Translations under genes and position numbers: made by a program
In this document: piece by piece, positions 1-32,000 of the stretch
Position numbering within the stretch: the first letter of the stretch is position 1
Layout of the letters: each line of letters opens with the position of its first letter
The notes under the pieces: model-generated
The model's database searches: none
What the model saw: the letters and a program-made list of their open reading frames with translations, nothing else
Told to the model about the DNA's origin: nothing
NCBI GenBank assembly: GCA_038858525.1
Contig: JAWCFL010000004.1
Coordinates: 30,001 to 62,000, forward strand
Direction: 5' to 3'
DNA from: Candidatus Jordarchaeales archaeon
GTDB taxonomy: Archaea > Asgardarchaeota > Jordiarchaeia > Jordiarchaeales > Freyrarchaeaceae
Length of the DNA stretch: 32,000 bases

Positions 1-349
1 TTGGGGGTGCCCTCGAGGCGCTTGCCGGCTTATCTATTGCAGGCGCCATTGCCGGCGTCCTCGCCGTTACAGTCGGTGCTGATCTTATCTCGTGCTCAGG
101 GGCATATTCTCTTTCGGGTGACTGTAACGGAGAAGCCGATGGTAACGGTGGGGGCGAGCTTGCCTTAGCTTCTAAAATGCTTATTTTTCTTTCAAGGGAC
201 CTTATTTCGTTGTCCAACTGGTTTATTCTGTCTTCAAGCAGACCTACCGCGTTAAGTATTATACCTATGAGTCCCGTCACTATTTCAGCTAACTGCTTAA
301 GCTTTTTACTTTCCCCAAAATCTATCATAAACTCTATGTCGTCGCTCAA
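1..349 (-). CDS. Partial CDS (C-terminus runs off window): N-terminal coiled coil followed by Pro/Ala/Ser-rich linker; not in the ORF track
   Basis: Manual translation from TTG 349: MSDDIEFMIDFGESKKLKQLAEIVTGLIGIILNAVGLLEDRINQLDNEIRSLERKISILEAKASSPPPLPSASP..., open to base 1. SD-like AAAGGAGA lies about 10 nt upstream; alternative ATG at 328. Confidence 0.8.
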   Translation of the reverse strand, partial: MSDDIEFMIDFGESKKLKQLAEIVTGLIGIILNAVGLLEDRINQLDNEIRSLERKISILEAKASSPPPLPSASPLQSPEREYAPEHEIRSAPTVTARTPAMAPAIDKPASASRAPP

Positions 350-452
350 CAGGCACCGTCTCCTTTAAAACCCAAAGATACCCTTCCCCCCATAACTAAT
401 AAAGTTTTTCGGAAAAGTAAGCATTCTGGGTCCTGAGGATGGGGGTGTAAGC

Positions 453-1832
453 TTGGCATCCATGGTGTATCTACCTTATGGTGGCGCTCAAGTTAGGCTT
501 ACAATTCCATATCCGGCATTAGAACTCAAAGTTGATCCTCTGAGAGGCACAGATGACCCCGACGGACAAATTAAAGCAGCGCTCCAAACCCCCCTCGGAA
601 TGGAACCATTATACAGCCTCGCTAAAAGAGGGAGTAAGGTCGCCATCCTCATTGAGGGTTCTCAAGTTCCGGGAGGTTACAGAAGACGTGTTCTCAGTAT
701 ACTTTTGAGCGAGCTCCATAAAGCTGGCGTTAAGCGAGGAGACATTACGCTGGTTGTGGCTGCTGGACTTTACAAGAAGCCAAGCCGCAAAGAACTTATA
801 GATTTGATTGGCGGGGAGGTGCTTGAAGGTTATACGGTTGCCGTTCACGATTGCGAGGAAAGCCGCTTATTGGTGAGAGTTGGAGAAACACCTTTGGGAG
901 GGGCCTTGGAGGTTAATAAGTGGGTTGCCGAGTCAGACCTAGTAATAGTGATTTCTAAGGTTCTCCCATGGGGGGCATGGGGAGGATACAACTCCGGAGC
1001 CCGGACGTTGGTTCTTGACCTAACGTCGACTGAGACAGCCTCTCAGTTTTATGACCTGAATTTAGTCAGCAATCCTGCTTGCAATGGAGACCCAACTTTG
1101 AACCCTCTCCAAAAACTGTTCCATGAAACAGTCAGAACGATAGAGGAAGCTAAGGGCTCCCCCCTCTTCTTCATTGAAGTGGTTGCGAATATTAATGGTC
1201 ATCTCCTATCGGCAAAAGCAGGCTCACTGAAACCTGTTGAGAGCACTCTGTGGGCAGAGGCTGACAAGCAGTATGTGGCTCACGTTAAGGGGCGAAGCGA
1301 ACTTCTAGTATTAGGAGTACCCAGCGTGACGCTCTTAGGTGAATCCGCCAACAGCAGTATCACGTTACTTCACGCTGTGACTTTCGCTCTCAGAAACCAC
1401 CGTGTATCGCCTGTCATTCGGAGGGGCGGACTAATCCTTACCGCTGCAGAGTGCACAGCAACGAGAGCGAATCCGGTGGAAAACGAAGTTCTAAGGGCAC
1501 TCGTCAGGACAGGCTCTATAGAGGAACTAGCAGCTAAACAGGAAAGCCTAAAGAATCCAGCACTAATCAAGCTTTACAAGGATGGGCTAACCCCCCATCC
1601 GCTTCACCCCCTCTTCAGCCTATACACGTCAACATTCACTCTAGAACACATAGAAGAAATACTGGTGGTCGGTTGCAGGTCCAAGTTGGCAACAAAGGAG
1701 CTCAAAATCACCCCCTTAAACAAACCAGAAGACGCCCTAAAAAAGATTGAAAGCTATTTAGGATCAGACCCGGCAACCATAACCTCGCCGGAATACTTCA
1801 CAAAGGGACCCATCATACAACACGTGAAGTAA
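453..1832 (+). CDS. LarA/DUF2088 (nickel-pincer lactate racemase-like) family protein with degenerate active-site motifs
   Basis: N-terminal LPYG...PLG...KVAIL pattern and VVAAGL, VHDC, GETPLG..LEVNKWVAESDL motifs are typical of DUF2088. TTG start follows GGGGTG. Confidence 0.8.
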   Translation: MASMVYLPYGGAQVRLTIPYPALELKVDPLRGTDDPDGQIKAALQTPLGMEPLYSLAKRGSKVAILIEGSQVPGGYRRRVLSILLSELHKAGVKRGDITLVVAAGLYKKPSRKELIDLIGGEVLEGYTVAVHDCEESRLLVRVGETPLGGALEVNKWVAESDLVIVISKVLPWGAWGGYNSGARTLVLDLTSTETASQFYDLNLVSNPACNGDPTLNPLQKLFHETVRTIEEAKGSPLFFIEVVANINGHLLSAKAGSLKPVESTLWAEADKQYVAHVKGRSELLVLGVPSVTLLGESANSSITLLHAVTFALRNHRVSPVIRRGGLILTAAECTATRANPVENEVLRALVRTGSIEELAAKQESLKNPALIKLYKDGLTPHPLHPLFSLYTSTFTLEHIEEILVVGCRSKLATKELKITPLNKPEDALKKIESYLGSDPATITSPEYFTKGPIIQHVK

Positions 1833-1952
1833 TGAAAACTTGGTCATTTTTCTTGAATTTTTTATAATAACTAGGTTTTAATTTGGAAAGAAATTTAACT
1901 CCTTCGGCACTTTACCTTTTCTGAGGAAAAACTTTCTAGTAACAGAAGAGAG

Positions 1953-2480
1953 GTGGCGTTCTTGTGGTGGCTTAAAAAGAAAGAGAAAGGTGATGAAGCC
2001 GGCGAAAAACCCGTTACGCAGGAAGAATCGAAGGAATCCCAGCCTGAGTCCCCCAGTGTTGAAGCAAAGGAAGTGAAGAAAATAACTGTTGAGCCTGAAG
2101 TTGTCGGTAAAGGCATTCTAGTTGAATGGTTCAGGAGCAAGCTTGGGGAAAGCGAATTTCAAGAGGCTGAGAAGCGCCTAGAGACTTTAACCTTACAATT
2201 CCAGGTGGGCGGAACACCCTTCCACCTTTCAAAGGTTGGCGTCAGCCCATTCACGCTTAAGGAAGGAAGAGCTCTCTCATATGACGCTCTCATAGTCATC
2301 CCGGCAGAGCTTGAAGAAATATTAGCCTCAAGTGACACCATGACTTCCTTTTTGGAGAAATATAAAGAACACTTGAGGAAACCTCCACGCATAAGAGTTC
2401 AACTCATAAAGAGCCTTGAAGAGCTAGAAAGAAAGGGTGTTATGAGTAGCAAACTCGTAAGAGGACTGCTCGGCATCTGA
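1953..2480 (+). CDS. Hypothetical protein: charged low-complexity N-terminus plus possible SCP2 (sterol carrier)-like domain
   Basis: 175-aa ORF with SD GAGAGGTG. LQFQVGG..FHL...TLKEG...YDALIVIP resembles the SCP2 beta-strand pattern (by eye). Start could be TTG 1962. Confidence 0.55.
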   Translation: MAFLWWLKKKEKGDEAGEKPVTQEESKESQPESPSVEAKEVKKITVEPEVVGKGILVEWFRSKLGESEFQEAEKRLETLTLQFQVGGTPFHLSKVGVSPFTLKEGRALSYDALIVIPAELEEILASSDTMTSFLEKYKEHLRKPPRIRVQLIKSLEELERKGVMSSKLVRGLLGI

Positions 2481-2533
2481 CCGCGGCTGTTCGCTCACGG
2501 CAGTTTTTCAGCTTACTTTAACCTCTTTTTTGT

Positions 2534-4164
<1,631 letters not shown>

Positions 4165-4175
4165 AGTGAAACCCT

Positions 4176-5285
4176 TCACATTGTTTCTAGCGGTATTCTA
4201 ACTAGGCTTTTTCCTCCTTCCTCGTCGACCACCACGGTGTTTTCAATGCGTACTCCGCCAAACCTCGGTATATATACTGCGGGCTTTATGCTGAAAACCA
4301 TGCCAGCTCTGATAGGCTCATTGTTGTTCAGCGATATGACTGGCGGCTCCTCTATGCTAAGCCCTACGCCGCTCCCGGTAGGATATATGAAAAACTCCTC
4401 GTACCCTCCTTCCTTGATAACCTTTCTCGCAGCCTGGTCTACTTTGCTCAACTCCTCTCCAGGCTTGAGCTCCTTAACCGCGCTCAGGAAAGCACGTTTA
4501 ACTGTTTCGAAAATCTCTTTGTGTTTATCCTTTGGTTTTCCCGTATAAAGGGTCCTTGAAAGACGTGCGTAATAACCGTTGTAGTTTGCGCTCACAACCA
4601 CTGTAACTATCTCGTTTTCGCCTATCTTCTTACTGCTCGGTGACGCGTAAGGGTAAGCCGACCTTTCACCTGACACAACTTTGCTTTCTCCTTCCCCCTC
4701 CTGTGAACCTGCCATCATGAGAACTCCCTTAACTTCTGACGTTGCCTCTATTTCGGAAATACCAGGACTGATTAGTTCGAGCGCGGTTCTCAATCCCTTC
4801 TCAGCTATCTCCGCTGCCTTTCTTATGTTGTCTATCTCAGCTATGTCCTTGATGGATCTGAGTCTCCAGAGTGTGTCCGAAATATCCTTAAACCCCATCT
4901 TCGGCATCTCCCTCTTTAACCCCTCAAAGAAGGAAGCCTTAATATCTTGTAATTCCACCCCAACCCGCCTGTCAAGCATGTCCTTTTCCGCAAAGACCTC
5001 TCTTAACACATCAAAGATCCCCCTAGATTTTCCCCCCTCAATTTTCACGGGATACGTGCTGTAATATCTCACATCCTTAATCCAAGACGATTCAGCCGCC
5101 CTGTCAAACTCGTACCTCGGAACCACCAAGACCGGTTCACCGTCAAGGGGAATAAATAGCGCGCTATCCTCACCAAGTAATGGTTTAAGAAAACCAGCAA
5201 AGTAGTAAATGCTCTTGGGATTAAATAGAAGCAGAGCGTCAACTTCTGAAGCCCTCATGAGACCATAAGCCTTTTCTATTCTCAT
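4176..5285 (-). CDS. M24 (Xaa-Pro peptidase/creatinase fold) protein lacking most metal ligands
   Basis: Creatinase-N-like domain (IYYFAGF) plus pita-bread domain (LRSIKD..EI, G.GVGL, GGVRIE). Start is uncertain (5285, 5300 or 5324). Confidence 0.88.
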   Translation of the reverse strand: MRIEKAYGLMRASEVDALLLFNPKSIYYFAGFLKPLLGEDSALFIPLDGEPVLVVPRYEFDRAAESSWIKDVRYYSTYPVKIEGGKSRGIFDVLREVFAEKDMLDRRVGVELQDIKASFFEGLKREMPKMGFKDISDTLWRLRSIKDIAEIDNIRKAAEIAEKGLRTALELISPGISEIEATSEVKGVLMMAGSQEGEGESKVVSGERSAYPYASPSSKKIGENEIVTVVVSANYNGYYARLSRTLYTGKPKDKHKEIFETVKRAFLSAVKELKPGEELSKVDQAARKVIKEGGYEEFFIYPTGSGVGLSIEEPPVISLNNNEPIRAGMVFSIKPAVYIPRFGGVRIENTVVVDEEGGKSLVRIPLETM

Positions 5286-5478
5286 AGAAGCCCCAAGCAA
5301 AGACGCCACCCCAGCCACCGTCACGATACAAACAACTTATTAGTGCACAAAACATAAAAGCATTATTTGAATAGCCTCTTTTAATGTGGCCAACATAGCA
5401 AAGAGCAATATTACGAGGGTAACATCAACCTATATTTGCTTTTAACATAAATTACCCCCTGCCTCGGGGGGCAAATTT

Positions 5479-5973
5479 TTGAATGAAGTAGTGGTCTCCG
5501 TGAAAATACCCCGTGACGTCCTCATGTTCCTTGAAAAAGAGGTCAGTCGAGGGAAAAGGTCAGAGTTCATAAGGCAAGCCATAATAGAAAAGCTCGAAGG
5601 TAGATGTATTAAAGTGGAAAACAGCTTCCCCAGTAACGTCATTCTCAGCAGATTAGAGGAACTCGAGAAAAGGATCATACATTTGGAGAACGCTTTATCC
5701 TCCAAGAATTCTGGTAAAGATAACGCAGCTCACCCGCTTTACCAGCTTTGCAAAGATGAAAACGAGCGAAAAATAGTCGAATATATCCTTAGTGAAGGGG
5801 GGGCCACCACTCGCGAACTGGAAAAGGTGGTCGGCCTCAAGAGGAGACAGATCCTTAACAGGGTGAGGGAACTAGCATCAAGAGCTGAGAAACAACTAGG
5901 AAAACCCATGCTTGTCTACGTGCGGGCCCGCGTAAGAGGCAAGCGGCAGGCATGGTGGCTCAACAGCCCATAA
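5479..5973 (+). CDS. Putative transcription factor: N-terminal ribbon-helix-helix, coiled coil, C-terminal winged HTH
   Basis: VVSVKIP..V...L......RSEFIRQAI (RHH); LSRLEELEKRIIHLE (coiled coil); ERKIVEYI...GGATTRELEKVVGL.RRQILNRV (wHTH). Confidence 0.75.
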   Translation: MNEVVVSVKIPRDVLMFLEKEVSRGKRSEFIRQAIIEKLEGRCIKVENSFPSNVILSRLEELEKRIIHLENALSSKNSGKDNAAHPLYQLCKDENERKIVEYILSEGGATTRELEKVVGLKRRQILNRVRELASRAEKQLGKPMLVYVRARVRGKRQAWWLNSP

Positions 5974-6015
5974 CTGGTAAATTTTATTTGGCTCTTAATT
6001 CCACTTTTAATTGGC

Positions 6016-6143
6016 GGGTCTGTGGCCTAGCCAGGATATGCTATAAACGCCTAAAGGCGCCGGCCTCCGGAGGGGTGTCTCGAGGAAAGCCGGAAAGCGA
6101 GGGTTCAAATCCTAAAATGGTGAAACTCCCTCCAGACCCGCCA
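6016..6143 (+). tRNA. tRNA-Arg(CCG) with three introns (21/22: 6039-6054; 37/38: 6071-6087; 59/60: 6110-6126); CCA encoded
   Basis: Spliced 78-nt sequence: GGGTCTG TG GCCT AGCCAGGATA AGGC G CCGGC CT CCG GA GCCGG AAAGC GAGGG TTCAAAT CCCTC CAGACCC G CCA. All four stems pair. Each intron has a BHB or relaxed BHB; 59/60 is perfect (TTCA/TGAA). Confidence 0.93.
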
Positions 6144-6197
6144 ATTAATCCAAACTTTTAAGCTACGCTACGTTAACCTTCATGAGGTAATGTTTTA

Positions 6198-8090
6198 GTG
6201 GTGACAATAATGATCCTAACAGTTAAAGCGAAAATTGCAGATGCACTTTGGCATACGCTGAAAAAACTGGGCTTCTCAGTTTCGAGGGATGACGTATCGG
6301 AGCTACCTGAGCCCCCTGACCCTAGGCTAGGCGACATCTCCTCAGCTATTCCTCTTAAGCTTGCCCGCTCTCTGAAGCGTAAGCCGCTCGAAATAGCTCA
6401 GTCTATCGCTTTGAACTTTGAAAAGCCGGAGTTTGTTGAACGCGTCGAGGCCGCAGAGCCAGGATACGTAAATTTTTTCCTCGATAAGGTGAAGCTTGCA
6501 GGCGATGTTATAAGGACTGTTATGGAGGAAGGTGACCGGTACGGTTTCAGTAACGTAGGGGGAAAAAGAAAAGTTATTGTTGAGCATACCGCTGTCAATC
6601 CTACTAAACCATTACATATAGGTCATTTGAGGAATGCCGTCTTGGGTGACGTTGTCGCGAACCTATTAAGAGCTTGCGGCTGGAGGGTTGAAGTTCAGAA
6701 CTACATTGACGATCTGGGTCGCCAGATGGGTGTTTTAGTATGGGCTTTCCTAAACAACCTGCACCTAGAAGTTCCAAGAGAAAGAGACATGAAACTTGAC
6801 TTCTGGTATGGATTAGTATACGCCAAGGCTGCTCAGAAGCTTAAGGAGAACCCTGAACTGGAAGCTGAAGTGGATGAAGTTATGAAGCGAATGCTTAATG
6901 AAGATGAAGTGGCGCTCTTCAGCAGGAAACTCGCCGAGATGTGCGTAGAGTCAAACCTTGAAACCGCCGCTAGGGCAGGAATAACGTATGACCTGTTAGT
7001 TTGGGAGAGCGACATTTCAAAAGCCCACCTTTGGGAGCACGCCATGAATCTTCTCGAAAAATCAGAGCATTTCGTCTGGGAGACTGAAGGGGAATATAAA
7101 GGCTGCTTCGTTGCGAAGCTCAGTCACCTAGAAGAATTCAAGGACAAAAAGAACCCCGACAAGGTTCTCGTCAGATCCAATATGGTTCCAACATACGTGG
7201 CACACGACATAGCCTATCAGCTCTGGAAGTTCGGCATCCTTGAAACAGGCATGAAGTACCGCCCCTGGCATAGGCAGTTCAACGGGAAAGAACTCTGGAC
7301 AACTTCACCCATCCTCGCCACGCCCTCAAACAACTTCGCGAAAGCAGACGTCGTGATAAACGTCGTGGGGTATGAGCAAGAATACCTACAAAAAACGGTC
7401 AAAGTCTGCCTGAAGCTCCTAGGCCACTTGGAGCAAGCTGAAAACTCCATACATCTCTCATACAAACACGTTCAGCTCATGGGCGAAAAATTTTCTGGAA
7501 GAGAGGGAAACTGGGTGGGATACCACGCTGACGCCGTCATAAATCAGACCCTGCTGTGCGCATACGAGCAGGTAAGCAAAAACCTCCCTGAAGCATCAGA
7601 ACTCGAGAAGAGACAAATAGCGGAAATAGTGGCTGTGGGCGCTGTGAGATACTGGCTCACGAAGTTCAGCACAGAGCAAACAATAATATTCGACTATGGA
7701 AAAGTCACAAATTTCGACGGCGAAACCGGGCCGTACATACAATACGCGGCGGTGCGGGCGAAAAGCATACTTGAAAAAGCAGGAGAAACCCCCAGCCCGG
7801 AAATCAACCCAGAGAAACTCCTAGGTTCAAGAGAAATTGATCTCATTAAACACATAGCAAAGTTCCCTGAAGTGGTCCAAATATCAGCTAGGAACCTTAA
7901 ACCGAACATCCTAGCAGAATACACTTACCAGCTGGCAGTACGTTTCAACAAGTTCTACGAGGAATGCCCAGTTCTTACAGTCGACGATCCGGAGACCAGA
8001 AAAGCCCGCCTCGCCCTCGTACAGGCCGTTCTACAATCACTAAAGAACGCCATGAAAATACTCGGCATAGAAATACCGCCAAAAATGTAA
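6198..8090 (+). CDS. argS: Arginyl-tRNA synthetase
   Basis: NPTKPLHIGHLRNAVLGD (HIGH), GYVNF, NYIDDLGRQ, F.G.TGPYIQYA..RAKSIL and C-terminal DALR-type anticodon-binding domain. Confidence 0.97.
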   Translation: MVTIMILTVKAKIADALWHTLKKLGFSVSRDDVSELPEPPDPRLGDISSAIPLKLARSLKRKPLEIAQSIALNFEKPEFVERVEAAEPGYVNFFLDKVKLAGDVIRTVMEEGDRYGFSNVGGKRKVIVEHTAVNPTKPLHIGHLRNAVLGDVVANLLRACGWRVEVQNYIDDLGRQMGVLVWAFLNNLHLEVPRERDMKLDFWYGLVYAKAAQKLKENPELEAEVDEVMKRMLNEDEVALFSRKLAEMCVESNLETAARAGITYDLLVWESDISKAHLWEHAMNLLEKSEHFVWETEGEYKGCFVAKLSHLEEFKDKKNPDKVLVRSNMVPTYVAHDIAYQLWKFGILETGMKYRPWHRQFNGKELWTTSPILATPSNNFAKADVVINVVGYEQEYLQKTVKVCLKLLGHLEQAENSIHLSYKHVQLMGEKFSGREGNWVGYHADAVINQTLLCAYEQVSKNLPEASELEKRQIAEIVAVGAVRYWLTKFSTEQTIIFDYGKVTNFDGETGPYIQYAAVRAKSILEKAGETPSPEINPEKLLGSREIDLIKHIAKFPEVVQISARNLKPNILAEYTYQLAVRFNKFYEECPVLTVDDPETRKARLALVQAVLQSLKNAMKILGIEIPPKM

Positions 8091-8130
8091 TGTAAAAAGG
8101 TAATCATCTAAGTTTGGTGGGCGTTGTCAA

Positions 8131-8144
8131 AGAAAAGTTTAATA
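8131..8144 (+). promoter_or_regulatory. BRE/TATA promoter of tRNA-Arg(GCG)
   Basis: AGAAAAG-TTTAATA; the TATA box at 8138-8144 is centred about 28 nt upstream of G1 (8169). Confidence 0.6.
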
Positions 8145-8168
8145 CACCTGCTTTCTGTTTCTAAAAAT

Positions 8169-8337
8169 GGGCCCCTCGCCCAGCTAGGATACTCAAAGCC
8201 TGACAGGGCGCCAACATTTAAGTGGCGCACGCCTGCGGTGGCTTCAGCGCAGAGAGCTGGTGGTCGCAGGGCGGAGGACTTCTCCTCCCGGCTAAGGGTT
8301 CAAATGGGGGTTCCCAGGGCAGATCCCGCGGGGCCCG
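8169..8337 (+). tRNA. tRNA-Arg(GCG) with five introns (20a/21: 8191-8204; 29/30: 8214-8230; 37/38: 8239-8254; 50/51: 8268-8295; 58/59: 8304-8322); CCA not encoded
   Basis: Spliced 75-nt sequence: GGGCCCC TC GCCC AGCTAGGATA GGGC G CCAGC CT GCG GA GCTGG TGGTC GCGGG TTCAAAT CCCGC GGGGCCC G. All stems are fully paired and each junction has a 4-bp BHB central helix. C9 is atypical. Confidence 0.9.
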
Positions 8338-8422
8338 TTAACTCTCTTATAAGCTCTTTTTGAGATTTACAGGAACTGAAAGCATTAGACATATATCTCA
8401 GAGCTCTGAGGAGGCGCTTTTC

Positions 8423-9484
8423 ATGTCGCTTACCCTCGTTTACAATGAATTATATGGCTCTCTTCATGTCCCGTTATTCCTTAAGCCTTGGATGGAGAGC
8501 TTTGAGCGTCCTGAAAGAGTGTCGCTGACGATGTGCAAGTTAAGGGGGTACGGGCTTCTAGAGTACTTAAACGTTGTTTCCCCGCATCCAGCCTCGAAGG
8601 AGGACATATTAAGCGTTCATAGTCCATATCTTTATGACTTAGTGAGAGAACTCTCCAAGTTTGAAAGGGGAGAGGTGGGCTCGTCCAGCTTCACGTCTAA
8701 GGATACGTTTAGGCTTGCCTGTCTGGCTGCTGGGGGTGCTATAGAAGCAGTCGACTTGGTTTTGGAGGGGAAATGTCGTAGCTCGTTGGCATTGGTTCGT
8801 CCTCCGGGGCATCATGCTGGTCAAAGTCACGCTTCAGGGCTCTGTTTTTTTAATAACGCGGCTGTGGCTGTAAAAAGTCTTCAGCGTAGAGGAGTTAGAA
8901 AGGTGCTGATTTTGGACGTTGATAGTCATCCAGGTGATGGGACCGCGCAGATATTCTACTCGGACCCCTCTGTTCTGGTTCTTTCCTTTCACGAGTATGA
9001 CCAAGAGGTCGCGGGCGCCGGGTGGCTGGACGAAAAAGGATATGAAAAGGGGGAAGGCTACACGATAAACATCCCGCTACCCTTAGGGCTTCGAGGAAAA
9101 CCTTACTTATGGGTTTTCGAGAGGGTTTTTCATAACGTGGCAGAATGGTTTAAACCCGACTTCGTAGTCGTGTCGCTCGGCTTAGACACGCACTACGATG
9201 ACCCCGTCGGAAATCTTTTCCTCCAAGCGTTAGACCATGCCGAGATCACCGGGCACATACTCTCAATCGCTGATGAATACTGCAGAGGCCGCGTCTCCTT
9301 CATACTTGAGGGAGGATATAGCTTACTCGCTCTCCCCCTCTCTGTGGCTGCTGTAATATCACGTATAGTGGACTCAAAAATAGAGTACTACGATGAAATC
9401 GAGCGTGGCGGTTCTCCCCCCCAACACCTCAAGCGCCTCGTAGCATCTTTACTTGACCGTATCAGTAGCTACACTGGTCCTTAG
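8423..9484 (+). CDS. Histone deacetylase family (class II-like acetylpolyamine/protein deacetylase)
   Basis: RPPGHHA, GLCFFNN, DVDSHPGDGT, SLGLDTH..DP and LEGGY are intact. ATG 8423 follows GAGGAGG. Confidence 0.93.
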   Translation: MSLTLVYNELYGSLHVPLFLKPWMESFERPERVSLTMCKLRGYGLLEYLNVVSPHPASKEDILSVHSPYLYDLVRELSKFERGEVGSSSFTSKDTFRLACLAAGGAIEAVDLVLEGKCRSSLALVRPPGHHAGQSHASGLCFFNNAAVAVKSLQRRGVRKVLILDVDSHPGDGTAQIFYSDPSVLVLSFHEYDQEVAGAGWLDEKGYEKGEGYTINIPLPLGLRGKPYLWVFERVFHNVAEWFKPDFVVVSLGLDTHYDDPVGNLFLQALDHAEITGHILSIADEYCRGRVSFILEGGYSLLALPLSVAAVISRIVDSKIEYYDEIERGGSPPQHLKRLVASLLDRISSYTGP

Positions 9485-9832
9485 CTCAGCTGCAACTCTT
9501 TCAGCAAGCTTCTCCATGTTCCTGACAACTTCATCTATCTCATTCCTCGCTGCGCCCTCTAAATGTACGCCTCCGACCGCCACCACTACTTTACCAGTCG
9601 CCTTGGCAACTTTTTCCGTCATGATACGTGTAAGCACATCGTCTCTGTGATATGGAAGCGTTATGGTTGAAGTTGAGACAGACCACTCATTATCCTTCTG
9701 CTTGTAGGGCACCGCTACGGAGACCGCCCCAATATGTGTTTCATCCCCACCACCTATGCAGAAAACTAATCCGTCTCCCAACTTTACTAGACTACACCAA
9801 ACTGCTGTCCGTCCTTTACCTTCAAACCACAT
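9449..9832 (-). CDS. LpdD-like (prenylated-flavin chaperone-like) small protein
   Basis: GGG..THIGAV, HRDD and GGVHL..A...EI motifs recalled for the LpdD family. The 3' end overlaps the convergent HDAC gene by 36 nt. Confidence 0.7.
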   Translation of the reverse strand: MWFEGKGRTAVWCSLVKLGDGLVFCIGGGDETHIGAVSVAVPYKQKDNEWSVSTSTITLPYHRDDVLTRIMTEKVAKATGKVVVAVGGVHLEGAARNEIDEVVRNMEKLAERVAAELRTSVATDTVK

Positions 9833-9845
9833 CCGTTCACGCTCC

Positions 9846-11762
9846 CTACTCTATGACGCCCATCCTCCTAGCCGTTGATGCAAGCTCAAGCTCAACAAGT
9901 TTACTCTCGGTTGGCACCCCGCTTTCAGGATCCCATCCTCGCTCAGCATAGTAGTCGTCGAGAAGTTTCTCGGCGTCATCAACCCCTATCCTCTTACTTC
10001 TGTAATAATCCATGAGCGTCATCGTTATGTTGCCCCCTCTAAGCGGCTCCTTTAGCCACCGCTCAGGGAAAGCGTCATCTCTCCTAGAAAACCCTTCCCG
10101 TACATTAAGTAACTTTAGAAGGTTCCAAACACGCTCTCCAGTTTTTATGAGTTTCTTTGGCGGCATCTTTATTCCTGTAGCTGAAGCGTAAAGCTCAGCC
10201 AGAGAGAAAACCGAGTATCCTTGAGTTATTGGCTGACGGCAACAAACTCCTAGTGACGTAAGAAGCGCGTACCAGTCTTCAACGTAACGCGTCATCCTTG
10301 CAACGTTAAAGTAAGGCACGAATATTCTTCTTATAGCATCCTTAGGGACTCCTATCCGGTCACAGAACTTTTTTAGCTTGCTAGTGCTGGCGCCAATCAT
10401 GAATGTTGGAGAAAAGCCTGGAATATAATGTCCCCCCATCGGATTAACTATTACTTCGAACGCCTCAGTGCCAAAGTTAAACCGTCCATCAAGCGGAGGG
10501 TCCATGCCCTTAACGTTAACTACTTCTTCGATAAGGCCTCTACCAAACTTCGCAGCAGCCCTCACGGGCCCCTCAGCTAAAATGCCGCCCAACCCATCTC
10601 TTAAAGAAACCGCTCTGATCAGATTCACTGTCTCCTCGAAGCCGTCATCACCGAACTCAACTTTCACGTAACCTTTCCTTCTTAGAACTCTAACTAACTC
10701 TACCGTGGAAGCTAGCGTAGTATAATCTATTCCATACTTGTTAGCTAGATAGTAGCAGTAAGCAATTTTTCCGCCGTCACCAACTTTGCAGCGCGCCCCG
10801 AAGGCATAGGCAGGCCCAAAGAACTGAGACATGCACACTTCTCCCTCCTCTACTCCTGTGAATTTCGCGATAAGCCTGTCTCCAACGGGGCAAGAAGGGC
10901 AGGACAGCGTTTTCTCTTTAACTTTTTCAACAAAAACTTTTGGTCCAAACAGCGTTTCAGCCTCCTTCCCTGGCATGAGCCCCCTCCATCCGTCGCACGG
11001 CCACGCCTTTATCAGCCCTGTTCTAAACTCCCAGCATGTCATCGAGCCAAATCTGACCCACATGTCGTAGTGAGGATTACTACATATCTCTTCAACAGTT
11101 ACTAATGCCTTTTCAGAAAAGGCTTTTTCATCAGCTACCTCCACTCCTCCTTCCCCCCTAACAACTACTGCCTTCAGGTTCTTAGACCCCATAACGGCGC
11201 CCATCCCCCCTCTTCCAAGACTCGAGCACGAGTCCATTATGGCAACGGAAAACCTAACCAGTTTCTCCCCAGCTCTCCCAATAGTCAAAACCCCACATGG
11301 CCCATACCGCCCCTGCAGTTCCTCTGTGACATCGTAAACGTCTCGCCCCCAAAGGTCCCCTGCATCCAGAATCTCCGCACCACCATCAAAGACATCCAAG
11401 TACACTGGCTTCTTAGAGCGTCCCTTAATCACCACATGGTCGTAGCCTGCCGCCTTCATCATGAGCCCGAACACCACCCCCCCAGAGGCAAAGCCATATG
11501 TTTCCGTGAGCGGGAACTTACAGACCGCTGAAACCCTTACTGCTCCAGGCGCCATAGTGCCAACAAGCGGGCCAACACCAAGCACCAGGTAAGCGTCAGG
11601 AGAATACGGGTGAACCCAACGCTCAGTAAGATCCGATGCAAGCTTCAAGTTCCCCCCTAACCCGCCGAGGAAAAAATCGATAAGTGACTCGCTCAACTCG
11701 ACGCTTTTCACCTTTCTCTTCGAAAGGTCAACCATAAGAATTCTACCAGCGTAACCGTACAC
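9846..11762 (-). CDS. aor: Tungsten-dependent aldehyde:ferredoxin oxidoreductase family protein (variant active site)
   Basis: YAGRIL.VDLS, GRGGMGAVMGSKNLKAV, CxxC, G.SR.DD.FPER and DDYY..RGWD..G.PT motifs. GTG start with GAGGTG SD. Confidence 0.92.
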   Translation of the reverse strand: MYGYAGRILMVDLSKRKVKSVELSESLIDFFLGGLGGNLKLASDLTERWVHPYSPDAYLVLGVGPLVGTMAPGAVRVSAVCKFPLTETYGFASGGVVFGLMMKAAGYDHVVIKGRSKKPVYLDVFDGGAEILDAGDLWGRDVYDVTEELQGRYGPCGVLTIGRAGEKLVRFSVAIMDSCSSLGRGGMGAVMGSKNLKAVVVRGEGGVEVADEKAFSEKALVTVEEICSNPHYDMWVRFGSMTCWEFRTGLIKAWPCDGWRGLMPGKEAETLFGPKVFVEKVKEKTLSCPSCPVGDRLIAKFTGVEEGEVCMSQFFGPAYAFGARCKVGDGGKIAYCYYLANKYGIDYTTLASTVELVRVLRRKGYVKVEFGDDGFEETVNLIRAVSLRDGLGGILAEGPVRAAAKFGRGLIEEVVNVKGMDPPLDGRFNFGTEAFEVIVNPMGGHYIPGFSPTFMIGASTSKLKKFCDRIGVPKDAIRRIFVPYFNVARMTRYVEDWYALLTSLGVCCRQPITQGYSVFSLAELYASATGIKMPPKKLIKTGERVWNLLKLLNVREGFSRRDDAFPERWLKEPLRGGNITMTLMDYYRSKRIGVDDAEKLLDDYYAERGWDPESGVPTESKLVELELASTARRMGVIE

Positions 11763-11949
11763 TCATCTTCACCTCATTATTAGCTAAGCTAGCAATGGCT
11801 CCCCTCAGAAGCCCCAATACATCCACAGCCTCAAGAAACATTCAGATGACCACCCTCAACTTCGACCAGTAGCCTGACCAACAATAAACTCCCAGCCAAC
11901 AAAAAACAGAAAACTAAAAAAGATTTCTCTCATAATCAAATGCTAAATG

Positions 11950-11981
11950 TAAATGCATAACAAGTTAAATGCATAACAAGT
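11950..11981. repeat. Perfect tandem direct repeat, 2 x 16 bp (TAAATGCATAACAAGT)
   Basis: Copies at 11950-11965 and 11966-11981, with a partial TAAATG at 11944-11949; upstream of aor. Confidence 0.9.
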
Positions 11982-12216
11982 AAAACCCACCACTTAGCGC
12001 AGTTAAACAAAAGGAGAACGGGACAGTTCACATGTTTTCGCTCTCCTCCTTGTCTATTAGTTACGTATTCAACGTCTCCCCCCCTAATGTAGAGGGCGGC
12101 AAGTCGGACCTGCACCCTCACTTAGGGAACAGAAGCCATAAAGGCTATACTAGAAAACGTCTAGAGTTCATCTACCTTGAAAACTGCTGACAAAAAGCAA
12201 GGAAAACATGGAATAA

Positions 12217-12354
12217 TGGTGGACCCCGCGGGATTTACTCAACCTTTTTTCTGGGTTTTTGAATTCGCGGCCCTCTTCAGGGCACCCGCGGCCTCCCGGG
12301 TGCGAACCGGGTGCTCATGGCGCCACAGGCTCTACCAGGCTGAGCTAGGGGCCC
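12217..12354 (-). tRNA. tRNA-Ala(CGC) with three introns (22/23: 12331-12316; 53/54: 12284-12264; 58/59: 12258-12235); CCA encoded
   Basis: Spliced 77-nt sequence: GGGCCCC TA GCTC AGCCTGGTA GAGC A CCCGG TT CGC AC CCGGG AGGCC GCGGG TTCAAAT CCCGC GGGGTCC A CCA. It has the G3:U70 Ala identity pair and A73, and a BHB central helix at each junction. Confidence 0.93.
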
Positions 12355-12384
12355 ACCATCAAGAATTACCCATTAAAAAGAACA

Positions 12385-12398
12385 TATTTAACTTTATC
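12385..12398 (-). promoter_or_regulatory. BRE/TATA promoter of tRNA-Ala(CGC)
   Basis: Minus strand GATAAAG-TTAAATA, 31-37 nt upstream of G1, consistent with a short 5' leader. Confidence 0.5.
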
Positions 12399-12623
12399 TC
12401 CTCTCTCACTAAATGGGATAATTTATTTGATGACTCTTCTCTTTTGCAGTGATTAATCCTGCTAGTGAAACTCTCTTCGCGCGGCTTCATTGAATAAGCC
12501 TAGAAGAAGAGATTTTTCTTTGTGAGAACGCTTTTGGAAACGTTAAAGTTAAATATTGAGAGTATTCCAAACTACCTCCGTTACTCCAAATGGATAAATT
12601 TTCTAAAAGAGAGGCGACTTGAA

Positions 12624-12887
12624 ATGTCGGATCCCACTATTCTTCATGGCTTGCTCTTGGCTCTTACCATAGTGCTTGCAGTGATCGCCGTTGAAGTTAA
12701 GCGTCTTGACTACGCTGTGATATCTTTCGCTGGCATGTGCATAGTGCTAGGAGTCCTCTTCTACTTGCTATTCGCTCCTTGGGTCGCAGTGCTCCAACTA
12801 GTGATCTTTGCAGGCGCCATAGCCGTCCTTCTCTTAGTGACAATTAACGTCGCCCGAGAACCTGTGGAGCGTGAGGAGGATGAGTGA
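12624..12887 (+). CDS. nuoJ: Complex I-like membrane subunit, NuoJ N-terminal half (MbhD-like)
   Basis: Three TM helices and LFAPWVAVLQLVIFAGAIAVL (NuoJ A..QvlvYaGAi motif). ATG 12624 follows GAGAGG. Confidence 0.8.
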   Translation: MSDPTILHGLLLALTIVLAVIAVEVKRLDYAVISFAGMCIVLGVLFYLLFAPWVAVLQLVIFAGAIAVLLLVTINVAREPVEREEDE

Positions 12888-13197
12888 TATACGAAAAACC
12901 ATTTTGAAGGTTGCTAGGATCCTTTCAGGCATAGTCCTTGCCGGCGCGGTTACACTATTTCTAATTAAAGCCCTATGGCTTACTCCCTTCTCGTATCAGG
13001 TGTTCGCTTACACCGTGGACTTACTTATGCCAAACGTAGACATAACCGAGATTCCGGTAACTCAGATAGGGTTCTACGAAGGAGTCTACATGTGGTCCAT
13101 GAGGCTCATAGATACAGTGTTCCAAGGCGTAGCAATAGTCGCAGCCGCTATAAGTGCAGCTATACTGTTTAGAGTGGAAAAGGAACGGGAGAGGTGA
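12880..13197 (+). CDS. Complex I-like membrane subunit, NuoJ C-terminal half (MbhE-like)
   Basis: Two hydrophobic segments and MW..R.IDTVFQG..I. Overlaps the previous gene, with SD GAGGAGG. Confidence 0.65.
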   Translation: MSDIRKTILKVARILSGIVLAGAVTLFLIKALWLTPFSYQVFAYTVDLLMPNVDITEIPVTQIGFYEGVYMWSMRLIDTVFQGVAIVAAAISAAILFRVEKERER

Positions 13198-13203
13198 AAA
13201 AGA

Positions 13204-13638
13204 ATGGCTATACCTATCTCCCCAGGTTTATACCTTGGGGTTGCAGCCGTGCTGTATGGTATAGGCCTCTATACTGTGGCAACAAAGAGGAACCTGATCA
13301 AGATAGTGATCGGAATAGAAATACTCGTTAACGCAGCCCACATAAACCTCATAGCGCTATCGGCATACAGGTGGATCATACAGTGGACGCAAGGGGTTTA
13401 CGCCCTCCTATATAACTCAGGCTTCACGGATCCTGTATCCCTAACCTTATACGGTGGCTTCCTCATCAACACCTTACAGTACAATCCGTTATTCGTTGAT
13501 CCTCTCGCCCACTCCATAGTTATGACTTCGATAGTGCTGGCAAGCTGTGTGACCGCTGTGGCCTTAGCATTCGTCGTCGCTCTCTACAGGCATTACGGGA
13601 CGTTAGACGTCCAAAAAATGAGAAGACTAAAATGGTGA
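13204..13638 (+). CDS. nuoK: NuoK/MrpC-like subunit with a loop insertion
   Basis: GLYTVATKRNLIKIVIGIEILVNA and A..TAVALAFVVALYRHYGTLDV..MRRLKW. Confidence 0.9.
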   Translation: MAIPISPGLYLGVAAVLYGIGLYTVATKRNLIKIVIGIEILVNAAHINLIALSAYRWIIQWTQGVYALLYNSGFTDPVSLTLYGGFLINTLQYNPLFVDPLAHSIVMTSIVLASCVTAVALAFVVALYRHYGTLDVQKMRRLKW

Positions 13639-13655
13639 ATGGAGGGTTGTGAAAA

Positions 13656-16067
13656 ATGCTGCCCAACGCAGCTTGGTTATGCTGGATAATCCCCATGATC
13701 GGCGCAGCTCTAATACCCCTCTTCGCGAAAATACACCCAAAAGTTAGAGATGTACTAGCAGTCCTCTTCCCAGCGGCGGCAGCGGTCTTCGCCGTCTCTA
13801 TGATCCCCGACATATTGAGCGGCTTCACGATACTTTCACAGCCCGAAATACTGATAGGAGAAAGCCCCATACCCTGGGACATAACACAGACAATAACTAT
13901 TCAGGGAGTAAGCATACCCGTAACTCTACGGTGGATCTCGCTTCTACCCTATGACGCGAAAGTGCTTTGGATACCTTGGCTTCCAGTTCAGCCTCCAATA
14001 GAATTCTGGCAGGCGCCGTATGCCTTCATGATACCTCGCGGCATCTACGCGGGTGTTCTGGTGGACCCACTAAGCGTCTTCATGGCTTGCGTCGTAACCT
14101 GCATAGGCTTCCTCATAATGGTCTTCTCACTGGGATACATGCACGGAGACCCTGACCTCACCCGCTACTGGTTCTTCATGAACTTCTTCATAGGCGGAAT
14201 GACGATGCTCGTGATCGCCGACAACCTCCTGCAGCTCTTCATAGGCTGGGAGATAGTCGGTCTATGCAGCTGGGCGCTGATAGGGTTCTGGCACAAGAAA
14301 GAGGAGCCATGCACAGTGCCGAAAGACACCCCCGAGTACAGGCCAACCGAGGGCGAGTATAACGCCCTTTGCGGCATGAAAGCATTCATAACGACAAAAA
14401 TAGGAGACATAGCATTGCTCATAGCAATAGCGGTAATATTCTTCTTCTCAGGAACATTCAACTTAGTTCAGTTGCAGCAGAACGCCGCCATAAACTTCGC
14501 GGCAGGCAACATCGGCTGGGTCACGGACCTAGCAGTTAGAGGCCTACTACCAACGGTAGCCCTTCTGCTCTTCGGCGGACCAGTAGCCAAGTCAGCTCAG
14601 TTCCCGCTGCACGAATGGTTACCCGAAGCAATGGCTGGGCCAACGACGGTTTCAGCACTCATACACGCCGCCACGATGGTTAAGGCAGGCGTGTATCTTG
14701 TGGCGCGCATGCTCCCCATATTCTACGGCTCCCAGCAAATACTACTAGAAGCAGCTCTTGAGCCTGCCAAGTACTCCTCAACGCTCGTGCTAACATCCGG
14801 GCAGTGGATTTTCCTATACACAGCCACCCAGTACGGCTTAAGCACCTTCTTTAACACCGTGGCGTCCATAGGGGTGTTCACGGCTTTCCTAGCAGCCACA
14901 ATGGGTGTAGTGTCAAGAGAACTCAAAAAAGTTCTCGCTTACTCCACCATCAGTCAGATCGGCTACATGATGCTTGCCCTGGGCGTCGTGGGCACGTCCA
15001 TGATGTCCGTTATAGGTTTCGCCGCAGGAACGTTCCACCTCATGGCCCACGCGATCTTCAAAGCGCTCTTGTTCCTCTGTGCTGGAGCAGTACTTCATGC
15101 CGTTGAAACCAAAGACATGTTCGAGATGGGCGGCCTCAAACAGAAGATGCCTATAACATATGCATGCATGGTCGTAGGCGGCCTCTCACTAGCAGGCTTC
15201 CCCGGCTTTGCAGGCTTCTTCAGCAAGGAAGCAATATTTGGAGCCACGCTCAAAGCGAACCAGCTTGCAATGTACGTGCTAGCAGCAGTGGTAGTGGCGA
15301 TAACAACCTTCTACACGTTCAGAATGATAGGCTTAGTTTTCCACGGGGAGCCAAGCAGCCACGTCAAAAAGATCGAGGAAGAACACGGCCCAGTAAAAGA
15401 GGCGCCGCCAGTCATGTGGGTGCCTCTCGTAATCCTAGCGGCAGCGACGCTGGCGGCAGGGTGGCTTGAACCCCTCTTCAGACAGTTCTTCCTTGGACCA
15501 ATAGGAGTCTACCTGTTCGAGGCAGAATACGTTCACCCAGTACTCTTGGGAGGCCTCTCGTTCTCCGAGTACCCGCACTTCGTCATTAGCCAAGTCCTAA
15601 CTCACGAGCAGGTCGTGCTCCTCGAAGTCTACGAGTACCTGCACTTGACCACGTATAGCGGCTGGTTCTCGGAGCTCGCCGGTGCATGGATGAGCATAGT
15701 TGTATCCCTCGGGTTATTCGCCGTTGGCTTTGTCCCAGCTTGGCATTACTACGTGGCGAGGCGCGGAGACCCGTCTAAGATAACGAGCAACAAAGTTGGC
15801 GGCGCAATCTGGAGGTTCCTATGGAACCGCTGGTACATCAACCAGATATACTACTTAGTCTTCGTCGACGGCTTCCTGAAGCTTGCATCAGCAATGTACA
15901 GCTACGTGGAGAGAGGACTTGACCGCTTAAACTACGTGGCAGCTGCTGTCACGGTCAAATTATCCGATTCGTTCAGGAAGACACAGACAGGCATCGCATA
16001 CGTGAACATAATGTACCTGTTGCTCGGCGTCTTGGTGTTCATGTTCCTGTTATTAGTGTTCTGGTAA
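13656..16067 (+). CDS. nuoL: NuoL-like antiporter subunit (complex I type, with C-terminal lateral helix and last TM)
   Basis: LFIGWEIVGLCSWALIGFW, KSAQFPLHEWLP.AM.GPTTVSALIHAATMVKAG, HAIFKALLFL and C-terminal RWYINQIY...QTG. Confidence 0.95.
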   Translation: MLPNAAWLCWIIPMIGAALIPLFAKIHPKVRDVLAVLFPAAAAVFAVSMIPDILSGFTILSQPEILIGESPIPWDITQTITIQGVSIPVTLRWISLLPYDAKVLWIPWLPVQPPIEFWQAPYAFMIPRGIYAGVLVDPLSVFMACVVTCIGFLIMVFSLGYMHGDPDLTRYWFFMNFFIGGMTMLVIADNLLQLFIGWEIVGLCSWALIGFWHKKEEPCTVPKDTPEYRPTEGEYNALCGMKAFITTKIGDIALLIAIAVIFFFSGTFNLVQLQQNAAINFAAGNIGWVTDLAVRGLLPTVALLLFGGPVAKSAQFPLHEWLPEAMAGPTTVSALIHAATMVKAGVYLVARMLPIFYGSQQILLEAALEPAKYSSTLVLTSGQWIFLYTATQYGLSTFFNTVASIGVFTAFLAATMGVVSRELKKVLAYSTISQIGYMMLALGVVGTSMMSVIGFAAGTFHLMAHAIFKALLFLCAGAVLHAVETKDMFEMGGLKQKMPITYACMVVGGLSLAGFPGFAGFFSKEAIFGATLKANQLAMYVLAAVVVAITTFYTFRMIGLVFHGEPSSHVKKIEEEHGPVKEAPPVMWVPLVILAAATLAAGWLEPLFRQFFLGPIGVYLFEAEYVHPVLLGGLSFSEYPHFVISQVLTHEQVVLLEVYEYLHLTTYSGWFSELAGAWMSIVVSLGLFAVGFVPAWHYYVARRGDPSKITSNKVGGAIWRFLWNRWYINQIYYLVFVDGFLKLASAMYSYVERGLDRLNYVAAAVTVKLSDSFRKTQTGIAYVNIMYLLLGVLVFMFLLLVFW

Positions 16068-16083
16068 AAGGGAGGCGGAGAAA

Positions 16084-17970
16084 ATGATACTTGACGTATT
16101 AGCCGGATACGAACTTGCCGCATCAGTAGCAGTACTGATCGCCCTAAGCCCAATAGTTTACCTGATAGGCAAAAAGTGGGGTAAAGCAGCAGCATGGCTC
16201 TCCGTAGCTACGGCAGCCATTTCAGCCATAATGGTGATACACGTATCCTCCACTATTCTTACCTCGTACAACTTGATGGCGTCCATTTCCTTCGACGTTG
16301 CATCAAAGGCTTACCAGCTAGTAGTGTACATTCCATTCCAGAACTGGGCGGTTAACGTTGACCTCTCAACGTGGCAAGCATCCATAGTTACGAGTACGGT
16401 GCCCTACTATCCAAACCCGTTCGACCGCTCAGTGGTCTACCCTGCCTTCCACCTCTTCCAGTACAGGCTTGTGCTCCGCCCATACTACAACATTATTCCT
16501 CAGCCCGCCTTCAGAGTAGAAATCCCAATAGTGGCGTCAATGAACCCCCTTCTGCTCCTCCCGCTTGACGCAGGACTAGTCGCCGATGGCCTAAGCGCTC
16601 CGGTCGCCATGCTGATATCTGGACTAGGAGCATTAGTTATGTTCCACTGTGCAACACACATTGATGACTTGAAGCAGCCCGGAACATTCTACGCCAGCCT
16701 CCTCCTTTTCATAGGAGGCATGCTTGGCGTCGTCTTCTCTACGAACATCATAGAGTTCTTCGTGTTCTGGGAGCTGATGCTCATACCCACATACATCCTC
16801 GTCGCTTATTATGGATTAACAGAGAAGCGCAGCACGACGGCACTCAAGTACTTCCTGTGGACCACTTTTGGCTCAGCTTTCATGCTGGTCGGCATGCTCA
16901 TGACAGGAATAAACCTCGGAACATTCAACATGCAAGAGATGGGCGTAGTCATAAACGCTTATCAGAACCTCATATACTCAAGCGTTATAGGTAACTTGAT
17001 TCCTTGGCTCGCCTCAACAATCCTGGGTCAGCAGGTTCAGCTGTGGCTCACTCTAGCAATAATGGGCGCAGTGATGGTGCTGCCAGTCTCACTCATACTT
17101 GTGGGCTTCGCTGTTAAGATGGCGATATTCCCGCTACACACGTGGCTTCCAGACACCTACATGGAGGCTCCAATGCCTGTGACCCTTCTCCTAAGCGCAG
17201 CAATGACTAAAACAGCGGCATATGGTATTGCCAGAATAGTCTCCCTCTATTTAGCTCCCTCTGTCTCAATGATGACTGTTGGGCTGGGAATCCTCGCTAT
17301 AATAACAGCGTTCTATGGAGGAATAATGGCATTAACACAGAAGAACTTGAAGGCGATGCTCGCATACTCCTCAATGAGCCAGATGGGCTACATATTCTTC
17401 GGCTACGCCATGAGCACGTTTTTCAGCGTTACAGGTTCCTTCTTCCACATAATAAACCACGGAATATGCATAGCAACCTGGTTCATGATAGCCGGTCTGC
17501 TCCTCAAACAGTTCGGAACCCTTGACTTCGATAAGCTGGGAGGACTCGCAGGCAAGATGCCTCTCACGGCAACGCTCGCCGTGCTCTCCGGTCTCTCCCT
17601 AGCAGGAATACCCCCACTGAGCGGCTTCGCGAGTGAGTGGCTGATTTTCGTTGGAGGCGCTGTGGCCAACCAGTACCTCCTCTTGGGACTCATGGTTCTC
17701 GCCACCGCTGTCACGTTAGCATACTACTTGTGGGCGATACGCCGCATATTCTTTGGACCAATAAAGCCTGGCCTCGAAAACGCTAAAGAGCTACCATTAA
17801 GATACATAGCGCCAGCTATTATACTAGTAGTGTTCACCGTCATACTTGGTATAGCGCCAAACATGGCTACACAGTTCTTTGCCCCCCTCTTTGGCGCCAC
17901 ACCATTCCTACCGACAATTTACGGGTGGGAGCAGATAGCCTACTTGTTAACCGCACTCATGATGATATGA
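16084..17970 (+). CDS. nuoM: NuoM-like antiporter subunit
   Basis: FFVFWELMLIP, VKMAIFPLHTWLPD, TKTAAYG, AYSSMSQMG and GFASEW (conserved Glu). Confidence 0.93.
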   Translation: MILDVLAGYELAASVAVLIALSPIVYLIGKKWGKAAAWLSVATAAISAIMVIHVSSTILTSYNLMASISFDVASKAYQLVVYIPFQNWAVNVDLSTWQASIVTSTVPYYPNPFDRSVVYPAFHLFQYRLVLRPYYNIIPQPAFRVEIPIVASMNPLLLLPLDAGLVADGLSAPVAMLISGLGALVMFHCATHIDDLKQPGTFYASLLLFIGGMLGVVFSTNIIEFFVFWELMLIPTYILVAYYGLTEKRSTTALKYFLWTTFGSAFMLVGMLMTGINLGTFNMQEMGVVINAYQNLIYSSVIGNLIPWLASTILGQQVQLWLTLAIMGAVMVLPVSLILVGFAVKMAIFPLHTWLPDTYMEAPMPVTLLLSAAMTKTAAYGIARIVSLYLAPSVSMMTVGLGILAIITAFYGGIMALTQKNLKAMLAYSSMSQMGYIFFGYAMSTFFSVTGSFFHIINHGICIATWFMIAGLLLKQFGTLDFDKLGGLAGKMPLTATLAVLSGLSLAGIPPLSGFASEWLIFVGGAVANQYLLLGLMVLATAVTLAYYLWAIRRIFFGPIKPGLENAKELPLRYIAPAIILVVFTVILGIAPNMATQFFAPLFGATPFLPTIYGWEQIAYLLTALMMI

Positions 17971-17986
17971 AAGGAGGCATGGTGAA

Positions 17987-19762
17987 ATGTTAAGCGACGT
18001 AACTCTTCTATACCCGATTGTTACCCCAATAGTTTTCGCTATCCTAGTCCTAGGCATTGGTACAATATTCGAGAGAGTTGCAGACGGGAAACTACAACTA
18101 GCCAGAGAAATAACGGCAGTCATAGGGTTCGCCGTAACATCACTCTACGTATTTCTAACTTACTGGCAACTTAGATACCTGCAGATAATATCCGACTGGT
18201 CCCTCGTGACGTTCGGCGTCTTCATACCTGCAACCTTCTACTACGAGTACATGCCTGCAGGATACTGGCTTACCTTCGCGTACCAAGTGCTCGTGAACGG
18301 GCAAAACTGGCTTCTCTACAGGGCGGTGATGCCGCCCACCGGCTCGGTATTCGCTGTAGACTTCCTCAGCATACTGATGGCGGCAGCATTCACGGGGCTC
18401 GGCCTCGTCGTGTGCGTTTACTCAATAAGATACATGGAACACGACACAGGGAAAACGAAGTACTACGCGCTCCTCCTCATACTCGTTGCCGCAATGAACG
18501 GAGTAGCCTTCGCAGGAGACTTGTTCACTCTCTTCGTGTTCTTCGAGATCATGGGCGTCTCAGCTTACGCCCTAGTTGGGTTCAGGAAGGAGCAATGGGA
18601 ACCTGTCGAGGCAGGCTTCAAGTACCTCTTAATGGGCGCAGTCGGTAGTAGCATGGTGCTCTACTCGATATCTCTGATCTATGGGCTAACGGGAACCCTA
18701 AACTTCGCCTACATTGGAACACTGATCAACCTATCGCAAACACTGAATCCATGGGGCTTCCTCATCGGAAGCCAAGTGTTTTACATAATAATTGCGTTGC
18801 TCATTATAGGGTTCGGCATAAAGGCAGCAATAGTCCCGGTACATACATGGCTTCCAGACGCTCACCCAGCCGCACCCAGCGGAATAAGCGCCATGCTTTC
18901 AGGCGTAGTGATAAAGGCAGGCGTCTACTCGATGGCCAGAAGCCTCTTCGTTCTATTCCCCATCACCAGCGCTTGGCCATGGATGGTAAATCTTAACATT
19001 CCACCGTACAATCTCCAGTACATGTTCCCGTCAGGGTTCCCCGGCTACAGTTACCCGTTCAACTGGAACTATGCATTAGCTCTCTTCGGTGTAATAACGT
19101 TAATCGTAGCGAACGTTATGGCACTTCTCCAGCAAGACATCAAGAGACTTCTAGCATACAGCAGCATACTCAACATAGGATTCATAATGCTCGGCTTATC
19201 AGTAGGCACAGCGACCGGGGTTTCCGCAGCATTCTTCCACCTCGTTAACCACGCGATAGCTAAGGGCCTCCTCTTCTTGGGAGCAGGAGTCTACCTCCAC
19301 TCTACGGGTTCAAGAATGATAAGCGACCTTTCAGGAATAGGCCGCAAGACTCCCATAACAAGCATGAGCTTCGCCATAGGGACACTTGCGTTGATGGGTA
19401 TCCCGCCGCTCAACGGCTTCTGGAGCAAAGCATTAATAGTTCTGTCAGCGGTCTGGTATGCCCCCTTCGTGCCGGAAGGATGGGTATGGGTGACGGTAGC
19501 TATCATAACTGTTCTGGCGAGCGCGTTCTCGGCAGCCTTCTATCTTAGGCTCATATACGTCATATGGTTCTCACCGGAATCCGACCGCGTCAAAGCGATA
19601 AACAAGAAGGAGTCCCTAGTTATGGCTTTACCCGTAGCAGTCCTAGCGCTCGCATGCATAATCTTCGGCGTCTATCCAAGCCCAATATACAGCATGGCAA
19701 ACAGAGCAGCAGAAGCCCTTCTCCACTACGCAAACTACTTCGCAGGAATACTAATACTATAA
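17987..19762 (+). CDS. nuoN: NuoN/MrpD-like antiporter subunit
   Basis: LFVFFEIM, EAGFKYL, IKAAIVPVHTWLPDAHPAAP, IKRLLAYSSI and GFWSK (conserved Lys). Confidence 0.88.
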   Translation: MLSDVTLLYPIVTPIVFAILVLGIGTIFERVADGKLQLAREITAVIGFAVTSLYVFLTYWQLRYLQIISDWSLVTFGVFIPATFYYEYMPAGYWLTFAYQVLVNGQNWLLYRAVMPPTGSVFAVDFLSILMAAAFTGLGLVVCVYSIRYMEHDTGKTKYYALLLILVAAMNGVAFAGDLFTLFVFFEIMGVSAYALVGFRKEQWEPVEAGFKYLLMGAVGSSMVLYSISLIYGLTGTLNFAYIGTLINLSQTLNPWGFLIGSQVFYIIIALLIIGFGIKAAIVPVHTWLPDAHPAAPSGISAMLSGVVIKAGVYSMARSLFVLFPITSAWPWMVNLNIPPYNLQYMFPSGFPGYSYPFNWNYALALFGVITLIVANVMALLQQDIKRLLAYSSILNIGFIMLGLSVGTATGVSAAFFHLVNHAIAKGLLFLGAGVYLHSTGSRMISDLSGIGRKTPITSMSFAIGTLALMGIPPLNGFWSKALIVLSAVWYAPFVPEGWVWVTVAIITVLASAFSAAFYLRLIYVIWFSPESDRVKAINKKESLVMALPVAVLALACIIFGVYPSPIYSMANRAAEALLHYANYFAGILIL

Positions 19763-19763
19763 A

Positions 19764-19790
19764 TTCCCCTCTTTCTTCCTTTCTTTTTTT
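19764..19790 (+). terminator. Pyrimidine/oligo-T tract, likely archaeal intrinsic terminator of the nuo operon
   Basis: TTCCCCTCTTTCTTCCTTTCTTTTTTT directly after the nuoN stop codon. Confidence 0.55.
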
Positions 19791-19930
19791 ATTATGACAC
19801 TTAACGCGAAGATTTTTCCAGAAACTTTTTAACTTTCAAAGCTAATTATACTTTTGGAATTTGGGGGTCTTAGGCCTACTTTTGGCTTCAAGGCTCTCAA
19901 AGTATCCTAAATGGTGAAGGTGAAATTTGT

Positions 19931-20323
19931 TTGTTGATAGATAAGGTTGCAAGTCTTCTCGACGAAGCAGGCCTCAAGTATGTTAGGCAGAAGGATGCTA
20001 TAGTGATGCACTGGGAGACCGATTATTTCAACGACTTAACTGTGGTTGTTTTAACTTCTCCCGACGAGAAATGGTTATTCATGGTGGCCTGGCTTGCCAA
20101 TGTCTCAGAGATACCTGAAGAATCACGTCTCTCTCTTTTCTACATGCTCCTGAAGGAGAATTTTAGGCAGAACGGCATCAAGTATGGTGTGGACAACGAC
20201 GATACCCTTTTTGTCAGTGTTGAAACGGCAGACACCGACTTGACTACTGAGGAAATAAAGCGCTATGTTCTGCATCTTGTAAATGCATGCGACAAATTTG
20301 TAGAAATTACAAAGGGAACATAA
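19931..20323 (+). CDS. YbjN / T3SS-chaperone (CesT)-like fold protein
   Basis: Pattern L..AGLKY...LFYMLLKEN......KYGVD.D..LFVS..T..L..EE is typical of YbjN-like domains. Confidence 0.7.
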   Translation: MLIDKVASLLDEAGLKYVRQKDAIVMHWETDYFNDLTVVVLTSPDEKWLFMVAWLANVSEIPEESRLSLFYMLLKENFRQNGIKYGVDNDDTLFVSVETADTDLTTEEIKRYVLHLVNACDKFVEITKGT

Positions 20324-20421
20324 CAGTGAGTCCCCGGAAAGCGTGCTTTTTATATTTTTTCTATTTTTTAGATGTTGTTAGTTAGCTGCTGGAGGGGCGA
20401 TTTTTGCACGAGGGAAGAGGG

Positions 20422-20820
20422 GTGTCTAGGATCAGTATTTCGCTTCCATCCGAGCTCTTAGAAGAGTTTGACGGCTTCATTTCCTTTTTAAACATGGATA
20501 GATCTAAAGCTGTCCAGGTTGCCATGCGAAACTTCCTCACCGAGTACAAGGCGTTCTCGTCCTCCGGGGATAGCGCCGGCGTAATCTCTATAATATACGA
20601 TCATGATGTTAAGGGGCTGGAGGAATCCATAACAGACATCCAGCACGAGTACAATGACATGGTCATTGCGACTGTTCACGCTCACCTTACTCGAAGTGAC
20701 TGTATGGAGGTAGTGATAGTTAAGGGTAAAGCCGAGAGGATAAAGGAGTTCTCGGAGAAGCTTATGTCGAATAGAGGCGTTAAGCAGCTTAAGCTTACCC
20801 TAAGCTACATTGGCCCATAG
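20422..20820 (+). CDS. nikR: Nickel-responsive regulator NikR
   Basis: RHH (RISISLP.ELL.EFD, DRSKA) plus ACT domain with Ni ligands QH, HxH and C (TVHAHLTRSDCMEV). GTG 20422 follows GAGGGG. Confidence 0.93.
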   Translation: MSRISISLPSELLEEFDGFISFLNMDRSKAVQVAMRNFLTEYKAFSSSGDSAGVISIIYDHDVKGLEESITDIQHEYNDMVIATVHAHLTRSDCMEVVIVKGKAERIKEFSEKLMSNRGVKQLKLTLSYIGP

Positions 20821-21782
20821 ATTTTCTTGAGACGGCAGAAGCTGCAAACCTCTGAGGATGAAGGATACCCGCATGCGACACACCTCCTTAGTGGCCCCGT
20901 CTCACCTTTTTTGAGCAGCGGCTTAACTTTCTCCAAGAACCCCCGAACCATACTTATTTTCATGGTCGGCACCTCCTCCTCCAGCATGTTGAGCACCATC
21001 TTAAACTTAAGTGTTGATGGTGCTATAGCGTAGGGGCATTTCCCGTCAACGGGTGCAAGTCCCTGAAATTGGGCGTACATCGCTGTTTCTCTTTCGGAGA
21101 CCTCGAAGAGAGGCTTTATACGAGATATCATTCCCTCCCTTGCAGGGAGGACAGGGGACTGGCGGGATAAGAGTTCCACGTTCGCTGACAAATAGTTTGA
21201 GAGGAGGACTGCTGCTTCATCGTCGAGGTTGTGCCCGGTGGCAAGCCTGTCGAACCCCATTTCAACACCCACCTTATTGAGGACATACCTTTTAACGACG
21301 CCACATACTGAGCATGTGGGTCTCCCTCTTCGGGATGCCACGTCGTCCATGGTGAACCCTGCCAGCTCAGCGGCCTTAATCGTGTGGTGTGGAACCCCAA
21401 GTTTTTCACAGTGAGCGCGTGCAACCGCAATGCATCTTTCAGAGTACCCCTTTATGCCAAGGTCCAGCGTTACAGCTTCAACCTCGCACTTAAGGGAAAA
21501 CTTGGGGTCATCGCTGTCCCTCAGTGTTGAGAGGATGTGGAGGAGAACCAAGCTGTCCTTTCCACCAGACAACGCTACAAGAACCCTCTCCCCAGAATTT
21601 ATCATCCCGTATCTTTCTATGGTGCGCTTAACTCTCCTAACCACGTAATTCCTAAAGTGACTCCTGCACAAGCTAAGACGAGCATAGGGGAGGAAGACCT
21701 CCATGTCGCCACTACACCACTTGCATTTGCCAGCCAACACGTGGTCCCCCGTTTCTCCGAACTTCAGAAACACATGTTCCAT
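20805..21782 (-). CDS. ttuA: tRNA 2-thiouridine synthase, TtuA/Ncs6 family
   Basis: N- and C-terminal Zn-finger Cys motifs, PP-loop SGGKDS, CxxC (CSVC), GHNLDD and CPYA. Confidence 0.9.
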   Translation of the reverse strand: MEHVFLKFGETGDHVLAGKCKWCSGDMEVFLPYARLSLCRSHFRNYVVRRVKRTIERYGMINSGERVLVALSGGKDSLVLLHILSTLRDSDDPKFSLKCEVEAVTLDLGIKGYSERCIAVARAHCEKLGVPHHTIKAAELAGFTMDDVASRRGRPTCSVCGVVKRYVLNKVGVEMGFDRLATGHNLDDEAAVLLSNYLSANVELLSRQSPVLPAREGMISRIKPLFEVSERETAMYAQFQGLAPVDGKCPYAIAPSTLKFKMVLNMLEEEVPTMKISMVRGFLEKVKPLLKKGETGPLRRCVACGYPSSSEVCSFCRLKKIYGPM

Positions 21783-21816
21783 TCAAAAAATTTAACATAC
21801 ACGGCTCAGAAAGATC

Positions 21817-24800
21817 ATGGGGGGTTCAAGTTTGTCCGACGTTAAGTTTGCGAAGCTCCTCTCATTCATCATGATACTTCTCATTATTTCCTTAATTTTC
21901 CTCTCGTCTCCCAGTTGTGCCTATCAAAACGCTTCACAAAACGATTCACCCGAAGAAACGTTTAACGAGAGGAGCGCCTTAATAGACCCCAAGGTAATAG
22001 AGGCAATAAGACTTGGCTGGGATCCTATCCCTGTAATTGTGGTTTTCACAGTTAATTCTGAAGCAGGATGTGCCGCTGTGAAGGCAACTTCGCCGGGAAC
22101 CGTGGTTGAGAAGATTTACACGCTAATCCCTGCAGCCCTAATGAAAATTCCCTCAAATGACATATTTAAAGTAGCCATGCTACCGGAAGTCAGAAGCATA
22201 TGGTTGAACAGTCAGTTTAAGCTCACATCAAGCTTAGGAGCTAAAGGAAACCGTGGAGTGGAAGTAAGCGTAAACTTGGGCGTCGAACAAATATGGAGCG
22301 AGGGATTCAATGGAAGCGGCGTTGTCATCGCAATCTTGGGCAGCGGAATAGACTCATCTCACCCAGACTTGGATGACCTGGACGATGACCCATCAACCAA
22401 TGACCCTAAGGTCATAGCCAGCGTGTCAATGGTCGATTATGACCCTTTCACCTACGACTTTAGCGGGCATGGAACCTACGTAGCAGGCATTGTCGCCGGA
22501 ACAGGTAACGCTTCTAACGGAACATACAAGGGAGTGGCGCCGGGAGCATTGCTCATGAACGTGAAAGTCTTCGACGTTGAAGGGATAAGCTTATACTCAT
22601 GGATACTTTCAGGAGTCGAATGGAGCGTCAGCCACGGAGCAGACATAATACTAGTTCCCATCTCGGTGCCAGGACTGCCTGACGACCCCCTCTGCCTAGC
22701 GGTGGAAGCAGCTATCCGCATGGGAGTAGTAGTGATCACCTCGGCAGGCGACGGGGGGCCAGCCTACATAAGCATAGGCTCCCCGGGATCAGCGCTAGGC
22801 GCAATAACTGTTGGAGCCTACAATCACTCCTCCGGAAGAACATGCACGTTTAGTGGGAGAGGGCCAAGCCTCTACATGTGGACCAAACCAGACATAGTTG
22901 CCCCAGGCTACAATATAGTGTCTTGCCGTGCTCATCCTCCAGACCTAGGATTCAACATCTCTATTCCCCAATTTAAAGATGGGTATGGAACCCCCATAGA
23001 CGAAAACTACACTGTGGCTTCAACCACGGCTGCTGCAGCAGCCTACGTTGCTGGTTTAGCCGCTCTTCTTCTACAGTCATCTATGTATGCCAGCCCTGAA
23101 TCCGTAAAGATCGCCCTTATAAAAACAGCCGTAGACCTCTACGAGTCCCCAAACATACAGGGAGCGGGACTCGTTAACCCGTACTCTGCTTACAGTTATC
23201 TCAAATCCAAGGGCGGAACTCCACTTAACTTGGATAAAAGAACCTATACGATAGGATTGCCTCCCGCCCCTCTTCTCGTCAATAGTACGGACATTTCAAG
23301 CTACTGCTTGGTTGGTAGTTGCGGGACATTTACGGCCATGTCTCTTTCCAACCACACGTCAAACTTCAACTCATCCCACCTTTTACAGGGGATGTTCGGT
23401 GTTTCTTATGGTGGCGGAGATACTATTTGGCTGACGACCGGAACAGTGCTGCGAGAGCTCCACGTCTCACATGTAAATGAAACCACTGGCTACGAGAAGC
23501 TGGTCTCCATACTTCAAGTGGACTGCCTTCTCGTAGTTGTAGTTTTCGAGTGCTGGAGCAACTATAATATGACCCATGCCATAAACGCCTTCAAGGTCAC
23601 CATGAAATTCATTAACATAGGAGACGAAGCGCTATCTGATGTTTGCCTTACCTTCTTCTGGAACCCCTCCCTATTTCTGAACGAAAGCGAACAACCACCA
23701 GACGAACATGGCTTTTTCGACGACACGACGGGTATGTTGGAAGTTAACGACACGTGCAACCTTGACGTAAGCCAATCCTTGTGGCTGGTTTTTAAGGGTA
23801 ACCTGCCCGTTGTGGGTTACGATGTCGGAGAAAGGGACGAAGTGTTTAATGGTGCTTCGAAGGGTCTCTTCTCAAACAACTCGGAGTATACTGGCGATTT
23901 GGGTCTGGCGGCTAGGTGGCCCCTTTCGCAGCATCTTGAATCCGCTGGCTCGTGCTCCTTTATGGCAGCGCTTTCCTTTGGAGGCAACCGGACTGCTGCT
24001 CGGGAGGCAGTGTTAGACGCTATTGAAGCTCAGGAACAGCTGAACATCGTCGACCTGTGTGTTGTTAACGCGTCGATAGTCCGCTTGCATCAGCTGGGAG
24101 CAGACTACGTTTCCGGATGCATGGTGATCAACGTGGGGAGCATTGCAGCTAATGCCTCTGTTTTCTTCTTCGCTAACAAGTCTGGAGATGGTAGTACAAT
24201 TTATTATGCTGAAGAGTTCAGGCTTGAACATCTTCAGCCATACGTGCCCGTGAAGCTGAACGTCATGTGGCGTCCAACAAGCGGCGGAATTTACTCAGCG
24301 GGCTGGGCTGCATGGGAGCTTCCTTTCCTACCACTAGAATACCTATTAAACCCCGGGCTTCTCGCAAACATAACGGAAGTCATCCAGCAGCTCAACCTAA
24401 CAGAGCTTTACTTGCTAGATAACTACGTGGCGAGAAACGTCTTCATAGGTTCACCTTCACCTGACCAAGCGGTATTTCCGACGAGAATACCATGCGACCC
24501 GTTCCCCATCAGCTTCCCAATAGACTTCGCATACTACAACCTGACCGTAATATCCACGGGAACCGTGAGCAACATTAAAGTTTCAGTTGAAGGGGCAGCA
24601 TCCAAGCTGACTGCAGCATCAAAAGTGCCAGCCTACATAGACAGACTCGGAACTGTTGAAATTTCAATAAACACCACGACTCCCTCAACCTTAAAGCTTG
24701 AAGGAGTCCAATCCCCTCTTTCGTTAGGATTCTTCAACTTTCCAAATCCCGGAGAATATAGCGGCGCCATTAAGGTGATGCTGAACGGAGCCGAATGCTT

Positions 24801-26118
24801 GGTGCTGACGTCATTTACGATCACTTACCCCCAAGGCAGAATGTTCTTTGACAGCGCTCACAACTTAATAGACGTCGAGCATATTGAGGAGTCTCTTGAC
24901 AGCATATTCACCGGATACTTCAGCCTCTACCAGACAGCCCGGTCCGGCATGTACGAGCTTGACGAGATACCCTTTCTACGTGAAATCAACGAGACGATCC
25001 TAAGGGTGTACGACGCCCTGATAATATGTGACCCGGAACTACCCTTCAACCAGGCGGAGTTGGAAGCAATAAAGCTCTTCGTGAGGAACGGTGGCAGCCT
25101 CCTCGTAATGGTCGAACCTAAGAACTTCACAGTTATAAATGAACTCTTAGAGCCCTTCGGAATAAAGGCTACTTCAAATGTCACCGGAAACCTGACGCTC
25201 ACCAGCTTTAAGCCTCACCAGGTAACCAGCGGATTATCATCAGTTACTTTTTATTCCCCAGCCATCTTTGAAGTTAACGAATCAAAGGGAGCCTTCGCCT
25301 TAACTGAAGGACCGATTTTCGTTGCGGGCGCACTGTACGGGATGGGCAAGGTTATAGTGTTCGGCGACTCGGATTTCGCCTCCCTCTTTCACGTTGAAGA
25401 GAGCGATAACTCCAAGCTTCTGTATAACGTTTTTGAGTGGCTTTTGGAGAACAAGCTTGATTTGGAAATAGTGATGAGCACGCCTAGGGAGGGAGGAAAA
25501 GTATACCTTGGAGACAGGGTTTACTTCCTGATTCACGTAGCTTCCATTGGGGGGGAAGACGCCCACGAGAACTTGACAATCTTTGCGGTGTTCAACCTTC
25601 CAAATGGGACCTCCATACCCATGTGGTGCTTCCATTATAAGGACGGATACTACACGACGATGCTCTTCACAGAACTTATAGGGCAAAGTGGAAACTACAC
25701 TTTGATATTATGGGCCGACTCTCCTAGTCATACTTCAACATTTGCGACAATTACATTCACAGTGCTCCCTAGCCCCCCAGAGTCGCCTTCCATATTTCAT
25801 TATCCATCCGCAACGCAAGACATTCTGCTTGGCTTCCTCGCCACTTCATCTGTATTAGCGTTAGTTGTCGGAGCTTACTTTGTGAGGAGAAGAAGGTTCC
25901 AGCGGAAAGCCTTCATACCTGAACTTGACCAGGAGCTTGCCTACCACATGAGAACAATGATCAACGAGGTGAGAGCCGTATTCAAAGAGCTTGAAATTAT
26001 GCTTTCAGACGAAAGCCTAGATGACTTCGAAAGAATACGAATAATTCACGAAAAACTTCCCAGACTAAAGCGTACACTCACCAAGCTAAAAATGCTAGCC
26101 GAAATAATAGGCGAATAG
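21817..26118 (+). CDS. Large membrane-anchored S8 (subtilisin)-fold protein with GIFT/GldG-like domain, MBTPS1/S1P-like architecture; catalytically degenerate
   Basis: Signal peptide, prodomain, S8 motifs (GIDSSHPDL, GHGT.VAGI, KPDIVAPG, QGAGLVN), GIFT-like YDALII......AELEAI..FV.NGGSLLV, C-terminal TM plus RRRR, and many N-x-S/T sequons. Confidence 0.85.
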   Translation: MGGSSLSDVKFAKLLSFIMILLIISLIFLSSPSCAYQNASQNDSPEETFNERSALIDPKVIEAIRLGWDPIPVIVVFTVNSEAGCAAVKATSPGTVVEKIYTLIPAALMKIPSNDIFKVAMLPEVRSIWLNSQFKLTSSLGAKGNRGVEVSVNLGVEQIWSEGFNGSGVVIAILGSGIDSSHPDLDDLDDDPSTNDPKVIASVSMVDYDPFTYDFSGHGTYVAGIVAGTGNASNGTYKGVAPGALLMNVKVFDVEGISLYSWILSGVEWSVSHGADIILVPISVPGLPDDPLCLAVEAAIRMGVVVITSAGDGGPAYISIGSPGSALGAITVGAYNHSSGRTCTFSGRGPSLYMWTKPDIVAPGYNIVSCRAHPPDLGFNISIPQFKDGYGTPIDENYTVASTTAAAAAYVAGLAALLLQSSMYASPESVKIALIKTAVDLYESPNIQGAGLVNPYSAYSYLKSKGGTPLNLDKRTYTIGLPPAPLLVNSTDISSYCLVGSCGTFTAMSLSNHTSNFNSSHLLQGMFGVSYGGGDTIWLTTGTVLRELHVSHVNETTGYEKLVSILQVDCLLVVVVFECWSNYNMTHAINAFKVTMKFINIGDEALSDVCLTFFWNPSLFLNESEQPPDEHGFFDDTTGMLEVNDTCNLDVSQSLWLVFKGNLPVVGYDVGERDEVFNGASKGLFSNNSEYTGDLGLAARWPLSQHLESAGSCSFMAALSFGGNRTAAREAVLDAIEAQEQLNIVDLCVVNASIVRLHQLGADYVSGCMVINVGSIAANASVFFFANKSGDGSTIYYAEEFRLEHLQPYVPVKLNVMWRPTSGGIYSAGWAAWELPFLPLEYLLNPGLLANITEVIQQLNLTELYLLDNYVARNVFIGSPSPDQAVFPTRIPCDPFPISFPIDFAYYNLTVISTGTVSNIKVSVEGAASKLTAASKVPAYIDRLGTVEISINTTTPSTLKLEGVQSPLSLGFFNFPNPGEYSGAIKVMLNGAECLVLTSFTITYPQGRMFFDSAHNLIDVEHIEESLDSIFTGYFSLYQTARSGMYELDEIPFLREINETILRVYDALIICDPELPFNQAELEAIKLFVRNGGSLLVMVEPKNFTVINELLEPFGIKATSNVTGNLTLTSFKPHQVTSGLSSVTFYSPAIFEVNESKGAFALTEGPIFVAGALYGMGKVIVFGDSDFASLFHVEESDNSKLLYNVFEWLLENKLDLEIVMSTPREGGKVYLGDRVYFLIHVASIGGEDAHENLTIFAVFNLPNGTSIPMWCFHYKDGYYTTMLFTELIGQSGNYTLILWADSPSHTSTFATITFTVLPSPPESPSIFHYPSATQDILLGFLATSSVLALVVGAYFVRRRRFQRKAFIPELDQELAYHMRTMINEVRAVFKELEIMLSDESLDDFERIRIIHEKLPRLKRTLTKLKMLAEIIGE

Positions 26119-26121
26119 CCA

Positions 26122-26949
26122 TCACTCTTCTAGTAACGCCTTGAACTCCTCCAGTTTCTTAACAACTGTTCTACGGGTTGAACGCGTAAGATCCCAAAGG
26201 TTTTCCTCAATTTCTTCTATTATCTCTCGAGCAGCCTCCCGGTCTCCCTCCTCTACGTAGATATGGGCCGCCTTCAAGTAATTGTCGATCATTCTGCGCA
26301 TGTCACCCTTGTCGCCGTAAGCGTCACCAATCCGCTTAATTAGGTATGCACTTGTCAGTTTGTCCCCCACCTTTTCAAGGAGCTTCAGCGCCTTCTGGTA
26401 ATGTTCAATAGCCTTGTCAACATCCTCCAACCTATAATGCGCCTCACCTATGTCTAGAAGGACGCTGCTCGCGGCATCATCATTTCCCTCCTCATTATAA
26501 ATGCTAAGTGCCTCTTGAAGGTATCCGATTCCCTTTTCTATATCCGCCTTTCCAATATAGACTAACCCTAAAGCGTAAGCCGCGTCTGCGACCCCCTCCT
26601 TTAACTTCTTCCTTCGATAGGTTTCAATTGCCTTCGCTCCATACTTTTCCGCTTCATCATACTCGCCCATTTCGAGATAGGTGACGCAAAGATTATATGC
26701 AGCATCAGCAGCACCGTCCTCGTTCCCCCTCTCCTCATAAAAACTCAAGCTCTTCTTGTAAAACTCAAGAGCCTTCTCGAGCTCTCCATGCCTAGTATAG
26801 AAGAGACCTACCTCCAAGTAGGTTTCACCAAGAAAATCGCTCCTCCCTCTTTCAGCTTCATTTACAGCTTCCACGTATTTTTCCTCTGCCTCATCAAGTA
26901 GCCCTTCCTCTTCAAGCTCTCTCGCTTTCCGAAGAATTTCCTCTGCCAT
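26122..26949 (-). CDS. Tetratricopeptide repeat protein
   Basis: About 40-aa repeats such as A..LG..Y...G..EKA..YY.KAL across the whole 275 aa. Confidence 0.88.
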   Translation of the reverse strand: MAEEILRKARELEEEGLLDEAEEKYVEAVNEAERGRSDFLGETYLEVGLFYTRHGELEKALEFYKKSLSFYEERGNEDGAADAAYNLCVTYLEMGEYDEAEKYGAKAIETYRRKKLKEGVADAAYALGLVYIGKADIEKGIGYLQEALSIYNEEGNDDAASSVLLDIGEAHYRLEDVDKAIEHYQKALKLLEKVGDKLTSAYLIKRIGDAYGDKGDMRRMIDNYLKAAHIYVEEGDREAAREIIEEIEENLWDLTRSTRRTVVKKLEEFKALLEE

Positions 26950-27188
26950 TACCGCTCCCCTTTCCTATGACAACTCTAAATATACGCTCCTTCCATTTTT
27001 CGGATCATATCGCCTTTTTTACTTTTTTGGTCTTCCGTTCATAAGCAACTCTACTGATCATAATTCATCCATTCTTCAACACAAATCCTCGTATTTCCTC
27101 CAGAAACACCCTTTTCCTCATACCAAAAAGCGGTTAGGGCAACCTTCTTCTAAAGATGTTGCCGCGTCAGTGCCCGTATTACGTTCTT

Positions 27189-27584
27189 TTAAGGAAGTCC
27201 ACCGACCCTTCGAAGTATTTCGTCAAGCTTGTCTAGGCGTCTTCTCTTGTTATACCTCACGATTACCTCGTTAACCTTTTTGGCTAGTTCTTCCTTGCCC
27301 TCAGCTGTCAGGCATGCCTCCTCTAATTCATCAAAAACATCATCCACTTTCTCCCCCTCACTCACATAAAGTATGAAATACCCCTCCCCTATTGCCTTGT
27401 ACACAAAGGTTTTGTCCTCAAGGATTATCCATGACGTTTCCTCCCCTGAAACGTCCTTGGTGAACGTTTTAATCGCTGCTAAGAGGCCGCTCACCATTTT
27501 ATAATTATCTTTTATTTCTCCCTCATAAGAATTGAAGAAAATGTTTTTTCCGTCCTTATCCATGATCCATAAAGCATATATCAC
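27189..27584 (-). CDS. Longin-like domain protein
   Basis: MIYALWIMDKDGKNIF..., MVSGLLAAIKTF and beta-strands IILEDKTFVY/YFILY match the longin (sigma/mu-adaptin, sedlin-like) pattern. GTG start lies 3 nt after the upstream stop. Confidence 0.72.
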   Translation of the reverse strand: MIYALWIMDKDGKNIFFNSYEGEIKDNYKMVSGLLAAIKTFTKDVSGEETSWIILEDKTFVYKAIGEGYFILYVSEGEKVDDVFDELEEACLTAEGKEELAKKVNEVIVRYNKRRRLDKLDEILRRVGGLP

Positions 27585-27587
27585 TCT

Positions 27588-30500
27588 CTACCCCTCACCG
27601 ATCAGTATCCGGATTGGGTTTGGCTTAAAATATCTTTTCCTGTTTTTGTTATCCCTGAAAATTACCATGGGCTGATATTCCACTTCTTGCTCCTTCTCCG
27701 CCACGATTTTTATCTCTAAGCTAATCTTTTCCCAAGAGGCTAGCTCTCTCCTAATCACCATGTCGCCATCTTTAACTGTTTCCGCTTTGCCCATAAACTT
27801 GAAACCTTGCGGGACAGCATTTTCCAATCTCTCTATAATAGCGTTCGCGTCTCCGATGTTCGTCAGCTCAATCTTTACTGTGATCCTGTCTCCTACTTTG
27901 AAAAGGCTCCTATCCGCCGGCTCGTTAACCCTCACGACAACGAATCCATCTCTTAAATTCTCCATATCCTCCCTGGAAACTCCCTCACCAAGAACGGCCT
28001 CTAAGTATCTTCTCCTTGCCTCTTGCTCCCTTAACTTCTGAATTTTTTCTTCAACTTCCCTTTCAAGCCCAATGTAGCCTGCATCCGAAAACTTCTCCTT
28101 AGCTTTGTTATAGCTCTCTTCGGCAAGCGCATAATATTTCTCAGCGGCTTCACCCGCGCTCTCTAACTTCTTAATGTATCTCTCTCCATCAAGGAGATAC
28201 CCTAATCCCTCAACATACTTGGCATAATTGCTCAGTCCAGCTTCTACAAAGAACTTTAAGCTTCTCTCGAGATGCATTCTAGCCTCAATGTAACTGTCCT
28301 CCTTTTCTTCCTCTCCTTCAATATACTCCAGAAACTTACGCCACCCATAGCATAAATCAGTAAACCCGAAAGCCGCATTTTTCATCTTGTCAGTTACAAG
28401 TATCTTGGTGCTTTCATTGAAGAGACTTGCAGCCTCCAAGAACTCATCATGGGCCCCTAGCTGGCCCCTGATAAACCGCTCCAAGCCTTGCGCGAAAAGC
28501 ACATAGCCATTCGCTTTCTCCCAGTCTCCCTCCCCAAGCTTTGCCGCCTCCCCCAATGCCTTCGCAGCCATAGAAAACTTAACGAGTGCAGGCGAATACG
28601 CTCCCTCGGCATACAAAGCCAACCCCTCCTCCAAGTGCTCCTTTCCTCTACATAGCCTCAAGAGCGCCTCGGCTTTTTTATCGCCCCCCATCTCTCTTAA
28701 CGCTTTAAGTCGTTCGCTTGCCGTCTTCAACCGCTCTAACGCCTCACGCGGCTTATCCATGCTTACATCCTCTGCCTCTAGAAACTCGCTTAAGGACTGA
28801 TAGAACATGGCCTCATGCTTGTTCTCCTTTAGCAACAGCTCGCCTCCTTTCCTAAAATAGGATGCAGCCTCGGAAAGTCGGCTTTTCAGCAGCTCCTTGC
28901 CCTTCTCAATGCTGATCCTCGCCTCAACACTTTTCATTCTCTCCTTTATGTCTTCTTCTTCTCTCCCCTCAATCATTATTTTGTTAAACCTTTCAAGAGC
29001 CTGAATGTAGTATTCTGATGCTTGTGCGTAGTTGCCTTTTTCGTCCTCAAGCTCCGCCAACTTGACTAGTGCCTCCCCCTCCATTTCCTTCCAGTCCATG
29101 CTTGACGCTACTCTCACAGCCTCCAAATATTCCTGCCGAGCTCTTAAGTAGCCTTCCCCCCCTTTCTCTCGCCTCCATATTTCTCTCTGAATGTTCCCTG
29201 AAAGAATAAATGACCCAGCAGCGCCTACCAGGTCCTCGGCCGAAATAAAGCTTTCACGCGCCTTTTTAGCCACTTCTCCAGCCTTCTCAAACGCGCCTGC
29301 CTGCCCGCACTTACCGAGCATGTAATATGTTTCAGCTAAACAGTACAAGTAATCTCCCCTTCTCAGTCTCTCCTCCTCGTACTCCAGCGCCACTTCACCA
29401 TATTCTACAGCCTTCTCTAAGAGCTCTCTTCTCCTTCCCTCATCCACCTCCGCCTCAGCTGCAGCTGCCAAGTAACTAGCCACACTACCATAAAACTCGC
29501 CGATAAACGCCTCCTCAGGTACCTTTCTCACTTCATCCAAAGCTTCCCTGCTATAGGAAGCCCCATCCCTAATCAACCTAATCTTCAACGCATCGTTCTC
29601 AACCAATTTAATATACTCTGATATCACTCTTGCCATCATGATAAGAACCTTTATATTGACATCACTCTTCATCTGGGCTCTCGCATACATGTACGCTTTT
29701 TTCAGTGCCTCATAGCATTCCTCCAACCTTTCTCTCTTCCTCCTGTTTGACAAAGTTATTTTAAAGGCTTCATAGCATGCCTTTGACAAGAGAAAATACG
29801 CATCTGCTGCTAAGCCACAGTCCCCCACCTCCTCAAGTCCCTTAGCCGCCTCCCTAGCATTGCTCAAGGCGTCATATGTTCTTCGTTGCCTCTCAGCGAA
29901 AAATCTCTCTCTTACAGCTGAATACAGCTCTAACAGTGTAAGATTATACTTATGAATCATCCTGCACCGTTCCTCCCTAGGCTCAGCAGTTAAGCCTTTC
30001 AATTGAAGTGGCGCACCCCGCTCCTCTAAGGCAAGCATCACGTCGCACAGTTCCCTCATCATTTCAAGGCAAAGGTAATGGCGAGGCCGCCTCGCCGCCT
30101 CAAAAAACCTCCCAGCTTTACTAAAGCTCTCAGCGGCTTTTCGCAGCACATTTAGTGCCTCCTCCCCCCTAAACCACGAGGCACTCCTCACACATGCAAT
30201 TCCGATCCAGAAAAGGAGAAGCCCTGCTTTCTCGCTCTCCTCAAGTCTCTCCAACCACTCAACACAAGTCTCTCCTTCCTTTATAACTTTCATACACGAA
30301 TCTTTTTTAGCTGGAAGATTCTCCTCCAAAAGGACTCTTAAAGCATTAATGAAATTCACGTAATAACTTATCCATACATCCCTCTCCACTCCCCTCAACG
30401 TGTAATCCTTAATGTAACCCTTTCTAACTTCATTGATCACTTCTATAGCCTCCTCGATCAAGCCTCTAAACCTATCCGCAGCCCGCTCAGACAACGCCTG

Positions 30501-30725
30501 AAAAGCTATGCAGTGTCCTCTAAGTAACTCAGAATTAACAAAAGCGCCCCTCTCACCAAGGGAAGCGTATATGTCACTCGCCTCCTTAAACCTCTTACCA
30601 GCCTCCCTAACATCACCCCTCCCCTCCGCCTCCACTCCTCTACCGAACAGCTTTTCAGCCTTCTCCAAAGAACGCTTAGTCCTATTATCACCCCTAGCCC
30701 CGCGCATCATAACTGTACCCTCCAT
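27588..30725 (-). CDS. Large alpha-solenoid (TPR-like) protein with C-terminal Ig-like beta-sandwich
   Basis: About 920 aa of Ala/Glu/Tyr-rich helical repeats, then VGDRITVKIELTNIGD...ENAVPQGF...YQPMVIFRD (DUF11/BatD-like strands). Confidence 0.8.
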   Translation of the reverse strand: MEGTVMMRGARGDNRTKRSLEKAEKLFGRGVEAEGRGDVREAGKRFKEASDIYASLGERGAFVNSELLRGHCIAFQALSERAADRFRGLIEEAIEVINEVRKGYIKDYTLRGVERDVWISYYVNFINALRVLLEENLPAKKDSCMKVIKEGETCVEWLERLEESEKAGLLLFWIGIACVRSASWFRGEEALNVLRKAAESFSKAGRFFEAARRPRHYLCLEMMRELCDVMLALEERGAPLQLKGLTAEPREERCRMIHKYNLTLLELYSAVRERFFAERQRRTYDALSNAREAAKGLEEVGDCGLAADAYFLLSKACYEAFKITLSNRRKRERLEECYEALKKAYMYARAQMKSDVNIKVLIMMARVISEYIKLVENDALKIRLIRDGASYSREALDEVRKVPEEAFIGEFYGSVASYLAAAAEAEVDEGRRRELLEKAVEYGEVALEYEEERLRRGDYLYCLAETYYMLGKCGQAGAFEKAGEVAKKARESFISAEDLVGAAGSFILSGNIQREIWRREKGGEGYLRARQEYLEAVRVASSMDWKEMEGEALVKLAELEDEKGNYAQASEYYIQALERFNKIMIEGREEEDIKERMKSVEARISIEKGKELLKSRLSEAASYFRKGGELLLKENKHEAMFYQSLSEFLEAEDVSMDKPREALERLKTASERLKALREMGGDKKAEALLRLCRGKEHLEEGLALYAEGAYSPALVKFSMAAKALGEAAKLGEGDWEKANGYVLFAQGLERFIRGQLGAHDEFLEAASLFNESTKILVTDKMKNAAFGFTDLCYGWRKFLEYIEGEEEKEDSYIEARMHLERSLKFFVEAGLSNYAKYVEGLGYLLDGERYIKKLESAGEAAEKYYALAEESYNKAKEKFSDAGYIGLEREVEEKIQKLREQEARRRYLEAVLGEGVSREDMENLRDGFVVVRVNEPADRSLFKVGDRITVKIELTNIGDANAIIERLENAVPQGFKFMGKAETVKDGDMVIRRELASWEKISLEIKIVAEKEQEVEYQPMVIFRDNKNRKRYFKPNPIRILIGEG

Positions 30726-30929
30726 TAATAATACAAACCTTCCTTTCCCCCAAATAACTTCTCCCCATGTTCATTTTTAAACGAAATTCGACAGTTTAAT
30801 CTTACATCCAAAACCAATTTCGATACTTGAAATGTTAAACTGATAAACTGTTCGGCAATTTTCTCTCTCATAGAATTTAAGGAAAACCATTTTTAATATT
30901 TCCTCTCTCTTTCTTTTATCTCGGGGGAA

Positions 30930-31352
30930 TTGTTATTGTCAAAGAGACGTAGACCAAACTCAAACATTAGTAGCGCCGGACGCTGGCTTATGATAGGTAG
31001 TGAAATACCCATAATGGTTGTTGCGGGGGCTTACATAGGACGCTACATAGGAGAACAGATTCCTTGGATTGCGCCGTTCTCCATAATAATTGGCGCATTT
31101 CTGGGTTTCGGCGTTGGGGTATACAACACCTACAAGGTCATCCAAGTCCTAGAAAGAAGAGAAAAACTCAGCGGGGAGACCTCTGTTGAAAGGTCATCAG
31201 TTAAGGAAGAACTCATCGAGAAAAAAGCTGGTAGGCGAAGAGGAAGTGCCTCGAACGAGATACTCGAATTGTTAAAAAAGCAACGAGAAGCTGAAGATCC
31301 ACGCAGAAGCCAGGCGCCGCCTTTAAGCGGTTTTTCCCCAGAAGATGAATAA
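30930..31352 (+). CDS. AtpZ/AtpI (ATPase_gene1)-like two-TM protein
   Basis: IG.EI..MVVAGAYIGRYI......FSIIIGAFLGFGVGVYN.YK, followed by a charged tail; directly upstream of an ATPase subunit. Confidence 0.75.
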   Translation: MLLSKRRRPNSNISSAGRWLMIGSEIPIMVVAGAYIGRYIGEQIPWIAPFSIIIGAFLGFGVGVYNTYKVIQVLERREKLSGETSVERSSVKEELIEKKAGRRRGSASNEILELLKKQREAEDPRRSQAPPLSGFSPEDE

Positions 31353-31431
31353 AAATTTTTTTAAGAGTTGGCTGGCTAATTGAAGCTGGATTCCTAGGCG
31401 GTCGTTGCCTTACCAGGAGACGGTGATTAGT

Positions 31432-32000
31432 ATGTCTTTCCTGAAGGGTCCAAGAAACTACGCATTCATAAATGCTAGGGTGAGGGGCATTAGATCAAAA
31501 ATGCTCACCATTTCTCAGTACGAGAAACTTATTCAAGCATCGGACTTGGACGAAGCTGTGAGGCTTCTAAGCGCAACCCCTTACTGGGACGAGTTGTCGA
31601 AGGTTCTCTCGCAGCCTCCAATAGACATGGAGGAAGTAGATGCAATGCTAAGACAGATATACGCAAAGGAAGTAAAATCATTAGCGAAAAGTTTACCTAA
31701 AAAAGTTAGCGAATTTGTTCTGAAGTATCTGAAGGGAGCCTACTATTATAGCAACATAAAAACAATAATAAAAATCATACACAGCGGTGAGCCGAGAGAC
31801 CATATCAGAAAACACCTCGTCGCCTTAACGCTGGAAGAGGGCGAAGAGTACGATCACCTCCTAGCAGCGCAAAACGTTCCTCAACTCGTAGATAGGATTC
31901 CCGACCCCCGCCTCCGACGCCGCCTCCAAGAGGCACTTCAAAAGTATGAAGCAACGGGGTCGACGATGCCATTTGAAGCAGAACTTAACAAGTACTTCTT
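31432..32000 (+). CDS. ntpC: A/V-type ATP synthase subunit C (AhaC/NtpC; Vo subunit d homolog), partial
   Basis: Manual translation MSFLKGPRNYAFINARVRGIRSKMLTISQYEKLIQASDLDEAVRLLSATPY..., matching the Y.Y.NAR+R.M.S.LL motif; open to the window end; SD GGAGACGGTG. Confidence 0.9.
   Translation, partial: MSFLKGPRNYAFINARVRGIRSKMLTISQYEKLIQASDLDEAVRLLSATPYWDELSKVLSQPPIDMEEVDAMLRQIYAKEVKSLAKSLPKKVSEFVLKYLKGAYYYSNIKTIIKIIHSGEPRDHIRKHLVALTLEEGEEYDHLLAAQNVPQLVDRIPDPRLRRRLQEALQKYEATGSTMPFEAELNKYF

Follow-up and report, generated by a model that had tools for sequence, protein, structure and literature searches.

A three-intron tRNA-Arg(CCG) gene upstream of argS in a Jordarchaeia genome: real, but ordinary for its lineage

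Introduction

The closest described counterparts of the gene reported here are the tRNAs of Jordiarchaeaceae, Freyrarchaeaceae, and Atabeyarchaeaceae (Valentin-Alvarado 2024, PMC11291895; Goswami et al., bioRxiv 10.64898/2026.10.13.758758), which belong to the same Asgard class as our host. Introns were found in 92 to 95% of the tRNA genes of three Asgard genomes, and four-intron tRNAs were tabulated for Freyarchaeia in 2024 (PMC11291895). Goswami et al. counted 2.2 introns per gene across the three families on which they focused and 2.0 in the Jordiarchaeaceae of a second panel, reported up to five introns per gene with repeated gains, found two EndA paralogues in most genomes, and left open the route by which such introns arrived (bioRxiv 10.64898/2026.10.13.758758). 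These Asgard sets and the present genome share short BHB introns in the D-arm, anticodon loop, and T-arm, as well as two EndA paralogues.

Two more distant systems are similar in layout. Multi-intron tRNAs of Thermoproteales (PMC4033280) also have three BHB introns, non-canonical positions, and an (alpha-beta)2 EndA with a specificity loop, although they come from a different phylum; three introns per tRNA was the maximum of that era (PMC4033280). The tRNA-Ile(UAU) of Cyanidioschyzon merolae, a eukaryote, contains three independent BHB introns in the D-arm, at 37/38, and in the T-loop (Soma et al. 2013, PMC3728597), and its splicing was shown by RT-PCR (PMC3728597). All three of its motifs are hBHBh', the D-arm motif is strong, and the 37/38 intron is removed last.

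The Arg(CCG) ortholog of SRVP19 (PMC11291895) has two introns (22 and 29 nt), which match our own 37/38 and 59/60 calls. The gene in the genus studied here has an additional intron at 21/22.

Results

The host is an Asgard archaeon of the class Jordarchaeia with a draft genome in 63 contigs. Its ArgS was closest to that of Ca. Jordarchaeum sp. LHC_1308 among named relatives (89% identity), and further Jordarchaeia and Freyarchaeia came next. The tRNA-Arg(CCG) gene lies at positions 6016 to 6143 on the forward strand of the window (i.e., the whole 32,000-nt stretch of DNA analyzed). Exon 1 (6016 to 6038; tRNA positions 1 to 21, including 17a and 20a, with A20 at 6036) is followed by a 16-nt D-loop intron at 21/22 (intron 1; 6039 to 6054). 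Exon 2 (6055 to 6070; positions 22 to 37, with the anticodon CCG at 6067 to 6069) precedes a 17-nt intron at the canonical 37/38 site (intron 2; 6071 to 6087). Exon 3 (6088 to 6109; positions 38 to 59) is separated by a 17-nt T-loop intron at 59/60 (intron 3; 6110 to 6126) from exon 4 (6127 to 6143; positions 60 to 76, with discriminator G73 and an encoded CCA). The exons keep their collinear order over 128 nt, as opposed to a split or permuted layout, and the introns, at 16 to 17 nt with no Rfam match, are not of the group I/II or endonuclease-encoding type, which would call for a ribozyme core hundreds of bases long or an internal open reading frame.

The argS gene (6198 to 8090; arginine--tRNA ligase; NF002447, 621 bits against a cut-off of 460) starts 54 nt 3' of the tRNA on the same strand. 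A TATA-like box, TTTTATTT (5982 to 5989, forward strand), is the probable promoter; it lies approximately 25 nt 5' of a short leader and was seen by eye to be kept in the orthologous loci L001 and L007. The promoter scan covered sigma-70 types only. A 164-aa open reading frame (5479 to 5973) with a weak match to the aCcr1 family of cell-cycle regulators (E value of 1e-4, below the cut-off) ends just 5' of this promoter. A 9-bp inverted repeat that would extend the acceptor stem was rejected as a feature, because its conservation in the family amounts to only 2 to 5 bp and most of it is probably 5' of the transcription start.

Neither ARAGORN nor Rfam produced a match at this locus in the raw window. 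After removal of all three introns, ARAGORN called a 78-nt Arg(CCG) tRNA, and partial removals resulted in nothing or in the wrong tRNA. A home-made parser, which allowed introns anywhere, gave a bonus for BHB geometry, and was not supplied with the answer, recovered the same introns at 21/22 (16 nt), 37/38 (17 nt), and 59/60 (17 nt). The two approaches agree with the intron layout put forward in a sequence-only reading of this DNA, and the manual splice described there was reproduced: exons of 23, 16, 22, and 17 nt give a 78-nt tRNA with an encoded CCA, in which all four stems are paired. This is the sole Arg(CCG) gene found in the genome; the search for a second or intronless copy returned no exact intronless anticodon arm and two one-mismatch matches that could not be parsed as tRNAs, and the genome completeness of 92.7% leaves some room for another copy. 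CGG represents 5.8% of the Arg codons in the genome.

Each exon-intron boundary carries a strict or relaxed BHB motif. The 59/60 motif is a strict hBHBh' with a fully paired central helix (TTCA:TGAA, 4/4), a 5-bp exon helix, and a CC/GG intron helix, as had been described. The 21/22 motif is relaxed, with the central helix (AGGA:GCCT, 3/4) and 3-bp GCC/GGC exon helix also noted before. Its weak G·A pair, or unpaired position, involves A20, which we take to be a likely major ArgRS identity base, and the exon side of this helix is therefore probably fixed. A mismatch that the sequence-only reading had passed over occurs at 37/38, where the central helix (CTCC:GAGG, 3/4) places C34 opposite A between a 5-bp exon helix and a 3-bp intron helix. 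We rejected C-to-U editing at position 34 as a remedy for this C34·A mismatch, since Arg(TCG) has a gene of its own and central helices of 3/4 are common at 37/38 in this genome.

Base shuffles of introns 1, 2, and 3 matched the observed BHB with P values of 0.036, 0.019, and 0.0018, respectively. When other introns of the genome were placed at sites 1, 2, and 3, the fit was retained in 6, 27, and 6 of 108 cases, those at sites 1 and 3 mostly involving introns from the same register. Thermodynamic support was weak for introns 1 and 2: at 37°C, the isolated motif had an energy of +0.3 kcal/mol for intron 1, -6.4 kcal/mol for intron 2, and -9.1 kcal/mol for intron 3, and in ViennaRNA no pairing probability above 0.04 was obtained for the central helix of intron 1 or of intron 2. 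Because these helices are barely populated in the model, they would either be induced by the enzyme or be cut in a slightly different geometry. Their near-absence from the folding model is the main gap in the explanation; our inference is that a minor form of the RNA is what the enzyme captures at introns 1 and 2.

The junctions can slide by -1 nt (intron 1) or by +1 or +2 nt (introns 2 and 3) with the mature sequence unchanged, and intron 2 adopts the +1 register in its predicted minimum-energy fold. The D-loop intron, the anticodon intron, or both might be cut 1 to 2 nt away, at 20a/21 or 38/39, or in a bulge-helix-loop form, in the same gene and with the same mature tRNA as product. We consider this very unlikely, because only the 21/22, 37/38, and 59/60 registers provide at least three central pairs together with an exon helix, and because the orthologs keep 37/38.

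In each of the 10 genomes of the order that yielded argS, the tRNA ortholog was immediately 5' of it. Within the genus, the locus was present in three genomes, and these share one layout (21/22, 37/38, and 59/60). In the sister genus (genome G004), the introns at 21/22 and 37/38 are missing, and those present are at 51/52 and 59/60. Six Freyarchaeaceae orthologs have 37/38 and 59/60, and two outgroup genomes have 37/38 alone. Every site is therefore empty in some relative (21/22 in G004, the six Freyarchaeaceae, and both outgroups; 37/38 in G004; 59/60 in both outgroups), which is the outcome of the argS-neighborhood comparison that had been suggested. The 59/60 intron is present in 10 of 10 Jordarchaeales genomes with the gene recovered; its central helix is 4/4 in 9 of 10, and the intron bodies vary widely. 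In G006, whose ortholog was mis-split by the parser and was delimited by the motif instead, both sides have changed to a compensatory TTCG:CGAA. At 37/38, where intron lengths range from 13 to 46 nt, each of the 11 carriers retains a 4/4 or 3/4 central helix. This conservation is qualitative support, since these relatives are not independent.

In the ArgS tree, the genus and family nodes were supported. Parsimony on this tree tentatively assigns the gain of the 59/60 intron to the ancestor of the order, the direction being provisional with two outgroup genomes. By the same reasoning, the 21/22 intron appears to have been gained on the genus stem, and the 37/38 intron is probably old, having been lost in G004 and replaced in G002, where it is a different 46-nt sequence.

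The ortholog comparison also addresses whether the gene is functional. A decaying pseudogene, or a D-loop insert that is never removed, would leave CGG to tRNA-Arg(UCG) alone; the predicted BHB at intron 1 is weak, and a tRNA-Arg(TCG) gene is present that can probably read CGG by wobble. This reading is highly improbable given that all stems are intact, that exons 1 and 2 are identical in the three species of the genus while the introns have diverged, that the length of intron 1 and its GCCTA end are constant in the same species, and that the tRNA adjoins argS in all 10 recovered genomes of the order. An assembly or parsing artefact, conceivable for a gene in a 63-contig draft to which standard tools are blind, has a negligible probability and is already refuted by the same layout in the separately assembled species G002 and G003, as well as in a metagenome contig that matches G003 exactly.

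To put three introns into context, the parser census of the genome can be compared with published counts. All 42 tRNA genes found were interrupted, with a mean of 2.6 introns, and together with the ArgS identity this places the genome among the heavily interrupted Jordiarchaeia. One, two, three, four, and five introns were counted in 8, 7, 20, 6, and 1 genes, respectively. These counts are approximate, because some parses are wrong (one Asp and one Glu gene were given wrong anticodons) and because the census did not recover Tyr, Gln(TTG), Leu(CAA), or one Met-type tRNA. ARAGORN made only 11 calls, mostly wrong, versus 42 by the parser and thus misses most tRNAs of this genome.

The earlier suggestion that three introns equal the archaeal maximum is outdated, as seven genes in this genome have four or five and up to five have been published. 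The two non-canonical positions it pointed out are correct, but they do not make the gene unusual: non-canonical insertion is the rule here, with 14 introns at 59/60, the same number as at 37/38, and 5 at 21/22. A three-intron tRNA-Arg(CCG) is ordinary, since three is the commonest count in the genome and the pattern is already published. The gene is real, ordinary for its lineage, and not extreme even in its own window.

Other tRNA genes of the genome showed individual features. According to the census, tRNA-Arg(GCG) (8169 to 8337, forward strand), approximately 2 kb from the CCG gene, has five introns (20a/21, 29/30, 37/38, 50/51, and 58/59), all with 4/4 central helices. The two tRNA-Arg genes bracket argS; in three Freyarchaeaceae loci, tRNA-Arg(GCG) has three or four introns and is on the opposite strand. 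The tRNA-Arg(TCG) gene (contig C3, 63377 to 63503, reverse strand) has a 19-nt insert near positions 8 to 13 for which no good BHB was parsed (0 to 1 of 4 central pairs, likewise in three relatives). The tRNA-Ala(CGC) gene (window positions 12220 to 12354, reverse strand) has three introns (22/23, 53/54, and 58/59), and its exons and introns equal those of tRNA-Ala(TGC) on contig C3 except for the first anticodon base, which suggests that a whole intron-bearing gene was recently duplicated or gene-converted. A low-scoring (32) tRNA-like region on contig C27 (20968 to 21125, reverse strand) is possibly an interrupted tRNA-Sec.

Genes for the expected processing enzymes were also detected. The genome encodes two EndA paralogues, RtcB, and RNase P RNA, so its content includes both a broad-specificity type of EndA and an RNA ligase. 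The catalytic-type EndA is most similar to PDB 3p1z_B (E value of 1.6e-48), the Aeropyrum pernix EndA catalytic subunit. It contains a crenarchaeal-type specificity loop and a lysine equivalent to K44, which was reported to be necessary for broad specificity (PMC3488258). The second paralogue lacks the loop and the catalytic His, as would be expected of a structural subunit. One gene away from it, on the opposite strand, is a probable 2H-phosphoesterase (2'-5' RNA ligase-like; locus L051, 55 to 609, reverse strand) with two HxT motifs recognized by eye.

Discussion

We regard it as highly probable that this is a real three-intron tRNA-Arg(CCG), spliced by an (alpha-beta)2 EndA and RtcB into a 78-nt reader of CGG. 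From the gene anatomy and the enzyme genes, the following route may be proposed. The gene would be transcribed as a precursor of approximately 130 nt, in which the (alpha-beta)2 splicing endonuclease with its crenarchaeal-type loop would cut three separate BHB motifs, one strict and two relaxed. RtcB would join the exons, and RNase P would remove the leader to yield the 78-nt tRNA decoding CGG. The spliced T-loop junction had no matches in metagenome contigs, where mature tRNAs rarely assemble.

The motifs span positions 6030 to 6058, 6062 to 6091, and 6101 to 6130. They share no bases, and a splicing order forced by overlap was therefore rejected. The T-loop motif at 59/60, the most stable, may be cut first; this is a fair guess because removal in C. 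merolae followed motif stability, or position (PMC3728597). The D-stem would be unable to form while 21/22 is being cut, because the D-loop motif borrows G23-G24-C25. Unlike in C. merolae, the D-loop motif is the weakest of the three in Arg(CCG), and the order may differ accordingly between the two systems.

Where the introns came from can be addressed by similarity to introns of other tRNAs. Near-identical introns copied between tRNA types amount to 28% in Thermoproteales versus 1.5% in Asgard archaea (bioRxiv 10.64898/2026.10.13.758758). The 59/60 intron resembles that of tRNA-Cys with a P value of 0.0125, one of three tests, against shuffles in which the last six bases, which are forced, were kept fixed but the intron stem was not; in G004, the Arg(CCG) and Cys 59/60 introns both begin with ACCGTT. 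The similarity tests gave no support for another tRNA as the source of intron 1 or intron 2 (P values of 0.75 and 0.15, respectively). The 22/23 introns of the Lys, Asn, and Phe tRNAs are in the same register as Arg(CCG) 21/22, three bases after G19. A combined scenario, in which copying or gene conversion gave the 59/60 intron a common source with those of tRNA-Cys and tRNA-Arg(TCG), and the 21/22 intron was imported at the genus level from 22/23 of Lys, Asn, or Phe, is in our view rather doubtful, and the resemblance to the Cys intron weakly suggests a lead. If the scenario were true, the locus would record the arrival of Asgard tRNA introns, with the 21/22 import datable to the genus.

On its own, the gene matters little, being a further example of a published lineage-wide trait. 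Its probable small additions are a genus-level gain at 21/22, a weak G·A pair at A20, and a 59/60 intron weakly like that of tRNA-Cys. It may have modest use as an EndA substrate, because its 128 nt contain three motifs that do not overlap, one strict and two relaxed, and that apparently differ in age. Such a substrate could show the mismatch tolerance and cutting order of Asgard EndA, the substrate range of which is still to be measured biochemically (bioRxiv 10.64898/2026.10.13.758758).

A separate observation concerns the leaders. Across the genome, pairing of the tRNA leader with the discriminator and CCA is frequent: 29 of 42 genes have G at -2, and the base at -1 covaries with base 73 (Watson-Crick in 20 of 42 genes, against a permutation expectation of 13.9; P = 0.017 for this position, one of six tested). 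This pairing may bear on the choice of the RNase P site; the corresponding pair in tRNA-Arg(CCG) is C-1:G73.

Follow-up and report, generated by a model that had tools for sequence, protein, structure and literature searches.

Three tRNA genes with multiple bulge-helix-bulge introns in a genome of the Asgard class Jordarchaeia and the wider interruption of its tRNA set

Does a stretch of archaeal DNA in which routine tools detect not a single tRNA encode three tRNA genes, each broken up by several introns, and do such introns extend to the rest of the genome? This question is raised by a window of 32,000 nucleotides (the whole stretch of DNA that was analysed), for which a sequence-only reading had proposed three multi-intron tRNAs with 11 introns at nine distinct positions. 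ARAGORN, run without and with its intron mode, reports none of these three genes and 0 tRNAs in the window, and Rfam yields 0 matches over the whole window at the gathering score and no tRNA match at E<=10 between positions 5900 and 12500. The evidence presented below argues strongly for three functional Jordarchaeia genes for tRNA-Arg(CCG), tRNA-Arg(GCG) and tRNA-Ala(CGC), whose precursors very probably contain three, five and three short introns of the bulge-helix-bulge (BHB) type, presumably spliced by EndA and RtcB.

The three loci were parsed by hand from the cloverleaf alone, with the BHB geometry left unused for setting the junctions. Removal of three, five and three segments from the Arg(CCG), Arg(GCG) and Ala(CGC) loci, respectively, gives products of 75-78 nt, which ARAGORN folds as perfect cloverleaves of tRNA-Arg(ccg), tRNA-Arg(gcg) and tRNA-Ala(cgc) (3/3), with mature bodies of 75, 75 and 74 nt. 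In all three spliced products the conserved U8, A14, G18G19, U33, R37, GTTCAAAT and C61 are in place, and the tRNA-Ala(CGC) product carries the G3:U70 pair. An intron-aware parser of our own returns the identical 11 introns. What had been proposed from the sequence is confirmed. The features are as follows.

6016..6143, forward strand: tRNA-Arg(CCG) gene, nucleotides 1-73 at 6016-6140, encoded CCA at 6141-6143
6039..6054, forward strand: Arg(CCG) intron 1, 16 nt, position 21/22 (end of the D-loop), imperfect BHB core (3/4)
6071..6087, forward strand: Arg(CCG) intron 2, 17 nt, canonical position 37/38, core helix 3/4 (one C.A)
6110..6126, forward strand: Arg(CCG) intron 3, 17 nt, position 59/60 (T-loop), BHB core 4/4
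6198..8090, forward strand: argS (arginyl-tRNA synthetase), between the two tRNA-Arg genes, used for taxonomic placement
8169..8337, forward strand: tRNA-Arg(GCG) gene, 169 nt, without encoded CCA
8191..8204, forward strand: Arg(GCG) intron 1, 14 nt, position 20a/21 (D-loop), BHB core 4/4
8214..8230, forward strand: Arg(GCG) intron 2, 17 nt, position 29/30 (anticodon stem, 5' strand), full hBHBh'
8239..8254, forward strand: Arg(GCG) intron 3, 16 nt, position 37/38, BHB core 4/4
8268..8295, forward strand: Arg(GCG) intron 4, 28 nt, position 50/51 (T-stem, 5' strand), BHB core 4/4, internal hairpin
8304..8322, forward strand: Arg(GCG) intron 5, 19 nt, position 58/59 (T-loop), BHB core 4/4
12217..12354, reverse strand: tRNA-Ala(CGC) gene, nucleotides 1-73 at 12354-12220, encoded CCA at 12219-12217
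12316..12331, reverse strand: Ala(CGC) intron 1, 16 nt, position 22/23 (D-stem, 3' strand), BHB core 4/4
12264..12284, reverse strand: Ala(CGC) intron 2, 21 nt, position 53/54, BHB core 4/4, inner helix 5 bp
12235..12258, reverse strand: Ala(CGC) intron 3, 24 nt, position 58/59, BHB core 4/4

The 11 introns are thus 14-28 nt long and occupy nine distinct positions, with 37/38 and 58/59 used twice each. The three tRNA genes seem to be transcribed as separate units, each preceded at a distance of about 30 nt by an A/T-rich TATA-like box. Among ten ORFs checked around the tRNA loci no split protein genes were seen, all being intact and belonging to a single family.

Each junction was tested for the BHB geometry, in which a central helix of 4 bp separates two bulges of 3 nt, each to be cut after its second nucleotide. 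Nine of the 11 introns have a perfect 4-bp core in exactly one sequence-equivalent register, and the other two combine three of four core pairs with flanking helices, which in the case of the Arg(CCG) 37/38 intron comprise an outer helix of 5 bp and an inner helix of 4 bp. The Arg(GCG) 29/30 intron has the full hBHBh' motif, with a 4/4 central helix and outer and inner helices of 4 bp each, and it is also the sole intron whose core helix is present in full-length minimum free energy folds (1/11), which shows that thermodynamics does not favour the BHB motif when the precursor folds on its own. Furthermore, when raw and others-spliced contexts are compared, the outer helix of the Arg(GCG) 37/38 intron is complete only with the 29/30 intron removed, and hence some order of splicing is likely.

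Pairwise similarity among the 11 introns does not exceed that of shuffled controls (best local score 7 as compared to a mean null maximum of 7.1), in agreement with the earlier remark that they share no obvious sequence similarity, and full-length copies elsewhere in the genome were found only in the tRNA-Ala(TGC) paralogue; together, these results give no sign of a mobile element. One partial 17-nt match to the Ala 58/59 intron is located on C26. Metagenome contigs contained no exact match to a spliced tRNA-Arg(GCG) segment.

Comparison with related genomes, a line of evidence independent of the BHB motif, revealed that seven of the 11 introns are absent from at least one orthologous gene. 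In 8 related loci an orthologue of tRNA-Arg(CCG) precedes argS on its upstream side; the 21/22 intron is present in L001 and absent in L007 and in the Freyarchaeia loci L002-L004, L006 and L008, the 37/38 intron is absent from the L007 orthologue, and an intron at 59/60 is found in all orthologues examined. The tRNA-Arg(GCG) orthologue in L014 has the same five introns and an identical mature sequence. The Arg(GCG) 20a/21 intron is shared, without change of position, by L014, L007, L003 and L006, the 37/38 intron is absent from L007, L003 and L006, and both L003 and L006 lack the 58/59 intron as well as the 50/51 intron, instead of which they carry an intron at 53/54. In the case of tRNA-Ala(CGC), orthologues with identical mature sequence were identified in G002 and G003; the 22/23 intron is conserved in every orthologue of Ala(CGC) and Ala(TGC) that was examined, while the 53/54 and 58/59 introns are absent from G003 of the same genus, whose T-arm is uninterrupted. 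All relatives examined carry the other four introns, whose status is given by cloverleaf and BHB geometry only. Introns diverge faster than exons, since differences from relatives amount to 15/53, 11/63 and 20/62 aligned columns plus indels in the introns, as compared to 1/75, 0/74 and 3/74 sites in the exons.

In the source genome the introns of the Ala(CGC) and Ala(TGC) paralogues are 100% identical, and in G003 the 53/54 and 58/59 introns are lost from both genes with retention of the 5' D-arm intron. Such a 3'-biased loss of several introns from several copies would fit gene conversion among the paralogues, or recombination involving a tRNA that was reverse-transcribed after partial or full splicing. 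It is conceivable, even if rather improbable, that introns have turned over recently and in concert within the genus; if true, this would offer a concrete handle on intron gain and loss, which was left open by a 2026 preprint (10.64898/2026.10.13.758758).

The most probable alternative, although we consider it very unlikely, is that some inserts, chiefly those in the D-loop and D-stem and above all the Arg(CCG) 21/22 insert, are not spliced and are kept as enlarged loops in the mature tRNA. The 21/22 insert pairs at only three of four core positions, and tRNAscan-SE leaves D-arm inserts in the 'mature' tRNA (2026 preprint, 10.64898/2026.10.13.758758). However, this insert is missing from the L007 and Freyarchaeia orthologues, in which the D-arm around the site is conserved, it differs from its L001 counterpart at 4/16 positions as against 1/75 in the exons, and it has outer and inner flanking pairing of 3 bp each in the BHB register. 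Moreover, a D-loop of 26 nt beside the Arg identity position A20 would, to our knowledge, be unprecedented in a working tRNA. The preferred reading thus remains that the inserts, including this one, are introns.

A far less probable explanation, to which we give hardly any weight, is that the three loci are decayed pseudogenes or assembly artefacts, with cloverleaves that arise from the freedom of deleting segments. ARAGORN and Rfam indeed detect no tRNA at these loci, and the deletion of up to five segments offers many degrees of freedom. Yet, when both strands of the whole window were scanned, the parser returned the three genes with scores of 23 (Arg(CCG)), 23 (Arg(GCG)) and 24 (Ala(CGC)) and one weak match at 18, whereas its top score on the reversed-genome control was 18.5. 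Likewise, with a background frequency of 0.0226 for a 4/4 helix within these genes, 0.64 perfect cores are expected and nine were observed (P = 1.7e-10), even though the geometry had no part in defining the junctions. Identical or near-identical mature sequences also recur in independent MAGs of other samples, and the genome was found to contain no intron-free tRNA that could replace them. Genuine tRNA genes with introns therefore remain the reading adopted here.

The genome also encodes candidate enzymes for splicing. Only two proteins, both of single-unit length, match PF01974, and both of them also match PF02778, so that N- and C-terminal EndA domains are present in each. The first, EndA alpha (191 aa), matches 3P1Z_B from end to end (E = 1.6e-48) with conservation of the Tyr-His-Lys triad, and its loop QPLGIRKPKT aligns ungapped with QPLDVEKPRG, placing a lysine opposite K44 of A. 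pernix, while in the alignment of M. kandleri EndA (5X89), which lacks the loop, a 10-residue gap falls there in the first unit. In the second, EndA beta (198 aa), which has an acidic N-terminal extension and resembles crenarchaeal beta subunits less than it does the EndA of M. jannaschii and M. kandleri, His125 of 1A79 is replaced by Ala, and the loss of this His suggests a structural role for this subunit. [quoted passage not shown] This is consistent with the description of Asgard EndA as (alpha-beta)2 with an L1 loop, the latter being common to TACK and Asgard EndA (Kaneta 2018, PMC5829648). An RtcB gene is present as well (601 bits). In the pathway that these genes would support, each exon-intron junction would fold into the 4-bp helix with a 3-nt bulge on either side, both bulges would be cleaved by the heterotetrameric EndA, whose loop in the catalytic subunit may permit cleavage beyond the anticodon loop, and the exons would be joined by RtcB. 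Cleavage and ligation in vivo, and the order in which introns are removed, are predicted here from gene sequences.

As judged by argS, the source genome is Asgard, of the class Jordarchaeia and of a genus near Ca. Jordarchaeum, and does not belong to Thermoproteales. Its ArgRS shares 89% identity with that of Ca. Jordarchaeum sp. LHC_1308, as compared to 65-78% with those of other Jordarchaeia/Freyarchaeota MAGs, and NCBI taxonomy places the genus Ca. Jordarchaeum in the Asgard kingdom Promethearchaeati. That the genome belongs to Thermoproteales/Thermoproteota, its many introns being those already familiar from crenarchaea, is highly improbable. The close relative L007 (78% ArgRS identity) was deposited as 'Thermoproteota archaeon', most likely a misclassification at the time of deposit, and EndA alpha finds its closest similarity in the enzyme of Aeropyrum pernix, but ArgRS matches best to Ca. 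Jordarchaeum and Jordarchaeia/Freyarchaeota MAGs, the scarcity of Rfam-detectable tRNAs is common to all 11 genomes of the class with the Jordarchaeia/Freyarchaeota relatives included, and the L1 loop is known in both TACK and Asgard EndA (PMC5829648). The Asgard-like affiliation assumed by the sequence-only reading is thus borne out, and its proposal of an independent expansion accords with the Asgard host and with the repeated independent gains reported by the 2026 preprint (10.64898/2026.10.13.758758).

The suggestion that such introns are lineage-wide held up in a BHB-aware search of the genome, which yielded 29 tRNA genes with 74 introns (mean 2.55 per gene), counts that are lower bounds obtained with a home-made parser, and intron-free genes amounted to 0/29. 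At least two introns are present in 22/29 genes (76%), with a maximum of five per gene, and 65 of the 74 introns lie outside position 37/38, leaving nine at this position. Of these genes, 20 come from the strict parser, to which alone the reversed-genome calibration applies, and nine were added by a relaxed-BHB pass without control, in which scores below about 21 look like noise. The junctions that this pass assigned to Pro (C1:109836), to Val(CAC) and to some of the class II tRNAs are doubtful. The census lacks about 17 of the anticodons that would be expected. Among genome-wide ARAGORN calls, two (on C7 and C11) were rejected as lying inside protein-coding sequence, Leu(gag) and Leu(cag) were rejected as being Arg(CCT) and Val(CAC), respectively, and an 'intron-free' Met was rejected because it ends within a T-loop intron. 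Heavy interruption of tRNA genes is hence a genome-wide state of this lineage, and the genome displays the interrupted-tRNA phenotype of Jordarchaeia/Freyarchaeia with more than 90% of genes interrupted, more than half of them multi-intron, and most introns outside 37/38.

The expectation that many tRNAs are missing from automated annotation is likewise supported, since none of the three genes in the window was detected (0/3) and the Rfam tRNA model gives only 5-12 matches per genome in 11/11 genomes of the class. Genes fragmented to this degree escape routine annotation, and reports on the genomes of these Asgard archaea therefore understate the tRNA set, with the consequence that completeness or decoding capacity may be misjudged.

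Heavy tRNA interruption in Jordarchaeia is already published (PMC11291895; 10.64898/2026.10.13.758758), as is the Asgard EndA (PMC5829648), and the bearing of the phenomenon on the origin of intron-rich genes and of permissive splicing in the archaea most closely related to eukaryotes is already in print. What the window adds is a worked example, with exact junctions, a five-intron gene and the presence or absence of introns across close relatives. Among known systems, Thermoproteales, whose multi-intron tRNA genes were described by Sugahara et al. 2008 (as cited in PMC11291895), are alike in having several non-canonical BHB introns per tRNA and in the Crenarchaea-specific loop of their (alpha-beta)2 EndA. 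They differ in that the host here is Asgard and not Thermoproteota, in the density of introns (2.55 per gene here as compared to 1.54 in Pyrobaculum calidifontis, the richest reference; 2026 preprint, 10.64898/2026.10.13.758758), and in that tRNAscan-SE recovers essentially all introns in Thermoproteales, whereas standard tools miss most genes here. The (alpha-beta)2 EndA of Aeropyrum pernix (PDB 3P1Z, 3AJV), with Lys44 in its CSL/L1 loop, is alike in the alpha loop lysine and the triad, and the second paralogue here also lacks the catalytic His; by comparison, the beta subunit here, with its acidic N-terminal extension, is nearer to M. jannaschii/M. kandleri sequences, and the assembly and activity of the enzyme are predicted from its genes. 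The closest counterpart is the published set of Freyarchaeia, Jordarchaeia and Atabeyarchaeia, for which 92-95% of tRNA genes were found to be interrupted in Freyarchaeia and Atabeyarchaeia (Valentin-Alvarado et al. 2024, PMC11291895), and 2.0-2.4 intervening sequences per gene, repeated independent gains and a mostly two-subunit EndA were reported for Jordiarchaeaceae and Freyrarchaeaceae (Goswami et al. 2026 preprint, 10.64898/2026.10.13.758758). Against this set, 29/29 genes are interrupted here as compared to 92-98%, multi-intron genes make up 76% as compared to 71-74%, and the mean is 2.55 introns per gene as compared to 2.0-2.4, with a maximum of five in both. Common to both are, further, a predominance of positions in the D-arm and T-arm, genes that go undetected by standard tools, and intron gains and losses that vary from one close relative to another. 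There is thus no difference in kind from the published Freyarchaeia/Jordarchaeia set, and the genome represents a further hot-spring-type relative of Jordarchaeum, possibly one already contained in those panels.

Across the whole window, no tRNA gene was found by ARAGORN and no match was returned by Rfam at the gathering score, nor did Rfam give any tRNA match at E<=10 in the region 5900-12500. Reading of the sequence revealed 7-bp acceptor helices marking three loci, which were parsed by hand using cloverleaf rules alone. These genes, their introns and the protein-coding genes lying between the last two are as follows.

6016-6143, + strand: tRNA-Arg(CCG), CCA encoded, three segments removed, introns at 21/22, 37/38 and 59/60
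8169-8337, + strand: tRNA-Arg(GCG), five segments removed, introns at 20a/21, 29/30, 37/38, 50/51 and 58/59
8360-9484, + strand: histone-deacetylase-family protein, intact, ordinary
9449-9832, - strand: proteasome-assembly-chaperone-like protein, intact, ordinary
9846-11762, - strand: aldehyde:ferredoxin oxidoreductase, intact, ordinary
12217-12354, - strand: tRNA-Ala(CGC), CCA encoded, three segments removed, introns at 22/23, 53/54 and 58/59

Every ORF inspected in the window proved to be intact. Once spliced, the three tRNA products (75-78 nt) are folded by ARAGORN without any flaw, as tRNA-Arg(ccg), tRNA-Arg(gcg) and tRNA-Ala(cgc), the last with a G3:U70 pair. Our own intron-aware parser retrieved the same 11 introns and, on both strands of the window, returned these three genes alone at scores of 23-24 plus one weak match at 18, the best score in a reversed-genome control being 18.5. 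In the canonical archaeal bulge-helix-bulge (BHB) motif, a 3-nt bulge flanks a 4-bp helix on either side; this geometry was scored at each hand-defined junction over all registers giving an identical mature sequence. A perfect 4-bp core was observed in exactly one register at nine of the 11 junctions, with 0.64 expected from the background rate of 4/4 cores within these genes (0.0226; P = 1.7e-10), and the tRNA-Arg(CCG) junctions 21/22 and 37/38 have three of four core pairs plus flanking helices. BHB registers fix the intron positions and agree with the parser on 11 introns at nine distinct positions in three tRNAs, as the sequence-only reading had counted. A weak point against the intron reading is that the core helix lies within the full-length MFE fold for only one of 11 introns, hence the bare precursor does not favour the BHB motif.

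Related loci were retrieved via the arginyl-tRNA synthetase (ArgRS) gene, argS. Comparison with relatives is independent of the BHB motif. At least one orthologue lacks the intron in seven of 11 cases. The three introns of tRNA-Arg(CCG) are identically placed in Ca. Jordarchaeum sp. LHC_1308 (L001), five Freyarchaeia loci have 37/38 and 59/60 only, and a further relative (L007) has neither 21/22 nor 37/38 but does have an intron at 51/52. For tRNA-Arg(GCG), the related locus L014 agrees in all five introns and is identical throughout the mature sequence, and two Freyarchaeia loci (L003, L006) have introns at 20a/21, 29/30 and 53/54 only. In L007 (L007:4969-5116) this gene lacks 37/38, and both partners of an anticodon-stem pair have changed in a compensatory way, C28-G42 to T-A, which supports the predicted mature structure. 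The window's five-intron gene with exact junctions may be worth keeping. Exons differ from those of relatives at 1/75, 0/74 and 3/74 sites, and introns at 15/53, 11/63 and 20/62 aligned columns, plus indels.

All three tRNA-Ala(CGC) introns are retained in two related genomes, G002 and G004, the latter from another genus of the family. In the congeneric genome G003, tRNA-Ala(CGC) has 22/23 only and its uninterrupted T-arm equals the predicted spliced product; there, tRNA-Ala(CGC) and tRNA-Ala(TGC), at ~481.1 kb and ~1088.3 kb of G003:C1 (L025, L029), both have 22/23 and lack 53/54 and 58/59. This absence looks like a recent, concerted 3'-side loss, and the joint disappearance of the two T-arm introns from a pair of paralogues within a single congeneric genome may be worth keeping. 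In the genome under study, tRNA-Ala(TGC) (contig C3:49448-49582, -) differs from tRNA-Ala(CGC) (12220-12354, -) at anticodon base 34 only, and all three introns match at 100% identity, suggesting that the gene was recently duplicated or underwent gene conversion.

About 30 nt ahead of tRNA-Arg(GCG) (8134-8145, +) and tRNA-Ala(CGC) (12384-12395, - strand) are A/T-rich boxes of the pattern AAAGTT(T)AA(A)TA, with a comparable AAATTTTATTT box (5979-5989) upstream of tRNA-Arg(CCG). By eye, these look like archaeal TATA/BRE elements, and such a box ahead of each gene suggests three separate transcription units.

The intron-rich state proposed for the lineage is observed genome-wide. In the 2.09-Mb assembly (92.7% complete), ARAGORN in intron mode reported 11 tRNAs, several of them wrong, and the Rfam tRNA model gave eight matches, five above threshold. 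The strict parser identified 20 genes at a score >=19.5, a level reached by none in the reversed-genome control, and nine more came from a relaxed pass without control calibration. ARAGORN accepted all 29 spliced products; these genes contain 74 introns (2.55 per gene, strict and relaxed-pass genes together), with at least one in 29/29, at least two in 22/29, and only nine of 74 introns at 37/38. About 17 expected anticodons were unfound by this census. Three ARAGORN calls were rejected: an intron-free Leu(gag) (C5:44862-44946, -) is Arg(CCT) interrupted in its D-loop by a 10-nt intron, Leu(cag) (C3:53645-53747, +) is Val(CAC), and a 75-nt intron-free initiator tRNA-Met (C3:22477-22579, +) stops within a T-loop intron of 28 nt, which holds a near-copy of the 3' exon. 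The expectation that automated annotation misses many tRNAs also held, the Rfam model finding only 5-12 in each of the class's 11 genomes, among them a closed one of 3.6 Mb, and 0/3 in the window.

The argS gene lies between the two tRNA-Arg genes (6016-8337), CCG upstream and GCG downstream. This order, which may be worth keeping as conserved across the class, is retained in all Jordarchaeia/Freyarchaeia loci examined (L001-L008, L014), with the downstream tRNA-Arg inverted in the Freyarchaeia loci parsed for it (L003, L006). ArgRS is 89% identical to that of Ca. Jordarchaeum sp. LHC_1308 and 65-78% to those of Jordarchaeia/Freyarchaeota MAGs, and NCBI taxonomy lists the genus Ca. Jordarchaeum under the Asgard kingdom, class Jordarchaeia; ArgRS relatives and this placement identify the lineage as Asgard, not Thermoproteales. 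L007 (JAPDJY010000057.1) is labelled 'Thermoproteota archaeon isolate S9B3_HD70' in its deposit. It encodes an ArgRS with 78% identity to that of the window and shares the tRNA-Arg / argS / tRNA-Arg synteny and Jordarchaeia-type introns. Its label is probably a misclassification.

The genome encodes the RtcB ligase (601 bits) and exactly two matches to the catalytic domain of the splicing endonuclease EndA. The 191-aa EndA aligns end to end with the catalytic alpha subunit of Aeropyrum pernix EndA (3P1Z_B, E = 1.6e-48), with the Tyr-His-Lys triad conserved and no gap over the Crenarchaea-specific (L1) loop, where the counterpart of lysine K44 is present. The 198-aa EndA (L021:1189-1785, +, contig C43) has both EndA domains with the catalytic His replaced by Ala, and its sequence resembles EndA of M. 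jannaschii and M. kandleri more closely than it does crenarchaeal beta subunits. It also bears a strongly acidic, low-complexity, Glu-rich N-terminal extension of ~25 residues. Two such paralogues are consistent with a broad-specificity (alpha-beta)2 enzyme, whose assembly and activity we infer, and the permissive EndA anticipated earlier would be of this type, judged by loop and lysine in alpha and the lost His in the second paralogue.

The original observation and its interpretation are right, and the phenomenon is already known from prior reports of interrupted Jordarchaeia tRNA genes and of Asgard EndA. In complete Freyarchaeia and Atabeyarchaeia genomes, 92-95% of tRNA genes have introns, more than half having several, often at non-canonical positions (Valentin-Alvarado et al. 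2024, PMC11291895). A 2026 preprint (10.64898/2026.10.13.758758) gives 2.0-2.4 intervening sequences per gene, maximum five, for Jordiarchaeaceae and Freyrarchaeaceae, and finds that tRNAscan-SE misses 30% of them, D-arm mostly. According to the same preprint, gains occurred repeatedly and independently, BHB motifs are enriched, and most Asgard genomes carry two EndA paralogues. For Ca. Jordarchaeum madagascariense, no more than 6 tRNAs are listed in the published description, and Kaneta et al. 2018 (PMC5829648) had already shown Asgard EndA to be (alpha-beta)2 with the L1 loop and predicted that disrupted tRNAs lie hidden in Asgard genomes.

Follow-up and report, generated by a model that had tools for sequence, protein, structure and literature searches.

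How far can a tRNA gene be fragmented, and can a stretch of DNA in which intron outweighs exon still be the gene of a working tRNA? This question is raised by a locus in the window (the whole stretch of DNA that was analyzed, 32,000 nucleotides of contig JAWCFL010000004.1 from a Jordarchaeia (Asgard) archaeon), in which the initial annotation had recognized a tRNA-Arg(GCG) gene interrupted by five introns. Archaeal tRNA genes with up to three introns are described in the tRNAscan-SE 2.0 paper (PMC8450103). Here, a gene with five introns is weighed against a gene with fewer introns, a decaying relic, and a pattern produced by chance or by a protein-coding sequence.

Methods

The locus was analyzed with ARAGORN, with Rfam (at gathering scores and additionally at E-values up to 10) and with an exhaustive finder of our own. 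In brief, the finder search is anchored on the T-arm and requires a cloverleaf together with the usual invariant bases, while an intron may lie at any position, provided that a BHB central helix can form: leaving aside the last two bases of the exon and of the intron, the final four bases on each side must pair with one another. Only class I tRNAs were modelled, and the long variable arm of Leu and Ser tRNAs was initially counted as an intron. The same finder was run on the orthologous loci, ten of which were used for the comparison of stem pairs, as well as on the whole genome and on the reversed genome as a null.

Structure of the locus and of the spliced tRNA

The six exons (Table 1) add up to 75 nt and the five introns to 94 nt, over a locus of 169 nt. 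When the exons are joined, ARAGORN reports tRNA-Arg(gcg) as a perfect cloverleaf in which 21/21 stem pairs are Watson-Crick, and our own structural search likewise finds stems of 7/4/5/5 bp and loops of standard size with 0 mismatches and 0 G-U pairs. The finder, applied to the window, returned exactly these five introns (0 mismatches, 0 G-U). The initial annotation had placed five introns at these coordinates and had given a fully paired 75-nt cloverleaf, exons of 22, 9, 8, 13, 8 and 15 nt and 94 nt of intron; ARAGORN and the finder agree with it, and all of its numbers check.

Table 1. Coordinates of the tRNA-Arg(GCG) gene, its flanking features and the EndA genes (window positions, except for the EndA genes)
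Feature	Location	Strand	Description
Arginyl-tRNA synthetase (ArgRS)	6198–8090	+	immediately upstream of tRNA-Arg(GCG)
ORF, 79 aa	8124–8363	+	covers the tRNA gene; spurious call
Candidate promoter	8129–8144	+	purine-rich BRE-like AAAGAAAAG (8129–8137) and TATA box TTTAATA (8138–8144)
Exon 1	8169–8190	+	22 nt; acceptor 5' strand 1–7, U8, C9, D-stem 5' strand, D-loop to 20a
Intron 1	8191–8204	+	14 nt, 20a/21; central helix TAGG/CCTG; bulges AT/A (cut marked by the slash), AC/A
Exon 2	8205–8213	+	9 nt; positions 21–29: D-stem 3' strand, 26, 27–29
Intron 2	8214–8230	+	17 nt, 29/30; central helix GCGC/GCGC; bulges CA/A, AC/G
Exon 3	8231–8238	+	8 nt; positions 30–37; anticodon GCG at 34–36
Intron 3	8239–8254	+	16 nt, canonical 37/38; central helix CTGC/GCAG; bulges GG/T, AG/A
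Exon 4	8255–8267	+	13 nt; positions 38–50: anticodon-stem 3' strand, variable loop, 49–50
Intron 4	8268–8295	+	28 nt, 50/51; central helix GGTC/GGCT (two G-U); bulges GC/A, AA/G
Exon 5	8296–8303	+	8 nt; positions 51–58: rest of T-stem 5' strand and T-loop TTCAA
Intron 5	8304–8322	+	19 nt, 58/59; central helix GTTC/GGGC (two G-U); bulges AA/A, AG/A
Exon 6	8323–8337	+	15 nt; positions 59–73: T-loop end, T-stem 3' strand, acceptor 3' strand, discriminator G73
Oligo-T run TTTTT	8357–8361	+	20 nt past the tRNA
EndA paralogs	L020:1474–2049; L021:1189–1785	−; +	contigs C3, C43

All the bases required by the finder are present (U8, A14, G18G19, U33, a purine at 37, G53, T54, T55, C56, A58 and C61), and direct reading of the spliced RNA gives U8, A14, G18G19, A20, U33, C35, GTTCAAAT and C61. 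A20 and C35 are identity elements of arginine tRNAs. C9, which had been flagged beforehand as atypical, is indeed there; it is unusual for an archaeal tRNA, yet it is retained in four genomes. The CCA is absent from the 3' end of the gene as read from the sequence. The unspliced locus was matched neither by ARAGORN nor by Rfam at either setting, in line with the earlier expectation that standard tools would miss the gene. A split or permuted tRNA gene was ruled out, as the six exons are collinear on one strand within 169 nt, and so were self-splicing introns of group I or group II: judged by the room needed for a catalytic RNA core (hundreds of nt), introns of 14–28 nt are too short, and the region has no Rfam match.

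Upstream, the center of the TATA box lies about 28 nt from the mature 5' end, a spacing as for archaeal BRE/TATA elements, and in an alignment of four orthologs the AAAGAAAAG-TTTAATA block is the sole conserved part of the upstream flank. We infer that this block is an archaeal BRE/TATA promoter, as had been proposed from its distance to the gene, and the oligo-T run downstream is a likely transcription terminator.

The nearest relative of the adjacent ArgRS is that of Candidatus Jordarchaeum sp. LHC_1308 (89% identity), and the relatives of this protein place the genome in Jordarchaeia. The neighborhood of ArgRS and tRNA-Arg(GCG) is conserved: the GCG gene is located downstream of ArgRS in all of the loci L002–L008, and only in L007 do the two genes share a strand, the others (L002–L006 and L008) having it on the opposite one. 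Directly upstream of ArgRS, a tRNA-Arg(CCG) gene was observed at 6016–6143 (+), with three introns (21/22, 38/39 or 37/38, and 59/60) and an encoded CCA, so that ArgRS is flanked by two cognate tRNA genes; the CCG gene is likewise found upstream of ArgRS in the Freyr-/Jordarchaeial loci L002–L004, L006 and L008.

BHB motifs of the five introns

BHB geometry was found at 5/5 introns, each with a 4-bp central helix, two 3-nt bulges and a predicted cut after the second bulge base; on the exon side, each motif is made up of the six bases directly ahead of the intron. The five central helices named in the initial annotation, with the same cut position, thus all pair, and its statement that every intron has a closing pair or stem also holds, although the extent differs. 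Intron 2 is a full hBHBh' motif, with an exon outer helix AGG/CCT (positions 21–23 with 31–33) and a 2-bp intron helix (by eye). Intron 1 has a single C-G closing pair within the intron and is a relaxed BHB, and intron 3 of this genome has, beyond the central helix, one closing pair as its intron helix. Intron 4 forms a strong intron hairpin (−10.2 kcal/mol) and its exon outer helix, described before as weak, is essentially absent, while intron 5 has a 4-bp intron hairpin (−4.1 kcal/mol). Introns 1, 3 and 4 fit the relaxed motif forms described for crenarchaeal-type enzymes (HBh', hBH; PMC4090602).

When the whole precursor is folded without constraints, the MFE structure contains the BHB of intron 2 and none of the other four. 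We do not regard this as an argument against the model, since a fold in which all five central helices are imposed lies just 6.2 kcal/mol higher (−70.5 vs. −76.7 kcal/mol). As local hairpins, the five central helices are mutually compatible, while some of the flanking helices overlap: C32 and U33 are used both by the exon helix of intron 2 (21–23 with 31–33) and by the central helix of intron 3, intron 2 also interrupts the anticodon stem that flanks intron 3, and G51 is a bulge base of intron 4 as well as part of the flanking helix of intron 5. Since these shared bases and the split stem keep the five motifs from being complete at the same time, the introns might be removed during maturation in a fixed, or at least strongly favored, order, a proposal that we put forward tentatively and with more doubt than confidence. 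If it were true, the canonical 37/38 intron, gained last, would depend on the prior removal of an older non-canonical intron.

Orthologs and the history of the introns

Within the same genus, the locus L015/L023 has five introns at the same five positions (13, 23, 17, 28 and 18 nt; 75/75 exon and 78/101 intron positions identical), as does L024 (15, 16, 16, 32 and 18 nt; 73/75 and 72/99). The sister genus (L025/L007) has four introns, lacking only the one at 37/38 (10, 16, 30 and 17 nt; 72/75 and 51/80). Among the more distant loci, five Freyr-/Jordarchaeial genomes have three introns of 11–32 nt at 20a/21, 29/30 and 53/54, and L004 has four, at these three positions and at 59/60 (11, 23, 29 and 29 nt). 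Thus, in the three congeneric species the exons are 97–100% identical, while the introns are 73–77% identical and change in length. Exon 1 of L015 is identical to that of the window, and in L024 and L025 it differs by a single change, T17 to C. A 4-bp central helix with two 3-nt bulges is likewise present at every intron of the seven orthologs examined, and the central helices are paired in all orthologs without exception.

The intron at 20a/21 is common to all 10 orthologs (10–15 nt), the intron strand of its helix being CCTG or CCTA and always paired; in L025 it measures 10 nt and the central helix is closed by nothing but a loop. Also common to all 10 is the intron at 29/30 (16–24 nt; intron strand GCGC or GCGT). 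The 50/51 intron is present in the four genomes of the family, with a hairpin kept by differing sequences in L024 and L025, and the helix of the 58/59 intron has GGGC, GAAC or GAAT as its intron strand in the orthologs, always paired, again with a hairpin kept by differing sequences. The 37/38 intron occurs only in this genus (window, L015 and L024; intron strand GCAG, GCGG or GTAG, always paired) and was found neither in the sister genus nor in the six more distant orthologs. Because of this distribution, parsimony suggests that the canonical intron is the youngest and was gained within the genus. The series would then consist of two ancient introns (20a/21 and 29/30), two family-level introns of the T-arm (50/51 and 58/59) and one genus-level gain (37/38).

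This series bears on the number of introns. The gene could be real and contain only three or four separate introns, if some borders differ or if neighboring segments are handled jointly, all the more as the borders were set by the BHB rule and the intron helices of introns 1 and 3 are weak. Owing to a repeated G, the 37/38 border comes out one base away in a plain spliced alignment, and three other D-loop solutions are obtained for intron 1 once the helix rule is relaxed, but these alternative borders do not yield the standard D-loop kept in the orthologs, and the exhaustive search gave no solution with fewer introns, all alternatives also having five. Since the sister genus lacks the 37/38 segment alone, the segments are separate units, and we regard a smaller number of introns as improbable.

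Conservation of the tRNA and search for a second gene

Two-sided compensatory changes were found in 6/21 stem pairs among the 10 orthologs, with zero non-pairs. They include the pairs 28–42 and 29–41, which lie across introns, and the acceptor pairs 4–7, which join exon 1 with exon 6; for instance, C28-G42 is replaced by T28-A42 in L025, the two partners being located in exons parted by introns. Such compensatory changes would be the signature of a working spliced tRNA, and of neither a relic nor an accident.

The initial annotation had considered that an intact tRNA-Arg(GCG) might exist elsewhere in the genome. None was found by blastn or by the finder, in a genome that is 92.7% complete and from which about 33 tRNA genes were recovered, so the single-copy status is not strict. 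The sole long blastn match elsewhere (C3:63445–63475) belongs to a tRNA-Arg(TCG) gene and was rejected as a second GCG gene. Three further “Arg GCG” solutions of the finder, at C3:86695, C4:78788 and C9:30542, were discarded as well, having 5–7 introns and spans of 468–616 nt, i.e., the same class as the hits in the null; two of them have a mismatch and five G-U pairs, and C3:86695 has seven introns. A scan for other GCG loops by anticodon-loop pattern gave 1457 matches and was uninformative. The codons CGT and CGC together amount to about 10 per 1000 codons.

A decaying or non-functional gene, no longer spliced to a working tRNA, would account for the atypical C9 and for the relaxed state of several BHBs, but it would hardly keep its exons 97–100% identical in three species while the introns diverge with indels, nor show compensated stem pairs and a conserved promoter block, and a search of the genome, in which CGU/CGC codons are used, gave no further Arg(GCG) gene. 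We therefore consider a relic very unlikely, even more so than a lower number of introns.

Chance expectation in the reversed genome

With 0 mismatches allowed, the whole genome gave 14 compact loci with 1–5 introns and 17 long AT-rich solutions with 6–7 introns. At the same setting no solution with five or fewer introns was obtained from the reversed genome, which gave 14 long solutions of the AT-rich kind with six or seven introns. When one mismatch and up to five G-U pairs were permitted, 34 five-intron pseudo-hits appeared in the reversed genome, all with a mismatch, at least one G-U pair and a span of at least 291 nt, compared to 0, 0 and 169 nt at the Arg(GCG) locus. A relaxed rule (one terminal mismatch in the central helix) combined with a filter for compact and GC-rich loci yielded 33 real loci and 0 in the reversed genome.

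The search space is large and five free deletions could force a cloverleaf on GC-rich DNA, as the 34 pseudo-hits at relaxed settings illustrate, and the ORF noted in the initial annotation does cover the region, but a chance or coding origin is the least credible reading of all, given that the null, at 0 mismatches, contains no hit with up to five introns, that the orthologs exclude chance, and that the intron indels are not multiples of three (L015 differs from the window by −1, +6, +1, 0 and −1 nt), which would break any reading frame.

Splicing enzymes and proposed maturation

Two EndA paralogs, each with both Pfam domains (191 aa and 198 aa), are encoded in the genome, along with RtcB. The best match of the 191-aa protein is the catalytic subunit of Aeropyrum pernix (3P1Z_B, E-value 1.6e−48), and the catalytic EndA has a 9-residue loop (IRKPKTPQF) that aligns to the A. 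pernix enzyme, while the 198-aa paralog is without the catalytic His and without this loop. The pair fits a crenarchaeal-style alpha/beta, two-subunit type in an Asgard genome. This type of EndA has been linked to non-canonical and relaxed sites (PMC4090602, PMC3241643), and two EndA paralogs are reported for most genomes in a preprint of October 2026 (10.64898/2026.10.13.758758). The relaxed introns 1, 3 and 4 would depend on this predicted broad specificity.

Taken together, we consider it highly probable (about 0.93) that 8169–8337 (+) is the functional, and apparently the only, tRNA-Arg(GCG) gene of this archaeon, with five BHB introns that are spliced as follows. Transcription probably starts from the BRE/TATA element at 8129–8144 and would yield a precursor of at least about 170 nt, in which each intron, together with the six exon bases directly before it, would form a BHB or relaxed BHB. 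The two-subunit crenarchaeal-type EndA (catalytic alpha and its non-catalytic paralog) would make ten cuts, each directly behind the second base of a bulge. With RtcB as the ligase, the six exons would be joined into the 75-nt product that would read the CGU/CGC codons, and CCA would follow as a later addition. The anatomy, the conservation, the covariation and the enzyme genes are read from the genomes themselves, and it is from these that we infer how transcription, cleavage, ligation and the order of removal may proceed.

Comparison with known multi-intron tRNA genes

The ceiling of three introns from which the initial annotation had argued is outdated. In Atabeya-/Freyarchaeial genomes 92–95% of the tRNA genes are interrupted according to Valentin-Alvarado et al. 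2024 (PMC11291895), whose tables run to four introns per gene (PMC11291895, Supplementary Data 4). The 2026 preprint, which covers 90 Asgard genomes and whose three focal families include Freyrarchaeaceae and Jordiarchaeaceae, gives 2.2 intervening sequences per gene and “up to five in a single gene” (10.64898/2026.10.13.758758). A full-text literature search for archaeal tRNA genes with five introns gave nothing beyond this preprint. Five introns match the largest number on record for a tRNA gene, and the remark in the initial annotation that five would be exceptional is out of date. As the preprint already reports up to five introns in families that include this genome, the tRNA-Arg(GCG) gene is no new kind of gene; it is a well-supported case that reaches the known maximum, and the trait itself had been described in this lineage before.

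The gene resembles those of the two Asgard surveys (PMC11291895, 10.64898/2026.10.13.758758) in its lineage, in which nearly all tRNA genes are interrupted and mostly at non-canonical sites, in introns that standard tools miss (above all in the D-arm), and in the two-paralog EndA. In contrast to the surveys, the present analysis is one worked example, with exact borders and the BHB anatomy at ten splice sites, together with an ortholog series of 3, 4 and 5 introns. As far as the work of Sugahara et al. 2007/2008 is conveyed in PMC4090602 and PMC8450103, Thermoproteales (Pyrobaculum, Thermofilum, Caldivirga) share BHB and relaxed-BHB introns, non-canonical positions and a heterotetramer-type EndA of broad specificity. 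Their introns can also be closely spaced, so that tRNAscan-SE must excise one before the next motif appears (PMC8450103). However, the maximum in Thermoproteales is three introns (PMC8450103), compared to five here, and the Arg(GCG) gene belongs to an Asgard archaeon rather than to a crenarchaeon. The multi-intron nuclear tRNA genes of Cyanidioschyzon merolae belong to a eukaryote, with three introns in tRNA-Ile(UAU) (PMC9602550), and some genes of this alga are permuted, whereas the Arg(GCG) gene is collinear (PMC3728597, PMC9602550).

With six exons of 8–22 nt and more intron than exon, the locus is a comparatively validated case in which the fragmentation of a tRNA gene reaches its upper limit. 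It would also be a good substrate on which an archaeal endonuclease could be tested for ten cuts in one 169-nt RNA, and for the order of these cuts.

Other tRNA genes of the genome

Every one of the recovered tRNA loci (33/33) has at least one intron, and most have 2–4 after the Leu/Ser correction, while genome-wide only 10 tRNAs were counted with ARAGORN and 8 with the Rfam tRNA model. As the Arg(GCG) locus shows, annotation in the Jordarchaeia lineage loses essential tRNAs, and false ORFs are put in their place. About a dozen expected tRNAs are missing from the finder output too; their splice motifs are probably more relaxed, or the acceptor stem is itself interrupted by an intron.

Of the recovered genes only two reach five introns, tRNA-Arg(GCG) and, apparently, tRNA-Tyr(GTA). 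The best class I solution for the latter (C3:78516–78740 (+), 225 nt) has five introns and 0 mismatches, at positions 20/21, 37/38, about 43/44, 48/49 and 59/60, the borders in the variable region being ambiguous. The tRNA-Arg(TCG) gene (C3, about 63400–63520 (−)) has its D-arm sequence in common with tRNA-Arg(GCG) and an apparent intron right after position 8 or 9, near the acceptor stem. In the window itself, the same finder located a tRNA-Ala(CGC) gene with three introns at 12220–12354 (−), and near-identical tRNA-Ala(TGC) genes, also with three introns, are located at C3:49448–49582 and C1:25881–26022.

Follow-up and report, generated by a model that had tools for sequence, protein, structure and literature searches.

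A tRNA-Arg(GCG) gene with five introns in a Jordarchaeia archaeon, and the competition between its splicing motifs

Interdependent introns in tRNA genes were described in the Thermoproteales and Crenarchaeota, whose multi-intron pre-tRNAs contain nested bulge-helix-bulge (BHB) motifs (Sugahara 2007, RNA 13:671; Tocchini-Valentini 2009, PNAS 106:20246; as recounted in PMC3978253 and PMC3728597). In the red alga Cyanidioschyzon merolae, experiments showed that independent BHB introns are removed according to the free energies of their motifs, with the intron at position 37/38 removed last (Soma 2013; PMC3728597). Among the Asgard archaea, 92–95% of the tRNA genes in Atabeyarchaeia and Freyarchaeia contain introns (Valentin-Alvarado 2024; PMC11291895), and a preprint reports up to five intervening sequences within a single gene (Goswami 2026; doi 10.64898/2026.10.13.758758). 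In the preprint, introns are scored one at a time, only against a fully spliced background, and their order of removal does not come up. So the interdependence of tRNA introns, their ordered removal, and five-intron genes in Asgard archaea are already established.

Here we examine a tRNA gene from a Candidatus Jordarchaeales archaeon (genome G000, assembly GCA_038858525.1). The window that we analyzed is a stretch of 32,000 nucleotides from contig JAWCFL010000004.1 (positions 30,001 to 62,000 of the forward strand). Neither ARAGORN nor Rfam, at gathering or at permissive thresholds, found a tRNA in the raw window, and the sole matches were spurious ones to lncRNAs. Excising five introns from the locus in Table 1 leaves a 75-nt product that ARAGORN identifies as tRNA-Arg(GCG), with a regular cloverleaf. 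From its sequence, we consider the locus to be functional, a tRNA-Arg(GCG) gene with five introns from an Asgard archaeon of the Jordarchaeia; the splicing of all five introns, and any order of their removal, are what we infer.

Table 1. The tRNA-Arg(GCG) gene of genome G000, its exons, and its introns. Coordinates are those of the window; motif classes are for the unspliced precursor.
Feature	Coordinates	Strand	Length	Description
tRNA-Arg(GCG) gene	8169..8337	+	169 nt	six exons and five introns; CCA not encoded
Exon 1	8169..8190	+	22 nt	positions 1-20a: acceptor 5' strand, D-stem 5' strand, most of the D-loop
Intron I1	8191..8204	+	14 nt	20a/21, D-loop; class HBh'; central helix U17.G, A17a-U, G18-C, G19-C; exon-side helix 1 bp; intron-side helix 2 bp
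Exon 2	8205..8213	+	9 nt	A21-A29
Intron I2	8214..8230	+	17 nt	29/30, anticodon stem; class hBHBh'; central helix G24-C27 with intron nt 12-15; outer helix G23-C31, G22-C32, A21-U33 (plus the last nt of I1, C, with G34); intron-side helix 3 bp
Exon 3	8231..8238	+	8 nt	G30-G37, anticodon GCG; contested between the I2 and I3 motifs
Intron I3	8239..8254	+	16 nt	37/38, the canonical site; class hBH; central helix C32-C35 with intron nt 11-14; intron-side helix 1 bp
Exon 4	8255..8267	+	13 nt	A38-C50
Intron I4	8268..8295	+	28 nt	50/51, T-stem; class HBh'; central helix G45-C48 with intron nt 23-26; outer helix a single pair, U44.G52; intron-side helix at least 3 bp
Exon 5	8296..8303	+	8 nt	G51-A58
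Intron I5	8304..8322	+	19 nt	58/59, T-loop; class hBHBh'; central helix G53-C56 with intron nt 14-17; outer helix G52.U60, G51-C61; intron-side helix 4 bp
Exon 6	8323..8337	+	15 nt	A59 to discriminator G73

The gene begins with GGGCCCC and ends with GGGGCCC-G. By eye, there is a TATA-like sequence, TTTAATA, about 28 nt upstream (8138–8144), and a run of T lies 3' of the gene. Around its 3' end, positions 8334–8342 read ...GGGGCCCG, and TTAAC follows. Both of the neighboring tRNA genes encode their 3' CCA (6137–6143 and 12217–12222). We searched the genome for a second full-length copy of the gene, using the precursor and the spliced sequence as queries, and found none.

The gene for arginyl-tRNA synthetase (ArgRS; 6198–8090, + strand) lies between two arginine tRNA genes in the region 6016–8337: tRNA-Arg(CCG) (6016–6143) is upstream of it and tRNA-Arg(GCG) is downstream. 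The arrangement of ArgRS followed by tRNA-Arg(GCG) is conserved in two other genomes, G003 and G004. We found no tRNA downstream of ArgRS in the Freyarchaeia-type genomes that we searched.

Orthologues of the gene are present in three other genomes. Those in G003 and G002, which belong to the same genus as G000, also have five introns, and the one in G004, from a sister genus, has four (I3 is missing). In all four genomes, ARAGORN identifies the spliced product as tRNA-Arg(GCG). The exons are nearly identical in sequence, and their lengths (22, 9, 8, 13, 8, and 15 nt) are conserved; the introns have diverged, with the BHB pairs retained. A search of the class with the spliced 75-nt sequence found other isoacceptors only and no further orthologue. 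One of the matches was a one-intron tRNA-Arg(UCG) from a second family. Another was a compact tRNA-Arg(CCG) without introns (L009:391-468, contig C6 of G002); the tRNA-Arg(CCG) of G000 is split by introns. A tRNA gene without introns is unusual in this lineage, and this one could belong to a mobile element or to a foreign contig in the G002 assembly.

To assign the motifs, we used the BHB definition of Marck and Grosjean (2003), as restated in the 2026 preprint: a central helix of 4 bp and two bulges of 3 nt. The central helix pairs exon nucleotides X-5 to X-2, upstream of the 5' bulge, with intron nucleotides n-5 to n-2, upstream of the 3' bulge. The permitted classes (hBHBh', hBH, and HBh') have all 4 central pairs, free bulges, and at least one flanking helix of at least 2 bp. 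All five introns have four central pairs out of four and two 3-nt bulges, and in G000 each of them falls into a permitted class before any splicing. The BHB rule holds for all of the introns in the four orthologues (19/19), as compared to 50/2850 (1.8%) if the boundaries are shifted by up to 6 nt, so the fit is far beyond chance. In G003 and G004, I1 has the four central pairs and no flank of 2 bp, which makes it a relaxed motif.

Two other arrangements were considered. A mirror-image BHB, in which the 5' end of the intron forms the central helix with the 3' exon, is ruled out by geometry, because both bulges must be 3' of their strand of the central helix. Exon-skipping hybrids, which would join the 5' site of one intron with the 3' site of another, never have all four central pairs.

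Differences between the orthologues that preserve pairing affect four central helices (those of I1, I2, I3, and I5) and, in I4, the intron-side helix. For instance, the first pair of the I1 central helix (17/i12) is U.G, U-A, C-G, and C-G across the four orthologues. In I4, both strands of the intron-side helix differ in G004 (GGG/CCC becomes AGA/UCU), and in I5, G002 and G004 have U-A in place of two U.G pairs. The I2 motif is found in all four orthologues, with its G24-C pair becoming G.U in three of them. The covariation evidence is thin because there are just four orthologues, all from one family. An unbiased consensus fold of the four recovered one BHB helix, which was the central helix of I1. 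In this fold (8178–8209), the I1 central helix is enclosed by a closed native D-stem, and instead of a simple bulge, a 3x3 internal loop that C13-G22 closes holds the 3' cut site of I1.

It's useful to consider how much room two neighboring motifs need. If two BHBs with outer helices of 2 bp are to stay apart, the exon between them must be at least 11 nt. In an exon of 8 nt between BHB introns, nucleotide 1 is in the upstream bulge and nucleotides 2 onward are in the upstream outer helix; nucleotides 3–6 are in the downstream central helix and nucleotides 7–8 are in the downstream bulge. Neighboring motifs in this gene overlap because three of the internal exons are only 9, 8, and 8 nt, so the overlap adds no signal of its own.

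One overlap involves I2 and I3. A preliminary description of this DNA had stated that the outer helix of the 29/30 motif uses C32 and U33, which the central helix of the 37/38 motif needs, and all of those pairs are present. G34 is also common to the two helices, and G30 has two roles, as a bulge nucleotide in the I2 motif and as the partner of C40 in the outer helix of I3. The statement that the outer helix of the 37/38 motif is complete only after I2 is removed also held up: the anticodon stem beside I3 has 2 bp if I2 is present and 7 contiguous bp after I2 is removed. Between I4 and I5, the sharing of G51 and G52 is real: G51 is a bulge nucleotide of I4 and pairs with C61 in the I5 motif, and G52 pairs with U44 in the I4 motif and with U60 in the I5 motif. 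It does not amount to a constraint, since I5 can use its 4-bp intron-side helix instead, and since the removal of I4 lowers the accessibility of I5. There is also a third overlap, which the preliminary description did not include: A21 and G22 are common to the I1 motif and to the outer helix of I2.

Whether these overlaps matter depends on how much of each motif must be formed. The five cores (the central helix and the bulges) share no nucleotides, and it is the outer helices that overlap. All five cores fit into one nested structure with five hairpins, which is about 21 kcal/mol above the ensemble and in which the exon-side helices are all lost. If full motifs are required, then at most three of the five can coexist, and the largest sets are {I1, I3, I4} and {I1, I3, I5}. 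Under the published classes, up to four of the five can coexist, and I2 and I3 are the only incompatible pair (in G000, G003, and G002). The clashes between I1 and I2 and between I4 and I5 disappear once one of the motifs takes its intron-side helix. Either way, the unspliced precursor cannot display all five motifs together, as had been proposed from the sequence.

The clash between I2 and I3 arises by different routes in different orthologues. In G000, the intron-side helix of I3 is just 1 bp, so I3 requires the pair G30-C40, and I2 requires G30 to be free. In G003 and G002, it is the intron-side helix of I2 that is 1 bp, so I2 requires C31/C32, which I3 uses. The exclusion is symmetric: if either one is removed, the other can still form its motif. 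Because of it, the motifs cannot all be presented at once, which implies that cutting, ligation, and refolding take place in two rounds or more. Each core is left whole by the other introns, so the term "nested", as used in the literature, does not apply here. Also, we found no BHB whose formation depends on the prior removal of a different intron; what I2 splits is the outer helix of I3.

We think that the following account is probably correct: removing the five introns would take more than one round of cutting, ligation, and refolding, with I2 and I3 as the only hard clash, and the order would be a preference instead of an obligatory cascade. A two-subunit EndA would cut each intron at its BHB, and RtcB would join the exons. 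With three internal exons of 8–9 nt, the footprints of neighboring motifs would necessarily share nucleotides. The 29/30 and 37/38 motifs would compete for the 8-nt anticodon exon (G30-G37) and would never both be in a cleavable class. The other three introns could be presented beside either I2 or I3, as hairpins of the HBh' type. The order would then reflect the relative stability of the motifs and the competing native helices. The likely preferences are that 29/30 is removed before 37/38 and that 58/59 is removed before 50/51. In principle, either I2 or I3 may go first, with I2 first being more likely. Under the class rules, the overlap between I4 and I5 should not be a constraint; if it has any effect, I5 would best be removed while I4 is present.

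The genome encodes enzymes of the kinds that this account calls for. There are two paralogues of EndA. The first (L007:1474-2049:-) resembles the catalytic alpha subunit of EndA from Aeropyrum pernix (E = 1.6e-48); it retains the Tyr/His/Lys residues, and its loop insert aligns through the loop region of the A. pernix protein. In the second, the catalytic His is replaced. The presumed structural subunit (L008:1189-1785:+, contig C43 of G000) has a strongly acidic, Glu-rich N-terminal extension of about 28 residues, which lies outside every alignment to the solved EndA chains. The pair fits an (alpha-beta)2 architecture, resembling the broad-specificity crenarchaeal type. EndA of the (alpha-beta)2 type cuts non-canonical, relaxed hBH and HBh' motifs (PMC4090602, PMC5829648). 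The RtcB ligase is encoded as well (E = 5e-181).

A broad-specificity EndA might instead cut each of the ten sites without regard to the others, recognizing bulge-helix-loop or HBh' hairpins, so that the overlaps are irrelevant and there is no order at all. The predicted (alpha-beta)2 type would suit this scenario, as would the fit of the five cores, as separate hairpins, into one structure; and because I1 and I4 lack an exon-side helix, the enzyme must accept relaxed motifs. However, the structure with all of the cores has the high energy given above, and I3 of G000, with its 1-bp intron-side helix, needs the G30-C40 pair that I2 needs to be open. Furthermore, an 8-nt exon that was cut on both sides at once would be held by just 2–3 bp. 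Even the independent motifs of C. merolae are removed in order (Soma 2013; PMC3728597). Cutting without any order therefore seems unlikely to us. The opposite departure from our account is also worth stating: if EndA needs both outer helices, then the clashes between I1 and I2 and between I4 and I5 would count too, and the order would be more constrained.

The preliminary description had gone further and proposed an obligatory order, or a programmed cascade of refolding and cutting, in which each removal exposes the next motif. Full motifs do clash in three neighboring pairs, the 7-bp outer helix of I3 is available only once I2 is gone, and ordered splicing has precedents in archaea and in the red alga (PMC3978253, PMC3728597). 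On the other hand, the central helix and bulges of each motif are neither split nor taken up by the core of a different one, and the exclusion between I2 and I3 runs both ways. The same gene would also be spliced in G004, where I3 is missing.

As had been suggested, we folded all 32 states of partial splicing, at 37 and 65 °C, and no stable order emerged. None of the 32 states has a BHB in its MFE structure, so the MFE structures cannot be used to read the pathway. Each motif costs 1–13 kcal/mol in the model, and given these costs and the absence of BHBs from the MFE structures, the nearest-neighbor model, which ignores binding by proteins, ranks the motifs unreliably. There is one consistent directional effect: at 37 °C, removing I2 improves I3 by 0.4–5.5 kcal/mol (core motif) or 1.1–7.1 kcal/mol (full motif), and the sign is the same at 65 °C. 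The loss of I3 has almost no effect on I2, so that I2 forms equally well with or without I3, which does not suit a cascade. Nor do I4 and I5, each of which is slightly less accessible once the other is removed. In each of the four orthologues, I5 becomes less accessible after the removal of I4; the T-stem, which is then free to form, is the probable competitor.

We also modelled the flux through the 32 states, which allows 120 orders of removal. This gave 2–25 effective orders, and the top order varied with the motif definition, the temperature, and the orthologue (15423, 25314, 14523, 53124, 51423, or 52341). The probability that I2 is removed before I3 ranged from 0.25 to 1.0, and I2 first was favored in 9 of the 12 modelled conditions, which suits a cascade; against it, the top order changes with each condition and orthologue. 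The local conformers that show I2 or I3 have similar energies: -6.5 versus -7.7 kcal/mol in G000, -5.4 versus -5.6 in G003, and -5.8 versus -4.7 in G002. Being about 1 kcal/mol apart, they would form a near-balanced switch in this model, and such nearly iso-energetic conformers also argue against a cascade. Overall, we consider an obligatory cascade to be quite improbable.

That the locus is a decaying pseudogene, or that some of the insertions are not introns, is very hard to believe: the raw sequence is not recognized by the tRNA finder or by Rfam, and its global fold is no more stable than those of shuffled sequences (z = -0.9), but the product is a perfect cloverleaf, the four genomes keep the exons and the BHB pairs while the introns diverge, and our searches by precursor and by spliced sequence turned up no other full-length copy in the genome.

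Returning to the preference-based account, it is tempting to ask if the clash between I2 and I3 is a selected interlock, which would ensure that the 8-nt anticodon exon is never freed on both sides before ligation. Similarly, I4 might keep the T-stem open for I5. The exclusion is found in three orthologues by different routes (I3 relies on G30-C40 in G000, and I2 relies on C31/C32 in G003 and G002). We regard selection for an interlock as doubtful and offer it as speculation.

Another tRNA gene in the window also has a very short exon. A three-intron tRNA-Ala(CGC) (12217–12354, - strand) has an exon of 5 nt, TTCAA. For the introns that flank it, either order of removal yields a central helix with four pairs out of four. 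The apparent nesting of these introns can be escaped at the level of the core because the last nucleotide of the upstream intron (A) can replace G53 in the downstream motif.

The tRNA-Arg(GCG) gene illustrates how tightly BHB introns can be crowded together before the motifs begin to collide. It would be a good substrate for studying how a broad-specificity EndA deals with competing motifs and whether micro-exons are guarded against loss.

In comparison to the systems described above, the gene is most like the nested pre-tRNAs of the Thermoproteales and Crenarchaeota: it has several BHB introns at non-canonical positions, it is accompanied by what looks like an (alpha-beta)2 endonuclease, and interfering motifs lead to successive rounds of cutting and ligation. 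In the crenarchaeal cases, as far as those accounts describe them, there are at most three introns and the BHB of the last intron forms only after the others are removed. In contrast, tRNA-Arg(GCG) has five introns, its cores are intact in the precursor, and what is contested is the outer helices and the bulge nucleotide G30. Our models suggest mutual exclusion without a fixed order, unlike the nested cases.

The similarity to C. merolae is that both have multiple ectopic BHB introns, and our core-motif model also has 37/38 removed last, in 5 of 6 conditions. On the other hand, the genes of C. merolae are eukaryotic and nuclear, their motifs do not overlap, and their splicing intermediates have been detected, whereas tRNA-Arg(GCG) is archaeal and has overlapping motifs.

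The closest relatives are the interrupted tRNA genes of Jordiarchaeia and Atabeyarchaeia, which also have many D-arm introns that annotators miss and two EndA paralogues (PMC11291895; doi 10.64898/2026.10.13.758758). Our organism is from the same lineage: its ArgRS is 89–92% identical to that of Ca. Jordarchaeum sp. Those studies did not address the interplay of introns or their order of removal, so the analysis of which motifs can coexist is an addition to them and not a new principle. What this gene contributes is a conserved and fully dissected case, from an Asgard archaeon, of a tRNA gene that is fragmented to an extreme degree and carries its anticodon on an exon of 8 nt.

Follow-up and report, generated by a model that had tools for sequence, protein, structure and literature searches.

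Gene structure and splicing positions

The window analysed here is a 32,000-nucleotide stretch of a Candidatus Jordarchaeales contig. On its minus strand (12354-12217) lies a 138-nt tRNA-Ala(CGC) gene, which consists of exons of 23, 31, 5 and 18 nt (77 nt) and introns of 16, 21 and 24 nt. Excision from the raw window at 22/23, 53/54 and 58/59 gives a 77-nt tRNA-Ala(CGC) with the alanine identity pair G3:U70 and an encoded CCA. After splicing the molecule forms a cloverleaf with anticodon CGC and discriminator A73, and ARAGORN called the spliced 77-mer tRNA-Ala(cgc). On the raw window ARAGORN made no tRNA call and Rfam returned nothing at the gathering score; this silence reflects the limits of the detectors and was therefore not counted against the gene.

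All parts of the gene are given here by window coordinates and read on the minus strand. Exon 1 (12332-12354, 23 nt) covers positions 1-22; the 22/23 central helix takes its exon half from the TGGT at 12337-12334. Intron 1 at 22/23 (12316-12331, 16 nt) has an HBh'-type motif with a TGGT/GCCA central helix, an inner stem of 3 bp and an outer helix of 1 bp. Exon 2 (12285-12315, 31 nt) covers positions 23-53, carries the anticodon CGC at 12304-12302 and has no intron at 37/38. Intron 2 at 53/54 (12264-12284, 21 nt) is of the HBh'/BHL type, with a CGCG/CGCG central helix, a 5-bp inner stem and no outer helix, and the final bases of this intron are able to complete the intron 3 motif as well. Exon 3 is the micro-exon TTCAA (12259-12263, 5 nt), which corresponds to T-loop positions 54-58. 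Intron 3 at 58/59 (12235-12258, 24 nt) is of the hBHBh' type, pairing ATTC or GTTC with GAGT, and has an inner stem of 4 bp and an outer helix of 2 bp. Exon 4 (12217-12234, 18 nt) covers positions 59-76.

Upstream, a purine-rich BRE followed by TTAAATA (12385-12400, minus strand) was read by eye as a probable archaeal promoter, and similar upstream sequence is present at the syntenic genes of genomes G001 and G003. A sigma-70 promoter scan was set aside as not applicable to archaea. The T-rich 3' trailer (12191-12216, minus strand) is a probable terminator. The gene is the single one of its anticodon found in the genome. At the level of sequence the observation is thus confirmed: this is a genuine tRNA-Ala gene in four pieces, with three short introns and one piece of 5 nt.

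Splice motifs of the three introns

Each junction lies inside a short repeat, and five, two and four registers (21/22-25/26, 53/54-54/55 and 56/57-59/60) give an identical product. Only the registers 22/23, 53/54 and 58/59 have a 4/4 central helix; the others reach at most 2/4 central pairs. Inner stems of introns 1, 2 and 3 are 3, 5 and 4 bp and outer helices 1, 0 and 2 bp. All three introns have a BHB-type motif, with a 4-bp exon-intron central helix and predicted cuts in 3-nt bulges, and each has at least one flanking helix of at least 2 pairs (hBHBh', hBH or HBh'). They are 16-24 nt long, contain no open reading frame and are missing from homologous genes.

The spliced product and the central-helix registers bear out the original prediction of introns at 22/23, 53/54 and 58/59 and of none at 37/38. 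It had also held that 22/23 is ambiguous by sequence alone and fixed by the helix, which agrees with the five registers, one of them with 4/4 pairs; it missed that 58/59 is likewise ambiguous (four registers) and fixed by the helix alone. Its CGCG/CGCG motif without an outer helix at 53/54 stands, but its typing needs amending at 22/23, where there is no real outer helix either (1 bp), so that this motif is likewise HBh'-type. Positions and helices were described correctly; the overlap of the two T-arm motifs, treated below, was not mentioned.

Our own profile parser gave the identical three positions, although its agreement is not independent of the motif because it rewards BHB-like boundaries. 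When the introns were shuffled (20,000 shuffles), a 4/4 helix with an inner stem of at least 3 pairs appeared within ±3 nt in 2.4%, 0.36% and 0.015% of cases. The homologues compared came from seven metagenome contigs and from the family's remaining genomes. Among 7, 10 and 9 distinct versions of the three introns, central-helix bases were constant or, one exception aside, varied almost exclusively among pairing types, and loops and lengths varied (18-24 nt for the T-arm introns); these homologues are related sequences, so the conservation is descriptive and carries no significance test. The exception is the Ala(UGC) gene of a metagenome contig (L071), whose 58/59 intron has 3/4 central pairs in either order, which may reflect natural relaxation of the motif or else an error in sequencing. 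The motifs were absent from the minimum-energy fold of the full precursor, where unconstrained folding gave a non-cloverleaf structure and was uninformative.

Splicing enzymes and genomic context

The host belongs to the class Jordarchaeia (Asgard), and its catalytic EndA subunit is 91% identical to that of a Candidatus Jordarchaeia isolate. Two EndA paralogues are encoded in the genome. The alpha subunit aligned best with Aeropyrum pernix EndA (E 1.6e-48) and has a crenarchaeal-type loop with K46 together with Y129, H137 and K168; the beta paralogue has no catalytic His. A subunit with the catalytic Tyr-His-Lys and the loop lysine, accompanied by a non-catalytic paralogue, is the sequence signature of an (alpha-beta)2 EndA with the L1/CSL loop. 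The encoded splicing endonuclease is, by this signature, an (alpha-beta)2-type enzyme with a broad-specificity loop. The original prediction had called for a broad-specificity endonuclease and had proposed the EndA architecture as a check, and the predicted K46 loop of alpha and the His-less beta supply what it expected. Published work links the extra loop of EndA to the cutting of relaxed motifs and records it in Asgard enzymes (PMC5829648). RtcB is also present in the genome.

The tRNA gene has an aldehyde ferredoxin oxidoreductase gene on one side and a complex-I/Mrp-like cluster on the other; ten neighbouring proteins were scanned, and none points to a mobile element. The complex-I/Mrp-like membrane cluster (12522-19762, plus strand) is divergent from the tRNA gene. 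Within it, a chain-4L-like ORF (13204-13638) encodes 144 aa against a 95-position profile and may hold an insert.

Related genes and the reading of the locus

In G002, a genome of the same genus, the syntenic gene with the same flanking proteins has the D-arm intron only, an uninterrupted T arm and otherwise the same exons. Because this orthologue reads straight through, it confirms the 5-nt exon TTCAA, which the original prediction had placed at 12263-12259. The D-arm intron is missing from Ala(GGC) genes; in the Ala(GGC) gene of the same genome the D arm is uninterrupted and identical to spliced Ala(CGC) over the first 29 nt. A scan of viral contigs for the double-intron T arm gave 0 matches.

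The short repeats at the junctions, which allow several registers for one mature sequence, would also fit removal of the 50-nt T-arm insert as one block with the T loop rebuilt otherwise, or cuts in neighbouring registers. We consider this very improbable: the alternative registers have no more than 2/4 central pairs, the T loop is not completable without TTCAA, and in 12/12 distinct double-intron genes of the family an unchanging TTCAA stands between two hairpins that vary. Slightly less probable still is that the gene is a pseudogene or an assembly artefact in which two near-identical tRNA genes were fused. The assembly is a draft of 63 contigs and an Ala(UGC) gene elsewhere in it differs by one base, but independently assembled genomes, like metagenome contigs, show the same architecture at the syntenic locus, the exons are nearly invariant while the introns have diverged, and no second Ala(CGC) gene turned up in the genome. 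The sequences thus point, with a probability of about 0.9, to a functional single-copy Jordarchaeia tRNA-Ala(CGC) with three BHB-type introns, whose precursor would be cut by the (alpha-beta)2 endonuclease, the extra loop accepting the relaxed motifs, and whose exons would be rejoined by RtcB. According to a 2026 preprint, none of the Asgard intervening sequences newly identified there has been shown to be spliced in the cell.

Overlapping T-arm motifs and proposed order of removal

Two bases, U54 and the final A of intron 2, lie in the bulges of the 53/54 motif and in the helix of the 58/59 motif. Because these bases are shared, the two motifs can never be complete simultaneously, and we infer that the two T-arm introns are removed in separate cut-and-ligate rounds. 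The 5-nt exon would then stay attached at one end, and the D-arm intron would be removed independently of the other two. In Ala(CGC) each T-arm motif has 4/4 pairs whether or not the other intron has already been removed. An obligatory nested order, with a motif existing only after another removal, was found only in the CGC and UGC genes of the sister genus G004 and not here.

We modelled the cost of forming each motif at 65°C, with an energy model that omits tertiary structure, modifications and the enzyme. Removal of 58/59 first costs 4.8 and then 1.4 kcal/mol, and removal of 53/54 first costs 0.8 and then 9.7 kcal/mol; for stand-alone T-loop introns the modelled cost is 0.7-4.5 kcal/mol. 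With a second step of 9.7 kcal/mol outside this range, against 4.8 then 1.4, we lean slightly, on the strength of the model, to removal of the 58/59 intron first. In this case the final bases of intron 2 would be borrowed by intron 3, giving it an A-U pair and an outer helix of 2 bp. In favour of this order, 7/9 intron versions, which are related sequences, carry U at the shared pair.

The opposite order, in which 53/54 is removed and ligated first and the 58/59 helix then forms with G53 (G-U), differs from this in order only and is a somewhat weaker candidate. The 53/54 motif is locally the most stable (-14.5 kcal/mol against +0.1 for 58/59) and the least costly in the full precursor, and in Cyanidioschyzon merolae the order of removal tracked motif energy (PMC3728597). 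A cut at 53/54 would leave the second helix incomplete until ligation and so might protect the 5-nt exon. In the G004 genes the base at the shared pair is C, which pairs only with G53, so a full 4/4 helix there needs 53/54 out first. Against this order in Ala(CGC) is the expensive second step in the model, outside the range of stand-alone introns. Removal of 58/59 first being favoured here, the preferred order seems to differ between genera.

Homogenisation and probable intron loss and gain among alanine isoacceptor genes

The Ala(CGC) and Ala(UGC) genes, at unrelated loci, are 1-3 edits apart within each genome or sample and 11-25 apart between species with all three introns. The dispersed alanine genes are clearly homogenised within genomes, judging by these distances, and we infer gene conversion between Ala(CGC) and Ala(UGC) as the probable route. 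In both T-arm introns the Ala(GGC) gene of the same genome (G000:C1, about 25878-26025; L055) is near-identical to the Ala(CGC) gene, and it has a 33/34 intron in place of 22/23. The Ala(UGC) gene at G000:C3:49444-49582 (L027) is identical to the Ala(CGC) gene except for position 34, introns included.

In G002 (L007, L030, L040) both T-arm introns are exactly missing from Ala(CGC) and Ala(UGC) and kept in Ala(GGC). As the T-arm introns occur in G004, of the sister genus, the simplest reading for G002 is one loss together with homogenisation, the genomes being ordered by flank identity and without a tree. Compared with G000 and G002, and with G003 at its CGC locus, the anticodons in G001 (L005, L028) have changed places between the two syntenic alanine loci: UGC is found at the oxidoreductase/complex-I locus and CGC at the other.

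In the sister family some alanine genes have the 53/54 intron, with 59/60 in place of 58/59. On this distribution the 58/59 intron looks like a later gain. A fuller scenario can be proposed, which we regard as speculative and rather unlikely in its entirety: the 58/59 intron would have been gained inside a T arm already holding 53/54, using the last bases of that intron; the order of removal would be set by one base and flipped between genera; the dispersed alanine genes would exchange sequence; and the loss in G002 would have occurred via a partly spliced RNA template. If true, this would supply a concrete path by which introns spread and are lost, a point left open by the published survey.

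Other interrupted tRNA genes

An insert was found in 19/19 parser-recovered tRNA genes of the genome, about 10 of which have three or more by a rough count; this census is incomplete, covering the 19 genes parsed, with unreliable parses for Tyr, His, Ser(GGA) and Ile. The same window also holds two tRNA-Arg genes. The tRNA-Arg(GCG) gene (8169-8337, plus strand) was parsed with five introns (20b/21, 29/30, 37/38, 50/51 and 58/59), all with 4/4 central helices. The tRNA-Arg(CCG) gene (6016-6140, plus strand) has three inserts (D loop, 37/38 and 59/60); the first of these was put in the wrong place by the parser and, judged by eye, is near 21/22.

Elsewhere, tRNA-Thr(UGU) (G000:C11, minus strand) has introns at 32/33, 37/38 and 59/60 (61 nt), with the anticodon on a 5-nt exon. 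A 1-nt exon parsed in this gene was rejected as an artefact of the 60-nt length limit of the parser, there being really one 61-nt intron. In the tRNA-His(GUG) gene (G000:C39, minus strand), where the parse is unreliable, the anticodon loop carries roughly 39 additional nt, which may represent two tandem or nested introns around an exon of 1-2 nt.

A sister-family Ala(GGC) gene (L015 position 1501, G006:C1:1547141) has four introns (33/34, 37/38, 53/54 and 59/60) and a 4-nt exon, and its 37/38 helix forms only once 33/34 is removed. It is not in the Supplementary Data 4 list of the published complete Freyarchaeia genome, which G006 matches by a tRNA-Val coordinate.

Comparison with known systems

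In three Asgard genomes introns were reported in 92-95% of tRNA genes, over half of them with several (Valentin-Alvarado 2024). By our own reading of Supplementary Data 4 of that study, with intron starts listed before ends, exons of 3-9 nt occur between introns. For Jordiarchaeaceae and Freyrarchaeaceae the 2026 preprint gives 2.0-2.4 inserts per gene, with a maximum of five, and it describes an (alpha-beta)2 enzyme. It thus shows, for the same class, what we see here: non-canonical D-arm and T-arm introns, about two per gene and up to five, and an (alpha-beta)2 EndA. Splicing order, overlapping motifs, alanine genes and gene conversion are undiscussed in the parts searched; the preprint reports little copying between tRNA types, in contrast to the homogenised alanine isoacceptors found here. 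Given about two introns per tRNA gene and up to five in the published clade, three introns and a micro-exon are ordinary here. The rarity implied by the original prediction does not hold, multi-intron tRNAs being the published norm and a five-intron tRNA-Arg(GCG) lying in the same window.

Like tRNA genes of Thermoproteales, for example tRNA-Pro(UGG) of Pyrobaculum islandicum with three introns (Sugahara 2007, 2008; Tocchini-Valentini 2009, as summarised in reviews), the gene combines up to three introns, positions 22/23 and 53/54, both listed there, and relaxed motifs. The reviews also describe ordered removal, including nested cases in which a last motif does not form until other introns are gone. 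Thermoproteales belong to another phylum, however, the cited example includes a 37/38 intron, and in contrast to the nested cases as described in the reviews, here the raw precursor can form either motif, though not both together. The tRNA-Ile(UAU) of C. merolae also has three BHB-type introns removed in order, but it is eukaryotic and its motifs fold independently without overlap (PMC3728597).

The gene is therefore a clean example of an already-known oddity. As a discovery it matters little, the phenotype having been published for the clade; it is useful rather as a substrate for tests, being a 138-nt RNA in which two motifs exclude one another. G004, with the opposite sequence constraint, and G002, without T-arm introns, are natural variants that make the order of removal and the retention of the micro-exon testable. 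The remaining points of interest, both worth testing, are the order of splicing and the way the alanine genes are homogenised, and the latter bears on how introns of this clade spread and vanish.
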